A stretch of 64,000 nucleotides of DNA from Patescibacteria group bacterium (lineage in GTDB: Bacteria; Patescibacteriota; Patescibacteriia; Patescibacteriales; JAQTRU01): positions 25,824 through 89,823 of the forward strand of contig JAQUPG010000002.1 in the NCBI GenBank assembly GCA_028716725.1, read 5' to 3'. Below the pieces are notes generated by a model. The model was given only the letters and a program-made list of their open reading frames with translations, was not told the DNA's origin and made no database searches. Positions 1 through 64,000 of the stretch are shown in pieces. Position numbers and translations under genes: made by a program. Positions within the stretch are counted from its first letter, which is position 1. Each line of letters opens with the position of its first letter.

Positions 1-1186
1 GGACCAAAGGAAAAGTATTGGGTATTGAAGATTTGGCGAGGCACATCGTAAGGCTCGCTTAAAACGTTTTTGTTTGAATCAACAATGTTTTGGGCTATGG
101 TTCTATATTCATCTGCCAATTTTTCTAATTCCTTCGTATATTCACTCTGAAAAGCTAAACGTAATTCAATATCAACTTTTCCCGCCTCACCCGCCACCTC
201 GGTACTGCCCTGGGGAATAATCATCAAGGGGCACCCGGCTAAAGCTAACTCTTGGGTTTTTATACTTAAACCATCCCACATTTTATCAAGCTTTTCAGGG
301 TCGGTTTCTTTCGAGCCATAAGCTTGCGCTATTTCTCTTAAAAAATCCGGAAAACTTTCGTAAGAGGAAGGAATTTTATTTTCCAGGATAAGATTTTCCA
401 CTCTTTGAGCTAAGGTTTCTATCCTCCCAACCAGCCGAGACCATTCAAATTGAAAAACTTCACTATAAGTTTTTATGTCCGGATTTTCACCGCCAGCCTT
501 GTAAAGGTCATAGACATATTCAGACCCCTGTTTTCCCGCTAATTCAGTTTCGGCAGAGCCGCCCGGAGCGTCAGCCAACTCTATCTGTTTAACATAAGCC
601 TGGTCAACATATTTACCCAACAAAGCGGCCGCATCCAAAAAAAGGTCTAATTCCTCCCGGGTAGTCCCTATTTTTTCAAAAGTTTCTTCCGGCATTTCCC
701 TCGCCCAACGTTTTAATAAAACCGTTTTGGCTAATTGCCTTTCCGACGAAGCCAGTATCATTGACCGCCACGCGGAAGGATTAACGTCCCTTAATTTTTC
801 AATGCCGCCAAGGTACTGCAGCCTTAGGTTGGTTTCCATTTCGTCTCGGTCTGAAAGCGTTTCCTTTAATTCCTGATTCTCCGAATCATCAGCCGCTCCT
901 GCCCATTCACGGCATTTATCTTCAAAAAAATCTCCGGCGTATTTATCCCATTTCTCCGTCACGGCTTCATCCGCCTTTTCAAGAATTTCTTCTACACTCT
1001 TAATGTTCTCCGGGCAGGCCGGCCAGCCTTCTTTTTCGATTGATGTTCTTAAAAGATTCCTGATTTCTCTGGAAAAATCAATATATTCAGGCAACTTTTC
1101 GTCTCTTTTTAGAACATCAAGTCGATTTGTCTGGTCCGGGTTAAAACTTTCGCCGAACCTGGGGTTTCCAAAACCTTCTCTCATAT
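1..1186 (-). CDS. hypothetical protein, N-terminal ~395 aa; the gene runs off the window start
   Basis: Long open minus-strand frame starting at ATG 1186 (MREGFGNPRFGESFNPDQ...) with no stop before position 1. It is absent from the ORF track because it is truncated. No recognisable family motif. Confidence 0.5.
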
Positions 1187-1220
1187 TAGCCACTAATGAA
1201 TTAAATGAAATTAGTTAATC

Positions 1221-1275
1221 AGTCGGGCTGCGCAGAATTGAACTGCGATTGCACGCACCCGAAGCGTGCGTAATA
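1221..1275 (-). terminator. GC-rich hairpin downstream of mscL (acgcacgcttcgggtgcgtgc-type stem)
   Basis: Inverted repeat gcacgcacccgaagcgtgcgt in an AT-rich spacer immediately after the mscL stop. Confidence 0.3.
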
Positions 1276-1305
1276 GCCTTTATACCACAGCCCGCTAATT
1301 TTTTA

Positions 1306-1644
1306 TTATTTCTTTATCAAATCGTCTCTTTTCAAGATTTTTTTAACTACCACATATAAAATCACCATCACGATAATAAATGTCAGCAAAGAACTTATGA
1401 TTGTCCCGATGTCAAAGCGCGTCCCGGCAAGGTTAAACGCCAAATTGGAAAATTTTTCTCCCGGCACGATTAAATCAATTAGAGGCGTAAAAATGCCCTT
1501 AACGATTGAATCTATCAAATCCTTTGAGGTCTGGGCGACAATCACGCCGATAGCCAGGCCAATCACGGAATATTCCTTCAAAAATTCAAGCAACCCTTTA
1601 GAGAAGCTTGTTTTATTGCTTTCGTCTTTTTTTTCTTGTTCCAT
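1306..1644 (-). CDS. mscL: large-conductance mechanosensitive channel MscL
   Basis: 112 aa. Contains N-terminal amphipathic helix, TM1 (GLAIGVIVAQ), periplasmic loop, TM2 and a C-terminal charged helix (KKILKRDD), the typical MscL length and layout. Confidence 0.75.
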   Translation of the reverse strand: MEQEKKDESNKTSFSKGLLEFLKEYSVIGLAIGVIVAQTSKDLIDSIVKGIFTPLIDLIVPGEKFSNLAFNLAGTRFDIGTIISSLLTFIIVMVILYVVVKKILKRDDLIKK

Positions 1645-1794
1645 ATTTTTATATCTTAATTTATAATATGTAAAAATATATTATGCCCCACTTCGTTAAA
1701 ACTTCGCGGGGCCCCACTTCGTCCGTCTATTATCTATTAAATAATTTTGTGCGTGCGCCGCGGAGCTCGCTAAGCAAAAGCGAAGCGAGCGAAG

Positions 1795-1870
1795 TGGTGG
1801 ACCTGAGGAGACTTGAACTCCTTACCTTCGCAATGCGAATGCGACGCTCTACCAGATGAGCTACAGGCCC
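1795..1870 (-). tRNA. tRNA-Ala (anticodon CGC) with encoded CCA
   Basis: Reverse complement reads GGGCCTGTAGCTCA...TTCGCAT (anticodon loop)...GGTTCAAGTCTCCTCAGGTCCACCA. It has the G3:U70 Ala identity pair, a GGTTCAAGT T-loop and an anticodon CGC. Confidence 0.85.
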
Positions 1871-1890
1871 TAAAAGCTAAAAGCTAACAT

Positions 1891-2622
1891 CTATCCCCCT
1901 ACCAGCTCTATACTCTTTATCGTAATATCAGCTAGCGGGTGGTCGTTTTCATTAGCTTCCCCTGCCTCAATTTTATCTACTATCTCCATTCCGCTTGCGA
2001 CATAACCGAAATTAGTGTGTTTACCGTCCAGCCAGGGCGTAGATTCGGCCGTGACGATAAAAAACTGCGAACCGTTGGTGTTCGGCCCGGAATTGGCCAT
2101 AGCCAAACTGCCCCGCACTAATTTATGCTCATTGATTTCATCCTGAAATTGATATCCCGGCCCGCCTGTGCCGTCGTCCGCCCAGTTATCATCCTTGCTT
2201 AACGGGTCACCGCCTTGGATCATAAAATTCTTTATTACCCGGTGAAATTTTGTGCCGTTATAGAATCCGGCTTTGGCTAAATTTAAAAAATTGTTAACGG
2301 TTAAAGGGGATTCTTGGCTGTAAAAAGCCACGACAATATCGCCCAGATTTGTTTTTATCACGGCCTGGCTGACCCGCGAAGCCAAATCTTCCAGTTGAAT
2401 CTGATTTTCTCCGGCAGTATCGTTTGAAGCCGATGATTTCTTTGTTGGCTTTAATTTTGGCGTCATACCTTCGTTAATATCATTTATTCTCTGCACCACT
2501 CCGCTGTCATCATAACCGGATATATTATTCGGCATATTTTTTTCCGTTATTTCGCCAGTTGTGCTTTGGCTGCACCCGGAAACAATAAATAAAATTATAA
2601 TTAATAAAAATATTTTTTTCAT
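1891..2622 (-). CDS. ppiB: peptidyl-prolyl cis-trans isomerase, cyclophilin type, lipoprotein
   Basis: Signal peptide plus lipobox (LFIVSGCSQ). Cyclophilin core motifs FHRVIKNFMIQGGD and SQFFIVT...WLDGKHTNFGYV. Confidence 0.85.
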   Translation of the reverse strand: MKKIFLLIIILFIVSGCSQSTTGEITEKNMPNNISGYDDSGVVQRINDINEGMTPKLKPTKKSSASNDTAGENQIQLEDLASRVSQAVIKTNLGDIVVAFYSQESPLTVNNFLNLAKAGFYNGTKFHRVIKNFMIQGGDPLSKDDNWADDGTGGPGYQFQDEINEHKLVRGSLAMANSGPNTNGSQFFIVTAESTPWLDGKHTNFGYVASGMEIVDKIEAGEANENDHPLADITIKSIELVGG

Positions 2623-2626
2623 ATAA

Positions 2627-3226
2627 TTATAACTTCCGCAAAATCGCTTTGTTGATAATTTTTAAACCCTGCTCATAATCAGCTTCTATTAATTTCTTCC
2701 CGGCTGGCATAGTTTTCCGCCAGCTTCTTTCTAATTTAGCTTTAAGCCATTTCGCCCCCTCCAAGGTTTCATATTTATGGATATTAAAAGTCAAATAGCA
2801 CATATCAAAAAACTCGGTAATATGCGACATGGCGTCAGCCGAAGCTAAAATTCTGGCCTCTTTGCTTTTATGCTCCAGCCTGATGCTGCCGCGGTGGCTG
2901 ATAATGCATTCTTGGACTTTTTTAATCTTTTCTTTTGAGAAACCAAGCTCAGCGAGTATTTTACCAGCTAATCTGGCGCCGTGCAAGTGGTGCTTTTTAT
3001 ATAATCTATAATCCAAGATTCCGGCATAGTCATGGAGATATGCTGCCAATTCCAGAACTTCTAAATCAGCTTTTAGCTTTCTGCCTAGATATAAACTGTG
3101 ATCAACTACCGGTAAAATATGATAAGGCCAGTCTGTATAAGAAAAATGATTATGGGCAGAATAACAGGCGTCTTTTACTAATTTCTTCACTTTCTGTCTT
3201 ATTTTTTTATAATTATAATTCTTCAT
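2627..3226 (-). CDS. HD-domain phosphohydrolase
   Basis: H..HD motif (YLHDYAGI) with downstream His/Asp ligands, 199 aa. Confidence 0.6.
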   Translation of the reverse strand: MKNYNYKKIRQKVKKLVKDACYSAHNHFSYTDWPYHILPVVDHSLYLGRKLKADLEVLELAAYLHDYAGILDYRLYKKHHLHGARLAGKILAELGFSKEKIKKVQECIISHRGSIRLEHKSKEARILASADAMSHITEFFDMCYLTFNIHKYETLEGAKWLKAKLERSWRKTMPAGKKLIEADYEQGLKIINKAILRKL

Positions 3227-3674
3227 ATTTTATCACTTTGCCATTTTTATCAAAATAAAATCTTTTATGCTGATACTGCCCGCTAAGCAACGGCTTTAAC
3301 CAATATTGGTCATCGTCCCACATTTTATCCAAAGGCACCTCATTAATCTTAAACCATTTTAATTCACCCTCACCCATATCTTTCGGCTCGCCTTCCCAGT
3401 CGCGGCAGACAAAAACATTAGCTAAAGTGTTTATCGTTTCATTGCCGACAAAAATATATTCCAATTCCCCTAATTTTTCCGGCTTTTTCATTGTAACGCC
3501 TGTCTCCTCCTTAACCTCTCTTATAGCCGACTCCTCAAAAGTTTCATCAGGCTTCTTTTTCCCGCCCGGCCCGTTCCACTTGCCTTCCCCAAATCCCCGG
3601 CTCTTGCATTGCAGTAAAACTTCGCCTTTTTCGTTAAGTATGTAACAATGAGTGGTAAAAAATGAAAAATCCAT
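3213..3674 (-). CDS. NUDIX hydrolase
   Basis: Nudix box GPGGKKKPDETFEESAIREVKEETGV. Confidence 0.75.
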   Translation of the reverse strand: MDFSFFTTHCYILNEKGEVLLQCKSRGFGEGKWNGPGGKKKPDETFEESAIREVKEETGVTMKKPEKLGELEYIFVGNETINTLANVFVCRDWEGEPKDMGEGELKWFKINEVPLDKMWDDDQYWLKPLLSGQYQHKRFYFDKNGKVIKYEEL

Positions 3675-3796
3675 GGGTTAGCTAATTAGTTACTTAAAAA
3701 ATTAATTGATTATTTAGAAATTGGATATTGAAAATTGATTGAAAATTGATAATTGTAAACTGAAAATTGTTTACGTTATGCGTTATGCGTTCCACG

Positions 3797-4783
3797 TTAT
3801 GCGTTTATTAATTCATAATCTCTCGTCCCCAGCCCAATCTTAGCTCCATGCTCCAATTGCGCATCCCCGTTTTGTTTTTCAAAATCTTTGCATTGCTTAA
3901 TTACCAAATCATAGGATGCCTGGTCAATCGCTACTGGATCAGGCGAAGCTAATAAGCCAATATCGCTAGTCATTGGGCTCATCTCTTCGTTGGCGCAATC
4001 GCATTTTTCCGTAATGTTTATTAAAAAATTTATATAAAAAGCTTCTCTGCCTAAAACCCCGGCTAAAGCGTATTCGGCCAGCCTTTTTCTAAAAACATTT
4101 ACGTCTTTTTCTCCCCAGGGAATGGAAATCGCGCCCGTCGGACAAACCGAAATGCATTTTGAACAGCTAATGCATTTATCGGTATTGATCTTGGCTTTGC
4201 CGCTATTGTCAAAAGCAATCGCTCCCACCGGGCAATTAGCAATACAAGCGCCGCAAGCCGAGCATTTTTCTGGCTTAACCTGGTGTTTGATAAACGCGTG
4301 CAGAGCCAGTTTCCCTCTTCTGCCCGCCAGGCCCATGGATAAATTTTTTATCGCGCCGCCGAAGCCGGAGCTGATATGCCCCTTAAAATGGGAAATTACC
4401 AATAATGATTTATATTTAGCCAGGCCCTTGCCTAAAAAGCATTCTTTAAAAAACTCTCCCTTGATTTTTATAGCGTCCACATCATCCCCAAGCTCGCCAT
4501 CAAGAATATCAATCTCGGCAAAATCAAAACCGTGCTCACGCGCTAATTTTTTATGCGTAGTTGCCTGGCTCCTCGGGCTCTTATATAAAACATTGCATTC
4601 AACTAAAACCGGATTTTTTACCATCCCGGCTATTTCTTTAACGTAGCCAGCCGGCAGATAAGTAACATTGCCTTCTTCGCCAAAATGAACTTTTATCCCC
4701 AAAGGCGCGGGAAATTCAGGCAATAAACTTTTGATCTTATTTAATTCGCTTAATTTAACAAAATATACTTTTGCTTTAGCCAT
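3797..4783 (-). CDS. DUF362-family protein with two 4Fe-4S ferredoxin motifs
   Basis: CSACGACIANCP and CISCSKCISVCP clusters inside a DUF362-like scaffold, 328 aa. Confidence 0.65.
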   Translation of the reverse strand: MAKAKVYFVKLSELNKIKSLLPEFPAPLGIKVHFGEEGNVTYLPAGYVKEIAGMVKNPVLVECNVLYKSPRSQATTHKKLAREHGFDFAEIDILDGELGDDVDAIKIKGEFFKECFLGKGLAKYKSLLVISHFKGHISSGFGGAIKNLSMGLAGRRGKLALHAFIKHQVKPEKCSACGACIANCPVGAIAFDNSGKAKINTDKCISCSKCISVCPTGAISIPWGEKDVNVFRKRLAEYALAGVLGREAFYINFLINITEKCDCANEEMSPMTSDIGLLASPDPVAIDQASYDLVIKQCKDFEKQNGDAQLEHGAKIGLGTRDYELINA

Positions 4784-4811
4784 AGGGTTTGAACAAACTT
4801 CATTTATATTT

Positions 4812-4875
4812 CACCTCACCCCGTCGCTATCGCTCCTCCCCTCTCCTAATTAGGAGAGGGGTTGGGGGTGAGGTA
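4812..4875. repeat. GC-rich palindromic repeat, subfamily CCCCTCTCCT-AATT-AGGAGAGGGG...GGGGTGAGGT
   Basis: Near-perfect 60-nt palindrome centred on cctaattagg, intergenic between the DUF362 gene and cca. Related copies at 9737..9784 and 39511..39546. Confidence 0.6.
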
Positions 4876-4922
4876 TTATTCGTAATTTGTAGATTTGAAT
4901 TTATTTGCAGATTCGCATTATA

Positions 4923-6422
4923 TTATTTTACCCAAAATTCTCCCTTTAATTCTTTATCATCTTCCATTTTCTTTTCTTCAATTCTGCCTTTGGCTTTTTT
5001 CCTTAATTCGTCCAGCTCCATTTTATTCAACTCCTTGCTTCTTTTTTCCAGATATTTCTTATTATTCAATTCCGGGTCTTCAATCACTTCGGATAAAAGC
5101 ACGTCTAAAATCGCCCCGATTTTCGGCCCCGGAGTTATTTTCAGTAATTTTATTAAATCATCGCCGTTAATTTTAAGCATCTTGGCTGAAATCGGGTCTT
5201 TCCTGACTTTTTTCATCATATATTCAAGGTGCCGGAGTTTATAGGGTTTAGCCTTAGGCACGCCAGACCCGAGGCGGTCCGCCACCCGCAAATCGATTAA
5301 ATCAGCCAGGTTTTCCTCACCCACTTTTTTAATCAAGCGCCTGACCGAGGCTTCGGTTACTTCTCCGACATTATAATAAAACATATGGTGACGGATTAGA
5401 TTCGTTACCTTCTCCAAATCTTCGTTGGAAAATTTCAGGCGTTGCATTATTTTTTTAGCGATTTTAGCCCCGATAATGTCATGATTGTAAAAAGTGGCAT
5501 CTCCGCCGATAAACCTTTTGGCCTGCGGTTTGGCAATATCGTGAAGCAAAGAAGCGAATTTTACCCGCCAGTCCTTATTCGGGCAGTATTTTAAAGACAA
5601 AACCGAATGGTTAAAAACCGTGTAAATATGGTGCCGGTTCTGGTCAACCCCGACTCCCCGCTCCAGTTCCGGCAGGATATACTGCAATAATTTATTGTCA
5701 TGGAGAAACATTATTCCCTCATAAGCTTTATTGCTTTCCAAAATTTTTATGAGCTCATCGCGGATTCTTTCCTGAGAAACAAATTTAATCCCGCCCGCCA
5801 TTTTTTTTATGGCTCTTTCCGTCTTTGGCTCAATCGAAAAATCAAGCTGGCAGGAGAGTCTAATCGCCCGCATCATGCGCAAAGCGTCTTCCTTAAATCT
5901 GTCTTCCGGCTCCCCTACTGCCCGAATAATCTTTTTATCTAAATCTTTCCGCCCGCCGAACAAATCTACAATTTCAGCTTTATGACTAGCTACAGCATCT
6001 TTAAAATCCGAAATCCGAAATCCGAAATCCGAAATCCGAATTGCCATCGCATTTATCGTAAAATCCCGCCTCTCTAAATCTTTCTCTAAACTATCTTCAA
6101 ATCTAACCTCGTCCGGATGCCTGCGGTCGCTATAGCCCTGCTCGCTGCGGTAAGTGGTTATTTCTATGACGTCTTCGGTTTTATCCTCTTTATCCTTAAT
6201 CGGCACTAACACCGTACCAAACTTATTCTCATATTTACCTCCGGGGAAAACTTTCAAAACTTCCTCCGGCCGGGCCTTAGTAGTTACGTCCCAATCCCCC
6301 GGTTCTTTTCCCATTAATAAATCACGCACGCATCCACCTACAATATAGGCCGCAGAGCCCGCCTTTTCTAATTTTTCCGTTATTTCCTGAACATATCCCG
6401 GTATATTCATCTTCTTTTCCAT
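4923..6422 (-). CDS. cca: CCA-adding tRNA nucleotidyltransferase with C-terminal HD domain
   Basis: Head-domain motifs GGCVRDLLMG, DWDVTT and RRDFTINAMA. HD domain HHIYTVFNHS...LHDIAKP. Confidence 0.85.
   Translation of the reverse strand: MEKKMNIPGYVQEITEKLEKAGSAAYIVGGCVRDLLMGKEPGDWDVTTKARPEEVLKVFPGGKYENKFGTVLVPIKDKEDKTEDVIEITTYRSEQGYSDRRHPDEVRFEDSLEKDLERRDFTINAMAIRISDFGFRISDFKDAVASHKAEIVDLFGGRKDLDKKIIRAVGEPEDRFKEDALRMMRAIRLSCQLDFSIEPKTERAIKKMAGGIKFVSQERIRDELIKILESNKAYEGIMFLHDNKLLQYILPELERGVGVDQNRHHIYTVFNHSVLSLKYCPNKDWRVKFASLLHDIAKPQAKRFIGGDATFYNHDIIGAKIAKKIMQRLKFSNEDLEKVTNLIRHHMFYYNVGEVTEASVRRLIKKVGEENLADLIDLRVADRLGSGVPKAKPYKLRHLEYMMKKVRKDPISAKMLKINGDDLIKLLKITPGPKIGAILDVLLSEVIEDPELNNKKYLEKRSKELNKMELDELRKKAKGRIEEKKMEDDKELKGEFWVK
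6004..6038. repeat. (AAATCCG)x5 heptanucleotide tandem repeat inside the cca coding sequence
   Basis: Five perfect 7-nt units plus a partial unit (6003..6041). On the coding strand they encode RISDFGFRISDF within a loop after the RRDFTINAMA motif. Confidence 0.85.
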
Positions 6423-6549
6423 ATTCTTATTATAACATAAAAAGCCAACTTTTAAATTGGCATAATCTATATTAAATAATAACGAAAAATTAAAATCTAG
6501 TCAAAAAATATAAAAAATAAGGGCAATCCGCTTAGCAAGCAAATCGCCC

Positions 6550-6933
6550 TCAAATAGGTTGCACCTTTTTTGGTTTCCGGGCATATTCTTCCGCCAATCT
6601 TTGAAGCTCCCTGGCTTTTTCTTCTTCCAGATCTAATTTGGCAATTATTTCATCAATAGCCATTTTGGCTACGAAAGCGGCAAAAATCGGCGCACCCTCA
6701 AAAACTCTTTTGGCTAAATCGAATATCTCGCCGGGAAGGACAAAAATGGTTTTAAAAGCGCTCAAAGCCGCTTCTTTATTGCCTTCCGCCATCGCGCTCT
6801 TGACTGAGCTTGTCAAGAAACTCAATTTAAGCTCATATTGGAATGATTTGCCGCTGGCTTCTGGCAATCTATCGACTTTACCTTTCCCCGAATTTTTTGG
6901 CCCATCCGGGGGATTTACAGAATTAACTCCCAT
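6550..6933 (-). CDS. hypothetical protein
   Basis: 127-aa ORF, no recognised motif. Confidence 0.4.
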   Translation of the reverse strand: MGVNSVNPPDGPKNSGKGKVDRLPEASGKSFQYELKLSFLTSSVKSAMAEGNKEAALSAFKTIFVLPGEIFDLAKRVFEGAPIFAAFVAKMAIDEIIAKLDLEEEKARELQRLAEEYARKPKKVQPI

Positions 6934-7066
6934 CGGCTTGCTCCTTTCAATGTTAAAAAAAACAGATTTATTTTTAGCTTTTTATGCTATCATAATTTTT
7001 TCTTTATGTCAATAAAAAACACCGAATCTTGACAAAACGGCGCTCTATTATATCTTTAATAATTTT

Positions 7067-7540
7067 CTAACCCTGATAAATTTTCCCGACTTTATAATTT
7101 TTTATAATTCCTTCGGTATTATCAAGCATTTTGGCTGGCAAATCATCTAGACTATACCATCTCCATTCTTTACATTTATCCGGCTCCATTATCCTCGGCT
7201 CACCATCCTTATATTTGGCTTTAACTCCTAAGCCAAGATAATGCTTATTATCTGTCTTTATATAACGTAATTCGTCATAAACAGATATCAACTCGAATTC
7301 TTCCACGTCCAAATCGGTTTCTTCTTTTACTTCGCGTCTGGCAGTTTCAAAAACGGTTTCTCCAAAATCAAGATGTCCGCCCGGAAAGCTCCATTCTCCG
7401 GCTCCGTGCGAACCCTGGCGCAAACCTAAAAGCACCTCGCCCTTTTTGTTCTGGATCATCACGCCAATGCCGACACGAGGGTAGGGCCATTTTGAGTTGG
7501 CTCTTATTTTTTCTATTTCTCTTTTTGTTAATTTCTCCAT
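7067..7540 (-). CDS. NUDIX hydrolase
   Basis: Nudix box GGHLDFGETVFETARREVKEETDL. Confidence 0.75.
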   Translation of the reverse strand: MEKLTKREIEKIRANSKWPYPRVGIGVMIQNKKGEVLLGLRQGSHGAGEWSFPGGHLDFGETVFETARREVKEETDLDVEEFELISVYDELRYIKTDNKHYLGLGVKAKYKDGEPRIMEPDKCKEWRWYSLDDLPAKMLDNTEGIIKNYKVGKIYQG

Positions 7541-7541
7541 A

Positions 7542-8225
7542 TTACTTTTCCATTAATTTAAATTCCCAAAAACGAGCGCTTTTGTAATAATGGCCTTCCA
7601 TCGCCTTCTTTAGTTCAGTGATACTGACTAATCTCCACTTCGGTTCATTCCCGCCCGGATCAATTAATCTAACTTTACTGCCTTTCAAATAAACTCTGTC
7701 TACTACTGACAAATGTCCTCCGTCATTGCCCTGACCATACAACTTTTTATAATTAAAGCAAGCTAAAATATCTTTATTTTGTTTTTCGGCCTTAATTAAA
7801 AAATCACTAAAATCATTAATATTCTTAAATTTATCTATGGGATGAAATTTTATTTCTAAAGGTATTTTTAAACGTTTCAGCGCTTTATTCGGCTCGTATA
7901 TTTTTAAATAACTTCTCGTACCATAGCCGGCTGGCGGTCTTTTCCCGACTGCCACCCGCCAAAAATATTTTCTGTCTTTTTGGGGTACAATTAAACCCAA
8001 ATAATAACCTAACAATTCCTGAGATATTAAAGGAATATGGTGGCGGTACATAATCATTAATATACAGGTCGGTACACAACACCAAGGTTGTTGAGTGAAC
8101 GGAATATACCGTGTATCTTTTGGCGTAACATCTTTCATAAATTTTATGTTCACGATACTCATTATATGATACGAGATACGCGTTATGCGATTTAGAATCT
8201 TTTTAGCCATTTTAAAATTGCCCAA
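7542..8225 (-). CDS. hypothetical protein, possible papain-like (C39/BtrH_N-like) cysteine peptidase
   Basis: QQPWCCVPTCILMIMY resembles the Q...C catalytic region of C39-like peptidases. The call is weak. A TTG start would overlap the upstream gene; the internal start at 8162 avoids the overlap. Confidence 0.35.
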   Translation of the reverse strand: MGNFKMAKKILNRITRISYHIMSIVNIKFMKDVTPKDTRYIPFTQQPWCCVPTCILMIMYRHHIPLISQELLGYYLGLIVPQKDRKYFWRVAVGKRPPAGYGTRSYLKIYEPNKALKRLKIPLEIKFHPIDKFKNINDFSDFLIKAEKQNKDILACFNYKKLYGQGNDGGHLSVVDRVYLKGSKVRLIDPGGNEPKWRLVSITELKKAMEGHYYKSARFWEFKLMEK

Positions 8226-8725
8226 GCAATTAATCCTCCGGCTACGGCCGTGGCAAACTGCGGCCAGCTTAAAATTTGCGCTACCTTAATCGTCAATTCC
8301 TGTTTAATAAGCAGCCGGCCGATGAAATTTACGCTAGCCAGCAAAAATAAGAACTTTAATCCGGCGCCAACTAAAACTCCGAGCCAATAACCGCGAACTT
8401 CTTTCTTATTCTGATTATAAATCCATTCGATGCTTAAAACGAAAATTACGTTACTAATCATAATAAAAGGTATTACCGGAGCTAAAACCGCCGGCAATAA
8501 CCCTCCGGCCAAAGCCATCAAAGAAGGAATTAAACAAACTACTAAAGCGCTCCTGATGCCCACTAAGAACAAAACTAAGATTAAAATGGCGTTAATGATC
8601 GGACCGGTTATCCACTGCAGATGAATAAAAAACGGCAGAAGCGTCGCTACACTGGCCAGCCCTAAAAATTGCGCTATTGCCTTAGCATCCACGCGAGCTA
8701 TGGTTTGTTCTTCTGTATAAATCAT
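8192..8725 (-). CDS. small polytopic membrane protein, possibly an ECF-transporter S component
   Basis: 177 aa, about six hydrophobic helices, a size and topology typical of ECF S components. No definitive motif. Confidence 0.4.
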   Translation of the reverse strand: MIYTEEQTIARVDAKAIAQFLGLASVATLLPFFIHLQWITGPIINAILILVLFLVGIRSALVVCLIPSLMALAGGLLPAVLAPVIPFIMISNVIFVLSIEWIYNQNKKEVRGYWLGVLVGAGLKFLFLLASVNFIGRLLIKQELTIKVAQILSWPQFATAVAGGLIAWAILKWLKRF

Positions 8726-8899
8726 AATCTTAGTCTTAAAATATATAATAACTCAATAATCAAGAACCAATAATCAAACAATAATCAATAAATAATAAAC
8801 AAATGATACAAATAAAAAAATTTTAATAAAAAATAAGTTTGGTTATTAATTATTGAATTTTAGAATTTGTTTGGCTTTTGATTATTGATTATTTTACCC

Positions 8900-10642
8900 C
8901 TAACTTCTCTTTCTATAACTAGTATGCAGCACTTTATGTTCCAATTTACCCTGGCCTTCTAACCATTTTAAAACTTCTAAAACCCCCTTATTCTCATGGG
9001 CTTTTCTTATTTTTTTGCTTTTATCCAGCTTATACAAAGCAGCCGTTCTTTTTTTTCTGATTTCATCCGTGGTCGGAATCGGCTGGCCTCCCCCGCCAAT
9101 ACAACCGCCCGGACAGGCCATTACTTCAATATAGTCGTATTTATTTAGATTGGCTATGACCGGTTCTATATTGCCGATGCCGTTAACGACCGCCACTCTT
9201 AATTTTTTACCGGCCACGGGCACAATCGTTTCTTTCACCCCGTCCAGTCCGCGCACTTCTTTAAAATCAAGCCGGGTCGGGCAAATTTTTCTTTTATTTT
9301 TTCCGCAAGCTAAAAATTGGGCGGTGCGCAAGGCCGATTCCATCACTCCACCGCTGCCGCCGTAAATAACTCCGGCACCGCTATATTCCCCTAAAATATC
9401 ATCGGCTTTGGTCGGTTTTAATTTGGGGAAATTAATACGGTTCTTTTTTAAAAGCCAGGCCAGCTCCCTGGTGGTCAAAACGTAATCTACCGGGAAAAAT
9501 CCCTTTACTTTTAGTTCCGGACGCGTGGCCTCAAATTTTTTGGCGGTGCAAGGCATTACGGAAACGACTACAATATCTTTAGGGTTAATATTCATCTTAT
9601 CCGCCCAATAAGTTTTTACTATCCCGCCGAGATGAACATGGGGGCTACGGGCCGTAGTTAAATTGGGAATTAATTCCGGATGGTAAAACTCAACATATTT
9701 TACCCAAGCCGGGCAACAGGAGGTTATCATCGGCAACCTCTCCTCCCTTCCCCCTCCCCTAATTAGGGGAGGGTGGGGTGAGGTCTTTATTCGTTTCAAC
9801 AATTCTTCTGCTTCCACCATAGTCGTAACATCAGCCCCGAAACTAACATCAAAAATATAATTAAAACCAAGTTCTTTCAGGCCGGACACGATTTGACCGG
9901 TTAAAATTTCGCCATAAGCTAAATTAAATTCCTCGCCGATGCTTACCCGAATAGAAGGAGCAAATTGGGCGACAACAACTTTATTTTTGTTTTTCAGGGC
10001 TCTCTCCACCATTTCCCACTGGCTTTGTTCCTGGGCCGCCCCGACCGGGCAATGGACCGCGCATTGCCCGCAATAAATACAATCGATTTTTTTATCTTTA
10101 GTCGGCACTATCTCCTGGTCAATTCCCTTACCCTTCAACTCCAAATAATTAATATTTTGCAGAAGCGAACAGGCATCAAGGCAATTGCGGCAATCTATGC
10201 ATTGCGTGCCATCAATTTCCACGGCGTTGGCAAATTTATAAATTTTTCTTTTCCCCTTTCGGTCAGGAAAACGCTTTATTTCAATTTTATACCTTTCCGC
10301 CAAATCCAAAAGGCCACAATGCACATTCCAAATGCAAGTCGGGCATTTTTCAATATGTTCGGCAAAAATCAACTCAATATTTAAATTGCGCGATTTTTTA
10401 ACTCTTTCCGTATCAGTCCATATTTCCATGCCTTCCGCCACTGCCTTTTTGCAGGCTAGGGAAAGTTTTTTTCCTCCTTTAATCTCCACGACACAAATCC
10501 GGCAATTGCCTTTAATCGGAAAATCTGGATGGTGACAAAGTCCGGGAATGAATATCCCGTTTTCCCGCGCTACCTCCATGATAGTTCTACCGGGCAAACA
10601 ATTTATTTTTTTTCCGTTAATTTTTATTTCAATCTTTTTCAT
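8900..10642 (-). CDS. hydA: [FeFe]-hydrogenase catalytic subunit HydA (N-terminal 2Fe-2S and 4Fe-4S domains plus H-cluster domain)
   Basis: H-cluster motifs L1 TSCCPAW, L2 MPCTAKKFE and L3 EVMACPGGCIGGGGQP. N-terminal 2Fe-2S ferredoxin fold plus CxxCxxC clusters. Confidence 0.85.
   Translation of the reverse strand: MKKIEIKINGKKINCLPGRTIMEVARENGIFIPGLCHHPDFPIKGNCRICVVEIKGGKKLSLACKKAVAEGMEIWTDTERVKKSRNLNIELIFAEHIEKCPTCIWNVHCGLLDLAERYKIEIKRFPDRKGKRKIYKFANAVEIDGTQCIDCRNCLDACSLLQNINYLELKGKGIDQEIVPTKDKKIDCIYCGQCAVHCPVGAAQEQSQWEMVERALKNKNKVVVAQFAPSIRVSIGEEFNLAYGEILTGQIVSGLKELGFNYIFDVSFGADVTTMVEAEELLKRIKTSPHPPLIRGGGREERLPMITSCCPAWVKYVEFYHPELIPNLTTARSPHVHLGGIVKTYWADKMNINPKDIVVVSVMPCTAKKFEATRPELKVKGFFPVDYVLTTRELAWLLKKNRINFPKLKPTKADDILGEYSGAGVIYGGSGGVMESALRTAQFLACGKNKRKICPTRLDFKEVRGLDGVKETIVPVAGKKLRVAVVNGIGNIEPVIANLNKYDYIEVMACPGGCIGGGGQPIPTTDEIRKKRTAALYKLDKSKKIRKAHENKGVLEVLKWLEGQGKLEHKVLHTSYRKRS
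9737..9784. repeat. GC-rich palindromic repeat inserted in frame within hydA
   Basis: cctctcctcccttccccctcccctaattaggggagggtggggtgaggt. It encodes PHPPLIRGGGREER just upstream of the L1 motif and is a near-copy of the intergenic palindromes at 4812 and 39511. Confidence 0.6.
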
Positions 10643-11001
10643 AAACTCATTTGTTCATTTAACCAGCCCATAATAATTCCAACAATATAATCAACTTCTT
10701 CCTTTCTTAATTCCCGCCCAGCTTCTATTTTGTGCCATTTCGATAAACAGCCACGGCAACAGGTAGCAGTCGCATGCTGGGCAACAAATACCGGGTGCCC
10801 CCTCATGGGCGTTTGCTTGCCGTCATTTTTCGGATTAGTCGGAGCCAAACGATCTGCGATAAAATCATAAGCATGCTGCCGAATAATATTTTCACCCTTA
10901 TCCTCAAAATATTCTCTTTCTTTCTCTTTTAACTTAAAGCCTGACCTAAACTTTGATTTTTGCAACCGCGCTTTTATTTTCTCCCATCTTTCATTATTCA
11001 T
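10639..11001 (-). CDS. hypothetical Cys-containing protein (HATATCCRGC motif) between hydB and hydA
   Basis: 120 aa, translationally coupled on both sides (ATGA overlap with hydA, 3-nt gap to hydB). Not NuoE-like. Confidence 0.45.
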   Translation of the reverse strand: MNNERWEKIKARLQKSKFRSGFKLKEKEREYFEDKGENIIRQHAYDFIADRLAPTNPKNDGKQTPMRGHPVFVAQHATATCCRGCLSKWHKIEAGRELRKEEVDYIVGIIMGWLNEQMSL

Positions 11002-11004
11002 AAG

Positions 11005-12051
11005 TCATCTAAAACATTCACAAATCGTTTTCTTATCTAGCTTTCTTAAGTTTATTTTACTGGCTGGCATCTTAACCAAAACGTTATTCAGGTATGATTT
11101 AATCGGCACTGGCACTACGATGCCCAAACCGCAGAAAGCTATTTCTTCTAAATTAGTAAGTAACTCAGAAAAAAGCTGCCAATCCGGATTAGGCAAATCC
11201 ATCATTTCCCTTAAGCGATAAACCCCCTCCCGGCAGGGCGTGCATTTTCCGCAGGATTCGTTAAGAAAGAAATCAAGCCAGCTTTTGATTAAGTTCTCTG
11301 GCTTGTGCTTCATCATGCTGTAAACGGTAATTGAACCGGCTCCGCTTACTGGCTGCCTTAATTGCCTGCTTCCCAAAACTTCTCCTGAGGCTTCTCCGCC
11401 CACCTGGACAAAAAAAGGAAACCTCGGGTAATTCTTAGTTTCCTTTAATATTTTTTCAATTGTCCAATTATCCGGAAAGAGAAAAACGCCGGTCCATAAA
11501 CAATCGCCGCTGATTGTATAAAATCTTTCTTTTTTATACTGATTCAGAGCCACTAAACTTACATTATAAAAAGTTTCTACGTTATTAATTAAAGTTGGGC
11601 AACCCCATAAACCACTAGTTTGCGGAAAGGGAGGACGTAGTCTTGGCTCGATCCGTTTGCCCTCAATGGCATTAAGCATTGAGCTTTCCTCTCCGCCGAT
11701 ATAACCACTCTCAATCGGTTTTATAAAAAATTCAATTGGCGCTTTATCTATTATCTTAATTAAATTTTTACTGAATTTTTTATGGTAATTATGATTTATA
11801 TAAATATAAGCCTTTTTGGCTTTTAAAAAATCAATGGCTATTTTTATGCCACCAATCACTTTTTCGGGAAAATTTTCTAAGATATAGCTGTCCTTGGCTA
11901 CTCCCGGCTCCCCTTCGGAAGCGTTGCAGACTACGTATTTCTTCGCGCCCTTGGCTTTCTTAACCGCCTTCCATTTGTCTGCTACCGGGAAACTAGCTCC
12001 GCCCCGGCCCACTAAACCAGCTTTTTTAATTTTAACCAAGATATCCATCAA
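11005..12051 (-). CDS. hydB: NuoF-like NADH-binding flavoprotein subunit of hydrogenase (HydB)
   Basis: GRGGASFPVADKW, NASEGEPGVAKD (FMN site), GGEESSMLNAIEG (NADH site) and ESCGKCTPCREG (4Fe-4S). Confidence 0.8.
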   Translation of the reverse strand: MMDILVKIKKAGLVGRGGASFPVADKWKAVKKAKGAKKYVVCNASEGEPGVAKDSYILENFPEKVIGGIKIAIDFLKAKKAYIYINHNYHKKFSKNLIKIIDKAPIEFFIKPIESGYIGGEESSMLNAIEGKRIEPRLRPPFPQTSGLWGCPTLINNVETFYNVSLVALNQYKKERFYTISGDCLWTGVFLFPDNWTIEKILKETKNYPRFPFFVQVGGEASGEVLGSRQLRQPVSGAGSITVYSMMKHKPENLIKSWLDFFLNESCGKCTPCREGVYRLREMMDLPNPDWQLFSELLTNLEEIAFCGLGIVVPVPIKSYLNNVLVKMPASKINLRKLDKKTICECFR

Positions 12052-12056
12052 CTAAT

Positions 12057-12085
12057 TTTCAATTTTCAATTTTCAATTTTCAATT
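12057..12085. repeat. (CAATTTT)x4 tandem repeat in the AT-rich region upstream of the hyd operon
   Basis: caattttcaattttcaattttcaatt read directly. Confidence 0.6.
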
Positions 12086-12165
12086 ATTTGAAAATTAAAA
12101 AATTAAAAATTGTTTGAAAATTAAAAATTAAGAATTAAACATTCTTATTAATCCTAATAAAAAAT

Positions 12166-13203
12166 TTAAATTAACCTTTTCTTCCCTATATATTCGCACA
12201 ATTCGGCAAGCCGGCAGGAGTATCCCCATTCATTATCGTACCAGGCCACGATTTTGACTAAATCCCCGCCAATTACCTTGGTCAGGGATAAATCTACAAT
12301 CGCGCTAGCCGGATTGCCGATAAAATCCGAGGAAACCAACGGCTCTTCGGTGATTTCTAAAATATTTTTATATTTAGCGCTTCGGGAAAACTTTTTTAAA
12401 ATCTGGTTTACCTTTTTTTCTTCCGTTTTTTTACTGGTTATAAAAACAATATCACATAAGGAAACTACGGGTGTCGGCACCCTTATGGCCAGACCGTCGA
12501 ATTTTCCGGCCAAAGAGGGAATAGTTTTGGTTGTAGCAATGGCCGCCCCCGTCGTGGTCGGGACAATATTGGCCGCGGCTGCCCGGGCCCGGCGTAAATC
12601 TTTATGCGGCCCGTCCACGATATTTTGGTCGGCCGTATAAGAATGGACCGTAGTCATAATCGCTTTTTTAATTCCAAAATTCTGCCGGATTATATCAACC
12701 ACCGGCGCCAAGCAATTAGTCGTGCAGGAAGCCATGGAAATAACCTTATCGCCTTTACTTATTTTATTTTCGTTAACTCCCAAAACAATTGTTTTTACAT
12801 TTTCCGATTTAGCCGGCGCAGAAATTATAACTTTCTTCGCCCCGGCTTTTATGTGCGCCGCCGCTTCCTCTTTTTTTGTAAACCGGCCGGTGCATTCGAG
12901 GACTATATCCACATTTAACTCGCGCCAGGGCAGTTTAGCCGGATCTTTTTCCGCCAGCACCTTGTATTTCTTCCCGGCCACAATCAAATCATCGCCTTTA
13001 AAGCCGACGCTTGATTTATACTCTCCATAGCAAGTATCATGCTTTAATAAATAGGCCAAAGTCCTGACATCGGTCAGGTCATTTATGGCAACAATTTTAT
13101 TTTTAGACTTTTGCGCTAAAAAAGCCTTAAAGGTGTTTCGGCCAATTCTCCCGAACCCATTAACCGCAATGTTCACCCCGTTAGATATTTTTATATTTTT
13201 CAT
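12166..13203 (-). CDS. gap: glyceraldehyde-3-phosphate dehydrogenase (type I)
   Basis: NGFGRIGR Rossmann motif and the ASCTTNCLAP active-site Cys region. Confidence 0.9.
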   Translation of the reverse strand: MKNIKISNGVNIAVNGFGRIGRNTFKAFLAQKSKNKIVAINDLTDVRTLAYLLKHDTCYGEYKSSVGFKGDDLIVAGKKYKVLAEKDPAKLPWRELNVDIVLECTGRFTKKEEAAAHIKAGAKKVIISAPAKSENVKTIVLGVNENKISKGDKVISMASCTTNCLAPVVDIIRQNFGIKKAIMTTVHSYTADQNIVDGPHKDLRRARAAAANIVPTTTGAAIATTKTIPSLAGKFDGLAIRVPTPVVSLCDIVFITSKKTEEKKVNQILKKFSRSAKYKNILEITEEPLVSSDFIGNPASAIVDLSLTKVIGGDLVKIVAWYDNEWGYSCRLAELCEYIGKKRLI

Positions 13204-13347
13204 ATATTTTTTATGACCCCCGCTAAATTCAAATATCCAACGGGGTCCATATGTTTTTTATTTTTAATAATTATATAAATATTATAGCATAAAATAAAAA
13301 GAAATAAAAAAATACCCTGTTTTCACAAAGTATTTTTTATATACCAA

Positions 13348-14211
13348 TTATTTTTTCTTATTTCTATTTAAATCAACCTCTACAATACCGCCCTCTTCTC
13401 CCTTCTCTCCCGGAAACTGTACCCTTACCGATTGTTTTAGGATATGGTGCCCAACTACCGTTCCCCTTTTCCCGTCAACGTTTACCTTTGTCCCGAGGGG
13501 CGGCATATTCTTGGCTAACTCTTCATAGCCCTTTTCCTCAAAAGCCAGGCAGCACATTAAGCGACCGCACATGCCGGAAATGCGCTCACTGCCGCGGTGG
13601 ACGACCTGCTGGACTTCGGCCATTTCCGAAGTTATGGAAGCCAAATCCCCCAAAAACCTTTTGCAGCATAATTGCCGGCCGCAGGGCCCGTAATCGCCTT
13701 TTATTTTAGCTTCATCCCTGATGCCGATTTGATACAGCCTTATGGTTTTATTAAAATGACGGGTTAAATCTTTCACTAATTCCCGGAAATCAACCCGGCC
13801 GTCGGCAATAAAAGCAAAAGTGACTTTCGAGCCGTCAAAAGAAAAATTGACGTCAACCAGCTTCATTTCCAGCTGATTTTTTTCTACCATCTTCCGGCAG
13901 TATTCCAGAGCTTCTTCTTTATCTTTAGAACTGGCCCTTTTTCCCAAATCAAGGGGAGTGGCTTTTCGTATTATCGGCTTTATTGCCTTTTTGGTTTCCT
14001 GGTTTTTTTCTTCCTCCCCGCTCTCTTTATCGGGAATTTTCTCCTCAACCAACTCCGTCTCTTCAGCTTCGGCAAAGCCGACAACTTTCCCGATTTCCAT
14101 GCCCAAATCAGTCTTAACGATGACATTATCGCCCAAAACCAGAGTTAAATCGGCCTGGTCAAAATTATAAATTTTATCCCAGGGGGCAAATTGTACTTGG
14201 ACCATCTTCAT
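13348..14211 (-). CDS. ricT: PSP1-domain protein RicT/YaaT family
   Basis: MKLVDV...DGRVDFRELVKDL...IGIRDEAK...GPCGRQLCC...GMCGRLMCCLAFE matches the RicT core. Carries an acidic insertion in the N-terminal half. Confidence 0.8.
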   Translation of the reverse strand: MKMVQVQFAPWDKIYNFDQADLTLVLGDNVIVKTDLGMEIGKVVGFAEAEETELVEEKIPDKESGEEEKNQETKKAIKPIIRKATPLDLGKRASSKDKEEALEYCRKMVEKNQLEMKLVDVNFSFDGSKVTFAFIADGRVDFRELVKDLTRHFNKTIRLYQIGIRDEAKIKGDYGPCGRQLCCKRFLGDLASITSEMAEVQQVVHRGSERISGMCGRLMCCLAFEEKGYEELAKNMPPLGTKVNVDGKRGTVVGHHILKQSVRVQFPGEKGEEGGIVEVDLNRNKKK

Positions 14212-14224
14212 ATAATCGGAAAAA

Positions 14225-15031
14225 TTACAGGCTGTATCTTAAAAATTTTTCTACTTTTACCTCGCCTAAAATATCTTTCACTTTCTTTTTGTCGTCCTTT
14301 ATATATTCCTGTTCGAGAAGGCAAACTTCCTCAAAATATTTGTCTAATTTCCCGGCAATTATTTTTTCCATTATCGGTTCGGGCTTGCCTTCTTTCGCTA
14401 AATTCTCCCGGTAAATTTCCTTCTCTTTCTCTACCTCCTCCGGCAATACCTGCTCCCGGTTCAAATAACGGGGACTGGCCGCAACCACCTGCATGGCCAT
14501 ATCTTTGGCCAGCTCGTTCTCTCCGGCTTTATCTAAACTCAATAAAACCCCAATCCGACCGGCCGCATGGGAATAAGCCGCCACGCAAGCGCCGGTTAAG
14601 ACGGCAAACCTTTTAATCCCTAATTTTTCTCCGATCGTGCCGCTTAAGCTATCCAAACTCTCTTTTACCGTCCCTCCGTCCATCGTTTGATTCATAAGTT
14701 CATCCAAATCTTTCGGTTTATTATTCTTAACCACATTAAATACCGCCTCAGCCAATTTTTGGAATTTTTCATTACGGGCGACAAAGTCAGTTTCCGAATT
14801 GATTTCTAAAATATAGCCCTCATCGCCGGCATCGTTAGCCGCCACTAAAACTATGCCTTCGCCGGCCTCCCGCTCGCTTCTTTTAGCCGCCTTGGCTATT
14901 CCTTTCTTTCTTAAAATTTCGACTGCTTTCTCTATGTCGCCTCCGGATTCTTCCAAGGCTTTTTTGCAGTCAACCATACCGGCCCCGGTTCTTTCGCGGA
15001 GCTGTTTTATATCCTCCATTTTTATTTCCAT
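14225..15031 (-). CDS. tsf: elongation factor Ts
   Basis: LRERTGAGMVDCKKAL UBA-like N-terminus and EF-Ts core. Confidence 0.9.
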   Translation of the reverse strand: MEIKMEDIKQLRERTGAGMVDCKKALEESGGDIEKAVEILRKKGIAKAAKRSEREAGEGIVLVAANDAGDEGYILEINSETDFVARNEKFQKLAEAVFNVVKNNKPKDLDELMNQTMDGGTVKESLDSLSGTIGEKLGIKRFAVLTGACVAAYSHAAGRIGVLLSLDKAGENELAKDMAMQVVAASPRYLNREQVLPEEVEKEKEIYRENLAKEGKPEPIMEKIIAGKLDKYFEEVCLLEQEYIKDDKKKVKDILGEVKVEKFLRYSL

Positions 15032-15053
15032 ACTATTTAAAATATTAAATTTA

Positions 15054-15758
15054 TTAATTTTTATCTTTTTCCGCTTCTTTTTTCCCCTCCTCTATTGCCT
15101 CCTTAACTGAAGCAAGAATTAACTTTATTGTTTTTGTCGCGTCATCATTGGCTGGGATAATATAATTAACCGGCTCGGGATTGACGTTTGTGTCGCAGAT
15201 GGCGATAATCGGAATATTTTTTTTCCTGGCTTCCTCAACCGCGGTTTTCTCTTTTTTAATATCCCAGACAAACAAAGCATCAGGCAGCTTATTTAACCCG
15301 ACCAAACCTCCGACTTTTATTTCCAACCGGCCGATTTCCTTATCAAAGTCCACCCTTTCTTTCTTGGTATACTTTTCCAATTTTCCCGTTTTTCTTTTAT
15401 CAACCAGATCCTGGTATTTTTTTATCGTTTTTTTAATAATGTAAAAATTAGTCAGGCATCCGCCCAGCCATTTTTCCGAAACATAAGGCATGCCGGTCTC
15501 CTCGGCCATTTTCTTCAAGGGGATTTTTACCTGATTCTTGGTCCCGACAAATAGGACCACTTTGCCTTCGCTAACCATTTTTTTTATAAAATTCAAAGCC
15601 GCTTCCAGCATTTTTTGCGTCTTTGTCAAATCAATGACATAAACGCCTTTTCTGGAAGTAAAAATAAACGGCTTCATTTTCGGATGCCAGCGGCTGGTGT
15701 GATGCCCGAAGTGCATGCCCGCCTTAAGCATCTCTTCTAAACTTGGAATCTTTACCAT
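15054..15758 (-). CDS. rpsB: 30S ribosomal protein S2
   Basis: MVKIPSLEEMLKAGMHFGHHTSRWHPKM. I moved the start from the track's 15866 to the internal Met at 15758 by comparison with S2 N-termini. Confidence 0.9.
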   Translation of the reverse strand: MVKIPSLEEMLKAGMHFGHHTSRWHPKMKPFIFTSRKGVYVIDLTKTQKMLEAALNFIKKMVSEGKVVLFVGTKNQVKIPLKKMAEETGMPYVSEKWLGGCLTNFYIIKKTIKKYQDLVDKRKTGKLEKYTKKERVDFDKEIGRLEIKVGGLVGLNKLPDALFVWDIKKEKTAVEEARKKNIPIIAICDTNVNPEPVNYIIPANDDATKTIKLILASVKEAIEEGKKEAEKDKN

Positions 15759-15795
15759 AATTTTCTTTTTTGCCTCTATTCTGCAAAAATCCCGA

Positions 15796-15811
15796 TCCCG
15801 AGTACTCGGGA
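15796..15811. promoter_or_regulatory. perfect 16-nt palindrome tcccgagtactcggga in the rpsB-tsf leader
   Basis: Exact self-complementary sequence about 40 nt upstream of the rpsB start. Candidate operator or leader structure. Confidence 0.3.
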
Positions 15812-15858
15812 GGGACAAAGAAAAATTAGCAGAATATGAGAGATTATTAAATAATAAA

Positions 15859-15908
15859 CCCCGCACCTTTTGGATTGGGTATTAATCCCCGCCCAAAAAG
15901 GTGCGGGG
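15859..15908 (-). terminator. 13-bp stem hairpin (ccccgcacctttt ... aaaaggtgcgggg) between lepB and rpsB
   Basis: Perfect inverted repeat with a GC-rich loop, downstream of the lepB stop. Confidence 0.5.
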
Positions 15909-15992
15909 TAAATAAAAAATGGCTATTCGCCATATAAATAAACTATAACATTTTAGTTTTTATGTCAAGCAATATGCAATATGCGACACAAA

Positions 15993-16553
15993 TTATGGGG
16001 CAACAAATTTCCCCACAAAATCATTTGCCGACACAGCTCCGAATTTCCGGGAATCGGCTGAATCGCCGATATTATCTCCGAAAATCAAAAATGAATTTGG
16101 CGGGATGTGCCCGTCTTTTATATATAAATCCATTATCTTTATTTCTTTTTCCGCAAATGTATATTCCTGCCCGGTGGAATTTTCCATAATTTCATCATTT
16201 ATTTTTAATCGGCCGCCGAAAATTTCCACTTTATCAGCGCTAGTGGCCCTGACAATCTTTATCAGGGGATTTTTATGGCCTCCGTAATTATAGGCGATAA
16301 CATCGCCTCTTTTCACGGAGTAGCCGCATTTATAATAATTTTCCAGCAGTATTATCTCCTCCCCATTGGCTATCATCGGCGCCATGGAATCGCCCTGAAT
16401 TATTTTTTCTTCTTTCTGAAAACAGCCGGATATGTCCGGCGCTTGGTTTGTTTTTATTTTTTTATAACTAAAAAAAATATAGGATGAGATAAACAGAATA
16501 AAAAATAAAAACAAAAATATTGCTATTTTATAAAATTTTTTAATATCTCCCAT
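15993..16553 (-). CDS. lepB: signal peptidase I
   Basis: N-terminal TM, catalytic Ser in the GDSMAPMI box, Lys in the KRGDVIAY box, and GDNIGDSADSR. Confidence 0.8.
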   Translation of the reverse strand: MGDIKKFYKIAIFLFLFFILFISSYIFFSYKKIKTNQAPDISGCFQKEEKIIQGDSMAPMIANGEEIILLENYYKCGYSVKRGDVIAYNYGGHKNPLIKIVRATSADKVEIFGGRLKINDEIMENSTGQEYTFAEKEIKIMDLYIKDGHIPPNSFLIFGDNIGDSADSRKFGAVSANDFVGKFVAP

Positions 16554-16565
16554 CTTTAAAAAAAT

Positions 16566-17341
16566 TTAATTACTGCAACATAATAGCGGGTAAGCGGAGG
16601 AATAGCAATCCACAGTCTGATAAATAAAACCGTTGTTCGTCCACTTGGCGATTGTCCCGTAATGGCCAGGTCCGGCATAAACCTCAAGTTTATAATCATT
16701 GCAGTCCGCCCCCTCCACATTAGCTACCATGTTTTTACCGGTTCTGACCCAGCCCCCTAAAGTAATGTTAGAATTATAAACAAAATACGTCGGGTCAAAT
16801 CTGCGACCTATAAATTCTTCGACATTGCATAAATGGTAACCGGTAAAATAATTCTCACAGGCATATTTGGCAAAAAATCCGTAGATTTGGCTGCTATTGC
16901 CCATCATATACGTTCCTGCTCCTCCGCCGTCAGCGGTAGCGACGGCATTATCCATATATGCCTTAGTTGTTAAATTATTAGCTGCCGTCGGAGCCGCCGC
17001 ACTAATATTCCCGGTAGCACTGATATTGCTAGAAGCATTAATACTTGAAGCATTGATATTCCCGGCCACATCCAATTTAGCCGCCGGGTTCGCGGTACCG
17101 ATTCCGACATTCCCATACTGGACAATTAAGACATTTTCCGCCTCAAAATCAGTACTTAAAATTAACCCGCCTATCTTACTTGTCCGGTAGCGCCCCTATT
17201 AATCGGGGTGGCAATATTACCTTCCGGAGGATTTCCGGCCGGAGCGGTCCAGGCAGCCAAAAGAGAGCCCAGGGAAATAGATAACCCCAAGGTTAGGATA
17301 ATGGAGAATATTAATATTAGAGAAAATTTTCGGGCAAGCAT
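16566..17341 (-). pseudogene. secreted Cys-rich protein split into two frames: a signal-peptide ORF (17171..17341) and a body ORF (16566..~17195)
   Basis: The upstream 56-aa ORF is a pure signal peptide (MLARKFSLILIFSIILTLGLSIS...) ending at TAG. The frame shifted by one stays open from 17195 and continues into the 169-aa track ORF, which has no leader of its own. The two frames overlap by 25 nt. Confidence 0.4.
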
Positions 17342-17505
17342 GGGGAATTATTTTACAATTTTTAATTTTGTAATTTTTAAATAAACCTTAATTCCCAATT
17401 TTTGAAAATTAGGTCATTAAAAATTGATTAAAAATTTAAAATCGAGAATTGAAAATTCCTATTGTTATTATACCACAAAAAAGATAAATAAACAAAATAC
17501 CACCC

Positions 17506-18696
17506 CTAATACCTAGCACTCAACCCATAACACCCAATAACCCCTCCCCCTAAAACCTCATCTTTTCTGTAAAAAACCACGCTTTGCCCGGGGGTAATTG
17601 CCCTTTGCGGCTTTTTAAATTTTACAGAATATCTTCCTCTGTTGTTCTCCGCTTTTAGTTTTTCGATTTTACATTTTACTTGTTTGTGCCTGTACCTAAT
17701 TACCGCCTCGCAAGCCAGGGGCAGTTTGGGTTCTCGCCCGGCTATCCAATTAACATTATCCGCGACTAATTTATCATTACATAAAGCCGGGTCATCGCCA
17801 TCCTTCACCACATACAAAGTATTGGTTTTATAATCGCATTTGGCGACATAGAACGGGCCGATGCCGCCGATTTCCACCCCCCTCCTTTGGCCGATAGTGT
17901 AAAGCGGCAGGCCCTGATGTTCGCCCACTTTTTTACCATCTAAAGTTTTTATCGGACCTGATTTTAATTTAAGGTATCTTTTTAAAAAATCGTTATGGCT
18001 CTTGCCGGGGATAAAACAAATTTCCTGGCTTTCTTTTTTGGAGGCGACCGGCAGTTTAAATTTCCCGGCTATTTTTCTTACTTCTTCTTTTTTATAATCG
18101 CCCAGCGGGAAGAGCAGATGCCCCAATTGCCCTTGCGTTAAAGTCCAAAGAAAATATGACTGATCCTTATTTTTGTCTTTCGCCCGGAAAAGTCTGTACT
18201 GCCTGCCAGTTTTTTTCAAACGCACATAATGGCCGCTGGCGACATAATCAAACCCCAATTGCTTCGCCCGCTCAATCAGCAGGCCCAGTTTAACCAATTT
18301 ATTACAGCGGATACAGGGATTAGGAGTCCCGCCCTTCTTATATTCATTAAGAAAATAGTCAACCACTTCCTTTTTAAAAATATGGCTGAAATTCAAAGTG
18401 TAAAACGGCATATTGATATTGGAGCAAACCCGCCTCGCATCCATTAAGGCTTCAATTGAACAGCATTTATTTTCCGCTTCGCCCGCCTTTTCATCTTTCC
18501 AAAAATGCAAAAAAATTCCCAAAAGGTCACACCCCTGGTCTTTCAATAATTTTGCCGCCACCGAAGAATCCACCCCACCAGACATCGCTACAATTATGCG
18601 CTTTTTTTTATCGCCGCCCGCTTGCCCCGCAGAATCCCGAAGGGATTTGTGTGGGGACATCGCCACGATAATTTTTTTGTTTTCTTCTCCCGACAT
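17506..18696 (-). CDS. mnmA: tRNA-specific 2-thiouridylase MnmA
   Basis: PP-loop IIVAMSGGVDSSVAA, the CIRCN zinc/catalytic region and a C-terminal barrel. Confidence 0.85.
   Translation of the reverse strand: MSGEENKKIIVAMSPHKSLRDSAGQAGGDKKKRIIVAMSGGVDSSVAAKLLKDQGCDLLGIFLHFWKDEKAGEAENKCCSIEALMDARRVCSNINMPFYTLNFSHIFKKEVVDYFLNEYKKGGTPNPCIRCNKLVKLGLLIERAKQLGFDYVASGHYVRLKKTGRQYRLFRAKDKNKDQSYFLWTLTQGQLGHLLFPLGDYKKEEVRKIAGKFKLPVASKKESQEICFIPGKSHNDFLKRYLKLKSGPIKTLDGKKVGEHQGLPLYTIGQRRGVEIGGIGPFYVAKCDYKTNTLYVVKDGDDPALCNDKLVADNVNWIAGREPKLPLACEAVIRYRHKQVKCKIEKLKAENNRGRYSVKFKKPQRAITPGQSVVFYRKDEVLGGGVIGCYGLSARY
18621..18676. repeat. GC-rich hairpin element inserted in frame at the mnmA 5' end, flanked by an imperfect direct repeat
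   Basis: cccgcttgccccgcagaatcccgaagggatttgtgtgggg lies between attatcgtggcgatgtcc and ataattgtagcgatgtct (14/18 identical). The peptide IIVAMS is therefore encoded twice around a PHKSLRDSAGQAGGD linker. Confidence 0.5.
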
Positions 18697-18805
18697 AATT
18701 AAATTATATCTTTAATAATTTCATATTACAATACAAAGGACAGGGCAAAGCCCTGTCCCCGTAATTTTTATTTTATTATTTTATTTTTATATTATTTCAA
18801 TTTTT

Positions 18806-21319
18806 TTAATACAATCCCGGGAATTGCTGTTTAACTGCCTGGACGGCCTTATCATCGCCAGCTATGACTTCCAGCAAAGCTCCGACCGCTTCCCTGGCTT
18901 TATTATTTTCGCCTAATTTCTGATAAAGCAAAGCCAAACTATACAAGACATTGGCATGTTTCGGATTTAACTGATAAACGCTGTAAAAAATCTGTTCAGC
19001 CATAGCCAAATCATTGTTAGGGCTAACCGCTGCTCCGGCCGGCTGGTTTGACTCAACGCTTAATTCCTCGCCACCTTCTTCCTCGCTGCTGGTTATTTCT
19101 TCTTCAGTCAAGGCTTTGGTGGCGCTTTGCGACAGGTTAAGCTGGGAGACGCCACGGTTAAAATATAACCTGCCTAATTCAAAACGATAATCTATATTGT
19201 CTTTAACTAAAATTACCGCTTTCTTAAGTTCTTCAATCGCCGCATCATTATTGCCCAATTTTTCATAAGCAACCGCCTTGCCGTAATAAGCCGGCGCCAA
19301 ATCGTTTTTCTTCCCTATGGCCTCATCATATTTTTTTATAGCCTCGTTTACATAATACTCCTTTTCGGTTTTATCCTGTTCGGCGTTAGACCGAGCCATA
19401 TTTATTAAAGCAATGCGCAGAAACGGCGTCGGATTATCCGGCTCCAATTCTTCCACCTTGTTATAAAGATTCTCCGCCCATTCTAAAGCGCCTCTTGTAT
19501 AAAAACTGGCGTTCTCATATATCAGAGCCAAAGATTCTTCATCGGCCGCTTTGTTGGGGGAAATTTCCACGGCCCTTTTACCCATTTCAATCGCCTGGCT
19601 TAAATTATTTTCAATTTTCGTTTGGTCTCCCCCGGCACCAACCTCCTGGTTGGCCAAAATCATATAATTGCTGGCTAATTCCATATAATAACTGTCTTCA
19701 TAGGGAAATAAGGCCACTGCTTTCTTGAGCTCAACAATCTTGCCATTGGGATCCTCAATCGCCAAAGATTTTTTGGCATGGACTTCGGCCAGATACATTT
19801 TTACCCCCATGGTGAAAAGAACAACTACACCGGCGCTTACGCACAAGAATATAGCCGCTAAAGCCAGAGCGTATTTAGGCGAAGACCGGAAAGAAAGCAC
19901 CAGGGATTTAAATTTTTCCGGATAAAGCCGAATAGCGGAAGAAACCATAAAACAGGAAACCAGAACTGACCATAATATCAGGCTGTTATTTAAAGAAAAA
20001 AGCAGGGCGAAAATAATTATTACTATAAAACTGGAAAAGAGGGCTAAAATAATCGGCTGAAGTTCTTTATCGGTCATTTTCAGAAGCGTAAGAAAACAAA
20101 TGGACAGCGCTATCAAACCGACCACTATAAAAACCAGGGCTCCGACCACGCCAACGCTGGCCAGCAATTCGAAGATAATTCCGCTCCCGCTGTTAAAGCG
20201 GGCATTCCATAAAGGCGAAGCGTTAAAATCAGCCCCCTTAAACTTGGAAAAACTATAATAAAAAGTGGCCGGCCCGGAACCGAATATCGGATTTGCCCTT
20301 AAACTATTCTGGGCAATATCCCAGGAAGCGCTTCGGGAAAGACTCACTTCCGCCGGTAAATCTAAATTCATTGCATTAAAATTGCCTAAAACCAAAAAAA
20401 TTATAATAAGAAGAAAAACGGCCAAAGGAATAATTAAATTACTGCCCGAAACAGATATGATTTTAGCCAGAAAAAACATCAGGATAATCACTATCCCCAC
20501 TAAAGCGGCTGGCCAGAAAGTAAACCCGTTAAGAAGGACTAAAATAGTTAAATTCGCCAGGATTGTTGAAATAACCAAAATTTTCAAAAAAGCAGCGGCC
20601 GCCTTATTCAAGCGGGGGTGGATCTCTTTTATCTGGGAAGCCAGGATAATCAAGAACGGCAAGCAGGAAATGAGAAACATTGTCAATCCGGACGAAGAGC
20701 CAAGGGGGTTAAAACTTATTGTCTGCGTGAAGGGAAGGGGCAGAACGAAAAATCCCAATAATTGAAGCAAGGAATAGAAAGTCACGAGAGAAGAAGAAAT
20801 GATCAATGACCAAAATATTATTTTTATCCTTTTCGGGCTGATGTTGTTTGAAACCAAATAATAAAACAAGGAAAAAATAACTACGGCTGCCAGCCCTTTT
20901 GTTAAGTTTGTATAAACACCGATTAAGCTGTCTTTTGGGCTGACAGAAAGGATTGTGGCTATAATAAAAACCGCCACTAAAAGTAAAATTGGCCAATCAA
21001 GCGGCGTCCTTTTTAATTCCAACTCCCCTTCTAAAACCCCCTTTGTCACCCAGGCGACGGTAGCGGCCAGGACAAGAAAATAAAATAGCATTATTTTCTC
21101 AAAACCCAAGCCCGACAGCGCTTGGCCGGAAAAAAATAAAGGGCAAAGAAAAAATATCAGGACAATTAAACTGATAATAACAAAATCCAAAAGTTTAGTT
21201 GTCGATTTACCCTCCTCTTTCTTGGCCGCTCGCCCGAGCGACACTAAATTTTTCAATCCGGTCATAATTTTAATTTTAAAATTAATAATATTATTTTTCC
21301 AGCTCTTTAAAAACGTCAA
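18806..21319 (-). CDS. large polytopic membrane protein, O-antigen ligase/polymerase-like domain plus C-terminal TPR repeats
   Basis: 837 aa with about 12 TM helices, then tetratricopeptide-like repeats (AYYGKAVAYEKLGN...). Paralogous architecture to 41322..43610. Confidence 0.5.
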   Translation of the reverse strand: MTFLKSWKNNIINFKIKIMTGLKNLVSLGRAAKKEEGKSTTKLLDFVIISLIVLIFFLCPLFFSGQALSGLGFEKIMLFYFLVLAATVAWVTKGVLEGELELKRTPLDWPILLLVAVFIIATILSVSPKDSLIGVYTNLTKGLAAVVIFSLFYYLVSNNISPKRIKIIFWSLIISSSLVTFYSLLQLLGFFVLPLPFTQTISFNPLGSSSGLTMFLISCLPFLIILASQIKEIHPRLNKAAAAFLKILVISTILANLTILVLLNGFTFWPAALVGIVIILMFFLAKIISVSGSNLIIPLAVFLLIIIFLVLGNFNAMNLDLPAEVSLSRSASWDIAQNSLRANPIFGSGPATFYYSFSKFKGADFNASPLWNARFNSGSGIIFELLASVGVVGALVFIVVGLIALSICFLTLLKMTDKELQPIILALFSSFIVIIIFALLFSLNNSLILWSVLVSCFMVSSAIRLYPEKFKSLVLSFRSSPKYALALAAIFLCVSAGVVVLFTMGVKMYLAEVHAKKSLAIEDPNGKIVELKKAVALFPYEDSYYMELASNYMILANQEVGAGGDQTKIENNLSQAIEMGKRAVEISPNKAADEESLALIYENASFYTRGALEWAENLYNKVEELEPDNPTPFLRIALINMARSNAEQDKTEKEYYVNEAIKKYDEAIGKKNDLAPAYYGKAVAYEKLGNNDAAIEELKKAVILVKDNIDYRFELGRLYFNRGVSQLNLSQSATKALTEEEITSSEEEGGEELSVESNQPAGAAVSPNNDLAMAEQIFYSVYQLNPKHANVLYSLALLYQKLGENNKAREAVGALLEVIAGDDKAVQAVKQQFPGLY

Positions 21320-22475
21320 GATATTCTCCGGCCGCTTTCTGCCAGCTGAATTCTAAAACTTTCTTTTTCCCCCTTTCGATTAAATTGTTTCTGAGATTGC
21401 CGTCTGATAAAATTTTTCCTATCGCCCGGGCAATCTCCCCGCTTTTGTACGGGTCAACCAGCAAAGACGCCTCGCCCGCCACCTCAGGCAGGCTGGAAGA
21501 AAAACCGACTATTGTCGGCAGCCCGCAGGCCATAGCCTCTAGGGGCGGCAAACCAAAGCCTTCGTAAAACGAGGGGTAAACAAAAACCGAAGCTAAATTA
21601 TAAAGATAAACTTTATCCTCCCGGGGAATATAATTTAAAAATTTTATACCCTCCCGGTATTTTGATTCCTTCCATTCGTCCATAATCCCCGTTTCTTTCC
21701 AGCCCGCTCCGCCGGCTATCACTAATTCTACTTTCTCCTCCCCGAACCCGGTTTGCCTGAATTCGTTATAAGCTTTTATTAAACCGATAATATTTTTGCG
21801 TGGCTCCTGCGTCCCCAAAAATAAGATAAACTTATCTTCTAAATTATATTTTTTCTTAATCTCCTTAAGGGCCCCGTCATTTTTATCAACCGGCCTGAAT
21901 TCTTCAGCCACCCCGGAATAAATAGTTTTTACCTTATTCCCGTTAATCTCTCCCAGCTCTATTATATCATTTTTCGTATTTTCCGAAACGGCTATAATTT
22001 TATCGGATTCTCTTATCAATTTCTTAATGTTAATTATATAATGCCATAAGTTTCTCCGCGAGCTAAAAAAATTGGGATAGCGGAGAAAAGACAAGTCATG
22101 TACAGTTAATATTTTTCTCGCTTTAGGGGACAAGGAAATAAAATTAAGATTTGGCAGCCAAAAAATATCAACTCCGAGCATTTTATCAATCTTCGGGTGG
22201 CGCAGAGTTTTCTGGAATAAATAATTGAATATCTTATTGGGATAGCGGGTGCTGACTACTTCCGCATTGCCATTTTTAAATTCGGGCATTCTCCCGCTTA
22301 TATCCCGGCCGGAATTATAAAATAACTTATATTCATTCCTTTTGTCCTGGTCCAAAATCGCCTTAACTAAATTAAGCGTGTACTCTGACACGCCGCTATA
22401 TTCCCTCTCCATTAAAGTTCTTATATCAATGCCGATTTTCACCCCGTTAGAAATCTTCTTGTTTTCTTTCTCCAT
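21291..22475 (-). CDS. glycosyltransferase family 4
   Basis: C-terminal EGFGLPPLEAMACGLPTIV motif of GT4 (GT-B) enzymes. Confidence 0.8.
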   Translation of the reverse strand: MEKENKKISNGVKIGIDIRTLMEREYSGVSEYTLNLVKAILDQDKRNEYKLFYNSGRDISGRMPEFKNGNAEVVSTRYPNKIFNYLFQKTLRHPKIDKMLGVDIFWLPNLNFISLSPKARKILTVHDLSFLRYPNFFSSRRNLWHYIINIKKLIRESDKIIAVSENTKNDIIELGEINGNKVKTIYSGVAEEFRPVDKNDGALKEIKKKYNLEDKFILFLGTQEPRKNIIGLIKAYNEFRQTGFGEEKVELVIAGGAGWKETGIMDEWKESKYREGIKFLNYIPREDKVYLYNLASVFVYPSFYEGFGLPPLEAMACGLPTIVGFSSSLPEVAGEASLLVDPYKSGEIARAIGKILSDGNLRNNLIERGKKKVLEFSWQKAAGEYLDVFKELEK

Positions 22476-22580
22476 ATAATTTTTAATCTACCCTCCAAAG
22501 CTTTTCCCCGCCAATAATTTTACTATTCTTTCTAGCTAATTAAATTTCTAACGGGGTTCATATTTTTACGGGCCCCCTTC

Positions 22581-23687
22581 CTATTTTTCTTTAAACCTCC
22601 TGTATTCCTCCTCAATAAAACCTCTTAATTCTTTTTTGAATTTTTCCACAGAAAACCGCTCGGCCTGACGGCGAATTTCCGCCGGCTCCCACTTCTCGGA
22701 GCTAAAATTTTCTACGGCTTCGGCCACGGCCGCCGGTGTCTGCTCGTCAAAAAATATTCCGGTTTTCCATTCAACCACAGTTTCGGTGGCTCCGCCTTTG
22801 CGAAAAGCGATTATGGGCCGGCCGGAAGCCATGGCTTCTATAACGGTAATGCCGAAATCTTCTTCCTGCGGATTTAAAAATGCCCGGCAATGGCTGTATA
22901 ACTCCGCTTTGGCTTTATCGTCAACCCGTCCCAAAAACTCAATATTTTTGCTGCCGGCGGCAATCCCCTTTAACCTCTCCAAATCCACCCCGTCCCCAAA
23001 AATTTTAAGCTTTTTGCCTGAATTTTTAAACGCTTCCACGACAATATCTACCCGTTTATAGGGGGCCAGCCGGCCGCCGATTAAAAAATAGTCCTTGGGG
23101 CCGTCAGAAATATGGAAATTTTCAATCTCTACCGGCGGATAAATCACGGCCGAATCGCGCCGGTAATATTTTTTAATTCTTTTTTTTATGGTCCCGGAAT
23201 TGGCAATATAGGTATCTACCCGCTCCGCCGCCTGCTTATCCCAAACCCGAATATAATTTAAAATCAGAGAGATTATTTTTTTTAAATATTTATTGTACTT
23301 AAGCTCATTTATGTATTGGTGGGTATAATCCCAAAGATAGCGGGTCGGCGTATGGCAATAGCAAATATGCAAAGTGTCTATTGAAGTAATGACGCCTTTG
23401 GCAAAAGAGCTGGTGCCGGAAATGACTAAATCATATTCCCGCAAATCAAAAAATTCTACCGCCATGGGCATAAACGGCATATACCATTGGTAATGCTTTA
23501 TCCCGCCGGGAAGCTTTTGGATAATGGAAGTTTCTATCCGCCGGTTCTTAAAATATTTATCGGCGTTTTTCTTTTCGTAAAGCAAGGTATAAATCGGCGC
23601 CTCAGGAAACATCTCCGTCAATACCTTTAAAACTTTTTCCGCCCCTCCGTCTTGGGCCAGATGGTCATGAATTAAAGCTACGCGCAT
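22581..23687 (-). CDS. glycosyltransferase family 4
   Basis: EDFGITVIEAMASGRPIIAF motif. Confidence 0.8.
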   Translation of the reverse strand: MRVALIHDHLAQDGGAEKVLKVLTEMFPEAPIYTLLYEKKNADKYFKNRRIETSIIQKLPGGIKHYQWYMPFMPMAVEFFDLREYDLVISGTSSFAKGVITSIDTLHICYCHTPTRYLWDYTHQYINELKYNKYLKKIISLILNYIRVWDKQAAERVDTYIANSGTIKKRIKKYYRRDSAVIYPPVEIENFHISDGPKDYFLIGGRLAPYKRVDIVVEAFKNSGKKLKIFGDGVDLERLKGIAAGSKNIEFLGRVDDKAKAELYSHCRAFLNPQEEDFGITVIEAMASGRPIIAFRKGGATETVVEWKTGIFFDEQTPAAVAEAVENFSSEKWEPAEIRRQAERFSVEKFKKELRGFIEEEYRRFKEK

Positions 23688-23737
23688 TTTTACATTAATG
23701 GTTAATAGTTAAAAGTTAACTGTTAATTGTCATTACT

Positions 23738-25177
23738 TTATTCCGCTTTCCTCGGCCTTAAGATCGCCAGTGGCGTTCGCAGCAAAATAGATAAATCGAA
23801 CAAAAGCGACCAATTTTCAATATAATAAGTATCAAGCTTCACTTCGTCTTCAAAGCTTAAGTCGCTCCGGCCGGAAATCTGCGCTAAACCGGTAATTCCC
23901 GGCTTAATAGATAAAACTTTTTTGTGGTGCCGTTCATATTTGGCCACTTCGCGCGGCTGGTGCGGCCGGGGGCCGATTAAGCTCATACTGCCGAATAAAA
24001 CGTTAAAAAACTGCGGCAGCTCATCAAGGCTCCAGCGCCTTATAAATCTTCCCACTTTTGTTATCCTCGGATCCGCCGCGATTTTATAAACCGGGCCATC
24101 CTTGGTATTTTGTTTTTCTATAAGTTCCTTCTCAAACTTAACGGCTCTTTCGCTATTGGCATAATCTTCGCCGACGCAATACTGGATTGACATTGACCTG
24201 AATTTAAAAACCTTAAACACCCCGTTTTTGCTGACTCTTTCATTTTTGTAAATAACCGGCCCTCTTGATTCTAATTTTATGGCTAAGGCCGTAATAATCA
24301 AAATCGGGCTGAAAACAATAATGAAGAAAAGAGAAAAAATAATATCAAAAATCCTTTTAATAATCCGGCCCCAGCCTTCCAGGGGAGTTTTTTTAACTTC
24401 AACAATGGGTATGCCGGCGATTTCCACCACCTCGGTCTTTAAAACTTTTGTCCCCAAAAGATCAGCCGCGTACCTGAAAGTAATATGGTGCTCATCGGCA
24501 AAATCAAATAAACGCAGAATTTCTCCCTTAGTTAAATTCGGGTCGCTTTGGATTATTTCATCTATTTCCTCGCCTCTCTCCCGGCAGGTTTTTAAAAACT
24601 CGGCCAGCTCTTCAACCGCTTCAATGTTAAAATTACGCAAACGCTTTACAATTTCATAGCCGGACTTCTTATTGCGGAAAGACTCCCGGACTAAGGTGTC
24701 GGTCGTTTGGCTATTGCCGACCAAAACGATTTTATGGACGCCAATGCCGAAAGAAAAAAGAGTTCTCTGCAAACCCCGGATCAGAGCCCGGGAAAAGCTT
24801 ACGTAAAAAATAGCTAATATCCAGCCGGCTAAAACAATAAAACGGGAATCAAATAATTCCCGCCTGACAAAAATTAAAATTACTATTAGCATCAAACCGG
24901 TGGAACAAGCCAGCACGATTCGATAAAATTCTTTTACTAATCTCCGGGCGTCTTTTATGTTATAAAGCCCTGATAAAGCAAAAATAATTACCCACAAGAA
25001 AGAAATCAACAGGACTACTTTAAAATAAGAAGAAAAGGGTAAACTAAAAATAACCGGCCTTATTCCCGTGGTGAATTCGGAAAAACGGATATAGTAAGCG
25101 GAAATACCGGCTAAAACTACCATTAAAAAATCCAAGGGCACCAGTAAAAAAGTAAAAATTAATTCGCTACGCTTCAT
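23738..25177 (-). CDS. undecaprenyl-phosphate sugar phosphotransferase (WbaP/bacterial sugar transferase family)
   Basis: Four N-terminal TMs, then SLIGPRPHQP and KPGITGLAQISGRSDLSFEDEVKLD, motifs of the polyprenyl glycosylphosphotransferases. Confidence 0.85.
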   Translation of the reverse strand: MKRSELIFTFLLVPLDFLMVVLAGISAYYIRFSEFTTGIRPVIFSLPFSSYFKVVLLISFLWVIIFALSGLYNIKDARRLVKEFYRIVLACSTGLMLIVILIFVRRELFDSRFIVLAGWILAIFYVSFSRALIRGLQRTLFSFGIGVHKIVLVGNSQTTDTLVRESFRNKKSGYEIVKRLRNFNIEAVEELAEFLKTCRERGEEIDEIIQSDPNLTKGEILRLFDFADEHHITFRYAADLLGTKVLKTEVVEIAGIPIVEVKKTPLEGWGRIIKRIFDIIFSLFFIIVFSPILIITALAIKLESRGPVIYKNERVSKNGVFKVFKFRSMSIQYCVGEDYANSERAVKFEKELIEKQNTKDGPVYKIAADPRITKVGRFIRRWSLDELPQFFNVLFGSMSLIGPRPHQPREVAKYERHHKKVLSIKPGITGLAQISGRSDLSFEDEVKLDTYYIENWSLLFDLSILLRTPLAILRPRKAE

Positions 25178-25266
25178 AATGGATGGCGCATAACTTAAAT
25201 AACGTTTTAATTATAAAACGTTAATAGGCTACGCGGTTCGTATTATGCGAAAATAAATTCCACTAA

Positions 25267-25643
25267 TATCAGGGCAAGCTATAAGCCGGATTCTGTTTAA
25301 ATAGTCATCTATCTAGTTCCGAAGTTACCCTCGGAATCAAGCGAGCCACTTTTTTCCCGCTCAAATGCTTTAGCATTCTGGAGTGGGATTTGCTCTTGCT
25401 TCAGACAGGGTTTACCGCGTCACTCTGTTACCAGAGGACGATCCAAGTAGCGTAAATTAAACGGATATCCGAGATCAATTTACACACCCTGGAACTTTTC
25501 ACGTTTGGTCCCGATTGCTCGGGACTAGTATAGTCTCTGTGGCACTTTCCCTAAGATTACTCTTGGTGGGCATTACCCACTGCCTTTTTAATGAAGTCCG
25601 GACTTTCCTCCCGCCCAAATTTTTGGGCGATTGACTATCCACT
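25267..25643 (-). ncRNA. rnpB: RNase P RNA (bacterial type A)
   Basis: Minus-strand reading shows P4 5' strand AGGAAAGTCCGGAC, GGGTAATGCC, GTGCCACAGAGA and P4 3' strand ACAGAATCCGGCTTATAG. P1 pairs tcagggtaagt with agcttgccctga. The P3 hairpin is cgcccaaaaatttgggcg. Confidence 0.8.
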
Positions 25644-25858
25644 TACCCTGATATTATTGAAATTTAAAGGACTAATTATACGAATAACATAGCACTTGAT
25701 AACTTAAAAGTCAATAAATTTACTATATTATATTTAATTTTAGCCAAATTTACTAAAAATAAATAAATTAAAAACCTTGACAAATTATAAATTATATGAT
25801 ATAAAGGAATGTTCAACATGCACCTTCAAAACCGAGAAAAAAACAACGAAACTCAGAT

Positions 25859-26908
25859 ATGAGGAGGCTTGCCATGCAAATGGACATGCATTTTTACCTA
25901 ATATATTTTCTCGCCCGATTGTTAGGTTTTTGCGACAAAGATGCGAGGAAAATAGCTTACGCTTCTAACCATGTTGATTTTGCCGAGTGTAACAATCTGA
26001 TATACGCCGCCAAAATTTATATAAACATGGTTGGAACATCTCACCGGCCCCTAGATTTTAAAAAGCTTAGTGAAAGCAAAAATCGGTTCCGGCCCTGGAT
26101 ACCTTTTCATTTCCTACCGAGCATAAAGAACCTTATATGTGAAATGAATGGCGCATTGGTACAGCCGATGCTGGAATACGTTTTCTTACATAAGAACGAA
26201 CCGTATTTTTTGCATCTAGTTGGTGTTGTCCTGCACGTCCTCTGCGACTCCTACTCGCACTGGGGATTTATCGGACAAAACGATGAGAGAAACAGAATTG
26301 ATAATGGCTCTCTGAAAATCGTGAATCATAATACTTCAATCTTGGGACGACTCGTCGACGAATTGAAGACTTTTAAGGAAAAACTCCAAGGAACCATAGC
26401 CGAAAAAATGCCCGTAGGTCATAGCGCTATAGGCATGTGGGCTGATATTCCCTCGATTATCATCAGCTACAAAGCCGAGAACAGCGAAATAGAAATTATA
26501 AGGGACAATCCGAAAAACTTCCTTGAGGCGTCCCATCGGGTTTATAATTTCTTACTCCGGGTTCGGAAAGAGAGTCCTCAATATGGGCTGACAAATCCTG
26601 ACCAAAGTTGGGATGATGTAAGCGCCGAAATTGAAAAACTCATCTCCGACAAGTGCTCACTGGGAGAGCGCCTTAGCAAATGGCAGAAGTTGATAAACTC
26701 TGGAAAATACTTTCCTGCGACTAGCCGGGACAAACATCTCCTTTACGTTGCGGAAAGCTGGCGTCAGGATGAGTTGATAAAACAGCTTAACGCTGGTAAA
26801 GATCCCAACTCCTGCCATCCTCTCTTGTTTAACAGGGCTGCACGCATTCATGAAATGTTTGTTGAAAAGCAACTAAATGAATGCGGTTTAATCATCAGCG
26901 CAGCGTAA
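25859..26908 (+). CDS. hypothetical protein with His/Asp-rich motifs (HVLCDSYSHW), faintly like a Zn-dependent PLC/P1-nuclease fold
   Basis: 349-aa plus-strand ORF with GC (~44%) and codon usage slightly above background. No secure family assignment. Confidence 0.45.
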   Translation: MRRLAMQMDMHFYLIYFLARLLGFCDKDARKIAYASNHVDFAECNNLIYAAKIYINMVGTSHRPLDFKKLSESKNRFRPWIPFHFLPSIKNLICEMNGALVQPMLEYVFLHKNEPYFLHLVGVVLHVLCDSYSHWGFIGQNDERNRIDNGSLKIVNHNTSILGRLVDELKTFKEKLQGTIAEKMPVGHSAIGMWADIPSIIISYKAENSEIEIIRDNPKNFLEASHRVYNFLLRVRKESPQYGLTNPDQSWDDVSAEIEKLISDKCSLGERLSKWQKLINSGKYFPATSRDKHLLYVAESWRQDELIKQLNAGKDPNSCHPLLFNRAARIHEMFVEKQLNECGLIISAA

Positions 26909-26968
26909 TATCAACGGCGGAACTGCTAGTCAGTTCCGCCGTTTTCTTTTTTAAAAAAATCATTGACC

Positions 26969-27038
26969 CCACTTCGCCTCGCTATTGCTCGGAACTTCCT
27001 GCCTGCCGGCAGGCAGGCAAGGGGCGAGACGAAGCGAT
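26969..27038. repeat. nested GC-rich palindrome containing the 24-mer acttcctgcctgccggcaggcagg
   Basis: cttcgcctcgc ... cctgcctgccggcaggcagg ... gcgagacgaag. The 24-mer recurs exactly at 35819..35842. Confidence 0.6.
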
Positions 27039-27199
27039 GTGAAATCTAAAATTTTAAAACAGATTTACACATTTAGCCAGCGGGCGTGCCTAATTCTTGA
27101 CAATACTAAAAAAATACACTAACATAAAAAATCGCTCTTTTTATTTTTATCCTCCGAATTCAAAAAATTCACTGATATATCAACCGCAAGGAGCCGAAA

Positions 27200-27970
27200 A
27201 TGGCAAAAATTTTTATGGTTCATGGGTTATCCGGCAATAAAGACGTCTGGGGAAAAATTATTTTTTCCTTTAAAAACCTCTTTGAATGTGTTGCCATTAC
27301 CCTTCCGAAGAGGAAAAAACTGACGGAAAAGCCCAGCCCCGGCTTAGGGGAAGTGGCTACATGGGATGACCTCGATTTTCTGCTTGAGGAAGTAGGCAAA
27401 ATCAAAGAGAGTCTGTCGCCGGGAGAACTTTTCATAGGCATGGGCCATTCCCGCGGCGCTCTCTTGATACTCAAACTCCAACAATTTTTTGCCGAAAAGG
27501 GAGAAAAACTCTTTGACAAGATTGTCCTGATAACTCCGGCCGCACCCAAGGGAATAAAAATAATCAGCTTGCCGGTCCTGATAAGCCTGGCCGGCATTAC
27601 TCCTAAATGGTGCTTCTGGAAAAGGCCGGTCCGACGCAGTTTTTCTTGCGCTGCCTATTCGGTTCTGGACGAAAGAATGCCGGAAAAAGACCAAAGAGCT
27701 ATCTTTGAAGGGTTTTCCTGGGAATCGGGCCAGGTGGTGGCCGAAACCCTAACTTCCCCGATAGAAATTGACCAGAAAAAAATAACCTGCCCGGTTCTGG
27801 TTATTGCCGGCTCAAGAGACAGAATGGTCCCTCCTGATAAGGTAAGGCAAATTGCCGCCTTATTTGAGAAAAGTCGTTATCGTGAAGTTGATGGCCCTCA
27901 TTTTCTTCTTAAAGGGCCTGCCCACATGCCCCTTTGCCTAATCATCCGTGATTGGATTTGGGAAAAATAA
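27200..27970 (+). CDS. alpha/beta-fold hydrolase
   Basis: GHSRG nucleophile elbow, a downstream Asp, and a His in the DGPHF-type motif. GC ~46%. Confidence 0.65.
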   Translation: MAKIFMVHGLSGNKDVWGKIIFSFKNLFECVAITLPKRKKLTEKPSPGLGEVATWDDLDFLLEEVGKIKESLSPGELFIGMGHSRGALLILKLQQFFAEKGEKLFDKIVLITPAAPKGIKIISLPVLISLAGITPKWCFWKRPVRRSFSCAAYSVLDERMPEKDQRAIFEGFSWESGQVVAETLTSPIEIDQKKITCPVLVIAGSRDRMVPPDKVRQIAALFEKSRYREVDGPHFLLKGPAHMPLCLIIRDWIWEK

Positions 27971-28032
27971 CACAGATAACAAAACCCCTCTCGCTTACCA
28001 ACGAGAGGGGAATTTTTTTATTTTAAATTTTT

Positions 28033-29199
28033 TTATTTTCTTATTTCATCCATTAACTCCATATAAAATTCCAAATTATTCAGACTCGCCAGTTTTGCTC
28101 CCAATGGCTCCCTTAATTTAAACAAGTGATGCAAATAAGCTTTGGAGTAATTGCGCAGTTCCGGCAGTTTGCTTTCCGAATTAATCGGACTAAAATCTCT
28201 AGCAAATTTAGCATTATTAATATTGACCGTCCGATAAAAATCTTTTGACATTTGCCTGCCCGCCGTAGCCTTGGCGAAGGCGGGGAATTTAGAATTTCTC
28301 TTCCAAAGGAAGAGTTTTCCATGCCTTCCTTCTCTTGTCGGAATTACGCAATCAAAAATATCCCAACCCATTTCTGCTGCCCGGACAATATCTTCCGGCA
28401 GGCCTATGCCCAGGCCAAAACGGATAGAATCTTTCGGGATTAAATCAGCCGTGAATTGCAAGACTTTTCCTAAAAACCTCCCGTCCTTATCAATTGGCCG
28501 GGCGCCGAAACCATAACCGTCAAACCCGATTTTTATCAATCCTTCCGCGCATTTTTTTCTTAAATCCAGTTCGGCTCCGCCCTGGATAACGCTAAAGAGT
28601 AACGGCCTCTCCCCTACTTTCATCTTCCTCCCCTTAACTTGCCTGTCATATTCCGCCCGGCACCTGGCGGCCCAGCTAATTGTGCGCTCTACTGATTTTT
28701 CTAAATCTTTTCGGCTAAATTCATTCGGCGGGCAATCATCCAAACAGACCATCATATCAACTCCTAAATCAAACTGGATTTGGATGGATTTTTCCGGAGT
28801 TAGCTCATGAGAAGAGCCGTCCAAAGGAGATTTAAAAATTACCCCCTTATCGCTTATCTTACCCATAGCCGGCTTCTTATGGACTAAGGAAAAAACCTGA
28901 AAGCCGCCACTGTCAGACAAAATCGGCCCGGACCAATTCATGAACTTATGGATGCCACCTTGCCTCGCCGAAGTACCACGAAGGCGGGTGGTTTTTTTTA
29001 TAATTTTCATCCCCGGCTGCAAATAAAGATGCAACGTGTTAACTACTAGGGCCTTAACCCCCATATTTTTTAGTTCTTCATTATCGGTAAGCTTAACAAA
29101 CCCCCTGGTCGCATCCGGCATAAAAAAAGGAGTCCTAATGCTCCCATGCGGTGTTTTTATTATTTTAGACTTTCCTCTTTTTATCCCCATTTCGTTCAT
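28033..29199 (-). CDS. tgt: queuine tRNA-ribosyltransferase
   Basis: TPHG..TP.FMP.AT N-terminus, the VMVCLDDC region and overall TGT length. Confidence 0.85.
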   Translation of the reverse strand: MNEMGIKRGKSKIIKTPHGSIRTPFFMPDATRGFVKLTDNEELKNMGVKALVVNTLHLYLQPGMKIIKKTTRLRGTSARQGGIHKFMNWSGPILSDSGGFQVFSLVHKKPAMGKISDKGVIFKSPLDGSSHELTPEKSIQIQFDLGVDMMVCLDDCPPNEFSRKDLEKSVERTISWAARCRAEYDRQVKGRKMKVGERPLLFSVIQGGAELDLRKKCAEGLIKIGFDGYGFGARPIDKDGRFLGKVLQFTADLIPKDSIRFGLGIGLPEDIVRAAEMGWDIFDCVIPTREGRHGKLFLWKRNSKFPAFAKATAGRQMSKDFYRTVNINNAKFARDFSPINSESKLPELRNYSKAYLHHLFKLREPLGAKLASLNNLEFYMELMDEIRK

Positions 29200-29204
29200 A
29201 ATAT

Positions 29205-29330
29205 ATAAATTACAAATCCAAAATTATAAATTACAAATAATTTCAAAACTCTAAATTCAAAACTGTTTTGGATTTATGATTTTGGTCATTGTAATTTATT
29301 TGGAATTTGTGATTTTGAATTTTGGATTTT
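29205..29330. repeat. AT-rich imperfect inverted repeat (aaatccaaaa ... ttttggattt) between tgt and the next gene
   Basis: Long imperfect AT-rich palindrome read directly. Confidence 0.3.
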
Positions 29331-29331
29331 T

Positions 29332-31329
29332 CTATTCTACCCGTCCATCGCTGCTCATCCCGGCAATATCGTCATCTTCCAGTTTTGTGGTCTTAGCTTT
29401 TGCCGTGGCCGTAATATTACCCTGCGTTTCATTATCAACCGCCGTCACGCGAGCCTCGGGCAGCAGGACCATAATTCTATTTTTATCAGAATCTGCCGGC
29501 GTAATGCTTATGTTAAATTCGGCATCAGCCCGATAAACCGTAATCGGCAGCCGGCCGATCTGCCAGGTAACTTTCCGGGAATCGCTGTCATAACTAACAA
29601 CGCCGACCGAAGCCCGGTTCTTATTATCCCAATTTACATCTTCCGGCAGGCTGACTTCCACTTTTGCGTCATTCAGCTCATGCAAATTATTGGCCAGCGT
29701 CCAATAAACTTTAAAGCTCGTTGTTTCCCCGACTTTGGGCGGAAGCGGCCCGTTGCCGACCGGCACGTTGTCAGCGCTGAAATATCTCACTTCTTCTTTT
29801 AAAGACAAATCGCTGTTGATTTTATTAATAATCGTATTGCTGCGGTTATCAAGGTTTTCTTTAAATTCTTCGCTATTGCCGATGCTGAACTGGACATAGC
29901 TCTTTATCTGAAAGCTCCGGCTCGCCTTGGCCGTCGCCTCCTCCAGGGAAACAATATCAACGGAAAAATCTATTACCCTTTCTTTATTCGGCTCTAACTC
30001 GGCCAAAGCCGGGATTTCTTCTTTTGTCCAGGTAAGGGAATTGCCTCTTTCCTGCCCGTTATTTTCTTCTTTCAAAGTTTTCCAATTAAGGAAATCACTT
30101 TCCAAAACCGCCATTAGCACCACGTCTTTCATGCTGGTTTCGCCTTTGTTATTATAAACAAGAGAATAATTAAGCCGGTCGCCGAAATTTACCGCCTGGT
30201 CGTTTTTTGAGCCGTTTATAATTAAAGTCAGATTTAAATCGCTTTTCATTACCTCAATTTTAATTTTCTTCTCCAGAAAAGAGCGGGTTTTATCGTCTTC
30301 CGCTAAATTCTCAAAGCGCATGATAATTTCCTGCTCATCCGCGATTTTTTTGCTTAATTTATATTTTATTTTAAATTCCTGTTCTTCCTTCCCGATCTCG
30401 CTTACGTTATAAACGCCGGGCCTGACTTTTTCTATTTTTAAGTTCTGGTCCGCCTTATTTTCTTTCGCTTCCACGGCGGCGACGGAAATAATTTCCATAT
30501 TCTCCAAAGGATCAACGGTTAATTTAAACTGAGGCAGAAAATTATTTTCCTTAAGCCTAACTTTCACGGCAATCTCGCTTTCCTGCCCGACCAAGACGGA
30601 CGAAGAATAATCAAAATTTATGTCCAGCCCTATGTCTTCAACGGAAAAAGTGTGCGAGGCCTCTTTTTTAAATTCCGAAGAAAAATTTTCCGGGGTATAA
30701 GTTATCTTCGCCAGCAATACATTGCTGGTCTCTTTCTGATTAACTATTTTCCCTTTTATCTTTATCTCGCCGCTTTCCCCGGTCGCCAGGGTGTCAAATT
30801 TCCAGACCGAATCTTTTTCCGACGCCTTAGGCTGGCTGTCTAAAAATATAAAATTATCCGGATAAGTAACTTCAACCCTAACTTGGTTGGCATTGGCCCG
30901 GCTTAAATTTTTATAAGTTAAGGTGCAGAAAAACTCCTCCCCGGCAATAACTTTTTCCGGAGCGGAAACGGATAAATCCAAAGCGGTGGCGTCAGAACCG
31001 CCGCGAAAAATATAATAATAAAACCCGTAACCCAAGCCGGCGAAAATCGCCAGTAAAAATATAAGATTAAGCATCTTAAAGAAAAACCCGCGCTTCTTTT
31101 TTATGTTGAGCTTCATAACATCCACGATATCGCCCTTTTCGTCCTGATAAATTTCCGACAAACTCTCGTCAATTTCTCCTTCCCGCGCCTCTTCATGAAC
31201 CGCTTCTTCAAACTCTTCAATTTCATCGTCAGTCGGCAAAGGCCGTTTTACAAATTCCGACAAGCCGGAATTGCCGTTCCTTACTTTTATTTTTCCGTTA
31301 AAACCGTTATTTTTGTTTATGTTTGGCAT
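29332..31329 (-). CDS. hypothetical single-pass membrane protein with a large extracytoplasmic beta-rich region
   Basis: 665 aa. Acidic cytoplasmic N-terminus, one TM (LIFLLAIFAGLGYGFYYYIF), then repeated beta-type segments. Confidence 0.45.
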   Translation of the reverse strand: MPNINKNNGFNGKIKVRNGNSGLSEFVKRPLPTDDEIEEFEEAVHEEAREGEIDESLSEIYQDEKGDIVDVMKLNIKKKRGFFFKMLNLIFLLAIFAGLGYGFYYYIFRGGSDATALDLSVSAPEKVIAGEEFFCTLTYKNLSRANANQVRVEVTYPDNFIFLDSQPKASEKDSVWKFDTLATGESGEIKIKGKIVNQKETSNVLLAKITYTPENFSSEFKKEASHTFSVEDIGLDINFDYSSSVLVGQESEIAVKVRLKENNFLPQFKLTVDPLENMEIISVAAVEAKENKADQNLKIEKVRPGVYNVSEIGKEEQEFKIKYKLSKKIADEQEIIMRFENLAEDDKTRSFLEKKIKIEVMKSDLNLTLIINGSKNDQAVNFGDRLNYSLVYNNKGETSMKDVVLMAVLESDFLNWKTLKEENNGQERGNSLTWTKEEIPALAELEPNKERVIDFSVDIVSLEEATAKASRSFQIKSYVQFSIGNSEEFKENLDNRSNTIINKINSDLSLKEEVRYFSADNVPVGNGPLPPKVGETTSFKVYWTLANNLHELNDAKVEVSLPEDVNWDNKNRASVGVVSYDSDSRKVTWQIGRLPITVYRADAEFNISITPADSDKNRIMVLLPEARVTAVDNETQGNITATAKAKTTKLEDDDIAGMSSDGRVE

Positions 31330-31364
31330 AATAATATAAAAATTTAAAATATCATCTTTTTATA

Positions 31365-31459
31365 CCCTCCTTCTAAAGGAGGGTAGGGGGTTAATAAAGC
31401 GAACGATTATTTTTCACTTCTTTAAAACCCCCTTAATCCCCCTTTACAAGGGGGACAAT
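31365..31459. repeat. two GC-rich hairpin repeats (ccctccttctaaaggagggtaggggg and cccccttaatccccctttacaagggggacaat)
   Basis: Each has a near-identical second copy elsewhere (54305..54338 and 62301..62335). Confidence 0.55.
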
Positions 31460-31488
31460 TTATTATTGTCATTTTTATTTTTGATTTT

Positions 31489-34452
31489 TTAATTTTGATT
31501 TTCTAACATCACCGCCCAATACTTATCAATATCTAATTTATCACTTACATACCAGCCTGCCTGCGCAGACAGGCCATTGGGCATTAAAGGCAGACTGGCC
31601 GGGTATTTCCAGACTATTTTAAAATTATCAGGCAATTTTAAGCTGGTATTAATCTCACTTCCCAAAGAGCCCGCCTGCTTTTGCGCAAATAAAGTATAGG
31701 GCATAAGCTGTTTTTGCCCCGGGTTAAGAAGCGCTTTTATTTTATCAATAAAACCATCTCCCCTTTCTTCTTCTTTTAAAATAAACGGTAGTTTGTATTT
31801 TAAATAAATCGTGGCGGTTTTTCCCGGGTCAACCATCGACCAATTGGCAAAAACGGTTTTCCCGCTCTCGCCGTATATTTTCGTGCCGCTCGCTTCGTCG
31901 GTCTTAGCGGTTGTTTCTTCCTGGTAAACCAAGGGGTCTTTCGCCCATCCATCTTCCGGTTCCTCAAAATAAATCGGGTCAGGCTGGCTAAAGCCCTGGG
32001 CTTCTAAAAGCTCACTTCCCAAAGGGACATAAACTCTTAGCCAGTCTACATTCCTTACCCCGGCGAAGGGCTCATTTTTTATCCCTTCGTGGCTTCTTTC
32101 TATTTTTAAAGTATTGATTACGGAGCCGTTGGGCATAATTTCCGTTACCAAATTTATTTTCTCTTTTATCCTTTTGTCGCTCTTGCCGCCGGCAATATTG
32201 GTATTAATAACCGACAAATAATCTTTCCCTGTTTCCCTGATTTTTCCGTCCCAGCCCCGGGCTTCTATTTCTTTCTGCAGCTCCTCGTCGGTAAAATAAA
32301 ATAAGATATGTTTTTCTTCCAAACTTTCCTGCGCCAGAGCCAAAAGTTTTATTAGCTTGTCCTTATTTAAGTCGGAAGGCAAATCTCCAATAATTTTATC
32401 AAGCAAATCTCCGATAATTTTTTTCGGCTGGTTGGCTTCTCCGGCGGTGGGCTTGGCTTCAACGATCGTCTGGGTCGTAAGCCAAAAATTTTCCGCGGTT
32501 AAAGTCACGCCGTAATCGGCCGTCATATCAATCGGGCCGGTTATGGCCAGCAGTTTCTCTAAGACCGTCGGCGTAAAACTGATAACGCCGTCAACCGTCG
32601 GCCCGTCGCTTTTTTCATAAAACCACATCAATTCTTTGGCCGAGGTCGGCCAATCCGGCCACCAATTGGCATCCCAAAAATGCCACAAAGGGTTAACCAG
32701 ATGCAAAGGTCCCGGCGCCGTTACTAATTCCTTAAGGCCCCCTTCCGTATCGTAGCTGCCTCCGCCCGGCGCTTCTATATTTTTTATTTTCCCGCCGGCC
32801 ATGTCAACCAGGGCGAAACTTCCGATAAAGCCGCCCGAAGCTCTCATTTCCGCGTTGTTCTGGAAAACCAACAAATACCGCTTATCCTGGTTGGTTCCCA
32901 AAAAAGTTCCCAGCTTGTCCATTAAACCAACAAATTCCGCCAGCCCTTTTTCTAAAATTTCTGTCTTTTCCTGTAAAAATAAAAATTTATCTTTATACTC
33001 ATCGGGCAGGGCGTTTATATCAATTTCTTTCAATTTATTGTTTAAATCGGCGGCTTCGTCGGCGGTTATCTTCCCATACTTAATAAAGCTGTTTATCATC
33101 TCTGGAATATCCGTACCTTTATTCTCAAACAGGCTTTGCATCGCCAAGCTCAAATTTCCGCCCAAACTTGAAGTGACCTGCCCGGCGTCTAAAATTTTCT
33201 TGCTCTCTCCCGCTAATTTTATTCCCCCTCCGGGCGCTAAAGAAGCCAAAGAAAAAAACACATCATTTATTTCCGCTACCTGCTTTTGCGCCTCTAAAAA
33301 ATTTTCGCCGGCTTTGGAAAAATTATCGCTGGCCTCGCCGAAATTAAGCTGGGCGGCCGACTGCGAAGCCGTGGATAAGTCGCCCAGAGCGGCTTCAGAC
33401 GCGCCCAATATTTTGCCTTTGAGTTTGTCCAGATCAAGAGATTTATAATAAGCAAAAATTTTAAAAGGCAAAACTAAAATTAATAGAACTAAAGCAAAGC
33501 CCAAAACCGAACGCCTCCAGGTAAATTTTGCTTTCACCCCGTTAGAAGAAGGCAATTCTCTAACAGGGCCTATTGGCATCTCTGCTTTTTTTTCTTTATA
33601 ATTATTTTCCAGCCGCTGGCTAATTACCGCCTTCTCCCTCCTTATGCTTTCCGCCATGATCCCCGCTTTTACCCCGTTAGAAAAGAGCCTTTGATAAAAT
33701 CGGAAGTATAATTCTTTCACTGTCTGCGGCTTATAGCCACCGAAAAGAGGCACATTTCTAATGGGGTTTTCCAGCGACCCGTTCCACCCTATTTTTAAAT
33801 TCTTTGATGATAAAAGGATAAATTTTCTTATTGCCTCAAAAATATCTTTAACAAAATCCCTGAAATTTACATACAAAAATTGGCTGATAAACTTAAGGCC
33901 TAAACAAAATTTATAGACAGCTAAACAGGCTAAACCGGCAAGTTCATAAAGAACAAGGCCAAAAAACCGGATTAAAAATAAAACCAGCCAGCCAAGGCGA
34001 TAGCAAAATTTGTAAAAACTTTCAATTATTTTAAAAAGAATGGCGAGAATAAATTTAATTAAACTAAAAAAGGCCAGCTGTTTTAATTTCGGGCTGTAAA
34101 TATCAAGCCATTCAAACGCTAACTTAGAGCCGGCGATTAAAGACTCTTTTGTTTCCGGAGGCATTTTACTGACCGCCAATAATTTCCCGGCGCCGGTAGC
34201 AATATTGGCTTTATCCTGGCGGCAGCTATTAAAAAAATCAGAAAAATCTTTCTTTAAGCTCCTGCCCTTTTCAAAAAACTCCTTAAAATCAAACTCCTCC
34301 AGTTTTGTAAAAAAATCGCTGGAATAAATTTCTTTCTTCTCTTTATTACCTGATTCTTCCTCTTCGGCCGCCTTTTTTAAATCAACCACAAAACGGGAAG
34401 ACCGGTCTTCCTTTTTGACTGATAAAATGTTTTGTTTTTCGTCTCTGGGCAT
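31489..34452 (-). CDS. large hypothetical membrane protein (multi-TM N-terminal third, ~650-aa extracytoplasmic domain)
   Basis: 987 aa. TM cluster at residues ~110-200 plus one at ~300. No catalytic motif recognised. Confidence 0.45.
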   Translation of the reverse strand: MPRDEKQNILSVKKEDRSSRFVVDLKKAAEEEESGNKEKKEIYSSDFFTKLEEFDFKEFFEKGRSLKKDFSDFFNSCRQDKANIATGAGKLLAVSKMPPETKESLIAGSKLAFEWLDIYSPKLKQLAFFSLIKFILAILFKIIESFYKFCYRLGWLVLFLIRFFGLVLYELAGLACLAVYKFCLGLKFISQFLYVNFRDFVKDIFEAIRKFILLSSKNLKIGWNGSLENPIRNVPLFGGYKPQTVKELYFRFYQRLFSNGVKAGIMAESIRREKAVISQRLENNYKEKKAEMPIGPVRELPSSNGVKAKFTWRRSVLGFALVLLILVLPFKIFAYYKSLDLDKLKGKILGASEAALGDLSTASQSAAQLNFGEASDNFSKAGENFLEAQKQVAEINDVFFSLASLAPGGGIKLAGESKKILDAGQVTSSLGGNLSLAMQSLFENKGTDIPEMINSFIKYGKITADEAADLNNKLKEIDINALPDEYKDKFLFLQEKTEILEKGLAEFVGLMDKLGTFLGTNQDKRYLLVFQNNAEMRASGGFIGSFALVDMAGGKIKNIEAPGGGSYDTEGGLKELVTAPGPLHLVNPLWHFWDANWWPDWPTSAKELMWFYEKSDGPTVDGVISFTPTVLEKLLAITGPIDMTADYGVTLTAENFWLTTQTIVEAKPTAGEANQPKKIIGDLLDKIIGDLPSDLNKDKLIKLLALAQESLEEKHILFYFTDEELQKEIEARGWDGKIRETGKDYLSVINTNIAGGKSDKRIKEKINLVTEIMPNGSVINTLKIERSHEGIKNEPFAGVRNVDWLRVYVPLGSELLEAQGFSQPDPIYFEEPEDGWAKDPLVYQEETTAKTDEASGTKIYGESGKTVFANWSMVDPGKTATIYLKYKLPFILKEEERGDGFIDKIKALLNPGQKQLMPYTLFAQKQAGSLGSEINTSLKLPDNFKIVWKYPASLPLMPNGLSAQAGWYVSDKLDIDKYWAVMLENQN

Positions 34453-34460
34453 TTTTATTT

Positions 34461-35645
34461 TTAATTTTTAAAAACCTTTTCATAAACCCCCAAAGTCTCC
34501 TTTGCGCATTTCTCCCAACTATATTTCTTTACTTGCTCATAGCCCTTTTTTACTAATTCCTGCCGCAAATTTTTATCCTCTATAATTTTCTCAATTTGTT
34601 TTATCATCTCTCCTTCATCTTCCGGGTTAAAATAAATCGCCGCTTGGCCTAAAATTTCCGGCAAACTGGATTTATTGGAACTTATAACCGGACAGCCGCA
34701 AGCCATGGCTTCCAAGGGCGGCAAACCAAAACCCTCATAAAAGGAAGGAAAAACATAAGCTAAGGCCTGGCTGTACAAAATTTTTAAGTTTTCATCAGGC
34801 ACAAAGCCGGGAAAAATCACCGGACTTTCTTTGTCCCAATATTTTCTAGAAAATTCCTCTACCCGTTTATAAAAATAATCCTGCCTGCCCACTAAAACTA
34901 AACTTAAATCAGGCCTTTTTCCGTGGATAACGGAAAAAACCTTAACCAACCCTTCTAAATTCTTGTGGGGGTAAGCATTGCCCACATAAAGTAAGAAGGG
35001 GCTGCCTATATTATAACCCAAAAAAGTTTCTTTGTCATGGGAAAAATCACTTAATTTCTTATTGAGCAAACCGGAAACCCCTTCATAAGTAACCACCACT
35101 TTGCCCGGCTTGATTTTAAACTGCCTGGCAATATCATCTTTAGTGAATTGCGAAACGGCAATAACGGCCCTCGCTCTTCTTACGGCCAGCCAGATAACGA
35201 TCCGATAAATCCTATTTTTCAATTTATAAAAAAGCGGGCTTAAAGTCGTGGCCCGGATTGTCGGGAATTTAGTTAAAATTAAATCATGGATAGTAACGAC
35301 AAATTTAACCGGCGTTAAAATCGGCACGTTAAAATGGGGAAAATGCATTAAATCCAAACGCGCTTGCCAGATTAAATAAGGCATAATAATCTGCTCGGCC
35401 AAAGTATACCAGTGCACGTCGGCCAAAACCTTTTTTACTTTCGGATTATTGGGAATAAACTCATCAAAATTTTCCTTGCTTAAAAAAACTATATATTCAT
35501 TTTCCTTGTCTAAAACCACTACCCTGTCCACAACCTCTTTTGTATACCGGCCCAAGCCCTTGCCAATCGGGCCATAAAAACGGGCGTCAATCCCAATGCG
35601 CTTTATTTTTCCTTTATTTTTTCGCATATCTATATTATAGCACAA
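34461..35645 (-). CDS. glycosyltransferase family 4
   Basis: EGFGLPPLEAMACGCPVIS motif. Confidence 0.8.
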   Translation of the reverse strand: MCYNIDMRKNKGKIKRIGIDARFYGPIGKGLGRYTKEVVDRVVVLDKENEYIVFLSKENFDEFIPNNPKVKKVLADVHWYTLAEQIIMPYLIWQARLDLMHFPHFNVPILTPVKFVVTIHDLILTKFPTIRATTLSPLFYKLKNRIYRIVIWLAVRRARAVIAVSQFTKDDIARQFKIKPGKVVVTYEGVSGLLNKKLSDFSHDKETFLGYNIGSPFLLYVGNAYPHKNLEGLVKVFSVIHGKRPDLSLVLVGRQDYFYKRVEEFSRKYWDKESPVIFPGFVPDENLKILYSQALAYVFPSFYEGFGLPPLEAMACGCPVISSNKSSLPEILGQAAIYFNPEDEGEMIKQIEKIIEDKNLRQELVKKGYEQVKKYSWEKCAKETLGVYEKVFKN

Positions 35646-35721
35646 AATAAAATGAATGCTCTCTTATTTGAACATTCATTTTTTACTAAATATATACAAA
35701 TAAATATCCTTAAAAATCACC

Positions 35722-35872
35722 AAGGGGTTCGGGGGCCAAACCCCGCAATACTGGGGGGCAGGCTGAGCTAAGAATTGCTTGCCCGCCGAAGCTTTAGCGG
35801 AGGCGGGAGGCCCCCGAAACTTCCTGCCTGCCGGCAGGCAGGTTGCTTACTTTTGGTTACAAAAGTAAGTCC
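35722..35872. repeat. composite GC-rich structured element (gttcgggggcc ... ggcccccgaaac outer stem, the 24-mer palindrome, and a cttacttttg/caaaagtaag hairpin)
   Basis: Intergenic between parB and the GT4 gene. Shares the 24-mer exactly with 26994..27017. Confidence 0.5.
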
Positions 35873-35886
35873 AAGCGAAGCATTTT

Positions 35887-36765
35887 TTATTTTACTTTGT
35901 TCATAATATTCTCCAACTCTTCATCGCTAAAAAAACTGACCACAACCAGCCCGCCCTTTCCTTTTCGCTTAATTTCCACTTTCGTGCCGAAAAATTCCCG
36001 CAAGGAAAATTCCCGGTCTTTATCCGCGTAATCAATCTTAACCCGCGCCTGTTTTGTCCCGCCCATCTTTTTCGCTTCGCTGTCCGTATCCCGAACCGTT
36101 AAATTATGGCGAAGTATTTTTTTAAACAAAGCCAACTGCTTGGCCTGGCCGTCAAGGCCCATTAAATATTTGGCATGCCCTTCGCTGATTTTTCCTTCCA
36201 CTAAAGCCTGCTGGATTTCTTCCGGCAGATTAAGAAAGCGCAGGCAATTGGATATGGCCGACCTGGACTTCCCCACCCTTTTCGCCACTTCTTCCTGCGT
36301 CAGGTTAAATTCATCCGCTAATTTTTTATAAGCCAAAGCCGCCTCAATCGGATTTAAGTCTTCCCTTTGCAGGTTTTCCACTAAAGCCATTTCCAGTTTT
36401 CTCTGGCTAGAAGCGTCGCGGACAATAACCGGAACTTTTGTTAAGCCCACTTGTTTGGCCGCCCGAAGGCGCCTTTCCCCGGCAATAAGCTCGTATTTAT
36501 CGCCGGCTCTGGTAACTATCAAGGGCTGAATAATGCCATATTCTTTTATTGATTCAACCAATTCGTCCATATTAAAATCACTGAATTGGCTTCGCGGCTG
36601 CATCGGATTAACCTCAATCCTGCCCGGGTCTACCTCCAGCACCTTGCCCCGGTCGTCTTCGGAAGTAACATCAACCACGCTTATTCCCTCCTCGGGCAAA
36701 GCGTCTATTTTTTTTATTTTTTGCGGTATCAGGGAACCAAGCCCCCGTCCAAGTCCGTTAGGCAT
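35887..36765 (-). CDS. parB: chromosome partitioning protein ParB
   Basis: GLGRGLGSLIP box, ParB HTH and the C-terminal dimerisation region. Confidence 0.9.
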   Translation of the reverse strand: MPNGLGRGLGSLIPQKIKKIDALPEEGISVVDVTSEDDRGKVLEVDPGRIEVNPMQPRSQFSDFNMDELVESIKEYGIIQPLIVTRAGDKYELIAGERRLRAAKQVGLTKVPVIVRDASSQRKLEMALVENLQREDLNPIEAALAYKKLADEFNLTQEEVAKRVGKSRSAISNCLRFLNLPEEIQQALVEGKISEGHAKYLMGLDGQAKQLALFKKILRHNLTVRDTDSEAKKMGGTKQARVKIDYADKDREFSLREFFGTKVEIKRKGKGGLVVVSFFSDEELENIMNKVK

Positions 36766-36777
36766 AGAAATAATTTA

Positions 36778-36900
36778 AAATTTAAAAATCAAAATGTAAA
36801 ATTAAGGTATCGCGCTGCGCTCGCCTCGCTGAAGCTTCGGCGAAGCGGGCGCGATGAATTTTTAATTTTAAATTGTCATTTTGATTTTTGATTTTTACAT
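36778..36900. repeat. GC-rich hairpin (36808..36854, centred on gaagcttc) flanked by AT-rich inverted arms, in the parA-parB spacer
   Basis: atcgcgc...gcgcgat outer stem. The arms share aaaaatcaaaatg. It shares GCCTCGCTGAAG / CGAAGCGGG motifs with other GC elements. Confidence 0.45.
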
Positions 36901-36902
36901 TT

Positions 36903-37667
36903 TTAATTTTCTAAATCTATTACTTCCCTCGCCAGCCGTTCATACGCTTTTCCGCCCCGCGACCCCGGGTCATAATGGAGGATTGAGCGGCCATAGCTCG
37001 GAGCCTCCGCCAATTTTACGCTTCGGGGAATTACCGAGCGGAAAACCCGATTAGGAAAATACTGGTATAACTCATGCATAACCGAAGAAGCTAAACGGTT
37101 TCTTCCGTCATACATGGTAATCACCGCTCCCATAATCCCCAGCTCCGGCTTTAAATTATTCTGCACCAAACCGATAGTTTCCAATAACTGCCCCACGCCT
37201 TCCAAGGCGTAATATTCGCTTTGGATTGGAATTAAAATTTCATCCGCCGCCACTAAGCTATTTATGGTTAAAAGGCCCAAAGAAGGCGGACCGTCAATTA
37301 TAATATAATCATATTCATCCTTTATATTTTCAAGAATTCGGGCCAGCCGATATTCCCGGTTTTCCATATTGACTAATTCTACCCCGGCTCCGGCTAAAGC
37401 TATGGTAGAAGGCGCGATTTTATACCCCTCCTGCAAAGTTCTCTTGGTAATTTCAAATATCGGTTTAGCCCCGATTATGGCTTCATAAATTCCGCTTTCC
37501 AAATTTTTATGGTCAATGCCCAAGCCGGAAGTGGCGTTAGCCTGCGGATCAATATCCACTAGCAAAACCTGCTTACCTAAAGCCGCCAGATAAGCGCCCA
37601 AATTCACGGCTGTCGTTGTCTTCCCTACCCCGCCTTTTTGGTTAACAATGGATATAATTTTTCCCAT
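36903..37667 (-). CDS. parA: chromosome partitioning ATPase ParA/Soj
   Basis: MGKIISIVNQKGGVGKTTTAVNLGA Walker A. Start placed at the internal Met (track start 37706). Confidence 0.9.
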   Translation of the reverse strand: MGKIISIVNQKGGVGKTTTAVNLGAYLAALGKQVLLVDIDPQANATSGLGIDHKNLESGIYEAIIGAKPIFEITKRTLQEGYKIAPSTIALAGAGVELVNMENREYRLARILENIKDEYDYIIIDGPPSLGLLTINSLVAADEILIPIQSEYYALEGVGQLLETIGLVQNNLKPELGIMGAVITMYDGRNRLASSVMHELYQYFPNRVFRSVIPRSVKLAEAPSYGRSILHYDPGSRGGKAYERLAREVIDLEN

Positions 37668-37698
37668 ACGTACTAATATTATATATGAAAAAAAATTC

Positions 37699-37728
37699 TT
37701 TGACAATTTTTCTTACTTTCATTATACT
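37699..37728 (+). promoter_or_regulatory. consensus sigma-70-type promoter (TTGACA-18-TATACT) reading into the GC-rich element and tRNA-Leu
   Basis: Exact -35 and near-exact -10 hexamers with 18-nt spacing, read directly. Confidence 0.5.
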
Positions 37729-37747
37729 AAAAGCAGTTTCAAAAATA

Positions 37748-37857
37748 GGCCCTGGTGGCCCGCCTCCGTCCCGAGCGTCGGGACTTCGGCGAGGCAAGCG
37801 GAACTGGCATGCCTCGCTGAAACCGGGCTTCAGCTCGGCGAGGCCGGTAAACGCGCA
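37748..37857 (+). other. GC-rich structured element whose first 11 nt (gccctggtggc) and an internal gcggaactgg match the 5' end of the downstream tRNA-Leu. Candidate tRNA remnant, leader or small RNA.
   Basis: ~110 nt at ~68% GC in a ~40% GC genome. Internal hairpin cgaggca...tgcctcg and direct repeat tcggcgagg. Lies between the consensus promoter and tRNA-Leu. Confidence 0.4.
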
Positions 37858-37880
37858 CAATTAATTTAAAATACATTATA

Positions 37881-37964
37881 AGCCCTGGTGGCGGAACTGG
37901 TAGACGCGCACGACTCAAAATCGTGTGGACGCAAGTCCATGAGAGTTCGATTCTCTCCCTGGGC
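37881..37964 (+). tRNA. tRNA-Leu (anticodon CAA), type II with long variable arm, no encoded CCA
   Basis: Anticodon stem-loop cacga-ctCAAaa-tcgtg, variable arm tggacgcaagtcca, T-arm gagag-ttcgatt-ctctc, acceptor gccctgg/cctgggc with one T-T mismatch. Confidence 0.8.
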
Positions 37965-38068
37965 ACGGATAATTTAAGATTTCAGATTCTAGAATTCAGA
38001 ATAAAAACAAACACAAAATCACAAGCCAAAACCAAGGGGGGGGTATTGGCTTTTTTGTTCATTGAGAA

Positions 38069-39442
38069 TTGAATCAAACCAAGATAGACAAAAACATTTT
38101 AACGGGAGGTACGGAAATGATTAAAAGATTTACACTGCCGGAAATGGGATCTTTGTGGACCGATCTTCACAAGAAAACCATGTGGTTCAAAGCTGAATTA
38201 GCGGGATTGTGGGCGAAAGCCAAGCATGGTGATTTTTCCATGGAAATCTATAATCTCGCCAGGAAAGTAAAAATCACGGAAGGCGTACTCGCTAGAGCTG
38301 ATGAAATCGAAAAAAAAGGAGACCATGATCTCATCGCGTTTGTTTTAGCAGTCACTGAACTGCTGAACGACCTGGTTAAGCCCTTTTTTCACACCGGCTT
38401 TACTTCATTTGATATTGAAGACACTGCCCTCGCTCTGATATTGCGTGATTGCCTTTCAATCATTCTGACAAAACTGAGGCGCCTCAGAAGTGTTTTGCTG
38501 GCGAGAGCTATTGAACATCGCTATACTCTGCAAATCGGCCGAACACATTTTATCCATGCTGAGCCGATAACTTTCGGATTCAAACTCTTGGGATGGGTTG
38601 ATGTGCTTGACCGTCATATCATAAGGCTTGAATCCTTACGTAAAGAAATCGCAATCGGCAAATTTTCCGGAGCCGTAGGTATGTATACTCTTGACCCGGA
38701 AATCGAGCGTTTGGCATGCAAACACCTCAGACTCCGGCCGGCAATGATTTCCACACAAATTATCAGCCGCGACATACTTGGTCATTATGCGGCTACTCTA
38801 GCGGGAATAGCTAACTCACTTGATCGCTTTGCGACTGAAATTAGACATCTCGCCGGCACGGATATCAGCGAAGTTGCCGAATTTAAGAGACCAGGGGCTA
38901 AGGGCTCTTCCGCAATGCCTGGAAAAAGTATGCTCCGCAACCCGATCAAAAGCGAGAATACTTGCGGGCTGGCAAGAGTCTCTAGAGGATACCTCATTCC
39001 TGCTTTCGAATGTGAGGTAACCTGGGGCGAAAGAACTCTCGAGAACTCGGCCGCTGAGCGCGTCTACCTCCCTGATTTGAGCATTACATTGGATTTTATG
39101 CTCAATCGTTTTGCCGAAGTTATGGAAAAACTCGAAGTCTTTCCTGCGCAAATGGAAAGAAATATTTGGCGAACAGGCGGTATTGTGTTCTCGCAACGTG
39201 TTATGATCAAACTCACCGAAAAGGGAATGCATCGCGATCAGGCATACGATCTGCTTGAAGCGCTCGCCTTGTCCGTTGAACGTGGCACTTTTACAACCGC
39301 AAATGGCGAATCTTTTAAAGATCTCGCATATGCAAATAACTCTATCGCGGGATTGTTATCTTGCGAGGAGTTAGACGAATGCTTTGATCCGAAATCGGCC
39401 CTGAAGCACATTGACGAAATCTTCTCAAGATTCGCAGTATAA
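38069..39442 (+). CDS. purB: adenylosuccinate lyase
   Basis: RFTLPEMGSLWTD, GRTHFIHAEPITFG and GSSAMPGK...RNPI...EN fumarate-lyase signature. Colinear with Bacillus PurB. GC ~46%. Confidence 0.85.
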   Translation: MNQTKIDKNILTGGTEMIKRFTLPEMGSLWTDLHKKTMWFKAELAGLWAKAKHGDFSMEIYNLARKVKITEGVLARADEIEKKGDHDLIAFVLAVTELLNDLVKPFFHTGFTSFDIEDTALALILRDCLSIILTKLRRLRSVLLARAIEHRYTLQIGRTHFIHAEPITFGFKLLGWVDVLDRHIIRLESLRKEIAIGKFSGAVGMYTLDPEIERLACKHLRLRPAMISTQIISRDILGHYAATLAGIANSLDRFATEIRHLAGTDISEVAEFKRPGAKGSSAMPGKSMLRNPIKSENTCGLARVSRGYLIPAFECEVTWGERTLENSAAERVYLPDLSITLDFMLNRFAEVMEKLEVFPAQMERNIWRTGGIVFSQRVMIKLTEKGMHRDQAYDLLEALALSVERGTFTTANGESFKDLAYANNSIAGLLSCEELDECFDPKSALKHIDEIFSRFAV

Positions 39443-39510
39443 ACACAATTCTGGAATTTTCGAGCGGCCTCCGACTTATCGGAAGCCGCTTTTTTTATTT
39501 CCTAAACAAT

Positions 39511-39546
39511 CCCCTCTCCTGGCTAGGAGAGGGGCAGGGGTGAGGT
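39511..39546. repeat. GC-rich palindromic repeat (cccctctcct-ggct-aggagagggg-caggggtgaggt)
   Basis: Third member of the subfamily seen at 4812 and 9737. Confidence 0.55.
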
Positions 39547-39701
39547 AGTTGCTTTTTTATAAAAAGTCTGATAAAGTAAAGAAAGAAAAAACACATAAAA
39601 TAAACTAACTAAGGAGGTTAGTTTTTTGTTCCTTAGAATTAAATAATTCACTATAAGTACAACTGGAAAAATTAACAGTCTAACCGAGAGGCAGGAAAAC
39701 C

Positions 39702-40238
39702 ATGGAACAAGAACGGGTTTTAGTTATCGAAGGCAGCGAAAGCGACAACCCGAAAACCAATGAATTTCTGAAAATTCTGGAAGCATGTAACGTAAAATAT
39801 CATGCTCTCGTCGCATCCGCCCATGTGCATGCCGGTCAGGATTTCTTCAATTTTGTCGCAAGCCTTCCGGAAAGATTCATAGTCTTTATCGGAGGCATGT
39901 CCCTGGTGGCGCCAGGAATAATTTCCAGAACGCGCTACAATATGGGCAGATATGATACCATGGTTTTCGGGGTACCAACTGATCCCGAGGCTCGAAGTGC
40001 AGTTGAGGTTCTACCCCAAGGAACATTTGTGCTTACTTCAGGGCTGAACACCGTTAGTCCTACACATGGCATTCAGAACAATGCTCTGGCAGTCGCCCAC
40101 TTCGTTTTTATAGTCACGGGCGATACGGACATTGGCGAAGGGCTCACAGCCTGGTATAAAAACATGAAGGAGAAAAAACCGATTAAAAAGTTTGAACTGG
40201 ATAAAGATGGTCTTATCCCTGAAAAAGAAAAGAAGTAA
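39702..40238 (+). CDS. PurE-like (AIR carboxylase / N5-CAIR mutase fold) protein with a divergent active site
   Basis: GSESD, SAHV (canonical SAHR) and IGGMSLVAPG (canonical AGGAAHLPG). PurE fold with altered catalytic residues. Confidence 0.55.
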   Translation: MEQERVLVIEGSESDNPKTNEFLKILEACNVKYHALVASAHVHAGQDFFNFVASLPERFIVFIGGMSLVAPGIISRTRYNMGRYDTMVFGVPTDPEARSAVEVLPQGTFVLTSGLNTVSPTHGIQNNALAVAHFVFIVTGDTDIGEGLTAWYKNMKEKKPIKKFELDKDGLIPEKEKK

Positions 40239-40310
40239 AACTACCCATCACCAGAACCCTTGCCGAAGCTTTAAAAGCGGCTTAAGGGCAAAACCTGAAA
40301 GGAGTAAATC

Positions 40311-41210
40311 ATGGAACTGGCACCCGTACTGCTTCGAACTGACATCCCGGTTCTACAAAATCCGGGCAGAGGAAAGGTCCGCGATATTTACGATCTGGGC
40401 GGCCACCTTCTGATTGTCACCACGGACCGCATCAGTGCCTTTGACTGCATTCTGCCCACCGGCATTCCGGGTAAAGGCGGAGTTCTCAATACCATGTCGG
40501 CTTTCTGGTTCGAATTCGTGAAAGATATCGTCCCCAGCCATCTCGTTACCACAGACATCCACGGCTTCGCGAAAAAATTCTCGCCGGAACTTGTACCTTT
40601 TCTCGACCAGCTCAAAGGCCGGTCAATGATCGTCCGCAAAGCCCAACGCATTGATGTGGAATGCATCGTGCGCGGCTATCTTTCCGGAAGCGGCTGGAAA
40701 GAATATAAAAAGAGCGGAACCGTCTGCGGTATTCCCCTCCCAGCCGGCCTGGTCGAATCGGACCGGCTTCCTCAGGCCATTTTTACCCCTTCCACCAAGG
40801 CCGAAAACGGGCATGATGAAAATGTCAGCTTCGACATCGTCGTCAAGATGATCGGCCAGCCGCTGGCGGAGAAAATCCGCGACCTCTCGCTCGCCGTGTA
40901 CGAAAAGGCACGGGCCTATGCCGAAACCAAGGGCATTATCATTGCCGATACAAAATTCGAATTCGGGGAGGTGGACGGCCAGACAATTCTGATCGACGAA
41001 ATTCTCTCCCCGGATTCATCGCGGTTCTGGCCGAAAGCGCTTTACCGTCCGGGCGGCCCGCAGATGTCGTTCGACAAGCAATATGTTCGCGACTGGCTCG
41101 AAGCCGTCGGCTGGAATAAAGAGCAGGATACGGCGCCCGAATTGCCGCCCGAAATCGTCGCCAAGACCACGGAGAAATACCAGGAAGCTCTCAAACTCCT
41201 TGTGCCATAG
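40311..41210 (+). CDS. purC: phosphoribosylaminoimidazole-succinocarboxamide synthase (SAICAR synthetase)
   Basis: [16 protein letters not shown] and IPGKGGVLN...SAFWF motifs. GC ~55%, far above background. Confidence 0.9.
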
Positions 41211-41230
41211 GAGGATAATTTTACAAAAAC

Positions 41231-41266
41231 AAAGCACCGAATCTACGGAAACGGTGCTTTTTTATT
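41231..41266 (+). terminator. rho-independent terminator after purC
   Basis: agcaccg-N12-cggtgct followed by TTTTTT. Confidence 0.7.
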
Positions 41267-41321
41267 TTATAAAATTCTTCTATTTCTAAATACTAAATAC
41301 TATATACTAGATACTCATTCC

Positions 41322-43610
41322 CTACTTTTCCAGCTCCTCTACCTTTTTCTTAATTTCCGCGTTATTCGGATTTAACTCCAAGACTTTTTTAAAATATTCT
41401 AAAGCTAATTTGTCTTCGCCTTTTAATTCTAAAGCCAAGCCAATACTGTAAAGGGCGTTAGAGTGAACCGGATTAATTTCAATCACTTTCAAAAATTTGT
41501 CTAAAGCTTTATCAGTTTCTCCCTGGTTATAATATAATCTCCCCTGCTCATAATAAATTCGCTCGTCTTTATAAATCTTGCCTAGCTGGTCTAAAATCCC
41601 CAAGGCCTCATTGGTTTTTCCCTGCTTGCCATAAAGCTGGGCCAGGGCGAAATCAGCTTCATGATAATTATTTTTAAGTTCCAGCGCCTTCTTCAGGGAT
41701 TGCTCGGCTTCGTCCAGTTGACCGGCATCCAAATAAGCCTTGCCTAATTCCGTTATAATTACCGGATTGGACGGCTCCAGGGAAGAAGCCTGGTTAAAAG
41801 ATTTAGCCGCCCAAATTTCACTGCCCTGAGTAAAGGATCCTATGTCGCGGTAAACCATACCTAAGGTTTCCCAGGCAGCCACGGCCCTAGGAGAAATTCT
41901 GGTCGCTTCCTTGGCCCAGGCCACACTGCTGTTAATCGACTTCTGGATTAATTCGTCATCCCTAAAATCAGCCGGCTTTAAAGCTTCACTCCTTATTTTA
42001 TTAAGGTAAGTTTTAGCTAAACGGATATCATAATCGCCTTGATAAGAATTTAGCCGGGCGGATTTAATTAAATTAGTTTCGCCTCCGGCCCGGGCGTAAA
42101 AATCAGCCAGCCAGTAGCGGATGGTAAAGCCGGCTAAAACGAGCCAGGCGGAAAAAAAGAAAAACGCTCCAATCTCAAGTATCTTAAAAAAAAATTTTTC
42201 TCCTTCTAATTTTATCTCTTTAAATACCAGCCAGCCCGGATAAACCCGCCAGGAAACCATTAAAAGGGCCAGCATCAGCCAAAACAAGAATAAGGTGGAA
42301 GTGCTGGCATAATAGGAAAACTGGAAAAAGATTAAAACTAAAAGCGCCACCAGCAAAAAGGAAGCCGGGCCGCTTTCCTCTTCTCCGCTCCCCCTTTTTA
42401 AAAAAATAAAAATTAAATAAAAAAGGGATGATAAGATAAGAAGATAACTTAAAATTCCCAGGATTCCTATAGTCCCAAGCATCTCCAGGATAGAGGAAGC
42501 GCCATGGTCAAACCTGAACTGCCAAAGGTCCGTGTTGTTTAAACTATCCGGGCGATACAGGGAAAAAATATAGGAAAACGTCCCGGGTCCGCTGCCTAAT
42601 ATTATGTTTTCCTTAAAGGCCGGAAAGATAACGGAGGCGGTGTCTTTAAAGCCAAGATTTATTTCCGGGGAAAGGTCCTGACCGGTTAGATATTTGCCCA
42701 TTCCGCTTAAACGAGCGGGGAAAATTAAAAACGCCGCGGCTAAAATGATAAAAAGAGAAAAAAATAAAACCTTTCTCTTATTTAACCCGCCAACCTTAAA
42801 TCCGGCGTTCCTTAATTCCAAAAAAATAAACAGGCAGCCGACGATTGCCAGCCCCTGCCAGGCCAAGGAAAAATTTACTATTACCAAAAAAATCAAGGAA
42901 AAAAATAAAATTATTCTAAACAGCCAGATGCTTGCCCCGTTAGAAATAACGCCCCCACTGGAATTTCTAACGGGGCTTGCCTTTTTGGCCCCGTCCCGGC
43001 GGCAGCAAAATATTATTCCCGGCAGCACCGCCATCATCACAACGCTGTAAAGCGCCAGCATCTCCAGGGAGCCACCAAGAAAATTAAAGTTTAAGGAAAA
43101 GAAAGTATTTGTTTTCTGGAGCAGCTTGTCCCATAATCCAAAAACGGAAAGAAAGGCGGAAAGAAGAATTAAGACATAAGAATAAAGCAACAATTTCAAT
43201 AAAGAAAGAGGAGTTAGGCGCCCGTCCGCATTGGCTAAATTAACAATTAAAAAATAAAAAATGGCCAAAGCCAGAAGGCCGAACCAGGCGTTGCCAGCCG
43301 CGCCGGAATAACCGAAAAAAGAAGCCAACCGGTCCTGGCTGAAAATACTGGACAACAGGGTAAAAATTAAAAAAGTCAGAATCGGAATATCAAGGGGCGT
43401 ACGCTTAAATATTATTTTCTTCTCAAATTTAACCATCTTCACCAGCCATAAAACCGCGGCCAGAATCCCCGCCAGCCAGAGCAGAGCCTGCTTGTTAAAT
43501 TCAAAAAATTCCAGCGTCCAAGGCAAAAAAAACAAAGGTAAAAAGAAGACCAAACCCTTTACTAAATAAATAACCAAATTGTTTAAAATAACGTCAAAAC
43601 GATTGGACAT
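41322..43610 (-). CDS. large polytopic membrane protein, O-antigen ligase-like plus C-terminal TPR repeats
   Basis: 762 aa with the same architecture as 18806..21319 (TM block, then TPR-like AYLDAGQLDEAE..., ALEYFKKVLELNP...). Confidence 0.5.
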   Translation of the reverse strand: MSNRFDVILNNLVIYLVKGLVFFLPLFFLPWTLEFFEFNKQALLWLAGILAAVLWLVKMVKFEKKIIFKRTPLDIPILTFLIFTLLSSIFSQDRLASFFGYSGAAGNAWFGLLALAIFYFLIVNLANADGRLTPLSLLKLLLYSYVLILLSAFLSVFGLWDKLLQKTNTFFSLNFNFLGGSLEMLALYSVVMMAVLPGIIFCCRRDGAKKASPVRNSSGGVISNGASIWLFRIILFFSLIFLVIVNFSLAWQGLAIVGCLFIFLELRNAGFKVGGLNKRKVLFFSLFIILAAAFLIFPARLSGMGKYLTGQDLSPEINLGFKDTASVIFPAFKENIILGSGPGTFSYIFSLYRPDSLNNTDLWQFRFDHGASSILEMLGTIGILGILSYLLILSSLFYLIFIFLKRGSGEEESGPASFLLVALLVLIFFQFSYYASTSTLFLFWLMLALLMVSWRVYPGWLVFKEIKLEGEKFFFKILEIGAFFFFSAWLVLAGFTIRYWLADFYARAGGETNLIKSARLNSYQGDYDIRLAKTYLNKIRSEALKPADFRDDELIQKSINSSVAWAKEATRISPRAVAAWETLGMVYRDIGSFTQGSEIWAAKSFNQASSLEPSNPVIITELGKAYLDAGQLDEAEQSLKKALELKNNYHEADFALAQLYGKQGKTNEALGILDQLGKIYKDERIYYEQGRLYYNQGETDKALDKFLKVIEINPVHSNALYSIGLALELKGEDKLALEYFKKVLELNPNNAEIKKKVEELEK

Positions 43611-43631
43611 ATCTAAAAAATATTTTTTATT

Positions 43632-44684
43632 TTAAACTTCTCTCCCCTCCCCCGCTTTTTTCCCCTCAAACATGTCTTTCAGGAAAACGCCGACGGCGGT
43701 CGCAACCGGAAGGGACAAAATCGCCCCGATAATACCGGCGACTTTAAAGCCAACCAATAAAACCACGATGCTGACAATCGGGTTTAAGCCCACTACCTTC
43801 TGCATCAACTTCGGCACAATAATGTGGTTTTCCATCATTTGGATAATATAATAAAGGGCCAATGTAAATAAAGCGAGCATGGGCGACTGGGTAAAAGCTA
43901 AAAATATGGCCGGGATAGACGCCAAAATCGGCCCCAAATAAGGAATAAATTCGGTCAGTCCGGCGATTAAAGCCAAAGTTAAAGCATAATTTACTCCCAA
44001 GATAGAAAGCCCTAGAAATGTTAAGGCAAATATTATCAAGGAAAGGATTAATTGGCCGCGCAGCCAAAGCCCGATTTTTCTCTGCATCCGGCTGATTAGC
44101 TGCATAATATAGGGCTGATATTCTTCCGGTGCTAACGACCAGATAATCTTCTTCATCGCGCTTTCTTCAACCACCATATAAAAAGTCATGACTAAAATCA
44201 GGAAAAAAGAAAGAACGCCACCTACGATTCCGGAAACAGTCGAAAAGACTCCGCCGGCCGCCCTTTCTAGATTAGCGCTAAAAGTGCCCAAACTGTCTTT
44301 AATATTATCCAAAACGCCGTGCTGGCTGGCATATTCCTTAAAGGCGGAAGCTCCGGAAATTATTTTCTCCAGATAGTGAGGGAAAGTTACTGATAATTCT
44401 CTAACCTGGCTGATAATCGGCGGAATGATAAGATAAAAAGCGGCGCTGACAATAACAAACAGAGTAAAATAAATTAAAATTATGCCTATCCCGCGGGGTA
44501 TTTTTTTCTTATGCATCCAATCAATCCACGGCTCGAGGGCGCTGGCCAGTATCAAAGAGATGAAAATAATAACCAAAATCTCCCTTACCAGATAGAGAAA
44601 GTAAAGCGCCAACAATATTAAAATAGCTTTTACGATGGTTACCGTAGAAATACTAATATTAATTGGCCTTTTGCTTATTTCCAT
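43632..44684 (-). CDS. AI-2E family transporter (PerM/UPF0118-like)
   Basis: 350 aa, 7-8 TMs with the family's characteristic spacing and a C-terminal cytoplasmic tail. Confidence 0.65.
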   Translation of the reverse strand: MEISKRPINISISTVTIVKAILILLALYFLYLVREILVIIFISLILASALEPWIDWMHKKKIPRGIGIILIYFTLFVIVSAAFYLIIPPIISQVRELSVTFPHYLEKIISGASAFKEYASQHGVLDNIKDSLGTFSANLERAAGGVFSTVSGIVGGVLSFFLILVMTFYMVVEESAMKKIIWSLAPEEYQPYIMQLISRMQRKIGLWLRGQLILSLIIFALTFLGLSILGVNYALTLALIAGLTEFIPYLGPILASIPAIFLAFTQSPMLALFTLALYYIIQMMENHIIVPKLMQKVVGLNPIVSIVVLLVGFKVAGIIGAILSLPVATAVGVFLKDMFEGKKAGEGREV

Positions 44685-44744
44685 ACGGATATTAATTAAT
44701 TTTAGAGATGATTATATTATAAAGCATATTGCGTAATAACACAA

Positions 44745-44773
44745 TTGACGCCTGAATATTTAGGTGATATTAT
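44745..44773 (+). promoter_or_regulatory. sigma-70-like promoter (TTGACG-17-TATTAT) upstream of lysC
   Basis: Hexamers and spacing read directly. Confidence 0.4.
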
Positions 44774-44819
44774 TTTATAACGCTCTTTAGACAAAAAACC
44801 TTTACTATAGGAGGGACTC

Positions 44820-46043
44820 ATGTCTCTAATCGTGCAAAAGTGCGGCGGCACTTCGGTGGCTACTCCGGAAAAAATCGGAAAAGTGGCGGACCATATAAGG
44901 CGCTGCCGGGAAAACGGAAATGATATCGTTGTTGTTGTTTCGGCTATGGGAGAAGAAACCGACAGGCTTATTGATCTGGCCAAAGGAATAAGCCCAAATC
45001 CTGACGAACGGGAAATGGACCAACTTCTGCAAACCGGAGAGGTGGTTTCAGCCGCCTTGCTGGCCATGGCTCTTAACGGTAAGGGGACGCCGGCTAAAAG
45101 TTTAACCGCGGCCCAGATTGGCCTTGTCGCTGCCGGCGAGTTCGGAAAGGCAAGGATAAAATCCTTAAAAAACCGGGCACTCATAAGAAACCAGTTAAAA
45201 CAGGGAAAAGTAGTCATTATCGCCGGATTTCAGGGTATCTCCGAAAAAGGCCTAGACATAATTACTTTAGGCCGGGGCGGATCCGACACTACGGCCGTGG
45301 CTTTAGCCGCTTTCCTGAAGGCCAAGGTCTGTGAAATCTATACGGACGTTGACGGCGTTTATACAATTGATCCGCGTTTAGTGCCTAACGCCCGCCGTTT
45401 TGACATAGTCTCCTACGAGCAAATGATTGCTATGTCTGTGGCCGGAGCTGGCGTGCTAATGGACAGGGCTGTTATATTGGCCAAGATGTATGGCGTGAAG
45501 ATCAGAGTGCTAGTTTCCCCCAGTATTAAGGAAAGCACTGGCGGCACTTTAGTTACCGCTACCAGCGGCAACATCTCTGATCTGGAAAAAACCGCCGACC
45601 AAAGCGGAATAGCTATAAAAAAAGAGGTTGGCTGTATCCATGTCTTTGGCATCCCCGATGAGCCTGGAAAAGCCGCGGAAATTTCCTCCCCCCTTGAAAA
45701 AATAAATGTAATTGACATTGCCCAAAGCCGAGGAGCGGGAACTGCGCAAATTTCTTTTCTCCTGGACGTGGCAACGGCAGAAAAAGTTTTCCCGAACATG
45801 GAGAAAATGGGGGGAGCAGAAACCGCCTTGCGCCAAGGACTTGTAGCTATCTCTCTTGTCGATCTGGCCATGAAAGAAACGGCTAACTATTTCCGGAGAA
45901 TTGCCAAGGTGCTGGGAGATAACGGCATAAACATTGAATTCATCTCCACTAGCCAGACCGGAATCACGATGGCGATTTCTGACAAATACCTGAACAAGGC
46001 TGCTCAAGCTTTAGCCCGAGAATTTGACCTTTTGTCGTCTTGA
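44820..46043 (+). CDS. lysC: aspartate kinase
   Basis: VQKCGGTSVATPEKI, VVVVSAMG, C-terminal ACT domains. GC ~50%. Lone plus-strand gene. Confidence 0.85.
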   Translation: MSLIVQKCGGTSVATPEKIGKVADHIRRCRENGNDIVVVVSAMGEETDRLIDLAKGISPNPDEREMDQLLQTGEVVSAALLAMALNGKGTPAKSLTAAQIGLVAAGEFGKARIKSLKNRALIRNQLKQGKVVIIAGFQGISEKGLDIITLGRGGSDTTAVALAAFLKAKVCEIYTDVDGVYTIDPRLVPNARRFDIVSYEQMIAMSVAGAGVLMDRAVILAKMYGVKIRVLVSPSIKESTGGTLVTATSGNISDLEKTADQSGIAIKKEVGCIHVFGIPDEPGKAAEISSPLEKINVIDIAQSRGAGTAQISFLLDVATAEKVFPNMEKMGGAETALRQGLVAISLVDLAMKETANYFRRIAKVLGDNGINIEFISTSQTGITMAISDKYLNKAAQALAREFDLLSS

Positions 46044-46048
46044 TACAA

Positions 46049-46085
46049 TAGCCCACCCGCTTTTAACCGGTGGGCTATTTTTTAT
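46049..46085. terminator. bidirectional hairpin terminator between convergent lysC and thrS
   Basis: agcccacc-N11-ggtgggct plus T-run. Confidence 0.7.
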
Positions 46086-46096
46086 TTTTAAAATTT

Positions 46097-47833
46097 TTAT
46101 TTTCTGCTTTTTATCTTTTCTTTTACTTCAGCAATAAATTTTTCTTTATCCACTTCTCTGGTCTTCTGCTCCCCGCGATCGCGCACGGCTAAATTGGCAG
46201 ATCCCATCTCTTTATCTCCGACCACCAAAACATAAGGGGTCTTTTCGCCCACCGCTTTCCTGATTTTATTGCCCACGGTTTCATTGCTTTTATCCACCTC
46301 CACTCTGACATCTTCTTTTCTAAAATCTCCAGCTAACTTTTGGCAAAATTCAATATGGCCTTCTCCGACGGAAATGATTTTAACCTGCACGGGAGCCAGC
46401 CAAACCGGAAAAGCGCCGGCGTAATGCTCAATCAAAATTCCGATAAAGCGTTCCAAGGACCCCATCAAAGCCCGATGGACTATTACTGGCTGTTTTTCTT
46501 TCCCCTCTTTATCTATATATTTTAAACTGAATTTTTCCGGCATGAAAAAATCTAACTGAATTGTGCCTGTCTGCCAGGTCCGGCCCAAGCTGTCTTTAAC
46601 ATGGATATCAATTTTTGGACCGTAAAAAGCCCCGTCTTTTTCTTTTAATCCGTATCCTATTTTATTTTTCTTTAAAGCGTTAGCTAGAGCTTTTTCCGCC
46701 TTGGCCCAGATTTTAGGATCACCCATGGCGTCGTCAGGCCGAGTGCTTAAAAATACTTCGGTTTTTAAGCCAAACGGCTCATATATTTCCTGCATAATCT
46801 TTAAAACCTCAGTCACTTCGTCTTCAATCATATCCTCGCTGATAAAAATATGGGCATCATCTTGGGTAATGTGCTGGACCCGCAAAAGGCCGTGCAGTTC
46901 TCCGGATTTTTCATTTCTATACACAATTCCCAATTCAGACCAGCGTAAAGGAAAATCCCGGTAGCTTCTTAAATCCTCTTTATAAACTAAAATCGCGCCC
47001 GGGCAATCCATCGGCCGTAAGGCCATTTTTCTGCCCTCATTGGAAGTAAAAAACATACTGTCTTTATAATGTTCATAATGGCCGGATTGCTTCCAAAGGC
47101 CAACGTCCAAAATATGGGGCAACTTTAATTCCGCATAACCGTGATTTCTCTGGATTTTCCGCCAACGCTCGGCCAAAGTGTTAAAAATAATATTGCCTTT
47201 GTCGTGCCAGAAAGGCATGCCCGGCGCTTCCTCGTGCATTGAGAATAAATCCAGTTCTTTGCCGATTTTCCTATGGTCTCTTTTTTCCGCTTCCGCCATC
47301 ATTTTTAAATAATCTTCCAGTTCTTTTTTAGATGCAAAAGCCGCGGCGTAAATCCGGGTAAGCATCGGCCTTTTTTCATCTCCGCGCCAATAAGCCCCGG
47401 CCAGTTTCGTTAATTTAAAACCGGAATTTTTCAGCTTGCCGCTTGAAACTAAATGCGGTCCGCGGCACAGATCAATAAAGTCTTCCAACTTATAATAACT
47501 GACTTTCTTTTCACCCTCGCTTTTAAAATCTTTTACCAGCTCCTGTTTATAAATTTGCCCTGATTTTTTCTCCTTGGCAATCGCTTCATCTATTTTCATT
47601 TCTGACCTTTCAAACTTTAAGTCTTTTTTTATAATCTCTTCCATTTTTTTCTCAATTTTTGCTAAATCTTCCTCGCTTACTTTCTCCTGGCCAAAGTCAA
47701 AATCATAATAAAATCCGTTCTCTATGGCCGGGCCGATAGCGAATTTTACTTTTGGCCAAAGCTGCCTAACAGCCGCGGCCATAACATGCGACAGCGAATG
47801 CCGCATAATCTCTAATTCTTTTTCTTTATCCAT
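46097..47833 (-). CDS. thrS: threonyl-tRNA synthetase
   Basis: Editing-domain HxxxH (RHSLSHVMAAAV), class II motifs and a C-terminal anticodon-binding domain. Confidence 0.9.
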   Translation of the reverse strand: MDKEKELEIMRHSLSHVMAAAVRQLWPKVKFAIGPAIENGFYYDFDFGQEKVSEEDLAKIEKKMEEIIKKDLKFERSEMKIDEAIAKEKKSGQIYKQELVKDFKSEGEKKVSYYKLEDFIDLCRGPHLVSSGKLKNSGFKLTKLAGAYWRGDEKRPMLTRIYAAAFASKKELEDYLKMMAEAEKRDHRKIGKELDLFSMHEEAPGMPFWHDKGNIIFNTLAERWRKIQRNHGYAELKLPHILDVGLWKQSGHYEHYKDSMFFTSNEGRKMALRPMDCPGAILVYKEDLRSYRDFPLRWSELGIVYRNEKSGELHGLLRVQHITQDDAHIFISEDMIEDEVTEVLKIMQEIYEPFGLKTEVFLSTRPDDAMGDPKIWAKAEKALANALKKNKIGYGLKEKDGAFYGPKIDIHVKDSLGRTWQTGTIQLDFFMPEKFSLKYIDKEGKEKQPVIVHRALMGSLERFIGILIEHYAGAFPVWLAPVQVKIISVGEGHIEFCQKLAGDFRKEDVRVEVDKSNETVGNKIRKAVGEKTPYVLVVGDKEMGSANLAVRDRGEQKTREVDKEKFIAEVKEKIKSRK

Positions 47834-47844
47834 ATTTTTATATT

Positions 47845-48384
47845 TTAATTCTTATATTCTTTTCTCAAAATTCCCATAATAATCTCATCTAAATATTTTC
47901 CTCTTTTCATAATAGATTTTCTTTTTCTCCCTTCCTCTTTGAAGCCACATTTAGTATAACACTTGAATCCGGCTATATTGAGAGGATAAACAGACAACTC
48001 TACTCTATTTAATTTTAGTCTAGTAAAACAAAATTTTAAAACCGTCTTTAGGGTGTCGGTGCCATAACCCTGACCCCAATAACTTTTTTCGCCAATTACG
48101 ATCCCCCAAGTAGCTTTTTTATTTCTTTTTAAATCTAAATCGTGCAATCCCGTATCGCCAATATGTAGTCCTCCCATAGTATAAATAGACCACACTATTT
48201 TATTTTTATTCTTCCTAATATTTTTGATAATTTTTCTTTCCTTTTTTAAATTCAAATCCTTCCCTTCTACCCTTAAGAACCTAGTAACTTTAGAATCTTT
48301 AAACCAATGCAAAAAATTCTCAGCTTCGCTAACTTTTATCGGTTTAAGTATTACTTTTTCCCCTTTTAAAATTGGCCCAATCAT
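47845..48384 (-). CDS. GNAT family N-acetyltransferase (RimJ/RimL-like)
   Basis: GQGYGTDTL acetyl-CoA binding motif. Confidence 0.7.
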   Translation of the reverse strand: MIGPILKGEKVILKPIKVSEAENFLHWFKDSKVTRFLRVEGKDLNLKKERKIIKNIRKNKNKIVWSIYTMGGLHIGDTGLHDLDLKRNKKATWGIVIGEKSYWGQGYGTDTLKTVLKFCFTRLKLNRVELSVYPLNIAGFKCYTKCGFKEEGRKRKSIMKRGKYLDEIIMGILRKEYKN

Positions 48385-48439
48385 ATTATTCTTAATTCTA
48401 AATTCTTACTTCTTAATTTAAAAACTCCGCCTCAATGCC

Positions 48440-48560
48440 TTAAAATAATTTAACGCACCGGGACGGAGTTTTTAATTCCGCGGTTCCACCCAGCTTGTCT
48501 CGCCTTTGGGCAAGACCTCTCTTCCCCTATCCCTCTGGTTTAGTCCCGGATACCCGGAAT
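48440..48560. other. GC-rich non-coding block with hairpins (tcccggatacccgga), function unknown
   Basis: ~55% GC, no ORF. Lies between the GNAT gene and the acidic ORF. Confidence 0.25.
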
Positions 48561-48627
48561 CCCGAATTTTCAGGACCATGGCTGGTAACCATAGCAATCA
48601 CCTTATGGATAGTTATAATAAATTTTA

Positions 48628-49002
48628 TTAAGCGACATTTTTTATTCTTTCTATTTCATCCATCTCTTCCTCGAACACACTATTAATAAAGGCGGTACCC
48701 ATCTCGCTATGGACTTTTTCTCTTAATTCATCCCGGCTTAATTCATTATTGCTCGGCTCTAAAAAAGTATCAATGGTTATTATCCTGTTAAAAGCCTTCC
48801 AATGCGCATTATGAGTTTCTGAATTAGCCGGGAGGCTCTCTCTTAATAACTTTTGATCCTCATCATGTAAACTATCACGCTTAACTCTTAATTCATTCCT
48901 CCATTTTTCTTCGCTATCCTCCTGTCCTCTCTCTTGAGACTCATTTCCTTCGCTGGCAGACATATTTAGCCCTTTTTCCCCGGACCCAAAAAATTTAAAC
49001 AT
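48628..49002 (-). CDS. hypothetical acidic protein
   Basis: 124-aa ORF rich in Glu/Asp. No motif. Confidence 0.4.
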   Translation of the reverse strand: MFKFFGSGEKGLNMSASEGNESQERGQEDSEEKWRNELRVKRDSLHDEDQKLLRESLPANSETHNAHWKAFNRIITIDTFLEPSNNELSRDELREKVHSEMGTAFINSVFEEEMDEIERIKNVA

Positions 49003-49037
49003 ATATTTATTTCAATTATAAACTTTTCTTTAATTTT

Positions 49038-50483
49038 CTATTTCTTCATTTCTATTTTAATCCGATCCGCTAAATTCGGCACTTTATCTATAAAAGACGG
49101 GAAGAAATTAATTTCATAGCCGGCGATTTCCTTAAAGCCGCTTAAATAATCTTCTAATTGGGCGCGGGTTAAATTAACGATTTTCTGCCGGTCAATGATA
49201 TCGGCCCCGCCTTTTAAGCTCATTTTCCCCTCAAAAGTAGCATTAACCGTTGCCCGGCCCGTTTCTAGGTCAAAATTATTTAAAGTGTAATTTATCTCTT
49301 CGGGCTTAAATTCTATCAATTCCTTATTATCCGGCACTACTTCTTCTAATTTTCCTTTAGCCATTTTTCCGGCTTCGTCGCCGGAGAAAGCGACAATCGT
49401 TACCATCGCCTTCATGCTGACATCGAATTTATCCTTCTCTTCGCCCACCTTACCGTTGACCTCGGTGCTGATGGTATTTTCATCGACGCTGTAAATAACT
49501 TCATTATAACCCTTATAATTTTCCCCTAGTTCGTTTTTCGCTTTTTCCAAAAGGCTTCTTTTTAAATCCTTAATCGCCTGGTCAATGTCCGATTGCTGAA
49601 TATATTTTTTTGCCTGCTGCCCATAAACGAATTTCTCTTTGCTTTCCGCATAAATCTTATCCTGCAACCCGGCCCATAATCCCGGAATGGTGAATTTCGT
49701 CGGGCCGATAGCCATATCCGCGCTCACCTCATCGGCGTATATTTCCACTTCCTGCGACCCGCCTGCCGGCACATTGATTGTGTTTTTTATCCGGAAAAGT
49801 TTATTGTCCGGAGACAGCAATCTCGTTGTCGCCACCAAGGGCTGATTCTTATTGTAATTATTTATAACCGTAACCTTTCCGGTCACTTCTTCGCCGATCT
49901 TTTCCGACCCGCTGGCGGAATAGGTATTTTTTTCCTCAATGCTGGTTTGTTCCACGATGCCGGTTAACGATTTCCCCGGTACGGCCGGCTCGCTCCCGTT
50001 TCCATAGATATCTATAGCCAAACTGTCGCTTAATCTTTCCTGCGCCGGTATTAAAACAATATTTAACTTTACAAAAGAAAAATAAAAAATAACACCTAGC
50101 AAAACAACGGTTAAAACAATAAAACTCACGGCTATTTTTCGGTATAAATTTATTTTTGGGGAATTCATATTTTTTTTCGCCTCTTTTCCGGCCGGTCCGC
50201 CCAAACTCGGCGAAGCTGAGACAGCCTCGCTCGCCTTACTTTGCCTGCCTCGCTCTGCGGGCAAGGCTGGCGGCCGAAGCGGGCTTGGTTCTAATTTTTT
50301 AAAATTTTTATTCTGCTTTTTAAAGTTATAGCCAGTATTAACTGCAGAGGAAGAAGACGGCCGGAGAACTTTACCTATTTTGGGGAGAGGCTTAGCCTCT
50401 TTTTCAATAATTACAGGAACGACCTCTTTTTTGGCTTTATCTGGGAGAGAAGATTTCCCTGTTTTTTTCTTCGCTCTTGGCAT
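49038..50483 (-). CDS. hypothetical membrane-anchored protein (Lys/Pro-rich N-terminus, one TM, large extracytoplasmic domain)
   Basis: 481 aa. The N-terminal region includes a GC-rich in-frame segment. Confidence 0.5.
   Translation of the reverse strand: MPRAKKKTGKSSLPDKAKKEVVPVIIEKEAKPLPKIGKVLRPSSSSAVNTGYNFKKQNKNFKKLEPSPLRPPALPAERGRQSKASEAVSASPSLGGPAGKEAKKNMNSPKINLYRKIAVSFIVLTVVLLGVIFYFSFVKLNIVLIPAQERLSDSLAIDIYGNGSEPAVPGKSLTGIVEQTSIEEKNTYSASGSEKIGEEVTGKVTVINNYNKNQPLVATTRLLSPDNKLFRIKNTINVPAGGSQEVEIYADEVSADMAIGPTKFTIPGLWAGLQDKIYAESKEKFVYGQQAKKYIQQSDIDQAIKDLKRSLLEKAKNELGENYKGYNEVIYSVDENTISTEVNGKVGEEKDKFDVSMKAMVTIVAFSGDEAGKMAKGKLEEVVPDNKELIEFKPEEINYTLNNFDLETGRATVNATFEGKMSLKGGADIIDRQKIVNLTRAQLEDYLSGFKEIAGYEINFFPSFIDKVPNLADRIKIEMKK
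50180..50295. repeat. GC-rich repeat-family element in frame within the 481-aa gene
   Basis: ~115 nt at ~68% GC encoding LRPPALPAERGRQSKASEAVSASPSLGGPAGKEA. Shares CTCGGCGAAG, GCCTCGCT and GCCGAAGCGGGC motifs with the intergenic elements at 36808 and 37748. Confidence 0.5.
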
Positions 50484-50534
50484 AATACCTCCTTATTTTA
50501 AAAACTAAAATATATTATTAATATAACAAACTTT

Positions 50535-53500
50535 TTATTTTTTGTCTACAACCTCCAGGCTGTCGCCGAATAAACCAATTATTTCCTCCCTTAAATAATA
50601 ATTGTTGTTCACGCGAAAACTCGTTTCCATTACGTTCCTCCCCCCGGCCTGCTTAACTATAAAATAAACTTTATCTTCTCCCCTGTTCTTTAAAAATATC
50701 CCCTTGAGTTCTAGAAGCTCTTCGGAATTCAAACTCTTTTTAAATAACAGCCCCAAAGGCCGGCTGATAGCTTTAGAAGGAGAAGGAACCGCTGTCTGGC
50801 TGGCGAATTTTTCCCTGCGGCCGCTTAAGTTATTTCCGCCTTTTCCCCGGGTAAAACCGTTATTAACCGCTATTTTTTTAAAATTATTCAGGGAATTTTC
50901 AATGGTTTCTAAAATTAATTCTTCGGCTTTATTGGCTAATAATTTTATTTCCCGGTCTTTGGTAGATATCTTCCCCTGGCAGATAACCGCTTTCCCTTCC
51001 TGCCAGATATGGCCGGTTTCCTTTAATAAGCGCGGAAACACTAAAATTTCCACATTGCTTATCGCATCCTCTATCTTAACAAAAAACATTGATTCGTTTG
51101 TGCGGGTAATTATTTTTTTTATGCCGGTAACTATGCCGGAAACATTAACCAGTTCGCCATTTCCGTTTTGGCCGGAAGAAAGATTCACTTCTCCATCAGG
51201 GCCGAAATCCTCTAACAAGGCCGATTGCAATTGGGCTAAGGGGGTAATTGTATCCAGTAAATATTTTTCATAGCTGGAAAACGGATGTTCAGTAATATAA
51301 AAGCCCAATAATTCCTTTTCCCAATTAAGCTTTTCCCGTTCTTGGGCCGGCGGAGCCGGGGCCATTCTTGTCCCGTTTCCTCTTTCTAAATTAGGGGAGT
51401 CAATAAATAGACTGTTTTGTTTGCTCCCCTTGGCCTTACTTATCTCCTTATTAAAGATAAGCAGGCCGTCAATATTGGCAAGCATCTGCCCCCGCTCCCC
51501 GAATTGGTCTAACCCTCCGCTTTTTATAAGGCTTTCCAGGGATTTCTTATTTAAATCCTTGTCAGTCACCCTGGTTAAAAAATCAAAAATATCTTTGTAA
51601 GGCCCGTTCGCTTTTCTTTCTTTTATAATCATTTCCACGATATGCTCGCCGACATTCTTCACGGCTCTTAAGCCAAAACGGATAGTCTTAACTTCTTCAT
51701 CCTCCCCGACCGCCCGGTTGGTTTTCGTGCCGCTGGTAACGACGGTAAAAGAAGCAAAAGATTCGTTTATATCGGGCGGCATGATCTTAATTCCCATTTT
51801 CCGGCATTCTTCAATCTCAATGGTAATTCTGTCCGTATTCTGCTGGTCGGAAGTTAGCAGAGCGGCCATAAACTCCGCCGGCCAATGAGCTTTTAAATAA
51901 GCGGTCTGATAGCCGATTAAAGCATAGCAGGCGGCGTGGCTCCTGTTAAAGCCATAGCCGGCGAACGGCTCAATAAAGGAAAAAATCTTTTCCGCCTGCT
52001 CCTTGGCAATGCCGTTCTTCACGCAGCCGTCAACAAATTTTTCCCTTTGTCTGGCCAGTAATTCTAAAATCTTTTTCCCGACGGCTTTTCTTAAAACATC
52101 CGCCTCGGCCATGGAAAACCCAGCCAAGCTTTTAGCGATTTCCATAACCTGTTCCTGGTAAATCGCCACGCCGTAGGTTTTAGAAAGGATCGGTTCCAGC
52201 TTAGGGTGAAGGTAGGAAACTTTTTTGCGCTTATGCTTCCCGCTGATATAATCGTCTATCCATTCCATCGGGCCGGGCCGATACAGGGCCACCATGGCGA
52301 TAATATCTTCAAATTCCGTGGGTTTAAGCTCGCGCAAATATCGCTTCATGCCGGAAGATTCAAATTGGAAGACTCCCGTTGTTTCCCCGGCTTGAAATAA
52401 CTCATAAGTCTTTTTGTCACTCAAAGGGATACTATCGATATTGATTTCAAGGCCGCGAGTATTTTTTATGATTTTTATGGCCGACTCGATAATCGTCAAG
52501 TTTTTAAGCCCTAAAAAATCCATCTTTAAGAGGCCCAAGTCCTCAATCGGATGCAGGCTGTACTGGGAAACAATGCTCTTATCGGAAGAAGAAGCGTATT
52601 GCAAGGGCACATAATTTACTAAAGGCTCTTTAGTAATAAGGACCCCGCAAGCATGGGTAGAGGCGTGCCGAGCCACGCCCTCTAAACGTTTGGCATAATT
52701 AATAATCCGCCGGGCCGCTTCTTCGTTTTTATATATTTCTTTTAACTCATCAACATTTTTAAGGGCCTCATCAATTTTAAAAAACATCGGGATCATCTTG
52801 GCTAATTTATCGCAATAGTCATAAGGGTAATCAAGAACCCGGCCGACATCGCGCACAGCCGCTCTGGCCGCCATCGTCCCGAAAGTTATGATCTGGGCGA
52901 CATGGTCCTGGCCGTATTTTTCTTCCACATAACGGATTACCTCATCCCGCCCGGTATCGGCAAAATCCATATCTATATCCGGCATGGAGATACGGTCAGG
53001 ATTTAAAAAACGCTCAAACAGCAAATCGTATTTTAAGGGATCAAGGTTGGTTATGCCCGTCAGATAACAGACTAAGGAACCGGCCGCTGAGCCGCGCCCC
53101 GGCCCGACGACAATCCCATTGTCTTTCGCCCAATTAACGAAATCCGCCACAATCAAAAAATAAGAAGAAAAGCCCACTTTTTCAATTACGGATAATTCAT
53201 AATCCATCCTCTCTCTTATGGCTTTGCTGGCTTCATCGTAACTTTTTCCGTATCTTTTGGAGAGCCCCTGCCGGCACAAATGCCCTAAATAATTTATTTC
53301 ATTATAGCCCTCCGGCACCTCAAAAAAGGGAAGGGTAATATCGCCTAAATTAATATTCACTTCGCAAGCGGCCGCAATTTTTTCCGTATTGGCAATCGCT
53401 TCCGGCGCCTCGCGAAAAGCTTCAATTATTTCCCGGCCCGGCCGCAAAGAATAGTCGACGCCGGTCATATTCATCCGGTCGCTGTCTTCTTTCTTTTTTT

Positions 53501-54179
53501 TATTCTGCAGGCAAAGAAGAATATCCTGGGCTTCGTCATCTTCCTTTTTTAAATAATGGACATCATTGGTGGCAATCAAGGGGACCCCCAATTCCCGGGA
53601 AAATTCAATCAATTTCTTATTAACTTCGGCTTGGCCGGGAAGATTAGGATGATCCTGCAGTTCCAGATAAAAATTATCCTGTCCGAAAAGCTCATTATAT
53701 TCCTCAATTCTTTGCCGGGCTTTTTCCGGCTTGCCTGATAAAATCAGATGGGGTATTTCTCCGCCCAGACAGGCGGTAGCGGCAATCAGGCCGTCATGAT
53801 ATTTTTCTAAAACTTCCCAGTCTATTCTCGGCTTATAATAGAACCCTTCCAGATGGCCGATGGTCGTGAGCTTTATTAAATTTTTGTAGCCCTCATTATT
53901 TTTCGCCAAGAGAATGAGATGGTAATAATGTTCATCCGCTCTGGAATTTTTGTCAAAACGGGATTTTGGCGCGAGATAGGCTTCAACTCCAATGATCGGC
54001 TTTATCCCGGCCTTCTTGCATTTCTGGTAAAATTCAATTGCCCCATACATAACCCCGTGGTCAGTCAAAGCCAAAGCTTCGGCTCCGTCTTCTTTGGCCG
54101 CGGCCACGAGTTCATCTATCTTGGTTAAGCCGTCAAGCAAAGAATAATGGCTATGGAGATGGAGATGGACAAATTTCAT
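50535..54179 (-). CDS. dnaE: DNA polymerase III alpha subunit
   Basis: PHP domain (HLHLHSHYSLLDG), the polymerase core and a C-terminal OB domain. 1214 aa. Confidence 0.95.
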   Translation of the reverse strand: MKFVHLHLHSHYSLLDGLTKIDELVAAAKEDGAEALALTDHGVMYGAIEFYQKCKKAGIKPIIGVEAYLAPKSRFDKNSRADEHYYHLILLAKNNEGYKNLIKLTTIGHLEGFYYKPRIDWEVLEKYHDGLIAATACLGGEIPHLILSGKPEKARQRIEEYNELFGQDNFYLELQDHPNLPGQAEVNKKLIEFSRELGVPLIATNDVHYLKKEDDEAQDILLCLQNKKKKEDSDRMNMTGVDYSLRPGREIIEAFREAPEAIANTEKIAAACEVNINLGDITLPFFEVPEGYNEINYLGHLCRQGLSKRYGKSYDEASKAIRERMDYELSVIEKVGFSSYFLIVADFVNWAKDNGIVVGPGRGSAAGSLVCYLTGITNLDPLKYDLLFERFLNPDRISMPDIDMDFADTGRDEVIRYVEEKYGQDHVAQIITFGTMAARAAVRDVGRVLDYPYDYCDKLAKMIPMFFKIDEALKNVDELKEIYKNEEAARRIINYAKRLEGVARHASTHACGVLITKEPLVNYVPLQYASSSDKSIVSQYSLHPIEDLGLLKMDFLGLKNLTIIESAIKIIKNTRGLEINIDSIPLSDKKTYELFQAGETTGVFQFESSGMKRYLRELKPTEFEDIIAMVALYRPGPMEWIDDYISGKHKRKKVSYLHPKLEPILSKTYGVAIYQEQVMEIAKSLAGFSMAEADVLRKAVGKKILELLARQREKFVDGCVKNGIAKEQAEKIFSFIEPFAGYGFNRSHAACYALIGYQTAYLKAHWPAEFMAALLTSDQQNTDRITIEIEECRKMGIKIMPPDINESFASFTVVTSGTKTNRAVGEDEEVKTIRFGLRAVKNVGEHIVEMIIKERKANGPYKDIFDFLTRVTDKDLNKKSLESLIKSGGLDQFGERGQMLANIDGLLIFNKEISKAKGSKQNSLFIDSPNLERGNGTRMAPAPPAQEREKLNWEKELLGFYITEHPFSSYEKYLLDTITPLAQLQSALLEDFGPDGEVNLSSGQNGNGELVNVSGIVTGIKKIITRTNESMFFVKIEDAISNVEILVFPRLLKETGHIWQEGKAVICQGKISTKDREIKLLANKAEELILETIENSLNNFKKIAVNNGFTRGKGGNNLSGRREKFASQTAVPSPSKAISRPLGLLFKKSLNSEELLELKGIFLKNRGEDKVYFIVKQAGGRNVMETSFRVNNNYYLREEIIGLFGDSLEVVDKK

Positions 54180-54363
54180 AATCTTATTGTCATTCCGGGC
54201 TTGACCCGGAATCCATTTTAATCCTTATTTCACCTATTATCATACCTAAGAAAAAGGGGGTTGGCAAATGAAAAAAATTTTCAATTTTAGCCACAATAAA
54301 AATACCCTCCTTGTAAAGGAGGGAGGGGGAGGTTAAGGTTCATAAAATCTAACCCCTTTGGCA

Positions 54364-54397
54364 GGGTCACAGTCCCTTTTCAGGAGACTGTGACCGG
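54364..54397 (-). terminator. 10-bp perfect hairpin ggtcacagtc/gactgtgacc downstream of uppP
   Basis: Read directly. Neighbouring hairpins ttccggg-cttga-cccggaa and ccctccttgtaaaggaggg. Confidence 0.45.
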
Positions 54398-54416
54398 GCT
54401 AACTTATACTCGAAAT

Positions 54417-55187
54417 CTAGCACCAAAGCCAGGCTAAAATTATTAATCCTAAAATTATCCGATAAACTCCAAAATAGAAAAAATTATATTTAGTGATAAA
54501 TTTCAGGAAAAATTTCACACCAGCCAGGGCGGCAAAAAAAGAAACTAAAAAACCGACTAAAAGCGCTTCAAGTTCCCCGCCAGAAAAATTAAATCCGGTT
54601 TTAATTAAATCATACCCGGTTGCCGCCAGCATCGTCGGAACAGCCAGCAAAAAAGAGAATTCCACGATGGCCCGGCGGGAAAGCTTTAAAGACAAACCGC
54701 CGATAATCGTGGCGGCCGCCCGAGAAACTCCGGGAATCACCGCGACCGACTGGCACAAGCCGATTAAAAAAGCCTTTTTATAAGTAATTAAATCGCTCCC
54801 GTTATCCGCGGTTCTTTTGCTCTTGCCCGCCTCAAAAATAATAATAATTATTCCGCCCAGGAGCAAAGCCAAGGCGATAACCGAAAGGCTCTCCATTAAA
54901 AAATTCTTTATAATCTGGTAAAAAATAAAACCGACCACGGCGGTCGGCAAAAAAGCTACAATTATTTTTTTTAAATAGTCCAAATCTTTTAAAAATTTTT
55001 GCCAATACAAAACCATGACAGCCAGAATCGCACCCAATTGGATGATAATTTCAAAACTTTTGGCAAATTCAGTTTGGCCGATCGCCAAAAGCCTGGCCGC
55101 GATTATTAGATGGGCGGTTGAAGAAATGGGCAAGAACTCGGTCAAACCCTCAACGATGCCCAAAACTATACTTTGAATAAAATCCAT
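54417..55187 (-). CDS. uppP: undecaprenyl-diphosphate phosphatase
   Basis: GLTEFLPISSTAHL and the PGVSRS-type motif. About 8 TMs. Confidence 0.85.
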   Translation of the reverse strand: MDFIQSIVLGIVEGLTEFLPISSTAHLIIAARLLAIGQTEFAKSFEIIIQLGAILAVMVLYWQKFLKDLDYLKKIIVAFLPTAVVGFIFYQIIKNFLMESLSVIALALLLGGIIIIIFEAGKSKRTADNGSDLITYKKAFLIGLCQSVAVIPGVSRAAATIIGGLSLKLSRRAIVEFSFLLAVPTMLAATGYDLIKTGFNFSGGELEALLVGFLVSFFAALAGVKFFLKFITKYNFFYFGVYRIILGLIILAWLWC

Positions 55188-55205
55188 GGAGTTAAATGTT
55201 AATTG

Positions 55206-56612
55206 TCAATTCTTCATCTCTTCCAGCTTCACCTTAACTTCCTTGTTTTCACCCTTATGCAAAATCTTTAAAGTAATTTCATCTCCGACTTTAAATTTGC
55301 CGATCGCTGAAGACAGAGGATTATTGGCGTCAATTTTTTTGCCGTTTACTTCCAGAATAATATCATTTTCCGCTAACCCGGCTTTATCCGCTGGTGAACC
55401 AGGAATAACGGCCAAATCAGTCCGGTTTTCTCCCCGGACAATCAGGGCGCCGTAATCAACGCTTAATTTATTAGCATCAGCTATAGATTTATCAACCAAA
55501 ACATATCTTACCCCCAGCCAAGGCCTGACAATCCGGCCGTTTTTCTTAACGCTTTCAATCGTGTCTTTTAAATCATTAATCGGAATAGCAAAGCCGATAT
55601 TCTGGGCGTTCTGCGCGATGGCGGTATTTATGCCAATTACCTGGCCGGCCAGATTAAGCAACGGACCGCCGGAATTGCCGGAATTAATAGAGGCATCAGT
55701 CTGGATAACGCCGCTTAATTGTTCGCTTCCTAACCCGATCCCGCCGGCGGTAATTGAGCGGGACAAGCCGGAAATTACCCCGGTCGAAACCGTATTCCTG
55801 AATTCGCCCAAAGCATTGCCGATAGCGATGACAGTCTGCCCGACTTTTAAATTGCTTGAATCTCCTAATTCCACCGTCGGAAATTTTTCTCCCTCGCCCG
55901 CCGAAGCTTTGGCGGAGGCGGGCTCAATCTTTAAGACGGCTAAATCGGTGGCCGGATCCCGGGCCAAAACTTTCGCTTCATGTTTTGTTTCATCATTCAT
56001 TAAAACCGTATATTCCGCTTCTTCATCAAGAACCACGTGCTTGTTGGTGACTATATAACCGTCGGAAGAAACAATAAAGCCGGTGCCGCCCCCTATTTCC
56101 TGTTTCGTTGTGCCGTTCTGTTTTTGCTTCGGCGCAGGCGGATTGGCATTGGGGCCGAACAATTCATCAAAATTATCGCCGAAAAATTGGCGCAAAAAAT
56201 CGTCCCCAAAAGAATTATTATAATACTGTTCAACCGTGGGCAAATCCTTGCTGATAATAATGCTGACTACGGCCGGTGAAACTTTTTCCGCAGCCGTAAT
56301 AACGCCCGACTCCTCCTCTACTTTTACGATTTTCTCCCCCTGGTTTGCGCTTCCCTCTAACCCAGAACCAGCCGGCTGGCCGGTAGCAACCCCCTTTAAC
56401 CAGCTAAATAAATTAAATTGGGCGGCAGACGATACCGTGCCGGCCCAAAAACCCATTGCTCCCCCAAAAACAGAACTAACTATCATGGAAGAAACAATAA
56501 TGGTTATAAAAGTCTTCTTAAAATTGTTCTCCATATTAATTTTAGGATAAGGATGGGGAAAGATATCCTTTTTATATAATATAATACGAATTAAACCGCT
56601 TTCTGCTTTCAC
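55206..56612 (-). CDS. htrA: HtrA/DegP-family serine protease with PDZ domain
   Basis: Trypsin-like triad context and GNSGGPLLN. C-terminal PDZ. N-terminal TM anchor. Confidence 0.85.
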   Translation of the reverse strand: MKAESGLIRIILYKKDIFPHPYPKINMENNFKKTFITIIVSSMIVSSVFGGAMGFWAGTVSSAAQFNLFSWLKGVATGQPAGSGLEGSANQGEKIVKVEEESGVITAAEKVSPAVVSIIISKDLPTVEQYYNNSFGDDFLRQFFGDNFDELFGPNANPPAPKQKQNGTTKQEIGGGTGFIVSSDGYIVTNKHVVLDEEAEYTVLMNDETKHEAKVLARDPATDLAVLKIEPASAKASAGEGEKFPTVELGDSSNLKVGQTVIAIGNALGEFRNTVSTGVISGLSRSITAGGIGLGSEQLSGVIQTDASINSGNSGGPLLNLAGQVIGINTAIAQNAQNIGFAIPINDLKDTIESVKKNGRIVRPWLGVRYVLVDKSIADANKLSVDYGALIVRGENRTDLAVIPGSPADKAGLAENDIILEVNGKKIDANNPLSSAIGKFKVGDEITLKILHKGENKEVKVKLEEMKN

Positions 56613-56697
56613 GCTGTAGGATTCTCGGGATTTTTAAAAAACAACTCTATCTCAAGAATCCTAAGAGTCTTAAGAATCCCAAAAATCTCAATTAGCA

Positions 56698-58161
56698 CTA
56701 GGCGAACGGCAAATTAGCCGGAGGGGAAATATCTTTATTAGGATTATTACCGTTTCCGGCCGCAACCCCGCCCCGCAATTCCTTCCGGCCGTTTTTATTG
56801 TTTGCCTCCTCTCTTATAAATTCCGGCTCAAGCATAGCTTCGCTTACTATTTCCTCGCCGATCGGCAGCTGCATAGGCGGGCCGCCTTTTCTGCCCGGCG
56901 CTTTTTGGATCATCGGCGCTTTAACCACGAACTCTATCGGGAAATGCCAAAGGGTCGCCAGTTCTTCTATGGTCATTATGCCCATATTTCTTCCCCGGGT
57001 GGTGCTGCGGCCTTTATAAGCCCGCATAATTTTATTTTTTCTTATCTTAACGCGGTAATCTGTAAAAAAATAATCTGCCGAAGTCGCCGTTATGTCCATG
57101 TCCGGTTTTAAATTATTCAGGTCTAAATCCATAAATTGCTTCATGTAGCCGACAAACCCTTCTCTGACTTTTGGTTTGTTCATTATCTCTTTTTTGGCGA
57201 CATAAATAAACCGGGATTTAAATTGAAAGCCTAATTGGCTGGACTTATTCTGAATAGCCTCAACCTTCTTTTTTTCTTTCGGCTTTAAATTCATCATCTT
57301 CAAAGCGTCGTCTTTTTCATCCTTTTCCTCGATATCCCCCCAAAGCTTATAAACAGCCTCACTGAATCTTTCTATCCAACCCAATATATTATCTATCACC
57401 CTATTCGAAAAAGTAGCTGGCAATTTTTCCTTTAAAATTCTTTTTACTTCCTTTTCCCCTTCTTCCGGCCAATCAAACCCCATTGGCTTAATCAGTATCT
57501 GAAACCAAAACTGTTCGCCTTTTTTTAAGCTGCTGCATAAATCCATCAAAGTCGCCATAGTATCTTTGTATTGGGCTTCTGGCGGACCCATCTGGTGCTC
57601 AAATTCTTTATAAGTCTTAATCGGGTAGACGGGACTTTTAGCCTGGATAAATTCGCATCCCCAGATATCATAAACTTCATCCGGATATTTATCCGGTATG
57701 CCTTCGGTATAATCATCAACTTCGGTAATCTCCGCGTCCGGGTATTGGGAATAAACCGCGGCTTCAACCATATCCCGGAATTTCACGTGCGGGCGGATTA
57801 AAAACTGGGTGTAACCTTCAATGCTGACGATCTCAAAACTGAAAGGTATTTGAAATTGCCCCTCCCAATATTTTTCTATCAGGGTATGGGTTTTGTGGGC
57901 CCCGCCGATATAAGTAAATAAATTTTCTACCGCTTTAATTGTCTGCTCATTGCTGCGCGGAATATCAACGGCCAAAAGAACATACTTATTTGTCTTATCC
58001 CACTGGGTCTTTATATAAAAAAGCCAAGATTCCTTCGCCCCCCAAAGGAAAGCGATAGAAATCGGCAGCCAGCCGAACAATAAAAAAGTCCGCCACATCA
58101 GTAAATCCGGCCTGGTATTAAAAAAATTATAAATAGACGAAAAGTCAATAACTATATCCAT
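56698..58161 (-). CDS. hypothetical membrane protein (two N-terminal TMs, ~400-aa cytoplasmic or extracytoplasmic domain)
   Basis: 487 aa. No recognised motif. Confidence 0.45.
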   Translation of the reverse strand: MDIVIDFSSIYNFFNTRPDLLMWRTFLLFGWLPISIAFLWGAKESWLFYIKTQWDKTNKYVLLAVDIPRSNEQTIKAVENLFTYIGGAHKTHTLIEKYWEGQFQIPFSFEIVSIEGYTQFLIRPHVKFRDMVEAAVYSQYPDAEITEVDDYTEGIPDKYPDEVYDIWGCEFIQAKSPVYPIKTYKEFEHQMGPPEAQYKDTMATLMDLCSSLKKGEQFWFQILIKPMGFDWPEEGEKEVKRILKEKLPATFSNRVIDNILGWIERFSEAVYKLWGDIEEKDEKDDALKMMNLKPKEKKKVEAIQNKSSQLGFQFKSRFIYVAKKEIMNKPKVREGFVGYMKQFMDLDLNNLKPDMDITATSADYFFTDYRVKIRKNKIMRAYKGRSTTRGRNMGIMTIEELATLWHFPIEFVVKAPMIQKAPGRKGGPPMQLPIGEEIVSEAMLEPEFIREEANNKNGRKELRGGVAAGNGNNPNKDISPPANLPFA

Positions 58162-58280
58162 CTTTGTTTTTTACATTTACTATCAACTATCCTTATTTTA
58201 ACACATTTTCCTGTTTTTAGACAAATAAAAACCGCCCCCTTGGCGAGGGAACGGTTTTTCTTATGTAGATCCTATAAATT

Positions 58281-59516
58281 TTATTGTCCGGCAACAGCCG
58301 TCTTTAAACTTTCTATTAACTGATATTTATTCCCGGCCTTCTCAAACATTTCCCTGTTCATTAAAGCTAAAACTATGGTTGTCTTTTTTACCAGGCGCTT
58401 TTCTAAAACCTTGTCAATAATCTCGTCGCGGGTCAGGGGCTTGCCGGCTTCAATTAAAACATCTTTTATGACTTCAGCCACCGTGCCTTCTTTATACCCC
58501 CATTCCTTCAAGCCATAAAGACCCCGGCCGACTAAAACATATTTGTCGTCAAGAATCAGTTCGTTGTGGACCGTGGCGGCATTGGCCTTTTTGCTGTCAA
58601 AGCCGGTCTGATTGATGTGGTCGGCAATCTCGGCAAAATGCATCGGCTTGCCATGATTTTTTAAGACCAGATATATTTTATCGTTTATTGTCTTCGGCTT
58701 TATTTCCCGCCAGTCATAAATTCCCCAATGCCCGAATTTATTCTGCTCCACCTTCCTTAAGGCCCGCAGAAGAGAATATAAAACTTTATTATTGTTTATA
58801 ATATCCATTTTTTCCTCAACCGGGCTATTGCCTAAAATTCTGGAAATATCAAGGCTATAAGGAATATTGAACTTCTCCCGATTCTTATCATAGCTTTCCA
58901 GTTTAGTAAAAAGCTCTATCAATTCTTCTGTTTTAAATATTTTCTTTAAACTTTCTATTTTTCCGATCAATTCACGGGATAATTCTTCAAGATGGTCAAG
59001 GGTCTGGTACCTTAATTTATAAAAATCCAAAAATAGCTCGGAGTCGCTTACTTCCTCAAACTCTTCCGGCAATAATTTCGAAATAAGAAAGTCAAGGTGG
59101 CTTTTATGGATCAGCTCTTCGTCTTTTTCCCGGCCATCGCCGTTTAAAGAAAACTTAGCTAAAGCATTAAGCAGATACTGCCTTTCCATAAGGCCGCCGT
59201 GTTCTTCCAAAAGCTGCGAAGTTACTTTCTTTAAAATATCAACATAACTTTCCAATTTTTCCAGCTGGCGCAGTTTTTTTATGCCGGAAACTTCAATTTG
59301 CCTTATTCTTTCCCTGGTTAATTTATGGGCCTGACCCACCTTTTCTAAGGTTTCTTTGCCAAGGCCATGCAAACCAAAACGACGGGTAAGAACGTCTTTC
59401 TCCCTATCCGCTAGTTCACTAAGCAAATTATTTACGATTTCCACCGCATTTAATTTTGCTATTTCTTCGGCTTTCTGATTGTTTATGATTTTGTCGAGTA
59501 TTGAGATATTTTCCAT
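58281..59516 (-). CDS. protein with an N-terminal sigma-70 region-4 HTH followed by a ~320-aa uncharacterised C-terminal domain
   Basis: DVLTRRFGLHGLGKETLEKVGQAHKLTRERIRQIEVSGIKKLRQ is a textbook sigma-70 region 4.2. Nothing upstream resembles regions 2 or 3. Confidence 0.5.
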   Translation of the reverse strand: MENISILDKIINNQKAEEIAKLNAVEIVNNLLSELADREKDVLTRRFGLHGLGKETLEKVGQAHKLTRERIRQIEVSGIKKLRQLEKLESYVDILKKVTSQLLEEHGGLMERQYLLNALAKFSLNGDGREKDEELIHKSHLDFLISKLLPEEFEEVSDSELFLDFYKLRYQTLDHLEELSRELIGKIESLKKIFKTEELIELFTKLESYDKNREKFNIPYSLDISRILGNSPVEEKMDIINNNKVLYSLLRALRKVEQNKFGHWGIYDWREIKPKTINDKIYLVLKNHGKPMHFAEIADHINQTGFDSKKANAATVHNELILDDKYVLVGRGLYGLKEWGYKEGTVAEVIKDVLIEAGKPLTRDEIIDKVLEKRLVKKTTIVLALMNREMFEKAGNKYQLIESLKTAVAGQ

Positions 59517-59725
59517 AAATTTCTAAAAGCAAGGGGTATTTAAAATAAAAAAATTATTTATAATTTTAGCTAATATTAGTTAAAATATAATAATAAATTA
59601 AAATATTTTGTCTACTATGTTGGTAATATAGCATAAATTTTTATATGTGTCAATAGCTATAAAAAATAATAAAACAGGGCCATCCGCCCCGCTCTTTTTA
59701 CATTCACCTCCTAAAAGCTAATACC

Positions 59726-60664
59726 TCAAAATCCCAAATACTGCACTTCTTCCTGCAATTGGATATTAAATCTGTTTCTGACTTGTTGCTTTATATAGCT
59801 AATAAGCATAATAATATCCTCGGCCGTGGCCTGGCTGGTATTAACGATAAAATTAGCATGCTCCAGGCTTACTTTCGCTCCCCCGATTTTCTTGCCCTTT
59901 AGCCCGGCCAATTCTATCAGCCAGCCAGCCCCAACTTTGCCGTCTTTAATCACGCCGGCTTGGTTCGCTAAATCCGCGATATTCGCATTGTTCTCCTTTA
60001 AATAATCAATTGGCAAATTCTTAAAAACCGATCCGGCACTGGGCAGTTTCGGCTGGCGGTTTTGCCTGGATTCTAAAAACTTATTGACCGCGGATTCAAT
60101 TTCTTTTTTATTTCCTTTTGCCAATTTTAAAACAGCGTTCCAAATTAAATAATTATTATCTTTTTTAAAAACACTTTCCCGATAATCAAAGCAACAGTCT
60201 TTATGGCTGAACAATTCAAATTTTCCTTTTTTTATATTAAAAACTTCAATCGTTTCCACTATATCATTCATAGATGAGCCAAAAGCTCCGGCGTTTCCCC
60301 TAACCGCTCCCCCGATTGTTGCTCTCGGAATGCCGGCCGCCCATTCCAGGCCGGATAAATTATCGCCCATGGCCAGGCGCACGGCCCGGGCTAAAACCGC
60401 TCCGGCTTGTGTCTCCATTCTCTCCCCATGGATTTTAATATTGTCATTGGCCATTCTTACCACTAAACCATCTACGCCTTTGTCATTAATTATAATATTG
60501 CTACCCCCGCCAAGAATATAAAATTTCTCTTTATTTTCTTTAGCCCATTTTATCGCTTCCGATAAATCATCTTTCTCTTTTACTTCAATAAAAAACTTAG
60601 CCGGACCGCCAATCCGGAAAGTCGTAAATTGGGCTAAAGGTATGTTTTCTTGAATTTTATCCAT
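59726..60664 (-). CDS. murB: UDP-N-acetylenolpyruvoylglucosamine reductase
   Basis: FTTFRIGGPA FAD-binding N-terminus and the GGGSN motif. Start placed at MDKIQEN (track start 60736 adds a hydrophobic extension). Confidence 0.8.
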   Translation of the reverse strand: MDKIQENIPLAQFTTFRIGGPAKFFIEVKEKDDLSEAIKWAKENKEKFYILGGGSNIIINDKGVDGLVVRMANDNIKIHGERMETQAGAVLARAVRLAMGDNLSGLEWAAGIPRATIGGAVRGNAGAFGSSMNDIVETIEVFNIKKGKFELFSHKDCCFDYRESVFKKDNNYLIWNAVLKLAKGNKKEIESAVNKFLESRQNRQPKLPSAGSVFKNLPIDYLKENNANIADLANQAGVIKDGKVGAGWLIELAGLKGKKIGGAKVSLEHANFIVNTSQATAEDIIMLISYIKQQVRNRFNIQLQEEVQYLGF

Positions 60665-60830
60665 ATATCCCGAGAATCTTAAGAATCCTAAGAATCCAAA
60701 AGATCCTACTATAAATTTTACCAAAAAAACAGGCAAAAATCCAGCCTTGACTTCCTTATTGATTAATGCTTAAATAAATTAATTTACAATAAAATATCGT
60801 AAACGCACATTTCAATCAAGGAGCGGTTCA

Positions 60831-61448
60831 ATGAAAAGGTATTTCCTTTTCTTCGTTTTAGCGCTTTTCATCCTGTCTTCACATACTGAAGCCCAATGGT
60901 TTAAATTTTCCAACGCCAAGATTTCATACGGCCAAAGCCCATTTTTCTCAAGTTTCAATGCCGAAGGAACTTTTGAAAAACAGGGGCGCAAGCTTGTGGG
61001 CGCAGTTAATGAGACAAGGGGTTATACTAAATACGGTATTGTTTTTCCGCATATAACTCTGTTTGCAAGCGGTGGCATTCAAAATAAGGCTCCATGGCTT
61101 GGCCCGGAAGCGGACTTTAGTTTCTGGAAATTTTCTACTCTCCACTGGACGGGTTGGATGTTCGGATACCTTGACGAGGAAAGTAAAAAATATTTGCCAA
61201 GGTGGCAAAATCCGCATTATTTTTTCGCCCTGAATGCCATATATCTTTCGCAGGAGTTCTTAAAAGGGAAAATAACCATAAGCCATACCGTTTTCCATAA
61301 GCCGAACCAAAAACCGGATCACATGCCCGGTATTTCTCTCCAGCTTCCGTTCGGAGAAAATGGAAATTTCTCGTGGTCTATAGGCGGAGATTACAGCCTA
61401 TTGCACCAGTCGCCACTATTCAATATGAGTTTAAAGTACATCCCTTAG
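60831..61448 (+). CDS. hypothetical secreted protein with signal peptide
   Basis: MKRYFLFFVLALFILSSHTEAQ leader. Aromatic-rich beta-like body. Confidence 0.5.
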   Translation: MKRYFLFFVLALFILSSHTEAQWFKFSNAKISYGQSPFFSSFNAEGTFEKQGRKLVGAVNETRGYTKYGIVFPHITLFASGGIQNKAPWLGPEADFSFWKFSTLHWTGWMFGYLDEESKKYLPRWQNPHYFFALNAIYLSQEFLKGKITISHTVFHKPNQKPDHMPGISLQLPFGENGNFSWSIGGDYSLLHQSPLFNMSLKYIP

Positions 61449-61470
61449 CAGAAGACTTGCCTACGCTCCC

Positions 61471-61505
61471 ATCAAAAACGCCCGGTTACCCGAGCGTTTT
61501 TTATT
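61471..61505 (+). terminator. hairpin plus T-run terminator (aaaacgcccggttacccgagcgtttttt). A near-copy lies at 62250..62282.
   Basis: Read directly. Confidence 0.5.
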
Positions 61506-61531
61506 TTCTATTTTAAATCGTCTCAAAATGG

Positions 61532-62053
61532 TTATTTTATTTTATCAAGATCATCAACTTTTAAACCCATTTCTTCGAGAACAATATCACGGAAATAAAT
61601 TGATCCGGCCAACATAACTTCAGCTAAAGTAATACCTTTACTAAAAGCATAATTTTTCAATCTGTTGGCTTCTTGCTCTGATAACCCAAGTTTTTCAATC
61701 GTAAAAGTATTTTTGGTTGTTTCCTGGACATCATAAGCGGTTTGCGGTTTTGACTCCTTGATTTTTTTTATTAGAGATTCTTTTTGGGCTTTTAATATCT
61801 CTAAAATTCCGCTATTTTGCAGAACTTCTTGACCGAGCGGGGTTAATTTAATCGGCGATTGCCCTATAGCAACACCAAAGAGTTTGCCTTCAATTTTGCA
61901 AATTCTTTTATCTATATCGGATAATTTATCATTTGCCTTATCCCAACAGTCCTTTAAATCGTCAAGAATCTGAAATTTTCTGCCTATACAAAGCAACCCG
62001 ATAATAATAGATGGGATACCAATGCCTAAAATAATTTTTAAAGCTAAATCCAT
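61532..62053 (-). CDS. hypothetical protein with N-terminal TM helix
   Basis: 173-aa ORF. Confidence 0.4.
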   Translation of the reverse strand: MDLALKIILGIGIPSIIIGLLCIGRKFQILDDLKDCWDKANDKLSDIDKRICKIEGKLFGVAIGQSPIKLTPLGQEVLQNSGILEILKAQKESLIKKIKESKPQTAYDVQETTKNTFTIEKLGLSEQEANRLKNYAFSKGITLAEVMLAGSIYFRDIVLEEMGLKVDDLDKIK

Positions 62054-62340
62054 ATTGTATTATAAAATCTATATATTTTTTATAACAAAAAATTAACAAC
62101 CATTGTGATAGCGTTTGCTAGCCCGTTACACATAAAATTTATGTTTAATTTTGAGTCCCTTTATACTTATCCACATTATACCATAAACAGCAAACGTTAT
62201 CCAAATATAGCACCCGGGAAGATTATGTCAATACCCCTTGACTTAGCCTAAAAGCCCGGTTCACACCCGAGCGTTTTTTTTATTAAAGATATGAGAAAAT
62301 CCCCCCCCTAGTCCCCCTTTTCGAAAGGGGGCAATGTTAT
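62054..62340. other. 290-nt non-coding region with a perfect DnaA-box-like 9-mer (TTATCCACA, 62167..62175), a second box with one mismatch (TTATCCAAA) and a ~100-nt long-range hairpin (gatagcgtttgct/agcaaacgttatc)
   Basis: Read directly. Confidence 0.3.
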
Positions 62341-62367
62341 GCGTTCCACGTTATGCGATATGCGACG

Positions 62368-64000
62368 TCAATCCACCTCTCCCATTCTCTGCAGTTTTAA
62401 CAATTCGGCATACAAGCCGCCTTTTCTGTTGGCCAGTTCAAAGTGGCTGCCTTCTTCGGATACTTTTCCGTCTTCCAAAACAATAATTTTATCCGCTTTT
62501 TTAATCGTGCTTAAGCGGTGGGCAATAATTATTACCGTCCTGTCCCGTTTGATTTTTTCCATTGCTTCCTGAATTAATTTTTCGCTTTTGCTGTCTAAGT
62601 TGGAGGTCGCTTCGTCAAAAATTAAAATCCGCGGATTGGCCAAAACCGCCCGGGCAATGCCGATTCTCTGCTTCTGCCCGCCGGAGAGTTTAATCCCCCG
62701 TTCCCCGACCAGAGTTTCATATTTACCCGCTAACTGACCAATAAACTCATCGGCATTGGCAATTTTAGCCGCAGCTTTAATTTCCGCCAAACCGACGCGC
62801 GGGTTGGCATAAGAAATATTGTCGCGCACGCTCGTATTAAAAACTTCCACTTCCTGCGGCACAATGGCAATAAATTTTCTGAATTCATATAAATCATAAT
62901 CCTTTAAATTTTTGCCATCCAAAAATACGGTTCCGCTTTGCGGGTCATAATGCCGGTAAATCAGGCGCACGACCGTAGTTTTGCCCCCGCCGGACGGGCC
63001 GACCAGAGCCGTAGTGCAGCCGGAATTTATTTTTAGATTTACTTTGTCAAGCGCCTTGGTATGGCTGCCTTCATAAATAAAATTTACATTATTGAACTTA
63101 ACCTCCCCCTTTAAATCTTTAACTTTAAGGCCATTTACCGGATTAATAATATCAAGTTTTTGATTGGCCAGTTTATAGAGGCGGTTGATCGCTTCGCTTG
63201 AATCCATGATCCGGTCATAAAGCCGGGAAATTCTGAATAACGAAATCAGGGCCTTTTCTGAAATCGTAATTATGAAGACTAAACTGCCGATAGTGATGCC
63301 GCCGCTCCAAACCAGATAAACGCCAAAAAGTATTATTAAAACCCGGCCGACAGTTATAACCGTACTGCGGGAATAATTATAGCTGAGCATCTTAAAAAAT
63401 TCGAACAGCGCGACTTTTTTACTCTTGTCTTTTATCTTTTTAAACTCATCTACCTCCCTGTCTTCCTGAACAAATGACTTTACGGTATTGATATTTATTA
63501 TTGTCTGAGTCATTTTGCCGGCGGCTTCTTCATATAAATCATGGCGCAACCGGCGCAGCGGAGAAATCTTTTTATTTAATTTCGCGGTCAGATAAATAAA
63601 AACCGGAGTAAAGAGGGAAAAAATTAAGCCGAAACGCCAGTCAACCAAGAATAAGATGACTCCGGTCATGACTACCTGGATAATCGTCGGCCCGACTTCC
63701 CAGAAAAAATTTCCGATCAAATCGGTTATCTTATCAATGCCCCGATGAATCTTAAAAATTTTATTGCCGGTATTTTCTTTTTCATGGTAGCTTAATCCCA
63801 ACTCCACCATTTTTTTCTGGGCGTTAATCGACAAATACCTTTCCACGCCGACAATAATTCTAAATATTTTTTTATCGGCAAAATAATCGATTAAATTGAC
63901 TAATAAATCAGAAATTAATATTAAAATAATCAAGATTATTATATCTTTTATGTACTCAACTTTAAAATCGGTAATTAAATCAATAATCCGTTTTAGCAGG
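62368..64000 (-). CDS. ABC transporter, fused permease plus ATP-binding protein (exporter type); N-terminus lies beyond the window end
   Basis: Walker A GPSGGGKTT, ABC signature LSGGQKQRIGIARA, Walker B ILIFDEATS, H-loop. The frame stays open upstream of the track's TTG start through position 64000. Confidence 0.85.
   Translation of the reverse strand, partial: LLKRIIDLITDFKVEYIKDIIILIILILISDLLVNLIDYFADKKIFRIIVGVERYLSINAQKKMVELGLSYHEKENTGNKIFKIHRGIDKITDLIGNFFWEVGPTIIQVVMTGVILFLVDWRFGLIFSLFTPVFIYLTAKLNKKISPLRRLRHDLYEEAAGKMTQTIININTVKSFVQEDREVDEFKKIKDKSKKVALFEFFKMLSYNYSRSTVITVGRVLIILFGVYLVWSGGITIGSLVFIITISEKALISLFRISRLYDRIMDSSEAINRLYKLANQKLDIINPVNGLKVKDLKGEVKFNNVNFIYEGSHTKALDKVNLKINSGCTTALVGPSGGGKTTVVRLIYRHYDPQSGTVFLDGKNLKDYDLYEFRKFIAIVPQEVEVFNTSVRDNISYANPRVGLAEIKAAAKIANADEFIGQLAGKYETLVGERGIKLSGGQKQRIGIARAVLANPRILIFDEATSNLDSKSEKLIQEAMEKIKRDRTVIIIAHRLSTIKKADKIIVLEDGKVSEEGSHFELANRKGGLYAELLKLQRMGEVD

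Follow-up and report, generated by a model that had tools for sequence, protein, structure and literature searches.

The whole 64-kb stretch of DNA analysed here (the window) carries on its minus strand a cca gene in which a perfect heptanucleotide array lies between two conserved motifs of the encoded enzyme. The features of the locus are as follows.

4923 to 6422, minus strand: cca, encoding a class II CCA-adding tRNA nucleotidyltransferase with a C-terminal HD domain, 499 aa (ORF, Pfam, identical NCBI protein)
6042 to 6071, minus strand: motif B, RRDFTINAMA, aa 118-127 (motif reading)
6004 to 6040, minus strand: perfect heptanucleotide array, (CGGATTT)5.3 on the gene strand, encoding RISDFGFRISDF (Tandem Repeats Finder (TRF), direct reading, shuffle control)
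5970 to 6041, minus strand: variable insert between motifs B and C, 24 aa (aa 128-151), IRISDFGFRISDFKDAVASHKAEI (6ibp alignment, AF2 model, orthologue lengths)
5940 to 5969, minus strand: motif C, VDLFGGRKDL, aa 152-161 (motif reading)

We recognised the product of the gene by its four Pfam domains: the PolyA_pol head PF01743 (E = 1.9e-34), the RNA-binding domain PF12627, tRNA_NucTran2_2 PF13735 and HD PF01966. An identical protein, named CCA tRNA nucleotidyltransferase, is present in the NCBI MAG GCA_028712785.1 on contig JAQTQT010000002.1. The protein missed the NCBIfam equivalog cut-offs (279 bits versus 439 for TIGR02692, and 259 versus 290 for NF009814), indicating that it belongs to a divergent lineage; its relatives are labelled mostly Candidatus Falkowbacteria. 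Its best matches in the PDB were the CCA-adding enzymes 6ibp and 1miv. Motif A (GGCVRD...DWD), motif B (RRD), motif C and the EDxxR template (motif D) are all present and conserved, and the segment that aligns with the flexible loop of 6ibp is present as well. In the orthologue alignment (A1), residues R118, R119, D120, F121, T122, N124, A125 and A127 of motif B and residues D153, L154, F155, G156 and G157 of motif C are invariant. Motif C has been described as a spring or hinge element in CCA-adding enzymes (PMC11784652).

Opposite the insert, 6ibp shows a 17-residue gap between its motif B and its motif C, IIDPFGG; that is, the solved homologues are about 17 aa shorter at this point. An AlphaFold (AF2) model computed with 30 homologues had a mean pLDDT of 79.5, with a value of about 80 across the insert, and placed predicted beta-strands on either side of it, at residues 126-130 and 149-153. 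TRF reported the array at 6004-6040 with period 7, 5.3 copies, 100% matches, a score of 74 and the consensus AAATCCG, and direct reading of the sequence gives five full AAATCCG units at 6004-6038, followed by 'AA'. On the gene strand, (CGGATTT)5 is translated as IRISDFGFRISDF immediately after the RRDFTINAMA of motif B, one 7-aa peptide repeat being equal to three heptamers. A preliminary description of this DNA had reported a perfect (AAATCCG)5 at 6004-6038 within cca, translated in a loop that follows RRDFTINAMA. TRF, direct reading and the ORF at 4923-6422 confirm the array, its position and its translation hold on the gene strand, and both the 6ibp alignment and the AF2 model locate it in a loop that follows motif B and is flanked by two beta-strands. 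Only the count of 5.6 copies has to be corrected, to the 5.3 given by TRF.

The same description had pointed to a tRNA-Ala gene that already encodes CCA. This gene (1795-1870) does so, yet the other two tRNA genes of the window, tRNA-Pro (1222-1294) and tRNA-Leu (37882-37966), do not. A tRNA gene without an encoded CCA requires a CCA-adding enzyme for the maturation of its product. Because the tRNA-Pro and tRNA-Leu genes are of this kind, the cell needs the cca enzyme, unless a paralogue exists outside the window.

No exact non-triplet array in the window is longer than the one in cca. At 2.5 copies or more, exact arrays in the window are confined to periods 4 to 7, and just two exact period-7 arrays reach three copies or more, the cca array and an intergenic one at 12054-12085. 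When we used three units as a 21-nt probe, the sole match in the window was this array, and none of 100 dinucleotide-preserving shuffles contained a match. Two NCBI MAGs carry an identical array, as do independent assemblies from JGI and ENA. Shuffles and independent assemblies between them rule out chance occurrence or an assembly artefact, to which we give a negligible probability.

We fetched cca loci of relatives (L001-L165) from species-representative genomes, metagenomes and individual look-ups. The window's clade, as counted here, consists of the window, L164, L083, L163, L002/L082, L084 and L085, together with the cluster members P0003, P0121-P0125, P0127-P0130 and P0141, two of which (P0121 and P0130) are end-truncated fragments. 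Copy number is five throughout this clade, with nucleotide flanks that are 81-88% identical (up to 100% over the clade as a whole); the window and L164 are identical at the loop. Between the window and L083, whose flanks are 81-87% identical, the array shows 0 differences in 35 positions and the remaining loop 9 in 34 (Fisher p = 0.0009). In L002, L084 and L085, all five units read CAGATTT, which makes five differences from the CGGATTT of the window, each at unit position 2. Five differences at the same unit position are not independent substitutions; the five units have changed together, and the pattern indicates concerted evolution, probably by slippage or conversion.

Copy number and loop content do change in some relatives. 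L089, a more distant one, retains five units with degeneracy at a single position, and L165 has otherwise the same loop with two units versus five, a 21-nt difference that keeps the frame. In L163, a 30-nt GC-rich palindrome is nested in frame within unit 4 of (CGGATTT)5 and is absent from the close relative L083. This arrangement resembles that of the small dispersed repeats (SDR) of Nostoc punctiforme, about 21-27 nt long and apparently mobile, which Elhai et al. reportedly described in 2008 as nested in repeats that include heptameric arrays. Unlike SDR, the elements seen here belong to another phylum and have other sequences, and it is presence/absence differences only that suggest their mobility. 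Whole loops differ as well: even where two proteins have diverged by as little as 2-8% in the remaining sequence, their loops can be unrelated (as in L040/L043, L133/L142/L158 and L083/L086). Downstream of the loop, L083 and L086 share 99.4% identity across 990 nt; upstream of it they share 85%. The unrelated loops lie between, a mosaic that suggests recombination at the loop or, possibly, a chimeric assembly.

The preliminary description had proposed comparing loop length in relatives, and held that a uniform copy number in deep read data, with the same repeat conserved among relatives in degenerate form, would speak for an old fixed insertion and against a switch. Conservation is largely what we found, with all five units kept across the clade and five degenerate units in L089. 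Even so, the insert has not simply stood still since some ancient insertion; slippage and homogenisation appear to drive its evolution. The perfect upkeep of the array (0/35 changes at 13-18% flank divergence) could instead mark selection on the repeat itself.

The unit length is not divisible by three, and a change of one copy had been predicted to shift the reading frame, which it does. Alleles with 3, 4, 6 or 7 copies run into a stop at residue 135-148, and the frame is kept only at 2, 5 or 8 copies. The accompanying claim, that the array is a slipped-strand phase-variation switch, is unsupported: five copies are fixed in the clade, no out-of-frame allele was seen there, and none occurred in the 163 loops extracted from L001-L165. 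Five apparent misses in the loop extraction were motif variants, all in frame. Several short sequences were examined as possible frameshift products. Contig ends account for all of the short cluster members (P0121, P0126, P0130, P0134, P0138 and P0139), and L162 merely begins inside the array.

A search with the N-terminal 135 aa recovered split or truncated cca genes in more distant relatives, always broken in the motif B-C loop. In L166, the gene is split into 145 + 345 aa by a frameshift inside (ATTACCA)4, and in L169/L170 into 166 + 367 aa by a frameshift in three copies of a palindromic repeat of about 38 nt; in both cases the C-terminal ORF is intact. L171 has its frameshift in a palindrome insert, with the downstream frame open as far as the contig reaches. 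L167, L168 and L172 are cca remnants in which an array is followed by unrelated DNA. None of these broken genes belongs to the window's clade, with the exception of L168, whose (CAGATTT)5 array gives way to unrelated DNA 74 nt before the contig end; it could be a rearrangement or a chimeric contig. Such alleles make it plain that the repeats pose a genuine mutational risk and that out-of-frame states can reach assembly-level abundance. Each may equally be a lesion of recent date, a split enzyme that still works or an error of assembly.

Such alleles are what one might look to if cca were a contingency locus, at which slipped-strand mispairing would frequently add or remove one unit and so, reversibly and adaptively, turn the gene ON or OFF or alternate it between a full-length and a split form. 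The array is perfect, its non-triplet unit loses the frame at 3, 4, 6 or 7 copies, and the homogenised five units show slippage or conversion at work on it; yet it has merely five copies, invariant in the clade over 81-100% flank identity and matched by five degenerate units in L089. The sole length variant seen, L089 versus L165, is a three-unit, in-frame difference. L166 and L169/L170, where cca is split exactly in the loop with an intact C-terminal ORF, are consistent with a switch, as is L171 with a downstream frame likewise open, to the contig limit only; against this stand the clade and the 163 loops, in neither of which an out-of-frame allele was found. The requirement of tRNA-Pro and tRNA-Leu for CCA addition argues against an OFF state, and cca belongs neither to the surface-exposed nor to the restriction-modification class of genes.

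Beside neuO, a proven heptanucleotide switch within an ORF, the five copies here are few. In neuO of E. coli K1, carried by the CUS-3 prophage, an (AAGACTC)n array makes an O-acetyltransferase phase variable; copy numbers lie between 3 and 53, with 20 the commonest, and the gene is out of frame in 66% of genomes (PMC13001214). The hmw promoters, another known case, have 13-38 copies. Like neuO, cca has a coding heptanucleotide array that yields a full-length product at one residue class modulo 3, with in-frame repeats giving a 7-aa repeat (PMC13001214). Unlike neuO, an accessory gene that modifies the cell surface, cca encodes a needed housekeeping enzyme and has the array in the catalytic head domain; and unlike the mostly out-of-frame neuO, the cca array is fixed at five copies, with no OFF allele found in the clade. 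All told, we regard a contingency locus as quite unlikely.

The 163 loops comprise 135 distinct motif B-C segments of 7 to 42 aa. The strongest DNA autocorrelation was at lag 7 in 59 of the 86 distinct long loops (at least 14 aa) versus 27 of 430 length-matched control segments from the same gene. Exact heptamer arrays (at least 2.5 copies) were present in 35 of the 86 long loops, and exact arrays of any other period in the scanned range of 4 to 12 in none of them. Exact heptamer arrays had a density of 5.27 per kb within the loop, compared with 0.019 per kb for ORF sequence elsewhere and 0.144 per kb outside ORFs, in a sample centred on cca loci, from which the densities for other coding sequence also come. 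The loop density is roughly 280-fold that of the remaining coding sequence, which exceeds what permissiveness alone explains. The motif B-C loop is a lineage-wide hotspot for repeats in Candidatus Falkowbacteria.

The arrays in the loop are built from 29 different canonical heptamer units, AT-rich for the most part. Examples are (CAGATTT)5 in L002, L084 and L085, about ten CTCGCAA units in L095, (GAATTAC)4 in L099, (CAATTTT)4 in L022 and (GATTGCC)4 in L088. Hairpins of complementary arrays form the loop in L023, L033, L086 and L095, and another 14 long loops contain GC-rich palindromes, translated as ...PPLLIRRGE... or ...PLLKGG.... One clade has a repeat-free, stable loop of 9 aa, L[DN]PxxPxx[IV]. 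Short-loop lineages (7-12 aa) are interspersed among long-loop lineages in an average-linkage ordering of the relatives, which is not a proper phylogeny. A second head-domain hairpin of cca carries in-frame heptamer arrays in L095 and L045 and is rarely hit; in-frame heptamer arrays are also found in unrelated ORFs of the relatives.

A hotspot so strongly site-specific, with loop turnover far in excess of the divergence of the remaining protein and with long loops persisting in many lineages, could reflect adaptive diversification of the protein, in which variability of the loop would itself be selected, for example as an escape from a phage or host factor that binds the enzyme, the repeats being only the means. 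The content of the loop speaks otherwise, in that it resembles the non-coding repeats of the genome and not a conserved peptide, and loops of 7-12 aa occur interspersed with long ones, a whole clade having the stable 9-aa loop. We know of no partner or antagonist of the loop. Selection for variability seems to us improbable.

The resemblance to non-coding repeats can be followed within the window. Period 7 is the commonest TRF period there, and intergenic DNA has an autocorrelation peak at lag 7 (0.328 versus about 0.30 at neighbouring lags), with no such peak in coding DNA. Several spacers, among them 8726-8899, 12052-12165, 29200-29331 and 36766-36902, fold as hairpins of complementary heptamer arrays, some of the spacer hairpins with a GC-rich palindrome at the centre. 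Several spacer units recur in the cca loops of relatives: CGTTATG at 3774 is the loop unit of L033, L086 and L133, ATTTCAG at 37972 that of L002 and L084, AATTTTC at 12054 that of L022, and AAATTAC at 29207 that of L126. Chance is expected to yield part of the matches between AT-rich units of window spacers and relatives' loops.

The GC-rich palindromes are likewise shared between spacers and genes, with two instances in the window of particular use here.

4837 to 4874, minus strand: GC-rich nested palindromic element in the spacer directly 3' of cca, ACCTCACCCCCAACCCCTCTCCTAATTAGGAGAGGGGA (identity with the L093 loop insert)
9749 to 9784, minus strand: 12-aa in-frame insert TSPHPPLIRGGG, of the same palindrome family, in the [FeFe]-hydrogenase gene at 8900-10642 (PDB 8a6t comparison)

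The 38 nt of 4837-4874 recur identically, and in frame, in the motif B-C loop of the L093 cca gene, where they are translated as TSPPTPLLIRRGE. The hydrogenase insert is not present in HydA1 of PDB 8a6t and lies directly before the PMITSCCP motif. Palindromes of the type CCCCTCTCCT..AGGAGAGGGG occur in the window at 4838, 9752, 27985, 31363, 31437, 39511, 54305 and 62313. Among orthologues, in-frame palindromes are present in some and absent from others, as in the cca loops of L093, L006 and L163 versus L083.

Structures of this kind might act as nucleic acid, either at the DNA level or within the cca mRNA; attenuation, a processing site or autoregulation through mimicry of the enzyme's substrate would be examples. 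The loops formed by complementary-array hairpins in L023, L033, L086 and L095 would fit such a role, and the same structures are found in spacers 3' of genes; the loop region of the window itself, however, folds no better than shuffles (z = -0.69), this site holds a great variety of sequences and structures, and a complementary arm is missing from many of the arrays. A functional nucleic-acid element is, in our judgement, very unlikely.

Two kinds of repeat known from other bacteria offer parallels. Rickettsia palindromic elements (RPEs) are selfish palindromic DNA found in frame in protein-coding genes, and the palindromes described here share with them a dispersed distribution, both intergenic and in frame in conserved enzymes, at sites compatible with the fold and with presence/absence differences among orthologues (PMC10969869). 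RPEs are about 100-150 bp long and form defined families in an alphaproteobacterium, whereas the elements here are GC-rich palindromes of 20-50 nt and heptamer arrays in Patescibacteria; unlike RPEs they are concentrated at one recurrent site, and the likeness is one of mode of existence only. The second parallel is with the heptameric SSRs or STRR repeats of Nostoc/Calothrix and Xanthomonas, which are over-represented in intergenic DNA (PMC4692102), an excess hypothetically ascribed to polymerase slippage. As with these, the heptamer arrays seen here are in excess between genes, differ in length and sequence among close relatives, and include some inverted arrays able to form stem-loops (PMC4692102). 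The units of STRR-type repeats are G-rich (GGGAATC or GGGGAYT), whereas the 29 units found here differ and are mostly AT-rich; and STRR-type repeats have been described as intergenic, whereas the heptamer arrays here are translated inside an enzyme. Our literature searches turned up no pertinent report on Patescibacteria/CPR, either for heptanucleotide repeats or for palindromes inserted in frame. By analogy, the best-supported account is that the insert would work like in-frame RPEs (PMC10969869) combined with heptameric intergenic SSRs (PMC4692102).

Taken with the evidence from the locus, we consider it likely, with a probability of roughly 70%, that the insert is slippage-prone and of selfish or mutational origin, that it lies in a permissive loop and belongs to a repeat population spread over the genome, and that selection keeps it in frame. 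The non-triplet, in-frame microsatellite sits at the permissive tip of a beta-hairpin between motifs B and C, in an otherwise intact enzyme. The loop would be refilled repeatedly by two kinds of intergenic repeat, namely heptamer arrays (often as paired hairpins) and short GC-rich palindromes, the encoded peptide being nearly neutral. Turnover of the array is fast and probably proceeds by several routes: replication slippage that homogenises the units, indels of three units, palindromes that insert within the array, and exchange by recombination among lineages. A frameshifted state is presumably lethal, and because purifying selection would act on an enzyme that the cell needs, out-of-frame states would be purged, leaving the observed loops almost always in frame.

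A different process might underlie the hotspot, namely an uncharacterised mobile or hypermutation process that targets existing arrays or hairpins. The loop would then be a self-perpetuating hypervariable cassette, with full-length, split and OFF states coexisting, and the cca genes that are split at the loop would be functional two-piece enzymes or reversible OFF states. We think this possible, if unlikely. A diversity-generating retroelement was dismissed on the pattern of variation alone, which is replacement of whole repeats and not adenine-specific substitution.

Non-triplet microsatellites are normally purged from essential genes, or serve as switches in accessory ones. Here, a whole candidate-phylum lineage tolerates non-triplet arrays, in many versions, beside the catalytic core of its tRNA-completing enzyme. 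The loop is a natural experiment on a permissive insertion site, and possibly a split site, in class II CCA-adding enzymes, and the array a clean example of concerted evolution in a coding microsatellite. For those who annotate these genomes, the heptamer arrays call for caution, as they disrupt assemblies and gene calls at cca. More broadly, the locus is evidence that RPE-like and STRR-like repeat populations exist in Patescibacteria and reshape their proteins.

Across the 990 nt downstream of the motif B-C loop, the variable insert between the CCA-adding enzyme's catalytic motifs B and C, the cca loci of L083 (from the clade of the window) and L086 (from a related genome) are 99.4% identical, whereas upstream of it their identity is only 85%, and the two loops themselves bear no relation to each other. 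Because of this difference between the two sides and the unrelated loops, we infer from the aligned sequences that cca in these loci is a mosaic gene with its breakpoint at the loop.

In distant relatives, at L166 (1907-3357), L169 (1794-3363), L170 and L171 (467-1251), cca consists of two overlapping ORFs, and the point at which the gene is split is precisely the motif B-C loop. The C-terminal ORF is complete in L166 and L169. These genes may encode split enzymes that function; alternatively, they may be in a reversible OFF state or carry recent lesions.

In three further loci (L167, 2501-3746; L168, 1264-1757; L172, 278-832), a remnant of the cca head domain ends at a heptamer array, beyond which the DNA is unrelated. 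In L167, a FemAB-like reading frame downstream of the remnant holds a short array with the same unit. The remnants suggest that heptamer arrays act as rearrangement breakpoints, or else that these contigs are chimeric.

In-frame heptamer arrays also occur in the second head-domain hairpin of cca, past FGTVLVP, in two relatives:

L095, 1189-1223: (CAGGAAA)5
L045, 3282-3301: (AGGAATA)n

Two arrays in the window lie beside tRNA genes, and the unit of the first is identical to that of the cca arrays of L002 and L084, two of the related loci. An ordinary feature of the window, the RNase P RNA, is listed with them:

37972-38000: (ATTTCAG)4.1, directly 3' of tRNA-Leu
1870-1887: (CTAAAAG)2.6, adjoining the 5' end of tRNA-Ala (gene on the minus strand)
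25266-25650, minus strand: class A bacterial RNase P RNA, scoring 214 bits

The genome is otherwise AT-rich, yet its spacers hold a dispersed family of GC-rich palindromes. A GC-rich palindrome also encodes a 12-aa insert, TSPHPPLIRGGG, directly ahead of the PMITSCCP H-cluster motif of the [FeFe]-hydrogenase HydA-like gene; PDB 8a6t lacks this insert.

4838, 27985, 31363, 31437, 39511, 54305 and 62313: CCCCTCTCCT-loop-AGGAGAGGGG-type palindromes, in spacers
9749-9784, minus strand: in-frame insert of the hydrogenase gene, inside ORF 8900-10642

In four spacers 3' of genes (8726-8899, 12052-12165, 29200-29331 and 36766-36902), complementary heptamer arrays form long hairpins, the last of which is centred on a GC-rich palindrome. 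Such hairpins may be terminators.

Follow-up and report, generated by a model that had tools for sequence, protein, structure and literature searches.

The window analysed here comprises 64,000 nucleotides of Patescibacteria DNA. On its minus strand, at positions 8900..10642, it carries hydA, a gene for the 580-aa catalytic subunit of a group A (CpI-type) [FeFe]-hydrogenase. The product contains the Pfam domains Fe_hyd_lg_C (6e-86), Fer2_4, NADH-G_4Fe-4S_3, Fer4 (Fer4_7) and Fe_hyd_SSU, and its best PDB match is HydA1 (8a6t_A, 1e-137). Group A [FeFe]-hydrogenases were recognized by the L1 motif TSCCP, the L2 motif MPCxxK, the L3 motif ExMACxxGCxxG and N-terminal FeS domains, all of which the product has. 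Its H-cluster motifs are intact (TSCCP at residues 307-311, MPCTAKK at 363-369 and EVMACPGGCIGG at 506-517) and all of its cluster-binding cysteines are kept. Pfam, PDB and motif evidence agree on the identity of the gene, which had been named as an [FeFe]-hydrogenase catalytic gene in an earlier note on this DNA.

Within hydA lies an in-frame copy of a palindromic repeat. The earlier note had placed a palindrome of 48 nt at 9737-9784; we confirmed its position and, taking the arms as limits, assign it 49 nt at 9736..9784 on the minus strand (plus-strand sequence ACCTCTCCTCCCTTCCCCCTCCCCTAATTAGGGGAGGGTGGGGTGAGGT). The element is a nested hairpin in which the arms ACCTCACCCC and GGGGTGAGGT flank an inner hairpin, CCCTCYCC-TAATTA-GGRGAGGG. 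This copy belongs to the C subtype, lacks a long spacer and folds as an RNA hairpin of -30.6 kcal/mol. It encodes HydA residues 287-302, TSPHPPLIRGGGREER (insert peptides PHPPLIRGGG and SPHPPLIRGGGR), which are followed by LPMI and then by the TSCCP codons of L1 at 9710..9724 on the minus strand. The reading frame is unbroken, as the earlier note had claimed, but the insert does not stand strictly 'immediately' before L1, as it had also claimed, because four residues intervene. The GC content of the window is 41.6%, against which the palindrome is GC-rich. A GC-island scan of the window was too unspecific to single out palindromes at this GC content.

The AlphaFold model of HydA has a mean pLDDT of 89.6 and TM-scores of 0.88-0.90 to HydA1 (8a6t_A) and CpI; confidence falls below 50 at residues 290-299 only. 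The model shows the insert as a disordered loop that joins helix 266-287 to strand 305-307, which runs on into L1; a location of this kind had been anticipated for it. In PDB alignments, the solved HydA structures lack 12 residues at the insertion point.

Two sister copies occur in the window. A full-length intergenic copy of the T subtype lies at 4813..4874; it has the two arms, the core CCCCTCTCCTAATTAGGAGAGGGG and, in addition, a 14-nt spacer (GTCGCTATCGCTCC). Its neighbours, both on the minus strand, are ORF 4923..6422, which ends on one side of it, and ORF 3797..4783, which begins on the other. Its fold has a z-score of -6 to -8 and an energy of -40 to -43 kcal/mol. A partial intergenic copy at 39510..39546 on the plus strand retains the inner hairpin, here with a TGGCTA loop, and the 3' arm, lacks the 5' (left) arm, and lies directly 3' of the terminator-like hairpin of ORF 38069..39442 on the plus strand. 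The arm GGGGTGAGGT is shared by 3/3 window copies, and the 24-nt core pattern has three matches in the window versus 0 expected from shuffles. Both sister copies had been described as nearly identical to the hydA palindrome; they exist and are intergenic, but near-identity was an overstatement, as the window copies are pairwise 77-84% identical (31-nt register, family D19) and differ in the extra spacer of the one and in the missing arm and altered loop of the other.

The further copies that the earlier note had suggested counting are plentiful. A pattern scan of data with one genome per species yielded at least 108 stretches with the palindrome, mostly from Patescibacteria, together with records of several non-Patescibacteria phyla. 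Some of the latter may be mis-binned contigs, although Agitococcus DSM 5822, which is among them, is an isolate. The architecture of the copies is constant. They measure 49-86 nt (median 66), and 81 of 115 have both 10-nt arms, with the termini ACCTC[AT]CCCC and GGGG[TA]GAGGT. T-A copies number 84 and C-G copies 30, with three mismatched; a paired, compensatory substitution separates the two subtypes. In the genome of L005, the copies in HydA and MnmA differ at 1/57 nt, which appears to reflect recent intragenomic spread. Element length modulo 3, compared between intragenic and intergenic copies, was uninformative, the borders of the palindrome being fuzzy.

These data bear on the view that the hydA segment is an ordinary surface loop of HydA that evolves fast, and that its resemblance to intergenic DNA is coincidental or compositional. 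The length of the loop is variable, and extra residues are found at the pre-L1 position in 60 of 120 orthologues. The arms, stem and loop of the 49-nt segment are nevertheless common to more than 100 copies elsewhere, the L005 copy is 56/57 identical to the MnmA copy from its own genome, and no match is expected from shuffles. We regard the ordinary-loop reading as refuted on these three grounds and give it practically no credence.

Comparison with orthologues shows the site both filled and empty. Four orthologues that are equally close to the window HydA (P0004, P0005, P0007 and P0008; 82-88% identical) have no insert and carry NKGV, encoded by AAT AAA GGN GTT, so that the segment is lineage-specific, as had been proposed. 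Between empty and filled sites 12 nt are replaced with no duplication; four codons (NKGV) are lost and 16 gained, for a net change of +36 nt. According to the earlier note, the same segment at the same position in unrelated lineages would mark an ordinary loop. PLIRGG-type peptides are in fact found in this HydA loop in P0011, P0015, P0055, P0079 and P0017, but their DNA shows these to be separate copies. The repeat occupies this one loop in at least four lineages, and the tree contains insert-free sister lineages for each. Because the same-loop copies (window/L002/L003, L004/L122, L005, L006 and L118) differ in subtype, spacer and junction, and because of the insert-free sisters, they are best read from sequence as separate copies of one repeat rather than as an ancestral loop. 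A tree restricted to three filled and four empty hydA genes was star-like, with all pairs 81-83% identical; in bootstraps of these seven genes the filled alleles were never monophyletic and no other grouping was supported.

Assembly can go wrong at palindromes, and the window probably derives from a metagenome-assembled genome, so that a chimeric join or, alternatively, an inactivated hydA pseudogene has to be considered. The insert and its junctions are identical in three independent assemblies (the window, GCA_028711415.1 and ERZ27248897), and the ORF is intact, with its cysteines and L1-L3 motifs kept. Moreover, the filled alleles (window/L002/L003) are under purifying selection, with an amino-acid identity of 86-87% versus 60-64% at third codon positions. 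The probability of an artefact or a pseudogene is accordingly negligible.

HydA is one of many hosts. Among 107 testable copies, 43 keep the frame and are flanked on each side by 60 or more stop-free codons, and at most six are candidates for gene disruption. The hosts of in-frame copies represent at least 15 Pfam families and include PolA, LigA, UvrB, UvrC, RecG, enolase, MurG, Lgt, KsgA and MnmA. Every in-frame copy reads PL(L)IR(R)G, the single open frame, because the other two frames meet TAA or TAG. This pattern is difficult to reconcile with an element that escapes translation through ribosome bypass or removal from the RNA. Such a fate would suit a strong mRNA hairpin and has a precedent in AT-rich mitochondrial genomes, where GC clusters ('byps') of Magnusiomyces capitatus are reported to be bypassed or removed (PMC8811140). 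Frame and stops would then be irrelevant, yet the 43 intragenic copies are stop-free and frame-keeping, all use the one open frame, and ORF-interrupting candidates are few. We consider bypass or removal very improbable, and we infer that the insert is translated.

Our preferred explanation, to which we assign a probability of roughly 80%, is that the in-frame hydA segment is a copy of a dispersed selfish palindrome tolerated as a loop. Each of the checks suggested in the earlier note supports the reading, first offered there by analogy with Rickettsia, of a selfish palindrome lodged in an ORF. The family would consist of small (49-86 nt), GC-rich, nested-hairpin, non-autonomous selfish DNA dispersed in Patescibacteria genomes and spread by transposition or gene-conversion-like copying. 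One copy would have entered the short HydA loop between helix 266-287 and the L1-bearing beta-strand, exchanging the four NKGV codons for sixteen. On both strands, the core CCTAATTAGG has a TAA stop in one frame and a TAG stop in a second, and a gene would be left intact only if the core were read C-CTA-ATT-AGG (Pro-Leu-Ile-Arg-Gly); selection would thus retain only insertions in this frame, because the others break the gene. For HydA, the prediction is a surface loop rich in Pro, Gly and Arg that is translated, disordered, tolerated by the enzyme and presumably neutral to hydrogenase function.

The dinucleotides and hexamers flanking the copies revealed no target-site duplication or flank consensus, and neither flank analysis nor the comparison of filled and empty hydA sites revealed a partner transposase; for this reason mobility is something that we infer rather than observe. 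With a single match among viral contigs, phages do not suggest themselves as a vector. As a guess of low confidence, the mover may be a transposase, supplied in trans, that recognises hairpins; alternatively, gene conversion may be responsible.

Conservation of the element at synonymous sites is stronger than a passive insertion would suggest. In the three pairs formed by the window, L002 and L003, whose genes have diverged by ~18%, third codon positions are 16/16 identical inside the element and 60-64% identical outside it. In the L004/L122 pair, at 28% divergence, the values are again 16/16 inside versus 45%, a saturated level, outside. This evidence comes only from pairs found by protein homology; pattern-scan loci were left out of the comparison because their cores are identical by ascertainment. 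The conservation ends at the element borders, and third-position identity in the flanks equals the background, so that transfer of a patch by recombination around the element is unsupported. DNA conservation of this degree far exceeds what is expected of a neutral passenger and is not predicted by a simple 'junk insertion' model. It points to constraint on the nucleotide sequence, to continuing gene conversion or to repeated acquisition of the element.

The palindrome might be a selected DNA or RNA motif that coding regions simply have to put up with, the peptide being a by-product, rather than a passive passenger. Candidate roles are protein binding, signalling for the nucleoid or for replication, control of mRNA stability and translational pausing at the hairpin. 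The invariance of synonymous positions in all four pairs, its confinement within the element borders, the compensatory change that separates the subtypes, the retention of one identical 22-mer in very distant records and the strength of the hairpins (-30 to -43 kcal/mol among the folded window copies) all fit such a role. On the other hand, the palindrome is patchy among close relatives, with empty sites common, and its density is low, with about one copy in every 10-20 kb. In Rfam, no family matched the hydA palindrome at either the gathering or a permissive threshold. Asymmetric copies show no orientation bias relative to transcription of the host gene (10 versus 9), which argues against a strand-specific mRNA role, and the sequence could be conserved equally well, with no benefit to the host, if copies converted one another or were selected for competence in transposition. 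We regard a selected host motif as unlikely. Somewhat better odds, although still well short of even, attach to the proposal that the palindrome is actively maintained, either through repeated homing to the same hydA codon position or through nucleotide-level purifying selection within genes. The GC cluster in yeast var1 offers a model for conversion-like, site-specific acquisition of this sort. If active maintenance were true, nested hairpins of ~60 nt, shared across phyla, would constrain the sequence of essential CPR genes and recurrently reshape the same protein loops.

Patescibacteria (CPR) genomes are regarded as streamlined. A search of open-access text found no description of this palindrome family, nor of in-frame palindromes in CPR, in agreement with the earlier note, which knew of none. 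The kind of element is already known from Rickettsia and from yeast mitochondria, and the family itself is apparently new. Rickettsia palindromic elements (RPEs) go back to Ogata et al. (2000; summary in PMC10969869). They are ~100-150 bp in length, fall into sequence families of their own and occur only in Rickettsia and relatives. Both systems involve a dispersed palindrome in a small host genome, with many copies in frame in unrelated housekeeping genes and extra loop peptides that seem compatible with the fold, as judged here on the HydA model only. Length and host taxa set the present family apart (49-86 nt; Patescibacteria and other phyla), as do its GC-richness against a background of 42% GC, its recurrence in one protein loop across lineages and nucleotide conservation that extends beyond amino-acid constraint to synonymous sites.

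Yeast mitochondrial GC clusters are mostly intergenic, with one in frame in the protein gene var1, where it gives rise to size polymorphism; they show unidirectional gene conversion, shuffled modules and AG/TAG terminal repeats that have been read as target-site duplications (PMC8811140). The resemblance lies in a short, GC-rich palindrome in an AT-richer genome, in-frame insertion and possibly conversion-like spread, whereas the present family is bacterial, has other sequences and lacks terminal repeats or duplications. REP/REPIN elements are GC-rich hairpins with inverted arms that are mobilised with no target duplication by RAYT transposases, IS200/IS605-like Y1 enzymes whose genes are flanked by the cognate repeats; they are presumably recognised as single-stranded DNA hairpins, and have a repeat unit more conserved than neutral DNA (PMC3116915, PMC3733652). 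REPs are extragenic by definition, and one end of the palindrome bears the tetranucleotide tag GTAG or CGTC (PMC3733652). The palindrome family shares the small size, GC-rich hairpin, inverted arms, absence of target duplication and above-neutral conservation, but it ends in ACCTC/GAGGT without such a tag, ~40% of its copies are intragenic, and no RAYT has so far been connected with it. Among intragenic bacterial MITEs (ERIC, Correia/NEMIS and BOX), some copies fuse in frame with ORFs; MITEs are usually 100-400 bp long, with target-site duplications (e.g., TA) and an identifiable parent IS (PMC10969869, PMC2229807). Like MITEs, the palindrome appears non-autonomous and has terminal inverted repeats (the 10-nt ACCTCACCCC/GGGGTGAGGT) and in-frame copies; unlike them, it is shorter and lacks target-site duplications, and no candidate for a parent IS came to light. 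Hairpin elements of sponge and fungal mitochondria have invaded coding and non-coding DNA in recurrent, independent events (PMC2800124). Nested architecture, genic and intergenic copies and recurrent invasion are common to these and to the present family, although they are organellar and unrelated in sequence. The double-hairpin elements of Allomyces are nested or double-hairpin organellar repeats. We know of no described bacterial counterpart of organellar double-hairpin elements.

If our preferred explanation holds, translated selfish DNA resides in core CPR enzymes (DNA polymerase I, ligase, UvrB/C, enolase, MurG and hydrogenase), which would offer a concrete source for many unexplained protein insertions in CPR. 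For annotators and users of structure prediction, it is a caution that PL(L)IR(R)G-type loops are repeat-derived. The synonymous-site conservation and the repeated striking of one loop would also make the family a tractable case for studying how small palindromes move and persist. In [FeFe]-hydrogenases, the inserts may flag loops, one preceding L1 and one in the F-domain, that are naturally permissive and useful for engineering. HydA has a second hot spot, following residue 183, which also carries PPLIRGE-type peptides.

The GC-rich palindrome inside the window's hydA is most likely, with a probability of about 80%, the insertion of a repeat family that is translated and tolerated. The gene (8900..10642, minus strand) encodes a 580-aa CpI-type group A [FeFe]-hydrogenase, and the palindrome copy occupies 9736-9784, where the + strand reads ACCTCTCCTCCCTTCCCCCTCCCCTAATTAGGGGAGGGTGGGGTGAGGT. 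The product matches Pfam Fe_hyd_lg_C (6e-86), together with Fer2_4, NADH-G_4Fe-4S_3, Fer4 and Fe_hyd_SSU, and its closest solved structure is HydA1 of the Thermoanaerobacter kivui HydABC complex (8a6t_A, 1e-137). On the coding strand the element forms codons 287-302 (TSPHPPLIRGGGREER), followed by LPMI and then by the L1 motif TSCCP (residues 307-311), and a 12-residue gap opens precisely at this insert in both PDB alignments. The palindrome thus lies within hydA with the frame kept, as the earlier note had observed. Two sister copies, at 4813-4874 and 39510-39546, are both intergenic. A 24-nt core pattern has three copies in the window versus none in dinucleotide shuffles, and the arm GGGGTGAGGT is present at all three. 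The sister copies announced in the earlier note therefore exist, but its description of them as nearly identical was too strong, as in-register identity among the window copies is 77-84%; one copy has a 14-nt spacer and another lacks the 5' arm. In the window, a DUF4186 gene (10639..11001, minus strand) sits between hydA and a NuoF-like gene (11005..12051, 348 aa); hydA directly follows the NuoF-like gene in the orthologous loci L001, L003, L004 and L005.

HydA was compared with 120 Patescibacteria orthologues, orthology being supported by the conserved gene order around hydA. P0001 and P0003 (86-87% identical) share the insert. Four equally close proteins (P0004, P0005, P0007 and P0008; 82-88% identical) lack it and read R-x-K/N-NKGV-MPMxTSCCP, so the segment is specific to a lineage, as had been proposed. 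Filled alleles, i.e. those with the insert, carry 16 codons in place of the four codons AAT AAA GGN GTT (net +36 nt), with junctions that are identical across three assemblies. Taken with family membership and the many in-frame copies in other genes described below, the empty-site orthologues support the earlier interpretation of a selfish palindrome within an ORF.

An AlphaFold2 model of the window HydA was built with 76 orthologues (mean pLDDT 89.6, pTM 0.89) and gave TM-scores of 0.88-0.90 against HydA1 (8a6t_A) and CpI. Its sole segment with pLDDT below 50, residues 290-299, follows helix 266-287 and precedes strand 305-307, which leads into TSCCP. From this model we infer that the inserted residues make a flexible loop on the surface, which sits away from the H-cluster at the N-terminal end of the L1 strand. 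The L1-L3 motifs and all cluster-binding cysteines are invariant. Filled alleles have diverged under purifying selection, with amino-acid identity of 86-87% versus 60-64% identity at third codon positions.

One genome per species (genome_contigs) was scanned with the pattern CCCTCYCCTAATTAGGRGAGGG, which returned at least 108 stretches, and the architecture of the repeat was drawn from an alignment of 115 non-redundant copies among the matches listed. These copies follow a constant plan of outer arm ACCTC[AT]CCCC, spacer, inner hairpin (CCCTCYCC-TAATTA-GGRGAGGG), second spacer and outer arm GGGG[TA]GAGGT. One spacer is short (~4 nt); the other comes in a short form and in a long one of 15-31 nt, the latter often with a small hairpin of its own, e.g. 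CCGCCAGCTGGCGG or GCGAAGCGA. Across the same 115 copies, length ranges from 49 to 86 nt (median 66), both arms are present in 81, and neither a target-site duplication nor a flank consensus is visible. The stem subtypes represent a compensatory pair, being T-A in 84 copies, C-G in 30 and mismatched in 3 among the matches listed. Predicted hairpins are strong: the hydA copy folds at -30.6 kcal/mol and the full intergenic copy of the window (4813-4874) at -40 to -43 kcal/mol. No Rfam family matches the element.

Insertion into genes is common. Among the matches listed, 107 copies were testable; 58 are intergenic, 43 are in a frame that stays open for at least 60 codons to either side, and at most 6 could break a gene. 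Hosts assigned by Pfam include MurG, a radical-SAM enzyme, Lgt, KsgA, GT4 glycosyltransferases, DNA polymerase I, RecG, HlyD, enolase, UvrC, UvrB, MnmA, NAD-dependent DNA ligase and PGA_cap. All intragenic copies among these matches read PL(L)IR(R)G, because CCTAATTAGG has TAA in one frame and TAG in another on both strands, its sole open frame being CTA-ATT-AGG. Since out-of-frame copies are nearly absent, the element is probably translated and not skipped. Intragenic copies show no orientation bias relative to the host gene (10 versus 9), which fits DNA-level insertion either way round and speaks against an mRNA role tied to one strand. L005 (1791-1847) and L071 (7543-7614) both carry the repeat in frame, and at the same site, in MnmA (tRNA 2-thiouridine synthase), a protein in which the two loci share only 57% identity; the hydA site is empty in one of the two genomes. 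Orthologous in-frame copies at the same residue were also seen in LigA (L056, L101, L114), PolA (L032, L097) and KsgA (L069, L073, L074), where they persist across 64-80% protein identity, a conservation test that is biased by the loci having been found via the DNA pattern.

Within HydA, the repeat is found in the L1 loop of further lineages, each with insert-free sisters in a neighbour-joining tree. In L004/L122 it is of the C subtype, lacks the right arm and precedes NEKKG; in L005 it is of the T subtype with a 10-nt spacer; in L006 it is of the T subtype and precedes DGV; and in L118 the arm and stem are as elsewhere, with the loop TTCTAAA. The L005 copy and another one that lies 9 kb away in that genome, inside MnmA, differ at 1 of 57 nt, and this near-identity is the clearest indication of recent copying within a genome. 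The HydA alignment has two main indel hot spots, namely the L1 loop, with extra residues in 60/120 sequences, and a site after residue 183 in the ferredoxin-like domain, with extra residues in 46/120. Several orthologues carry PPLIRGE, PPLIKGE or SPLVRGD at the latter, and in the hydA of L117 (10001-11860) the DNA at this site is the hairpin CCTCCCC-TTATCAAA-GGGGGAG. AT-rich repeats occupy the L1 loop of other orthologues, one of them matching an intergenic repeat of its own contig, and the variety of repeats indicates that the loop is a general sink for them. In P0060 (L117:10892-11017), the loop holds a 40-residue insert of AT-rich GGAAATTGG / CCAATACC repeats (KLEIGNWKL...NTQYPIS), which matches the intergenic repeat at L117:4953-5016. 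Repeats of a similar GAAAATTGA type also occupy the window's intergenic regions at 3709, 12084, 17398 and 29205.

Unexpectedly, the element is far better conserved than the surrounding gene. Among the window, L002 and L003, identity is 81-83% over the gene versus 46-48 of 49 nt over the element, and third codon positions are 16/16 identical inside the element versus 60-64% outside. Between L004 and L122, which differ in genomic context, the genes are 72% identical with third positions saturated at 45%, and the element region is identical at 46/50 nt and at 16/16 third positions. Both sets were found via protein homology and not via the DNA pattern, so ascertainment is no explanation. This conservation stops short of the element's flanks. 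It may stem from nucleotide-level constraint on the hairpin, from continued gene conversion by other copies, or from repeated conversion-like acquisition at the same junction, for which unidirectional conversion of an in-frame GC cluster in yeast mitochondrial var1 is a precedent (PMC8811140). In the window's clade, every pair among the three filled and four empty-site genes is 81-83% identical, the filled genes being as close to the empty-site ones as to one another, and the tree is a star with no grouping resolved.

Rickettsia palindromic elements insert in frame into many unrelated genes at fold-compatible positions (PMC10969869), and yeast mitochondrial GC clusters are GC-rich palindromes of an AT-richer genome with one in-frame insertion in var1 (PMC8811140). 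The behaviour of the repeat matches both, but it is a member of neither family. Defining features of two further classes are also absent, namely the GTAG or CGTC tag and the extragenic location of REPs (PMC3733652) and the target-site duplication of classical MITEs. Open-access literature on CPR/Patescibacteria palindromes or MITEs and on the element's sequence words yielded no description, which is not proof of novelty. The repeat is a new family within a kind already known, the selfish palindromes that are translated inside genes. It goes beyond the precedents in three features: the very small size of the element, the repeated occupation of the same loops of a catalytic metalloenzyme, and the synonymous-site conservation.

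The majority of the matches listed belong to Patescibacteria (Falkowbacteria, Kuenenbacteria, Parcubacteria and 'Patescibacteria group'). Although its hydA site is empty, GCA_041645555.1 has at least 8 copies elsewhere, and one of these, on the contig that carries hydA, lies in frame within MnmA. Records labelled Agitococcus lubricus DSM 5822 (an isolate), Latescibacterota, Chloroflexota/Anaerolineales, Bacteroidaceae, Cloacimonadota, Gastranaerophilales and Armatimonadota contain the exact 22-mer as well; among the matches listed, the form in records not labelled Patescibacteria is usually the hairpin plus one arm. Only one viral contig has the core. Cyanobacterial plasmids contain similar hairpin-plus-GGGGAGAGG units. 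A related unit, TCCCCTCTCCTTATAGGAGAGGGGTTGGGGGAGAGGT, lies inside an annotated cas10d of Stanieria cyanosphaera plasmid NC_019765.1 (41680-41718; L116), and units like it are present in Pseudanabaena and Leptolyngbya plasmids. Loci labelled 'uncultured Gammaproteobacteria' (L009, L015, L018, L027, L032, L033, L039, L044, L051, L064, L073, L077 and L083) have a GC content of 31-46% (several MAG loci 31-36%), many repeat copies and Falkowbacteria-like proteins; given the low GC and these proteins, some of the labels are doubtful. As an example of such proteins, KsgA of L073 shares 73% identity with its L069 counterpart.

A second GC-rich palindrome family, GCCCGCCGAAGCTTTRGCGGAGGCGGG, has window copies at 28255-28284, 35778-35807 and 55893-55922, one of which is intergenic, and relatives in the Falkowbacteria loci L058 and L076. 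Within a tRNA-guanine transglycosylase ORF (28033..29199, minus strand), one copy is read in frame as PAFAKATAGRQ, part of a ~24-aa stretch absent from solved Tgt. Another is in frame in an HtrA/DegP-like ORF (55206..56612, minus strand), where PASAKASAGEG corresponds to a 10-residue gap versus DegP (22kg_A). Residues ~68-80 of the same Tgt read TTRLRGTSARQGG where solved Tgt has a 10-residue gap, and may be another repeat-derived insert. A third hairpin, CCTGCCTGCCGGCAGGCAGG, has two window copies. That at 26998-27017 is nested between arms CTTCGCCTCGCTATTGCTCGG and GGGGCGAGACGAAGCGATG, and that at 35823-35842 adjoins a second-family copy, arrangements which suggest that the GC-rich hairpin elements are modular and shuffled. 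The window also contains a bacterial class A RNase P RNA (25266-25650, minus strand) and tRNA genes at 1798-1870 (minus strand) and 37882-37965 (plus strand).

Follow-up and report, generated by a model that had tools for sequence, protein, structure and literature searches.

In the 64,000-nt stretch of DNA analyzed here (the window), which comes from a Patescibacteria MAG, the gene mnmA carries an in-frame module of 75 nt at codons 9–33, a delimitation that is well supported, and at the center of this module lies a GC-rich stem-loop that is translated with the rest of the gene. We consider it best filed as a translated palindromic insertion that is gene-specific, single-copy, and apparently selected as structure. 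The reading that we favor, with modest confidence, is that a palindromic element was inserted, probably via template switching, and that the resulting stem-loop was retained to act in cis within an mnmA mRNA that is probably leaderless. The gene, its putative promoter, and the parts of the module are located as follows.

18703 to 18731, minus strand: promoter-like sequence TTGTAA-17 nt-TATAAT, with 10/12 matches in a promoter scan
17506 to 18696, minus strand: mnmA coding sequence (tRNA 2-thiouridine(34) synthase), module included, 396 aa, from the ORF list
18673 to 18681, minus strand: AAC AAA AAA (N-K-K), the A-run bordering the upstream copy of the duplicated segment, from the sequence
18672 to 18655, minus strand: copy 1 of the beta-1 codons (IIVAMS), ATT ATC GTG GCG ATG TCC, from the sequence
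18619 to 18663, minus strand: conserved stem-loop core, 45 nt with 17 base pairs, found with covariance model R1 at 69.4 bits
18633 to 18647, minus strand: inner stem-loop AATCCC-TTC-GGGATT, in which the middle loop base is T, G, or A by lineage
18610 to 18654, minus strand: insert-specific codons, PHKSLRDSAGQAGGD, 45 nt with 64% GC
18598 to 18609, minus strand: KKKR, AAA AAA AAG CGC, the A-run and linker before copy 2, 12 nt
18597 to 18580, minus strand: copy 2 of the beta-1 codons (IIVAMS), ATA ATT GTA GCG ATG TCT, from AlphaFold and Pfam
18565 to 18582, minus strand: intact PP-loop motif SGGVDS, from invariant columns of a 92-sequence alignment

The division of the module into a ~45-nt GC-rich stem-loop, a short GC-rich 3′ arm, and a second A-run followed by beta-1 codons (KK-IIVAMS) is likewise well supported. 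The start of MnmA reads MSGEENKK-IIVAMS-PHKSLRDSAGQAGGD-KKKR-IIVAMS-GGVDSS in a single frame with no stop, and the counterpart of KKKR in relatives is xKKx. A preliminary description of this DNA had noted that IIVAMS is encoded twice, which we confirmed: the two copies match at 14 of 18 nt, and all four differences are synonymous third positions. It had also placed a 45-nt GC-rich hairpin between the copies. The 45 nt, the elevated GC content (64%, vs. 41.6% in the whole window), and the hairpin all held up, but the full gap is 57 nt (45 insert-specific nt plus 12 for KKKR), and the final 9 nt of copy 1 belong to the conserved stem-loop. The duplicated segment is 18–27 nt long, imperfect, and includes an extra codon. 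Across the whole window, we counted 125 direct repeats of 14/18 nt at a spacing of 30–120 nt, with ~41 expected by chance. Because such a repeat is common by chance, the case for the module rests on the codon pattern and on recurrence in at least 13 other mnmA genes.

That the MnmA enzyme is intact, with copy 2 as the real beta-1 strand leading into the PP-loop, is well supported by domain and structure predictions. NCBI names the product of 17506..18696 MnmA; PF03054, PF20259, and PF20258 all scored above the Pfam cut-offs, and the tRNA_Me_trans HUP domain, the PRC-barrel, and the C-terminal beta-barrel were all three found. The HUP domain begins at residue 32, which corresponds to position 1 of the Pfam profile. 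An AlphaFold model based on the 92-sequence alignment was confident overall (mean pLDDT 88) and placed copy 2 (residues 33–38) in strand beta-1 at pLDDT >90, whereas residues 1–27 fell below 50 and copy 1 did not form the structural beta-1 strand. On this model, copy 1 and the insert are a disordered N-terminal tail of ~30 residues that is translated. All canonical in-frame starts that retain beta-1 lie 5′ of the hairpin, and functional MnmA must therefore include the insert peptide. This also accounts for the constancy of the reading frame, because the insert peptide must be read through from the upstream starts.

Of the 120 best MnmA homologues, 11 (P0001-6, P0010, P0013, P0017, P0022, and P0069) have the same insert at the same codon. 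A homologue of the insert peptide was seen in P0002-6, P0010, P0013, P0017, P0022, and P0069 as well as in L017, L018, and L019, three divergent (FMRLG-type) MnmA genes that also carry the module at this codon. We also searched at the DNA level with a pattern for the stem, AATCCCTNCGGGATTCTGCGGGG, that is blind to frame. Among 185,579 species genomes, this pattern matched at 6 places, and in a metagenome collection at 16; 4 and 12 of these, respectively, lay within mnmA, always in frame. Of the other matches, four were intergenic and lay on a single Jorgensenbacteria contig pair (L013/L014 = L027/L029); the rest came from two unrelated high-GC contigs. Two peptide-level censuses returned little, with one match for a 33-aa phmmer query against 1.84 billion representatives and six fragments for a 60-aa word-index search, both queries being too short to inform. 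Full-text literature searches found no description of the module or of in-frame GC hairpins in Patescibacteria.

Recurrence on this scale weighs heavily against an assembly or sequencing artefact at the repeat. The L010 and L025 contigs do look mosaic around their repeat units, as such an artefact would have it. However, three independent contigs, two from NCBI MAGs and one from a Logan assembly, encode the identical window protein, which shows that the module is not an assembly error, and the same architecture is present in more than 12 independent assemblies drawn from NCBI, JGI, ENA, and Logan. We give this explanation virtually no credence.

The claim that the insertion keeps the frame was borne out not only here, where there is no stop, but in every relative that has the module. 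In the 12 mnmA genes ascertained through the frame-blind DNA pattern, the insert was open and in frame in every case, at lengths of 17–26 codons. Gene calls starting MSGGVDSS might have hidden out-of-frame inserts upstream, but the three loci that we checked were mis-called starts with ordinary N-termini. These observations bear on a translational bypass, in which the ribosome would leave the message at the first AMS codons and resume at the second, so that the hairpin is skipped. Matched Met (ATG) codons do flank the insert, and the stable stem-loop begins at the putative take-off site. Yet no stop codon follows that site, the insert is in frame and stop-free in all 12 DNA-ascertained cases, the Ser codons of the two copies are mismatched (TCC vs. 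TCT, TCG, or TCA), and the nascent peptide would be only ~13 residues long at take-off. We therefore regard a hop as very improbable.

The hairpin itself is nested. Its core reads GCG ATG TCC CCA CAC AAA TCC CTT CGG GAT TCT GCG GGG CAA GCG, with an outer stem, CCCCACA/TGCGGGG, that contains one A.C mismatch in this genome and encloses the inner stem-loop; the Ala-Met codons of copy 1 take part in two more short pairings (TG/CA and GC/GC). A consensus 41-mer folded at −21.7 kcal/mol (z = −3.7, equaled by 0 of 200 shuffles), and the extended 65-nt form in the window at −27.8 kcal/mol (z = −2.9). Covariance model R1 was built from 13 copies of the hairpin, and 95% of the cells were paired across the 13 sequences of its alignment. 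No Rfam 15 family matched anywhere overlapping 18610..18672, even up to E = 10. Single stem-weakening changes occur in several lineages (CCA in the window, AAT in L007, and CAG in L019), and L009 has several. Minimum free energy folds lengthen the stem by pairing copy 1 with the 3′ arm in 9 of 11 lineages. We considered lineage-specific covariation in this extended lower stem and rejected it, as cognate duplexes were no better than non-cognate ones (p = 0.98).

Within the core, compensatory (double-sided) changes were seen at 0 of the 17 pairs across 13 sequences, so that the stem lacks the covariation expected of a conserved RNA structure. Structural support is confined to the contrast in conservation between paired and unpaired positions. 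For the paired/unpaired statistics, we used the eight sequences found by protein homology and left out the three found with the stem-fixing pattern. In these eight, 6 of 34 paired columns varied vs. 7 of 11 unpaired ones (Fisher p = 0.007), and, in the per-column table, 1 of 9 degenerate third codon positions varied when paired vs. 5 of 5 when unpaired. Across all 11 lineages, pairwise identity was 0.975 at the four-fold sites of the stem vs. 0.36 at the loop site, while four-fold sites in the rest of mnmA are near saturation, at 0.26–0.66 identity between lineages. Amino-acid replacements fall at unpaired bases or preserve pairing; the H-to-R replacements, for example, change A-U to G.U, a pairing valid in sense RNA only. 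The tail peptide is not strictly kept (H/R/K, D/N, S/I, and A/T all occur), unlike the pairing, and conservation drops sharply at the stem ends. Together, these patterns point to a stem held in situ by purifying selection at the nucleotide level, and because it evolves far more slowly than neutral sites, selection on structure fits better than a decaying transposon scar.

Two other readings of the tail meet the same evidence. One is a neutral relic, in which a one-off template switch or tandem duplication left a harmless tail whose conservation stems from overlapping coding plus chance. It fits the predicted disorder of a tail that falls beyond the Pfam domain, the many close relatives without the module, the absence of covariation, and the evident slippage-type local duplications, such as a 21-nt internal repeat that distinguishes a long form of the hairpin unit. 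It does not predict paired third positions that are ~97% identical where the rest of the gene would lead one to expect 0.26–0.66, a peptide that drifts while its pairing stays, or conservation that stops sharply at the stem ends, and we consider it unlikely. The other is a function at the protein level, with the pseudo beta-1 strand plus SLRDSAGQAGG as a selected peptide, serving for example in sulfur-donor docking or as an autoinhibitory strand. Copy 1 has the same amino acids as copy 2 despite synonymous divergence (flank-copy differences across 11 lineages comprise 33 nt that are synonymous vs. 11 nt in replacement codons), the module never breaks the frame, and its peptide is largely conserved. 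Against this stand the lack of AlphaFold structure in residues 1–27, the four-fold site conservation, which peptide selection cannot explain, the position of replacements exactly at unpaired bases, and the fact that the frame is needed anyway when the usable starts are upstream. A selected peptide thus seems highly unlikely to us. Each paired third position of the stem faces a first or second codon position, and a joint constraint from peptide and hairpin could freeze the sequence without any regulatory role.

How the module came to be distributed as it is can be read in more than one way. In a neighbor-joining tree of the protein core, the insert was patchy, with insert-bearing genes beside insert-free ones. 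There was one coherent insert clade (the window and P0002-6), which included one insert-free member, and the other occurrences were single and scattered. The insert-free member (L038) is syntenic, with the same neighbors, the same promoter, and a clean empty site in which AAA AAA GTC ATT GTA GCT ATG TCT is followed directly by GGA GGC. In one lineage (L010, L025, and L030), two units stand in tandem, the long form and then the short form, and the first of them has decayed in L025 and L030 to PHKFLRDCLGQ. Such a pattern would suit a selfish, site-specific mini-element, that is, a non-autonomous palindrome homing to the site immediately after GCN ATG TC in mnmA with a ~25-nt flank duplication, its stem selected for mobility. 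The patchiness would be expected of it, as would a shared insertion point in MnmA genes that are only 54–64% identical (L017, L018, and L019 compared with the other insert-bearing ones), two successive units at one site in L010 and L025, flank copies that match the local beta-1 sequence (IIV, VIV, IAV, or VVV), and free intergenic copies in Jorgensenbacteria, one of which starts ATGTCC. The many apparent losses in the gene tree would also be odd if the structure matters to its host.

The copy number and age of the module argue the other way. R1 matched once in the 64-kb window and, over 261 kb of related loci, once per mnmA; a 23-mer core matched once in each of four other MAGs, all of them incomplete assemblies; wherever this could be checked, there was one copy per genome. 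Most other GC-rich hairpins in the window lie between genes, and a few are joined in frame to coding sequences. The flank copies differ at 3–7 of 18 nt in every lineage. Saturation of their third positions is essentially complete in each of the 11 lineages, so that the duplication must be old and no insertion is recent, yet the stems are intact. In the syntenic clade, copy 1 and copy 2 keep copy-specific codons between genomes (ATT... vs. ATA ATT...), which indicates that the duplicated state was inherited vertically. An unsystematic look at the loci examined linked no transposase, RAYT gene, or recombinase to the module, and to our knowledge no known mechanism yields a 25-nt duplication for a 45-nt insert. 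On balance, we find a selfish homing element rather doubtful.

These results reshape the proposal in the preliminary description that a small mobile element had inserted with a target-site duplication, a label that is partly supported and too simple. Insertion as such gained support from the empty site in L038, the many homologues without the module, and the intergenic Jorgensenbacteria copies, which place the hairpin in a family of free-standing palindromes, but the element is not multi-copy in these genomes. The suggested comparison with MnmA N-termini of relatives did separate an insertion plus duplication from the ordinary gene; it also revealed a stem conserved beyond neutral expectation. 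A fresh target-site duplication does not fit flanks of 18–27 nt that are imperfect and saturated at synonymous sites in every lineage, as these indicate an old event. A MITE-like reading is weakened by the uniqueness of the hairpin in the window and in 261 kb of related loci, and by its single occurrence in each of four MAGs, uniqueness having been named beforehand as a refuting outcome.

The insertion reading that we favor draws on the intergenic copy in L027, which reads ...ATGTCC-hairpin-GGCAAAAA. In mnmA, the duplicated segment is bounded exactly by ATGTC and the A-run. A palindrome of the free-standing kind seen between genes in Jorgensenbacteria may thus have been copied into mnmA through two template switches, with ATGTC as the left microhomology and the A-run as the right one, and such a double switch would insert the palindrome and duplicate exactly the segment between the microhomologies. 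Later unequal recombination or slippage between the direct repeats could add or remove units, which would explain why the module is patchy, why its units come in long and short forms and in arrays of two, and why a site can be empty. We infer this origin from a single intergenic copy.

The proposed role depends on where the stem-loop would lie in the message. The −10 box of the promoter-like sequence ends 6 nt before the mnmA ATG, and the same TATAAT-N6/7-ATG layout is conserved among syntenic relatives and is present in L004, L010, L011, L025, and L038. Judging from this promoter position, the mnmA mRNA is probably leaderless, and a leaderless mRNA has no 5′ UTR to hold such a structure. Since the stem appears to be under nucleotide-level selection, we interpret it as a stem-loop of the sense mRNA that would act in cis, starting ~30 nt into the message. 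Its most likely role would be to tune early translation or elongation or to shield the 5′ end from RNases; alternatively, it could be a binding site for a putative factor. This cis-acting role is the least certain part of our account.

Several narrower ideas were tried and set aside. The similarity expected if the first 22 codons had been duplicated and the upstream PP-loop had decayed into the hairpin was marginal in two lineages (p ~0.02–0.04) and absent in three. For a mimic of the tRNA-Glu/Lys/Gln anticodon arm in MnmA autoregulation, judged on sequence alone, the loop is UUC here and has U, G, or A as its middle base elsewhere; the window contains no tRNA genes for Glu, Lys, or Gln. The second A-run offers a slippery A AAA AAG heptamer, or a site for transcriptional slippage, but relatives do not share it. 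An intrinsic terminator was discarded because no U-tract follows the stem in the sense orientation. The extended stem is followed by a T-run on the antisense strand, but nothing suggests that this strand is transcribed. Finally, CRISPR-like repeat duplication on spacer integration does not agree with a “spacer” that is the same sequence in all lineages.

Among known systems, the nearest analogues in function and evolution are Rickettsia palindromic elements, together with other repeats that have become joined in frame to genes (PMC3184786), and the GC clusters of yeast mitochondria. The yeast clusters are mobile GC-rich hairpins in an AT-rich genome, optional and in frame in var1, and polymorphic for presence and absence; they occur in hundreds of copies per genome and have short AT-rich target duplications. 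The mnmA module shares the GC-rich hairpin and the optional in-frame insertion but is gene-specific and single-copy. Bypass elements, such as that of T4 gene 60 and the “byps” of Magnusiomyces mitochondria, are inserts of ~50 nt between matched codons with a stem-loop at the 5′ edge. The mnmA insert departs from the gene 60 type, having no stop, a frame that is always kept, a conserved peptide, and nothing that requires bypass. The ompA and ermC leaders contain 5′-proximal stabilizing or regulatory stem-loops in untranslated leaders. If our functional reading is right, the mnmA stem-loop would resemble them as a stable 5′-proximal hairpin acting in cis on translation or decay, but it is part of the coding sequence of what appears to be a leaderless mRNA and must be translated.

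Rickettsia palindromic elements (RPE; Ogata et al. 2000, cited in PMC3184786) measure 100–150 bp, and a genome contains dozens of them, spread over many genes. Translated palindromes within genes are known in Rickettsia and a few other bacteria and are treated as selfish passengers. The mnmA module is like them in being a hairpin-forming palindrome inserted in frame at a tolerant site of a housekeeping gene, translated, outside the folded core, and variable among lineages. It differs in its ~45-nt core, its restriction to the same gene and codon, its 18–27 nt flank duplication, and its lack of many dispersed copies in many genes, with one copy in the 64-kb window, one per related locus, and one in each of four MAGs (all incomplete). 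REP sequences lie outside genes in high copy number, and the target duplications of MITEs are short and identical (PMC3184786). As in the REP, BIME, and MITE families, the mnmA element is a short GC-rich imperfect palindrome with intergenic relatives in one Jorgensenbacteria genome. By contrast, it is intragenic and single-copy, its extragenic copies are found on one Jorgensenbacteria contig only rather than in the high numbers of REP/RAYT systems, and its duplication is long and diverged rather than the 2–10 bp, initially identical duplication of a MITE.

At a practical level, the module carries a warning for the annotation of Patescibacteria genomes. GC-rich hairpins are translated in several genes of the window and its relatives, and translated hairpins inflate protein lengths and create spurious “conserved” peptide motifs. 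The mnmA case is distinct in its single copy per genome, its position at the same codon beside the ATP-binding loop, and its fixed stem amid turned-over synonymous sites. If the stem is selfish, it would represent a homing mini-element with an unexplained 25-nt flank duplication. If it is functional, it would show how a regulatory or stabilizing 5′ structure can be housed within the coding region where mRNAs are leaderless, with the duplicated codons keeping the protein intact. A bolder version, which we put forward tentatively as a possibility, is that leaderless Patescibacteria mnmA mRNAs contain a gene-specific structured RNA inside the reading frame that controls translation or decay or binds a factor. 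This element would have entered the same codon on more than one occasion, by a process, either template switching or homing, in which the beta-1 codons are doubled and the enzyme is thereby preserved. If true, this would be a new class of translated riboregulator and a new route for a tiny palindrome to colonize an essential motif.

GC-rich hairpins are also translated inside other genes of the window, and several families occur between genes:

55889-55926, hairpin CCCGCCTCCGCCAAAGCTTCGGCGGGCGAGGG within an HtrA-like trypsin/PDZ protease gene (ORF 55206..56612, minus strand), translated in frame as PASAKASAGEG
28253-28287, hairpin related to the protease one, within the queuine tRNA-ribosyltransferase (TGT) gene (ORF 28033..29199, minus strand), translated as PAFAKATAGRQ
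50242-50289, GC-rich module reading CTGCGGGCAAGGCTGGCGGC on the plus strand, within ORF 49038..50483 (minus strand)
26995-27036, 35730-35839, 36811-36853, 37744-37801 and 39511-39540, intergenic clusters of GC-rich hairpins

The protease hairpin has a near-identical intergenic counterpart at 35781-35808, and no obvious duplication flanks the TGT hairpin. The third module is part of an unannotated protein of 481 aa and falls within its N-terminal region, which is of low complexity. Read on the plus strand, the module is similar to CTGCGGGGCAAGCGGGCGGC, the 3′ half of the insert in mnmA, and its orientation relative to the host gene is the opposite of that in mnmA. The intergenic clusters lie in sequence that is otherwise 41% GC; these hairpins look REP-like, and some look terminator-like.

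Among relatives, mnmA has a second hot spot for palindromes immediately 3′ of FLHFWK[DE]E. Here CCCCC...GGGGG palindromes, which are translated as PPxPLxKGG, occur in one or two units at the following loci:

L004, 10205-10240
L007, 8026-8058
L010, 571-600
L011, 740-805
L012, 351-383
L038 (the syntenic relative without the 75-nt module), same site

The window's mnmA has no CCCCC...GGGGG palindrome of this second hot spot. We note that a Falkowbacteria contig (L006) carries a different type of GC hairpin upstream of mnmA, GATTGCTTCGTCGCCTCG...CTCCTCGCAATGAC at 7100-7162, a motif that gives rise to spurious translated peptides in many bacterial annotations.

Within the lineage carrying two tandem module units, L010 and L025 share 100% identity over the stretch that runs from the PP-loop through the stop codon. 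They differ within the first repeat unit and upstream of it, where L025 instead matches L030. Behind this mosaic lies either a recombination event in the repeat array or a chimeric metagenome assembly. A Patescibacteria-type mnmA with a two-unit module, identical to that of L010 across their overlap, is also found on a contig binned as “uncultured Gammaproteobacteria” (L016, CAZCKV010000081.1), which was probably mis-binned.

Numerous MnmA gene calls in public databases (P0019, P0052, P0104 and ~17 more entries) take the Met of AMSGGVDSS as the start and thereby lose strand beta-1. A check of three loci (L035-L037) placed the true start 8-12 codons upstream of the called one in each. For the window's mnmA, the TATAAT −10 box of a promoter-like site (18703-18731) ends 6 nt upstream of the ATG at 18696, an arrangement kept in L004, L010, L011, L025 and L038. 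Because the box lies so close to the ATG and no Shine-Dalgarno sequence precedes that codon, the sequence suggests that the mnmA mRNA is leaderless.

Follow-up and report, generated by a model that had tools for sequence, protein, structure and literature searches.

A probable truncated copy of tRNA-Leu(CAA), split by two GC-rich inserts, in the leader of the intact gene of a Patescibacteria bacterium

The GC-rich element at positions 37748-37858 of the window (the whole 64,000-nucleotide stretch of Patescibacteria DNA that was analysed) probably derives from the adjacent tRNA-Leu(CAA) gene: it would be a pseudo-copy truncated to the first 30 nt, interrupted by two GC-rich inserts and lying in a pre-tRNA leader without dedicated function. 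It consists of tRNA pieces and of inserts, the first of which is a clear member of a dispersed hairpin-repeat family; it occupies the former place of the tRNA behind the ancestral promoter, and most relatives lack it. The element is thus neither a distinct RNA gene nor a conserved small RNA, but a chimera of tRNA pieces and dispersed repeat. For annotation, a tempting but false sRNA and a false island boundary are removed, since the top GC and structure signal of the window consists of repeat DNA together with a tRNA relic. Interest in the element as such is modest; the main value for follow-up lies in the cross-lineage repeat and its steady presence in tRNA-Leu fragments.

Composition of the element and its place in the tRNA-Leu locus

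Read 5' to 3' on the plus strand, the element begins with a copy of tRNA-Leu positions 1-10 (37749..37758, GCCCTGGTGG; the acceptor 5' strand, U8, G9 and G10), followed by a first 40-nt insert (37759..37798), a copy of positions 11-19 (37799..37807, CGGAACTGG; D stem and D loop), a second GC-rich insert, likewise of 40 nt (37808..37847), and a copy of positions 20-30 (37848..37858, TAaACGCGCAC, 1 mismatch) which stops within the anticodon stem, in its 5' strand. An AT-rich spacer of 23 nt (37859..37881, AATTAATTTAAAATACATTATAA) then leads to the intact gene. Once the two inserts are excised, the intervals 37749-37758, 37799-37807 and 37848-37858 join into tRNA-Leu(CAA) positions 1-30 with 29 of the 30 nucleotides identical. 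The inserts lie after tRNA positions 10 and 19, and neither requires a target duplication to be explained.

The original prediction, which had overlooked the third collinear block, was right that the first 11 nt (GCCCTGGTGGC, at 37749) and an internal 10-nt word (GCGGAACTGG, at 37798) are shared with the tRNA, each being found in the window solely in the element and in tRNA-Leu; the internal word corresponds, however, to tRNA positions 10-19 and not 12-21. Since isolated tRNA matches of 10-11 nt arise by chance elsewhere in the window, the weight rests on collinearity: the element and the tRNA share a 29-nt collinear chain of exact matches, a length reached by 0 of 20,000 composition-preserving shuffles (maximum 28). 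The interval 37748-37857 was also correctly described as GC-rich, with a GC content of 71% rather than about 68%, and it is the top GC peak of the window (mean 41.6%).

Insert 1 is a full copy of the hairpin repeat (CCCGCCTCCG-TCCCGAGCGTCGGGA-CTTCGGCGAGGCAAG), matching our covariance model of the family, R1, over its full length (46.1 bits, E 4e-13). Insert 2 carries the same motif, as judged by motif match and fold, in inverted (GCCTCGCTGAA) and direct (TCGGCGAGGC) form, and it scores 7.2 bits (E 3.6, minus strand) with a 15-mer match containing 3 mismatches; from its sequence it would appear to be a degenerate, motif-related relative of insert 1 and not a significant family member. The predicted internal repeat, TCGGCGAGG, does occur twice, at 37786 and 37835. 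Both this repetition and the strong predicted fold of the element (-59.9 kcal/mol, z = -3.5) are explained by the relation of insert 2 to insert 1, the fold arising because insert 2 carries the inverted insert 1 motif, so that the inserts pair together; in the predicted structure this pairing makes a long middle hairpin with the D-loop remnant at its tip. The element sequence is identical in two independent Patescibacteria bacterium metagenome-assembled genome (MAG) assemblies, GCA_028712785.1 and GCA_028713775.1, and is therefore not an assembly artefact. No CDS is called in the element interval in the MAG annotations; a coding function was considered and rejected, the mechanical ORFs there being uncalled and merely traversing repeat DNA.

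The orthologous locus was compared in nine distinct relatives, with ParA identities of 77-96% to the protein of the window. This comparison, which the original prediction had proposed as a check, yielded the intact site: in four relatives (L005, L221, L222 and L225) tRNA-Leu position 1 follows immediately on the same promoter and a homologous leader of 20 nt ('AAAACAGTTT.CA.AAA.AG'). As promoter and leader abut the tRNA in these genomes, the window fragment sits at the ancestral tRNA position, and the intact tRNA-Leu is displaced 133 nt downstream of it. The element is absent from 8 of the 9 relatives, including the closest one, L089 (parA 86% nucleotide identity), which has the same derived acceptor stem GCCCTGG without the fragment. 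L091, L224, L006 and L009 are likewise devoid of it, and other leader insertions are found instead in L089, L091 and L224.

Only one relative, L094, which belongs to a different sub-clade (parA 79% nucleotide identity), has a homologous 5' fragment in the same place. It is shorter, with the layout (G)TCGAAGTGG, repeat unit, CGGAATTGGT, then a 48-nt spacer and the tRNA; its repeat unit occupies the same 10|11 site as insert 1 of the window, and its fragment blocks match L094's own tRNA (GCCGAAG, GGAATTGG). The ends of the 23-nt spacer of the window resemble those of the 48-nt spacer of L094, as compared by eye in low-complexity sequence. The shared spacer ends and the shared unit site suggest one origin for the two fragments, and the patchy distribution together with the lineage-specific tRNA blocks suggests recurrence or conversion. 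A separate feature of the locus is a 23S_rRNA_IVP family gene next to parA (encoding a four-helix bundle, presumably Avd-like), located between parA and parB in L005, L091, L221 and L222 and upstream of parA in L094; the parA-parB spacer of the window has just a hairpin unit where relatives have this gene.

Transcription and folding of the tRNA-Leu precursor

The near-consensus promoter upstream of the element was correctly predicted, apart from its spacer: a sigma-70-type TTGACA-17-TATACT site at 37700..37728 (+) matches the consensus at 11 of 12 positions, with 17 nt and not 18 between the boxes. A divergent parA promoter on the minus strand (TTGTCA-17-TATAAT, 37706-37678), also with 11 of 12 matches, overlaps it at the -35 boxes, the pair spanning 37678-37728. 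The intact tRNA-Leu(CAA), a type II tRNA whose CCA is not encoded, occupies 37882..37966 (+) (ARAGORN; Rfam tRNA, 53.1 bits) and has a U5-U68 acceptor-stem mismatch, the same as in L089. The tRNA-Leu genes of L091 and L225 have an A6-C67 acceptor mismatch, and the 3' fragments in these two relatives copy C67. Downstream, a probable intrinsic terminator was identified by eye at 38025..38056 (+) (GCCAAAACC-AAGGGGGG-GGTATTGGC, then TTTTTT); the terminator scan missed it because of an internal mismatch in the stem. An equivalent hairpin and T-run, again recognised by eye, is conserved 3' of tRNA-Leu in L089, L091, L094 and L225.

The promoter scan found no second promoter-like site between 37728 and tRNA-Leu. 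The intact tRNA has no promoter of its own, the sole promoter-like site lying upstream of the element, and transcription must therefore read through the element. No terminator-like site occurs on the plus strand within 37748-37881, where the structure is succeeded by TAAACGCGCACAATT and not by a T-run. The ancestral promoter would thus drive transcription through the element into tRNA-Leu, producing a 5' leader of about 147 nt (37735..37881, +; start estimated from the -10 box). RNase P would then cut at 37881/37882, before G37882, and free the leader as a passive by-product without dedicated function; the same window encodes a type A RNase P RNA (25266-25650, 214 bits). Of the two roles originally offered for a transcript of the element, we infer that of a co-transcribed leader removed by RNase P, given that the only detectable promoter lies upstream and that RNase P RNA is encoded in the window; that of a small RNA is at odds with its absence from 8 of 9 relatives. 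The arrangement of promoter, leader and tRNA, with type A RNase P RNA in the same window, is that of ordinary pre-tRNAs, from which the leader differs in its length (about 147 nt versus about 20 nt in relatives), in its high degree of structure, and in holding a duplicate of the acceptor 5' strand able to mispair with the tRNA 3' end.

This duplicate bears on the folding of the precursor. In equilibrium partition-function calculations, the acceptor strand of the fragment pairs with the tRNA 3' strand at a probability of 0.67-0.86, versus 0.04-0.05 for the genuine stem, a prediction that would be expected for any duplicated strand and that ignores co-transcriptional folding and tRNA tertiary contacts. 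The minimum free energy (MFE) structure of the precursor contains the same fragment-to-3'-strand pairing, and with the fragment removed the genuine acceptor stem forms at 0.94-1.0. The predicted mispairing leaves room for a cost or a regulatory effect, so that the arrangement may not be neutral; a compact, AT-rich Patescibacteria genome tolerates a tRNA precursor with a competing duplicate of its own acceptor strand.

These predictions speak in favour of the alternative that the leader is a regulatory decoy, the copied 5' acceptor strand competing for the tRNA 3' strand and thereby tuning or gating tRNA-Leu(CAA) maturation, with the 3' fragments of relatives as its mirror image. In addition, the blocks of the fragments change along with the tRNA of their own locus, being GCCCTGG in the window and (G)TCGAAG in L094, where the C2->U change would keep a U-G pair, and the 13-nt 3' fragments of L005, L222, L091 and L225 equal the local tRNA 3' end despite diverged AT-rich flanks. 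Two lineages differ from each other at three acceptor-stem positions, and in each the fragment blocks equal the local tRNA; such blocks follow it at the polymorphic positions, namely 4-6 in 5' fragments and 67 (C/T) in 3' fragments. A neutral relic would be expected to drift, and this identity counts against reading the fragments as neutral relics. Nevertheless, two lineages are far too few for covariation, and a recent duplication or short-patch conversion accounts for the identity equally well. Neither fragment is conserved: of 10 lineages, 2 have the 5' fragment and about 4 have the 3' fragment. Any duplicated strand would, moreover, give the same fold. We therefore regard a decoy function as rather unlikely, and prefer the truncated tRNA copy in a passive leader.

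Origin of the fragment and of its inserts

The partial duplication could have arisen in two ways: as the scar left at the tRNA by a site-specific integration, with later deletion of the cargo, or through the decay of a locally duplicated tRNA end. In either case, the hairpin repeats would have colonised the non-essential copy afterwards. The original proposal of a displaced 5' part of the tRNA stands in so far as the element is derived from tRNA-Leu, whether duplicated or displaced.

R1 has five significant matches in 44 kb from the loci of relatives, every one of them inside a tRNA-Leu fragment, namely the 5' fragment of L094 and the 3' fragments of L005, L222, L091 and L225. The 3' fragments take the form GATTC, a unit in reverse orientation, and CCTCC(C/T)TCGGCAC; in the 3' fragment of L094 this site is occupied by another GC hairpin (CCTGCCTACCGGCAGGCAGG). 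Every tRNA-Leu fragment examined in the clade contains a GC hairpin, and none is without one. In all cases, when the appropriate strand is read, what flanks the unit on its left is the acceptor 7-mer followed by 3-4 nt that end in GG. Although the central segment is otherwise hypervariable, insert 1 of the window and the 3'-fragment unit of L091 and L225 have the same central hairpin (GTCCCGAGCGTCGGGAC).

This association may have several reasons: the fragments may be the only GC-rich patches that AT-rich spacers offer, and the repeat may prefer them; direct repeats without an interruption may be lost fast by slippage, so that only interrupted ones survive; or the hairpin may take part in the process that creates the fragments. 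The boldest reading is that an undescribed, multi-phylum mobile repeat lodges in copies of tRNA-Leu ends about 10-11 nt from the acceptor end, on either strand, and that the resulting modules are kept identical by conversion or selection and act on tRNA-Leu maturation or locus stability. We hold this to be quite unlikely; if true, the element would not be a scar but would function within a system linked to the tRNA. Among 98 units, the window and L094 tRNA cases alone have an uninterrupted copy of the insertion site nearby. With just 2 of 98 units, duplication is not a property of the repeat, and the idea that its insertion generally duplicates the target was dropped. A general link between the repeat and tRNA genes was also rejected: of 80 units among the metagenome matches listed, 3 have a tRNA within 400 nt, by our estimate about the level of chance, and none of these three has tRNA fragments. 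At 1522-1627 of one metagenome contig (L117), a unit directly adjoins the CCA end, here encoded, of a gene for tRNA-Gly(CCC).

As for integration at the tRNA, the Islander collection comprises 3,919 islands, 159 with 5' tDNA fragments and 3,760 with 3' fragments, and its crossovers have either the anticodon loop or the T-stem/acceptor junction as their centre (PMC4383910). The present locus resembles such attachment sites in having a partial tDNA copy beside the intact gene, in direct orientation and on the correct side (positions 1-30 upstream, same strand), with end points near the two crossover classes, namely position 30 as the last one of the window fragment and the T-stem/acceptor-stem junction as the start of the 3' fragments in relatives. 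It differs in belonging to the rare 5' class, in bearing two GC-rich inserts, and in what separates fragment and tRNA, where an Islander island has an integrase and at least 2 kb of DNA; here the interval is the 23-nt spacer, with no ORF and neither integrase nor cargo. Moreover, element-free relatives do not lack the flanked genes, parA and pur still flanking the tRNA.

The same evidence bears on the proposal that the fragment marks the junction of a pur islet, that is, that it is the tRNA end displaced when a purB-purE-purC block integrated at tRNA-Leu. An upstream 5' tDNA fragment in the same orientation is a legitimate island configuration (159 of 3,919 Islander islands, PMC4383910), and the end of the fragment at position 30 is near the anticodon-centred crossover class. 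The pur genes, however, lie downstream of the intact tRNA and outside the repeat pair, the fragment being on the parA side; 23 nt alone, with no integrase or cargo, separate fragment and tRNA; and beyond the pur genes and purC there is no tRNA-Leu 3' fragment, only chance matches of 9-10 nt. The pur genes are also syntenic in relatives that lack this fragment: the order parA, tRNA-Leu, pur (parA divergent from the other two) is found in L005, L006, L089, L091 and L225, which are all element-free, and it is kept in relatives that do have fragments, so that this order is ancestral and the element is no pur islet boundary. We consider this origin very improbable.

Equally far-fetched is a stand-alone structured small RNA (divergent SRP, 6S or tRNA-like) with its own promoter and an accidental likeness to tRNA: the upstream promoter is strong, the fold is stable and the element is the top GC island of the window, but the promoter is the tRNA's own in relatives, the stability stems from the pairing of two repeat-motif copies, no terminator follows the element, and 8 of 9 distinct relatives lack it. 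The original prediction had set an assignment to a known RNA family by a covariance model as its refutation, and no such assignment was obtained, since none of the Rfam 15 models, tRNA (RF00005) included, matches 37748-37858 at E<=10. The best overlapping scores are chance-level eukaryotic families (<=20 bits versus gathering scores of 45-100), and divergent SRP or 6S RNA was dropped on this ground. ARAGORN detects the intact gene only; the element holds positions 1-30 alone and not a complete cloverleaf.

The hairpin-repeat family

The original prediction also mentioned motifs shared with other GC-rich elements, and the family is real: the 15-mer CTTCGGCGAGGCAAG, allowing <=3 mismatches, has 10 sites in the window versus 1.3 expected. 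Family members have the form CCCGCC-UYC-[variable stem-loop]-UUC-GGCGAGG-CAAG, for which we propose an outer stem CCCGCC/GGCG(A)GG, a 3x3 internal loop (UYC/UUC), a variable inner stem-loop and a CAAG tail. The search pattern CCCGCYTYCG-N(3-30)-CTYCRGCGAGGCRAG matched the window twice, versus 0 matches in 100 shuffles. A variant of this pattern (A or T allowed at one position) gave at least 120 matches in metagenome contigs and 6 in viral contigs. The GC content of the contigs at 80 loci examined among the metagenome matches listed ranges from 33 to 73%, which indicates that many unrelated lineages carry the repeat; its arms are nearly invariant across this range. Rfam has no family corresponding to the repeat, and in full-text literature searches neither the motif sequence nor related concepts led to a description of it. 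A hairpin of 30-45 nt that sits in frame within essential genes such as tgt deserves a census if it is truly undescribed; in many metagenome-assembled genomes it can be expected to give rise to false ORFs, false 'structured RNAs' and unusual loops in proteins.

A comparison of 77 distinct units shows the central segment to be a hairpin whose sequence varies. Of 52 units, 44 form the second pair of the inner stem, with five pair types (shuffle mean 22.8), and in a 62-sequence alignment (A1) 95.5% of cells pair versus 89.8% in shuffles, with 39 double-sided changes versus 12. The outer-stem pair C6-G26 is changed to U-A in two units. All 62 aligned copies start with CCCGCC and finish with GGCAAG. 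Units in AT-rich contigs lie within long open frames, 11 in sense and 8 in antisense orientation, and this lack of strand bias points to a DNA-level element and argues against an RNA motif. In two metagenome contigs of 33-36% GC, a unit occupies the same site of what seems to be the same gene (L102, 3244-3284; L119, 2362-2402), and the inner stems differ by compensatory changes (CCACGT..ACGTGG versus CCGCGT..ACGCGG). Head-to-tail arrays were seen at six loci (L095, L114, L126, L129, L137 and L150), in which the inter-unit junction GGCG(A)GG-CAAG-CCCGCC can fold as a hairpin.

The repeat resembles REP, BIME and REPIN sequences in being a short (30-45 nt), GC-rich, imperfect palindrome that is dispersed, sometimes tandem and intergenic, with compensatory changes preserving the hairpin. 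REP sequences, however, are lineage-specific, and in those of the GTAG and CGTC super-families one end of the palindrome is marked by the conserved tetranucleotide GTAG or CGTC; the present repeat starts with CCCGCC and ends with GGCAAG, with neither head, its arms are near-identical across contigs of 33-73% GC, and many copies are inside ORFs in either orientation. Rickettsia palindromic elements (RPE) are about 100-150 bp long and confined to Rickettsia, and mitochondrial GC clusters are organellar. Like these, the repeat comprises GC-rich hairpins invading AT-rich compact genomes, in frame in protein genes (two in tgt) and near or inside RNA genes; unlike them it measures 30-45 nt and occurs in many lineages, and the sequences are unrelated.

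Six copies were called in the window by R1 at E<1e-5. In addition to insert 1, two units (28959-28988 and 28255-28284) lie in frame inside the tgt ORF (28033-29199, minus strand), which we take to encode a queuine tRNA-ribosyltransferase-like protein, and translate as ...TTRLRGTSARQGG... and ...PAFAKATAGRQ...; one lies below parB (35778-35807, minus strand, 40 bits), one in the parB-parA spacer (36820-36849, where both strands score, at 32 and 17 bits), and one inside the ORF at 55206-56612 (55893-55922, minus strand, 34.8 bits). Three full units and insert 2 are thus found within 2.1 kb around parAB and tRNA-Leu. Outside these calls, ARAGORN places a tRNA-Pro(CGG) at 1222-1294 (minus strand) which the Rfam tRNA model does not report at its gathering score, and a 70% GC patch at 50168-50301, near the 5' end of the ORF at 49038-50483 (minus strand), has weak R1 matches only (12.7 bits) and may be intergenic if the true start codon is further downstream. 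The GC-rich intergenic block below parB (35700-35860) combines its R1 unit with a perfect palindrome, CCTGCCTGCCGGCAGGCAGG (35823-35842), which represents a second hairpin family, one with copies in the L091 leader and in the L094 3' fragment as well.
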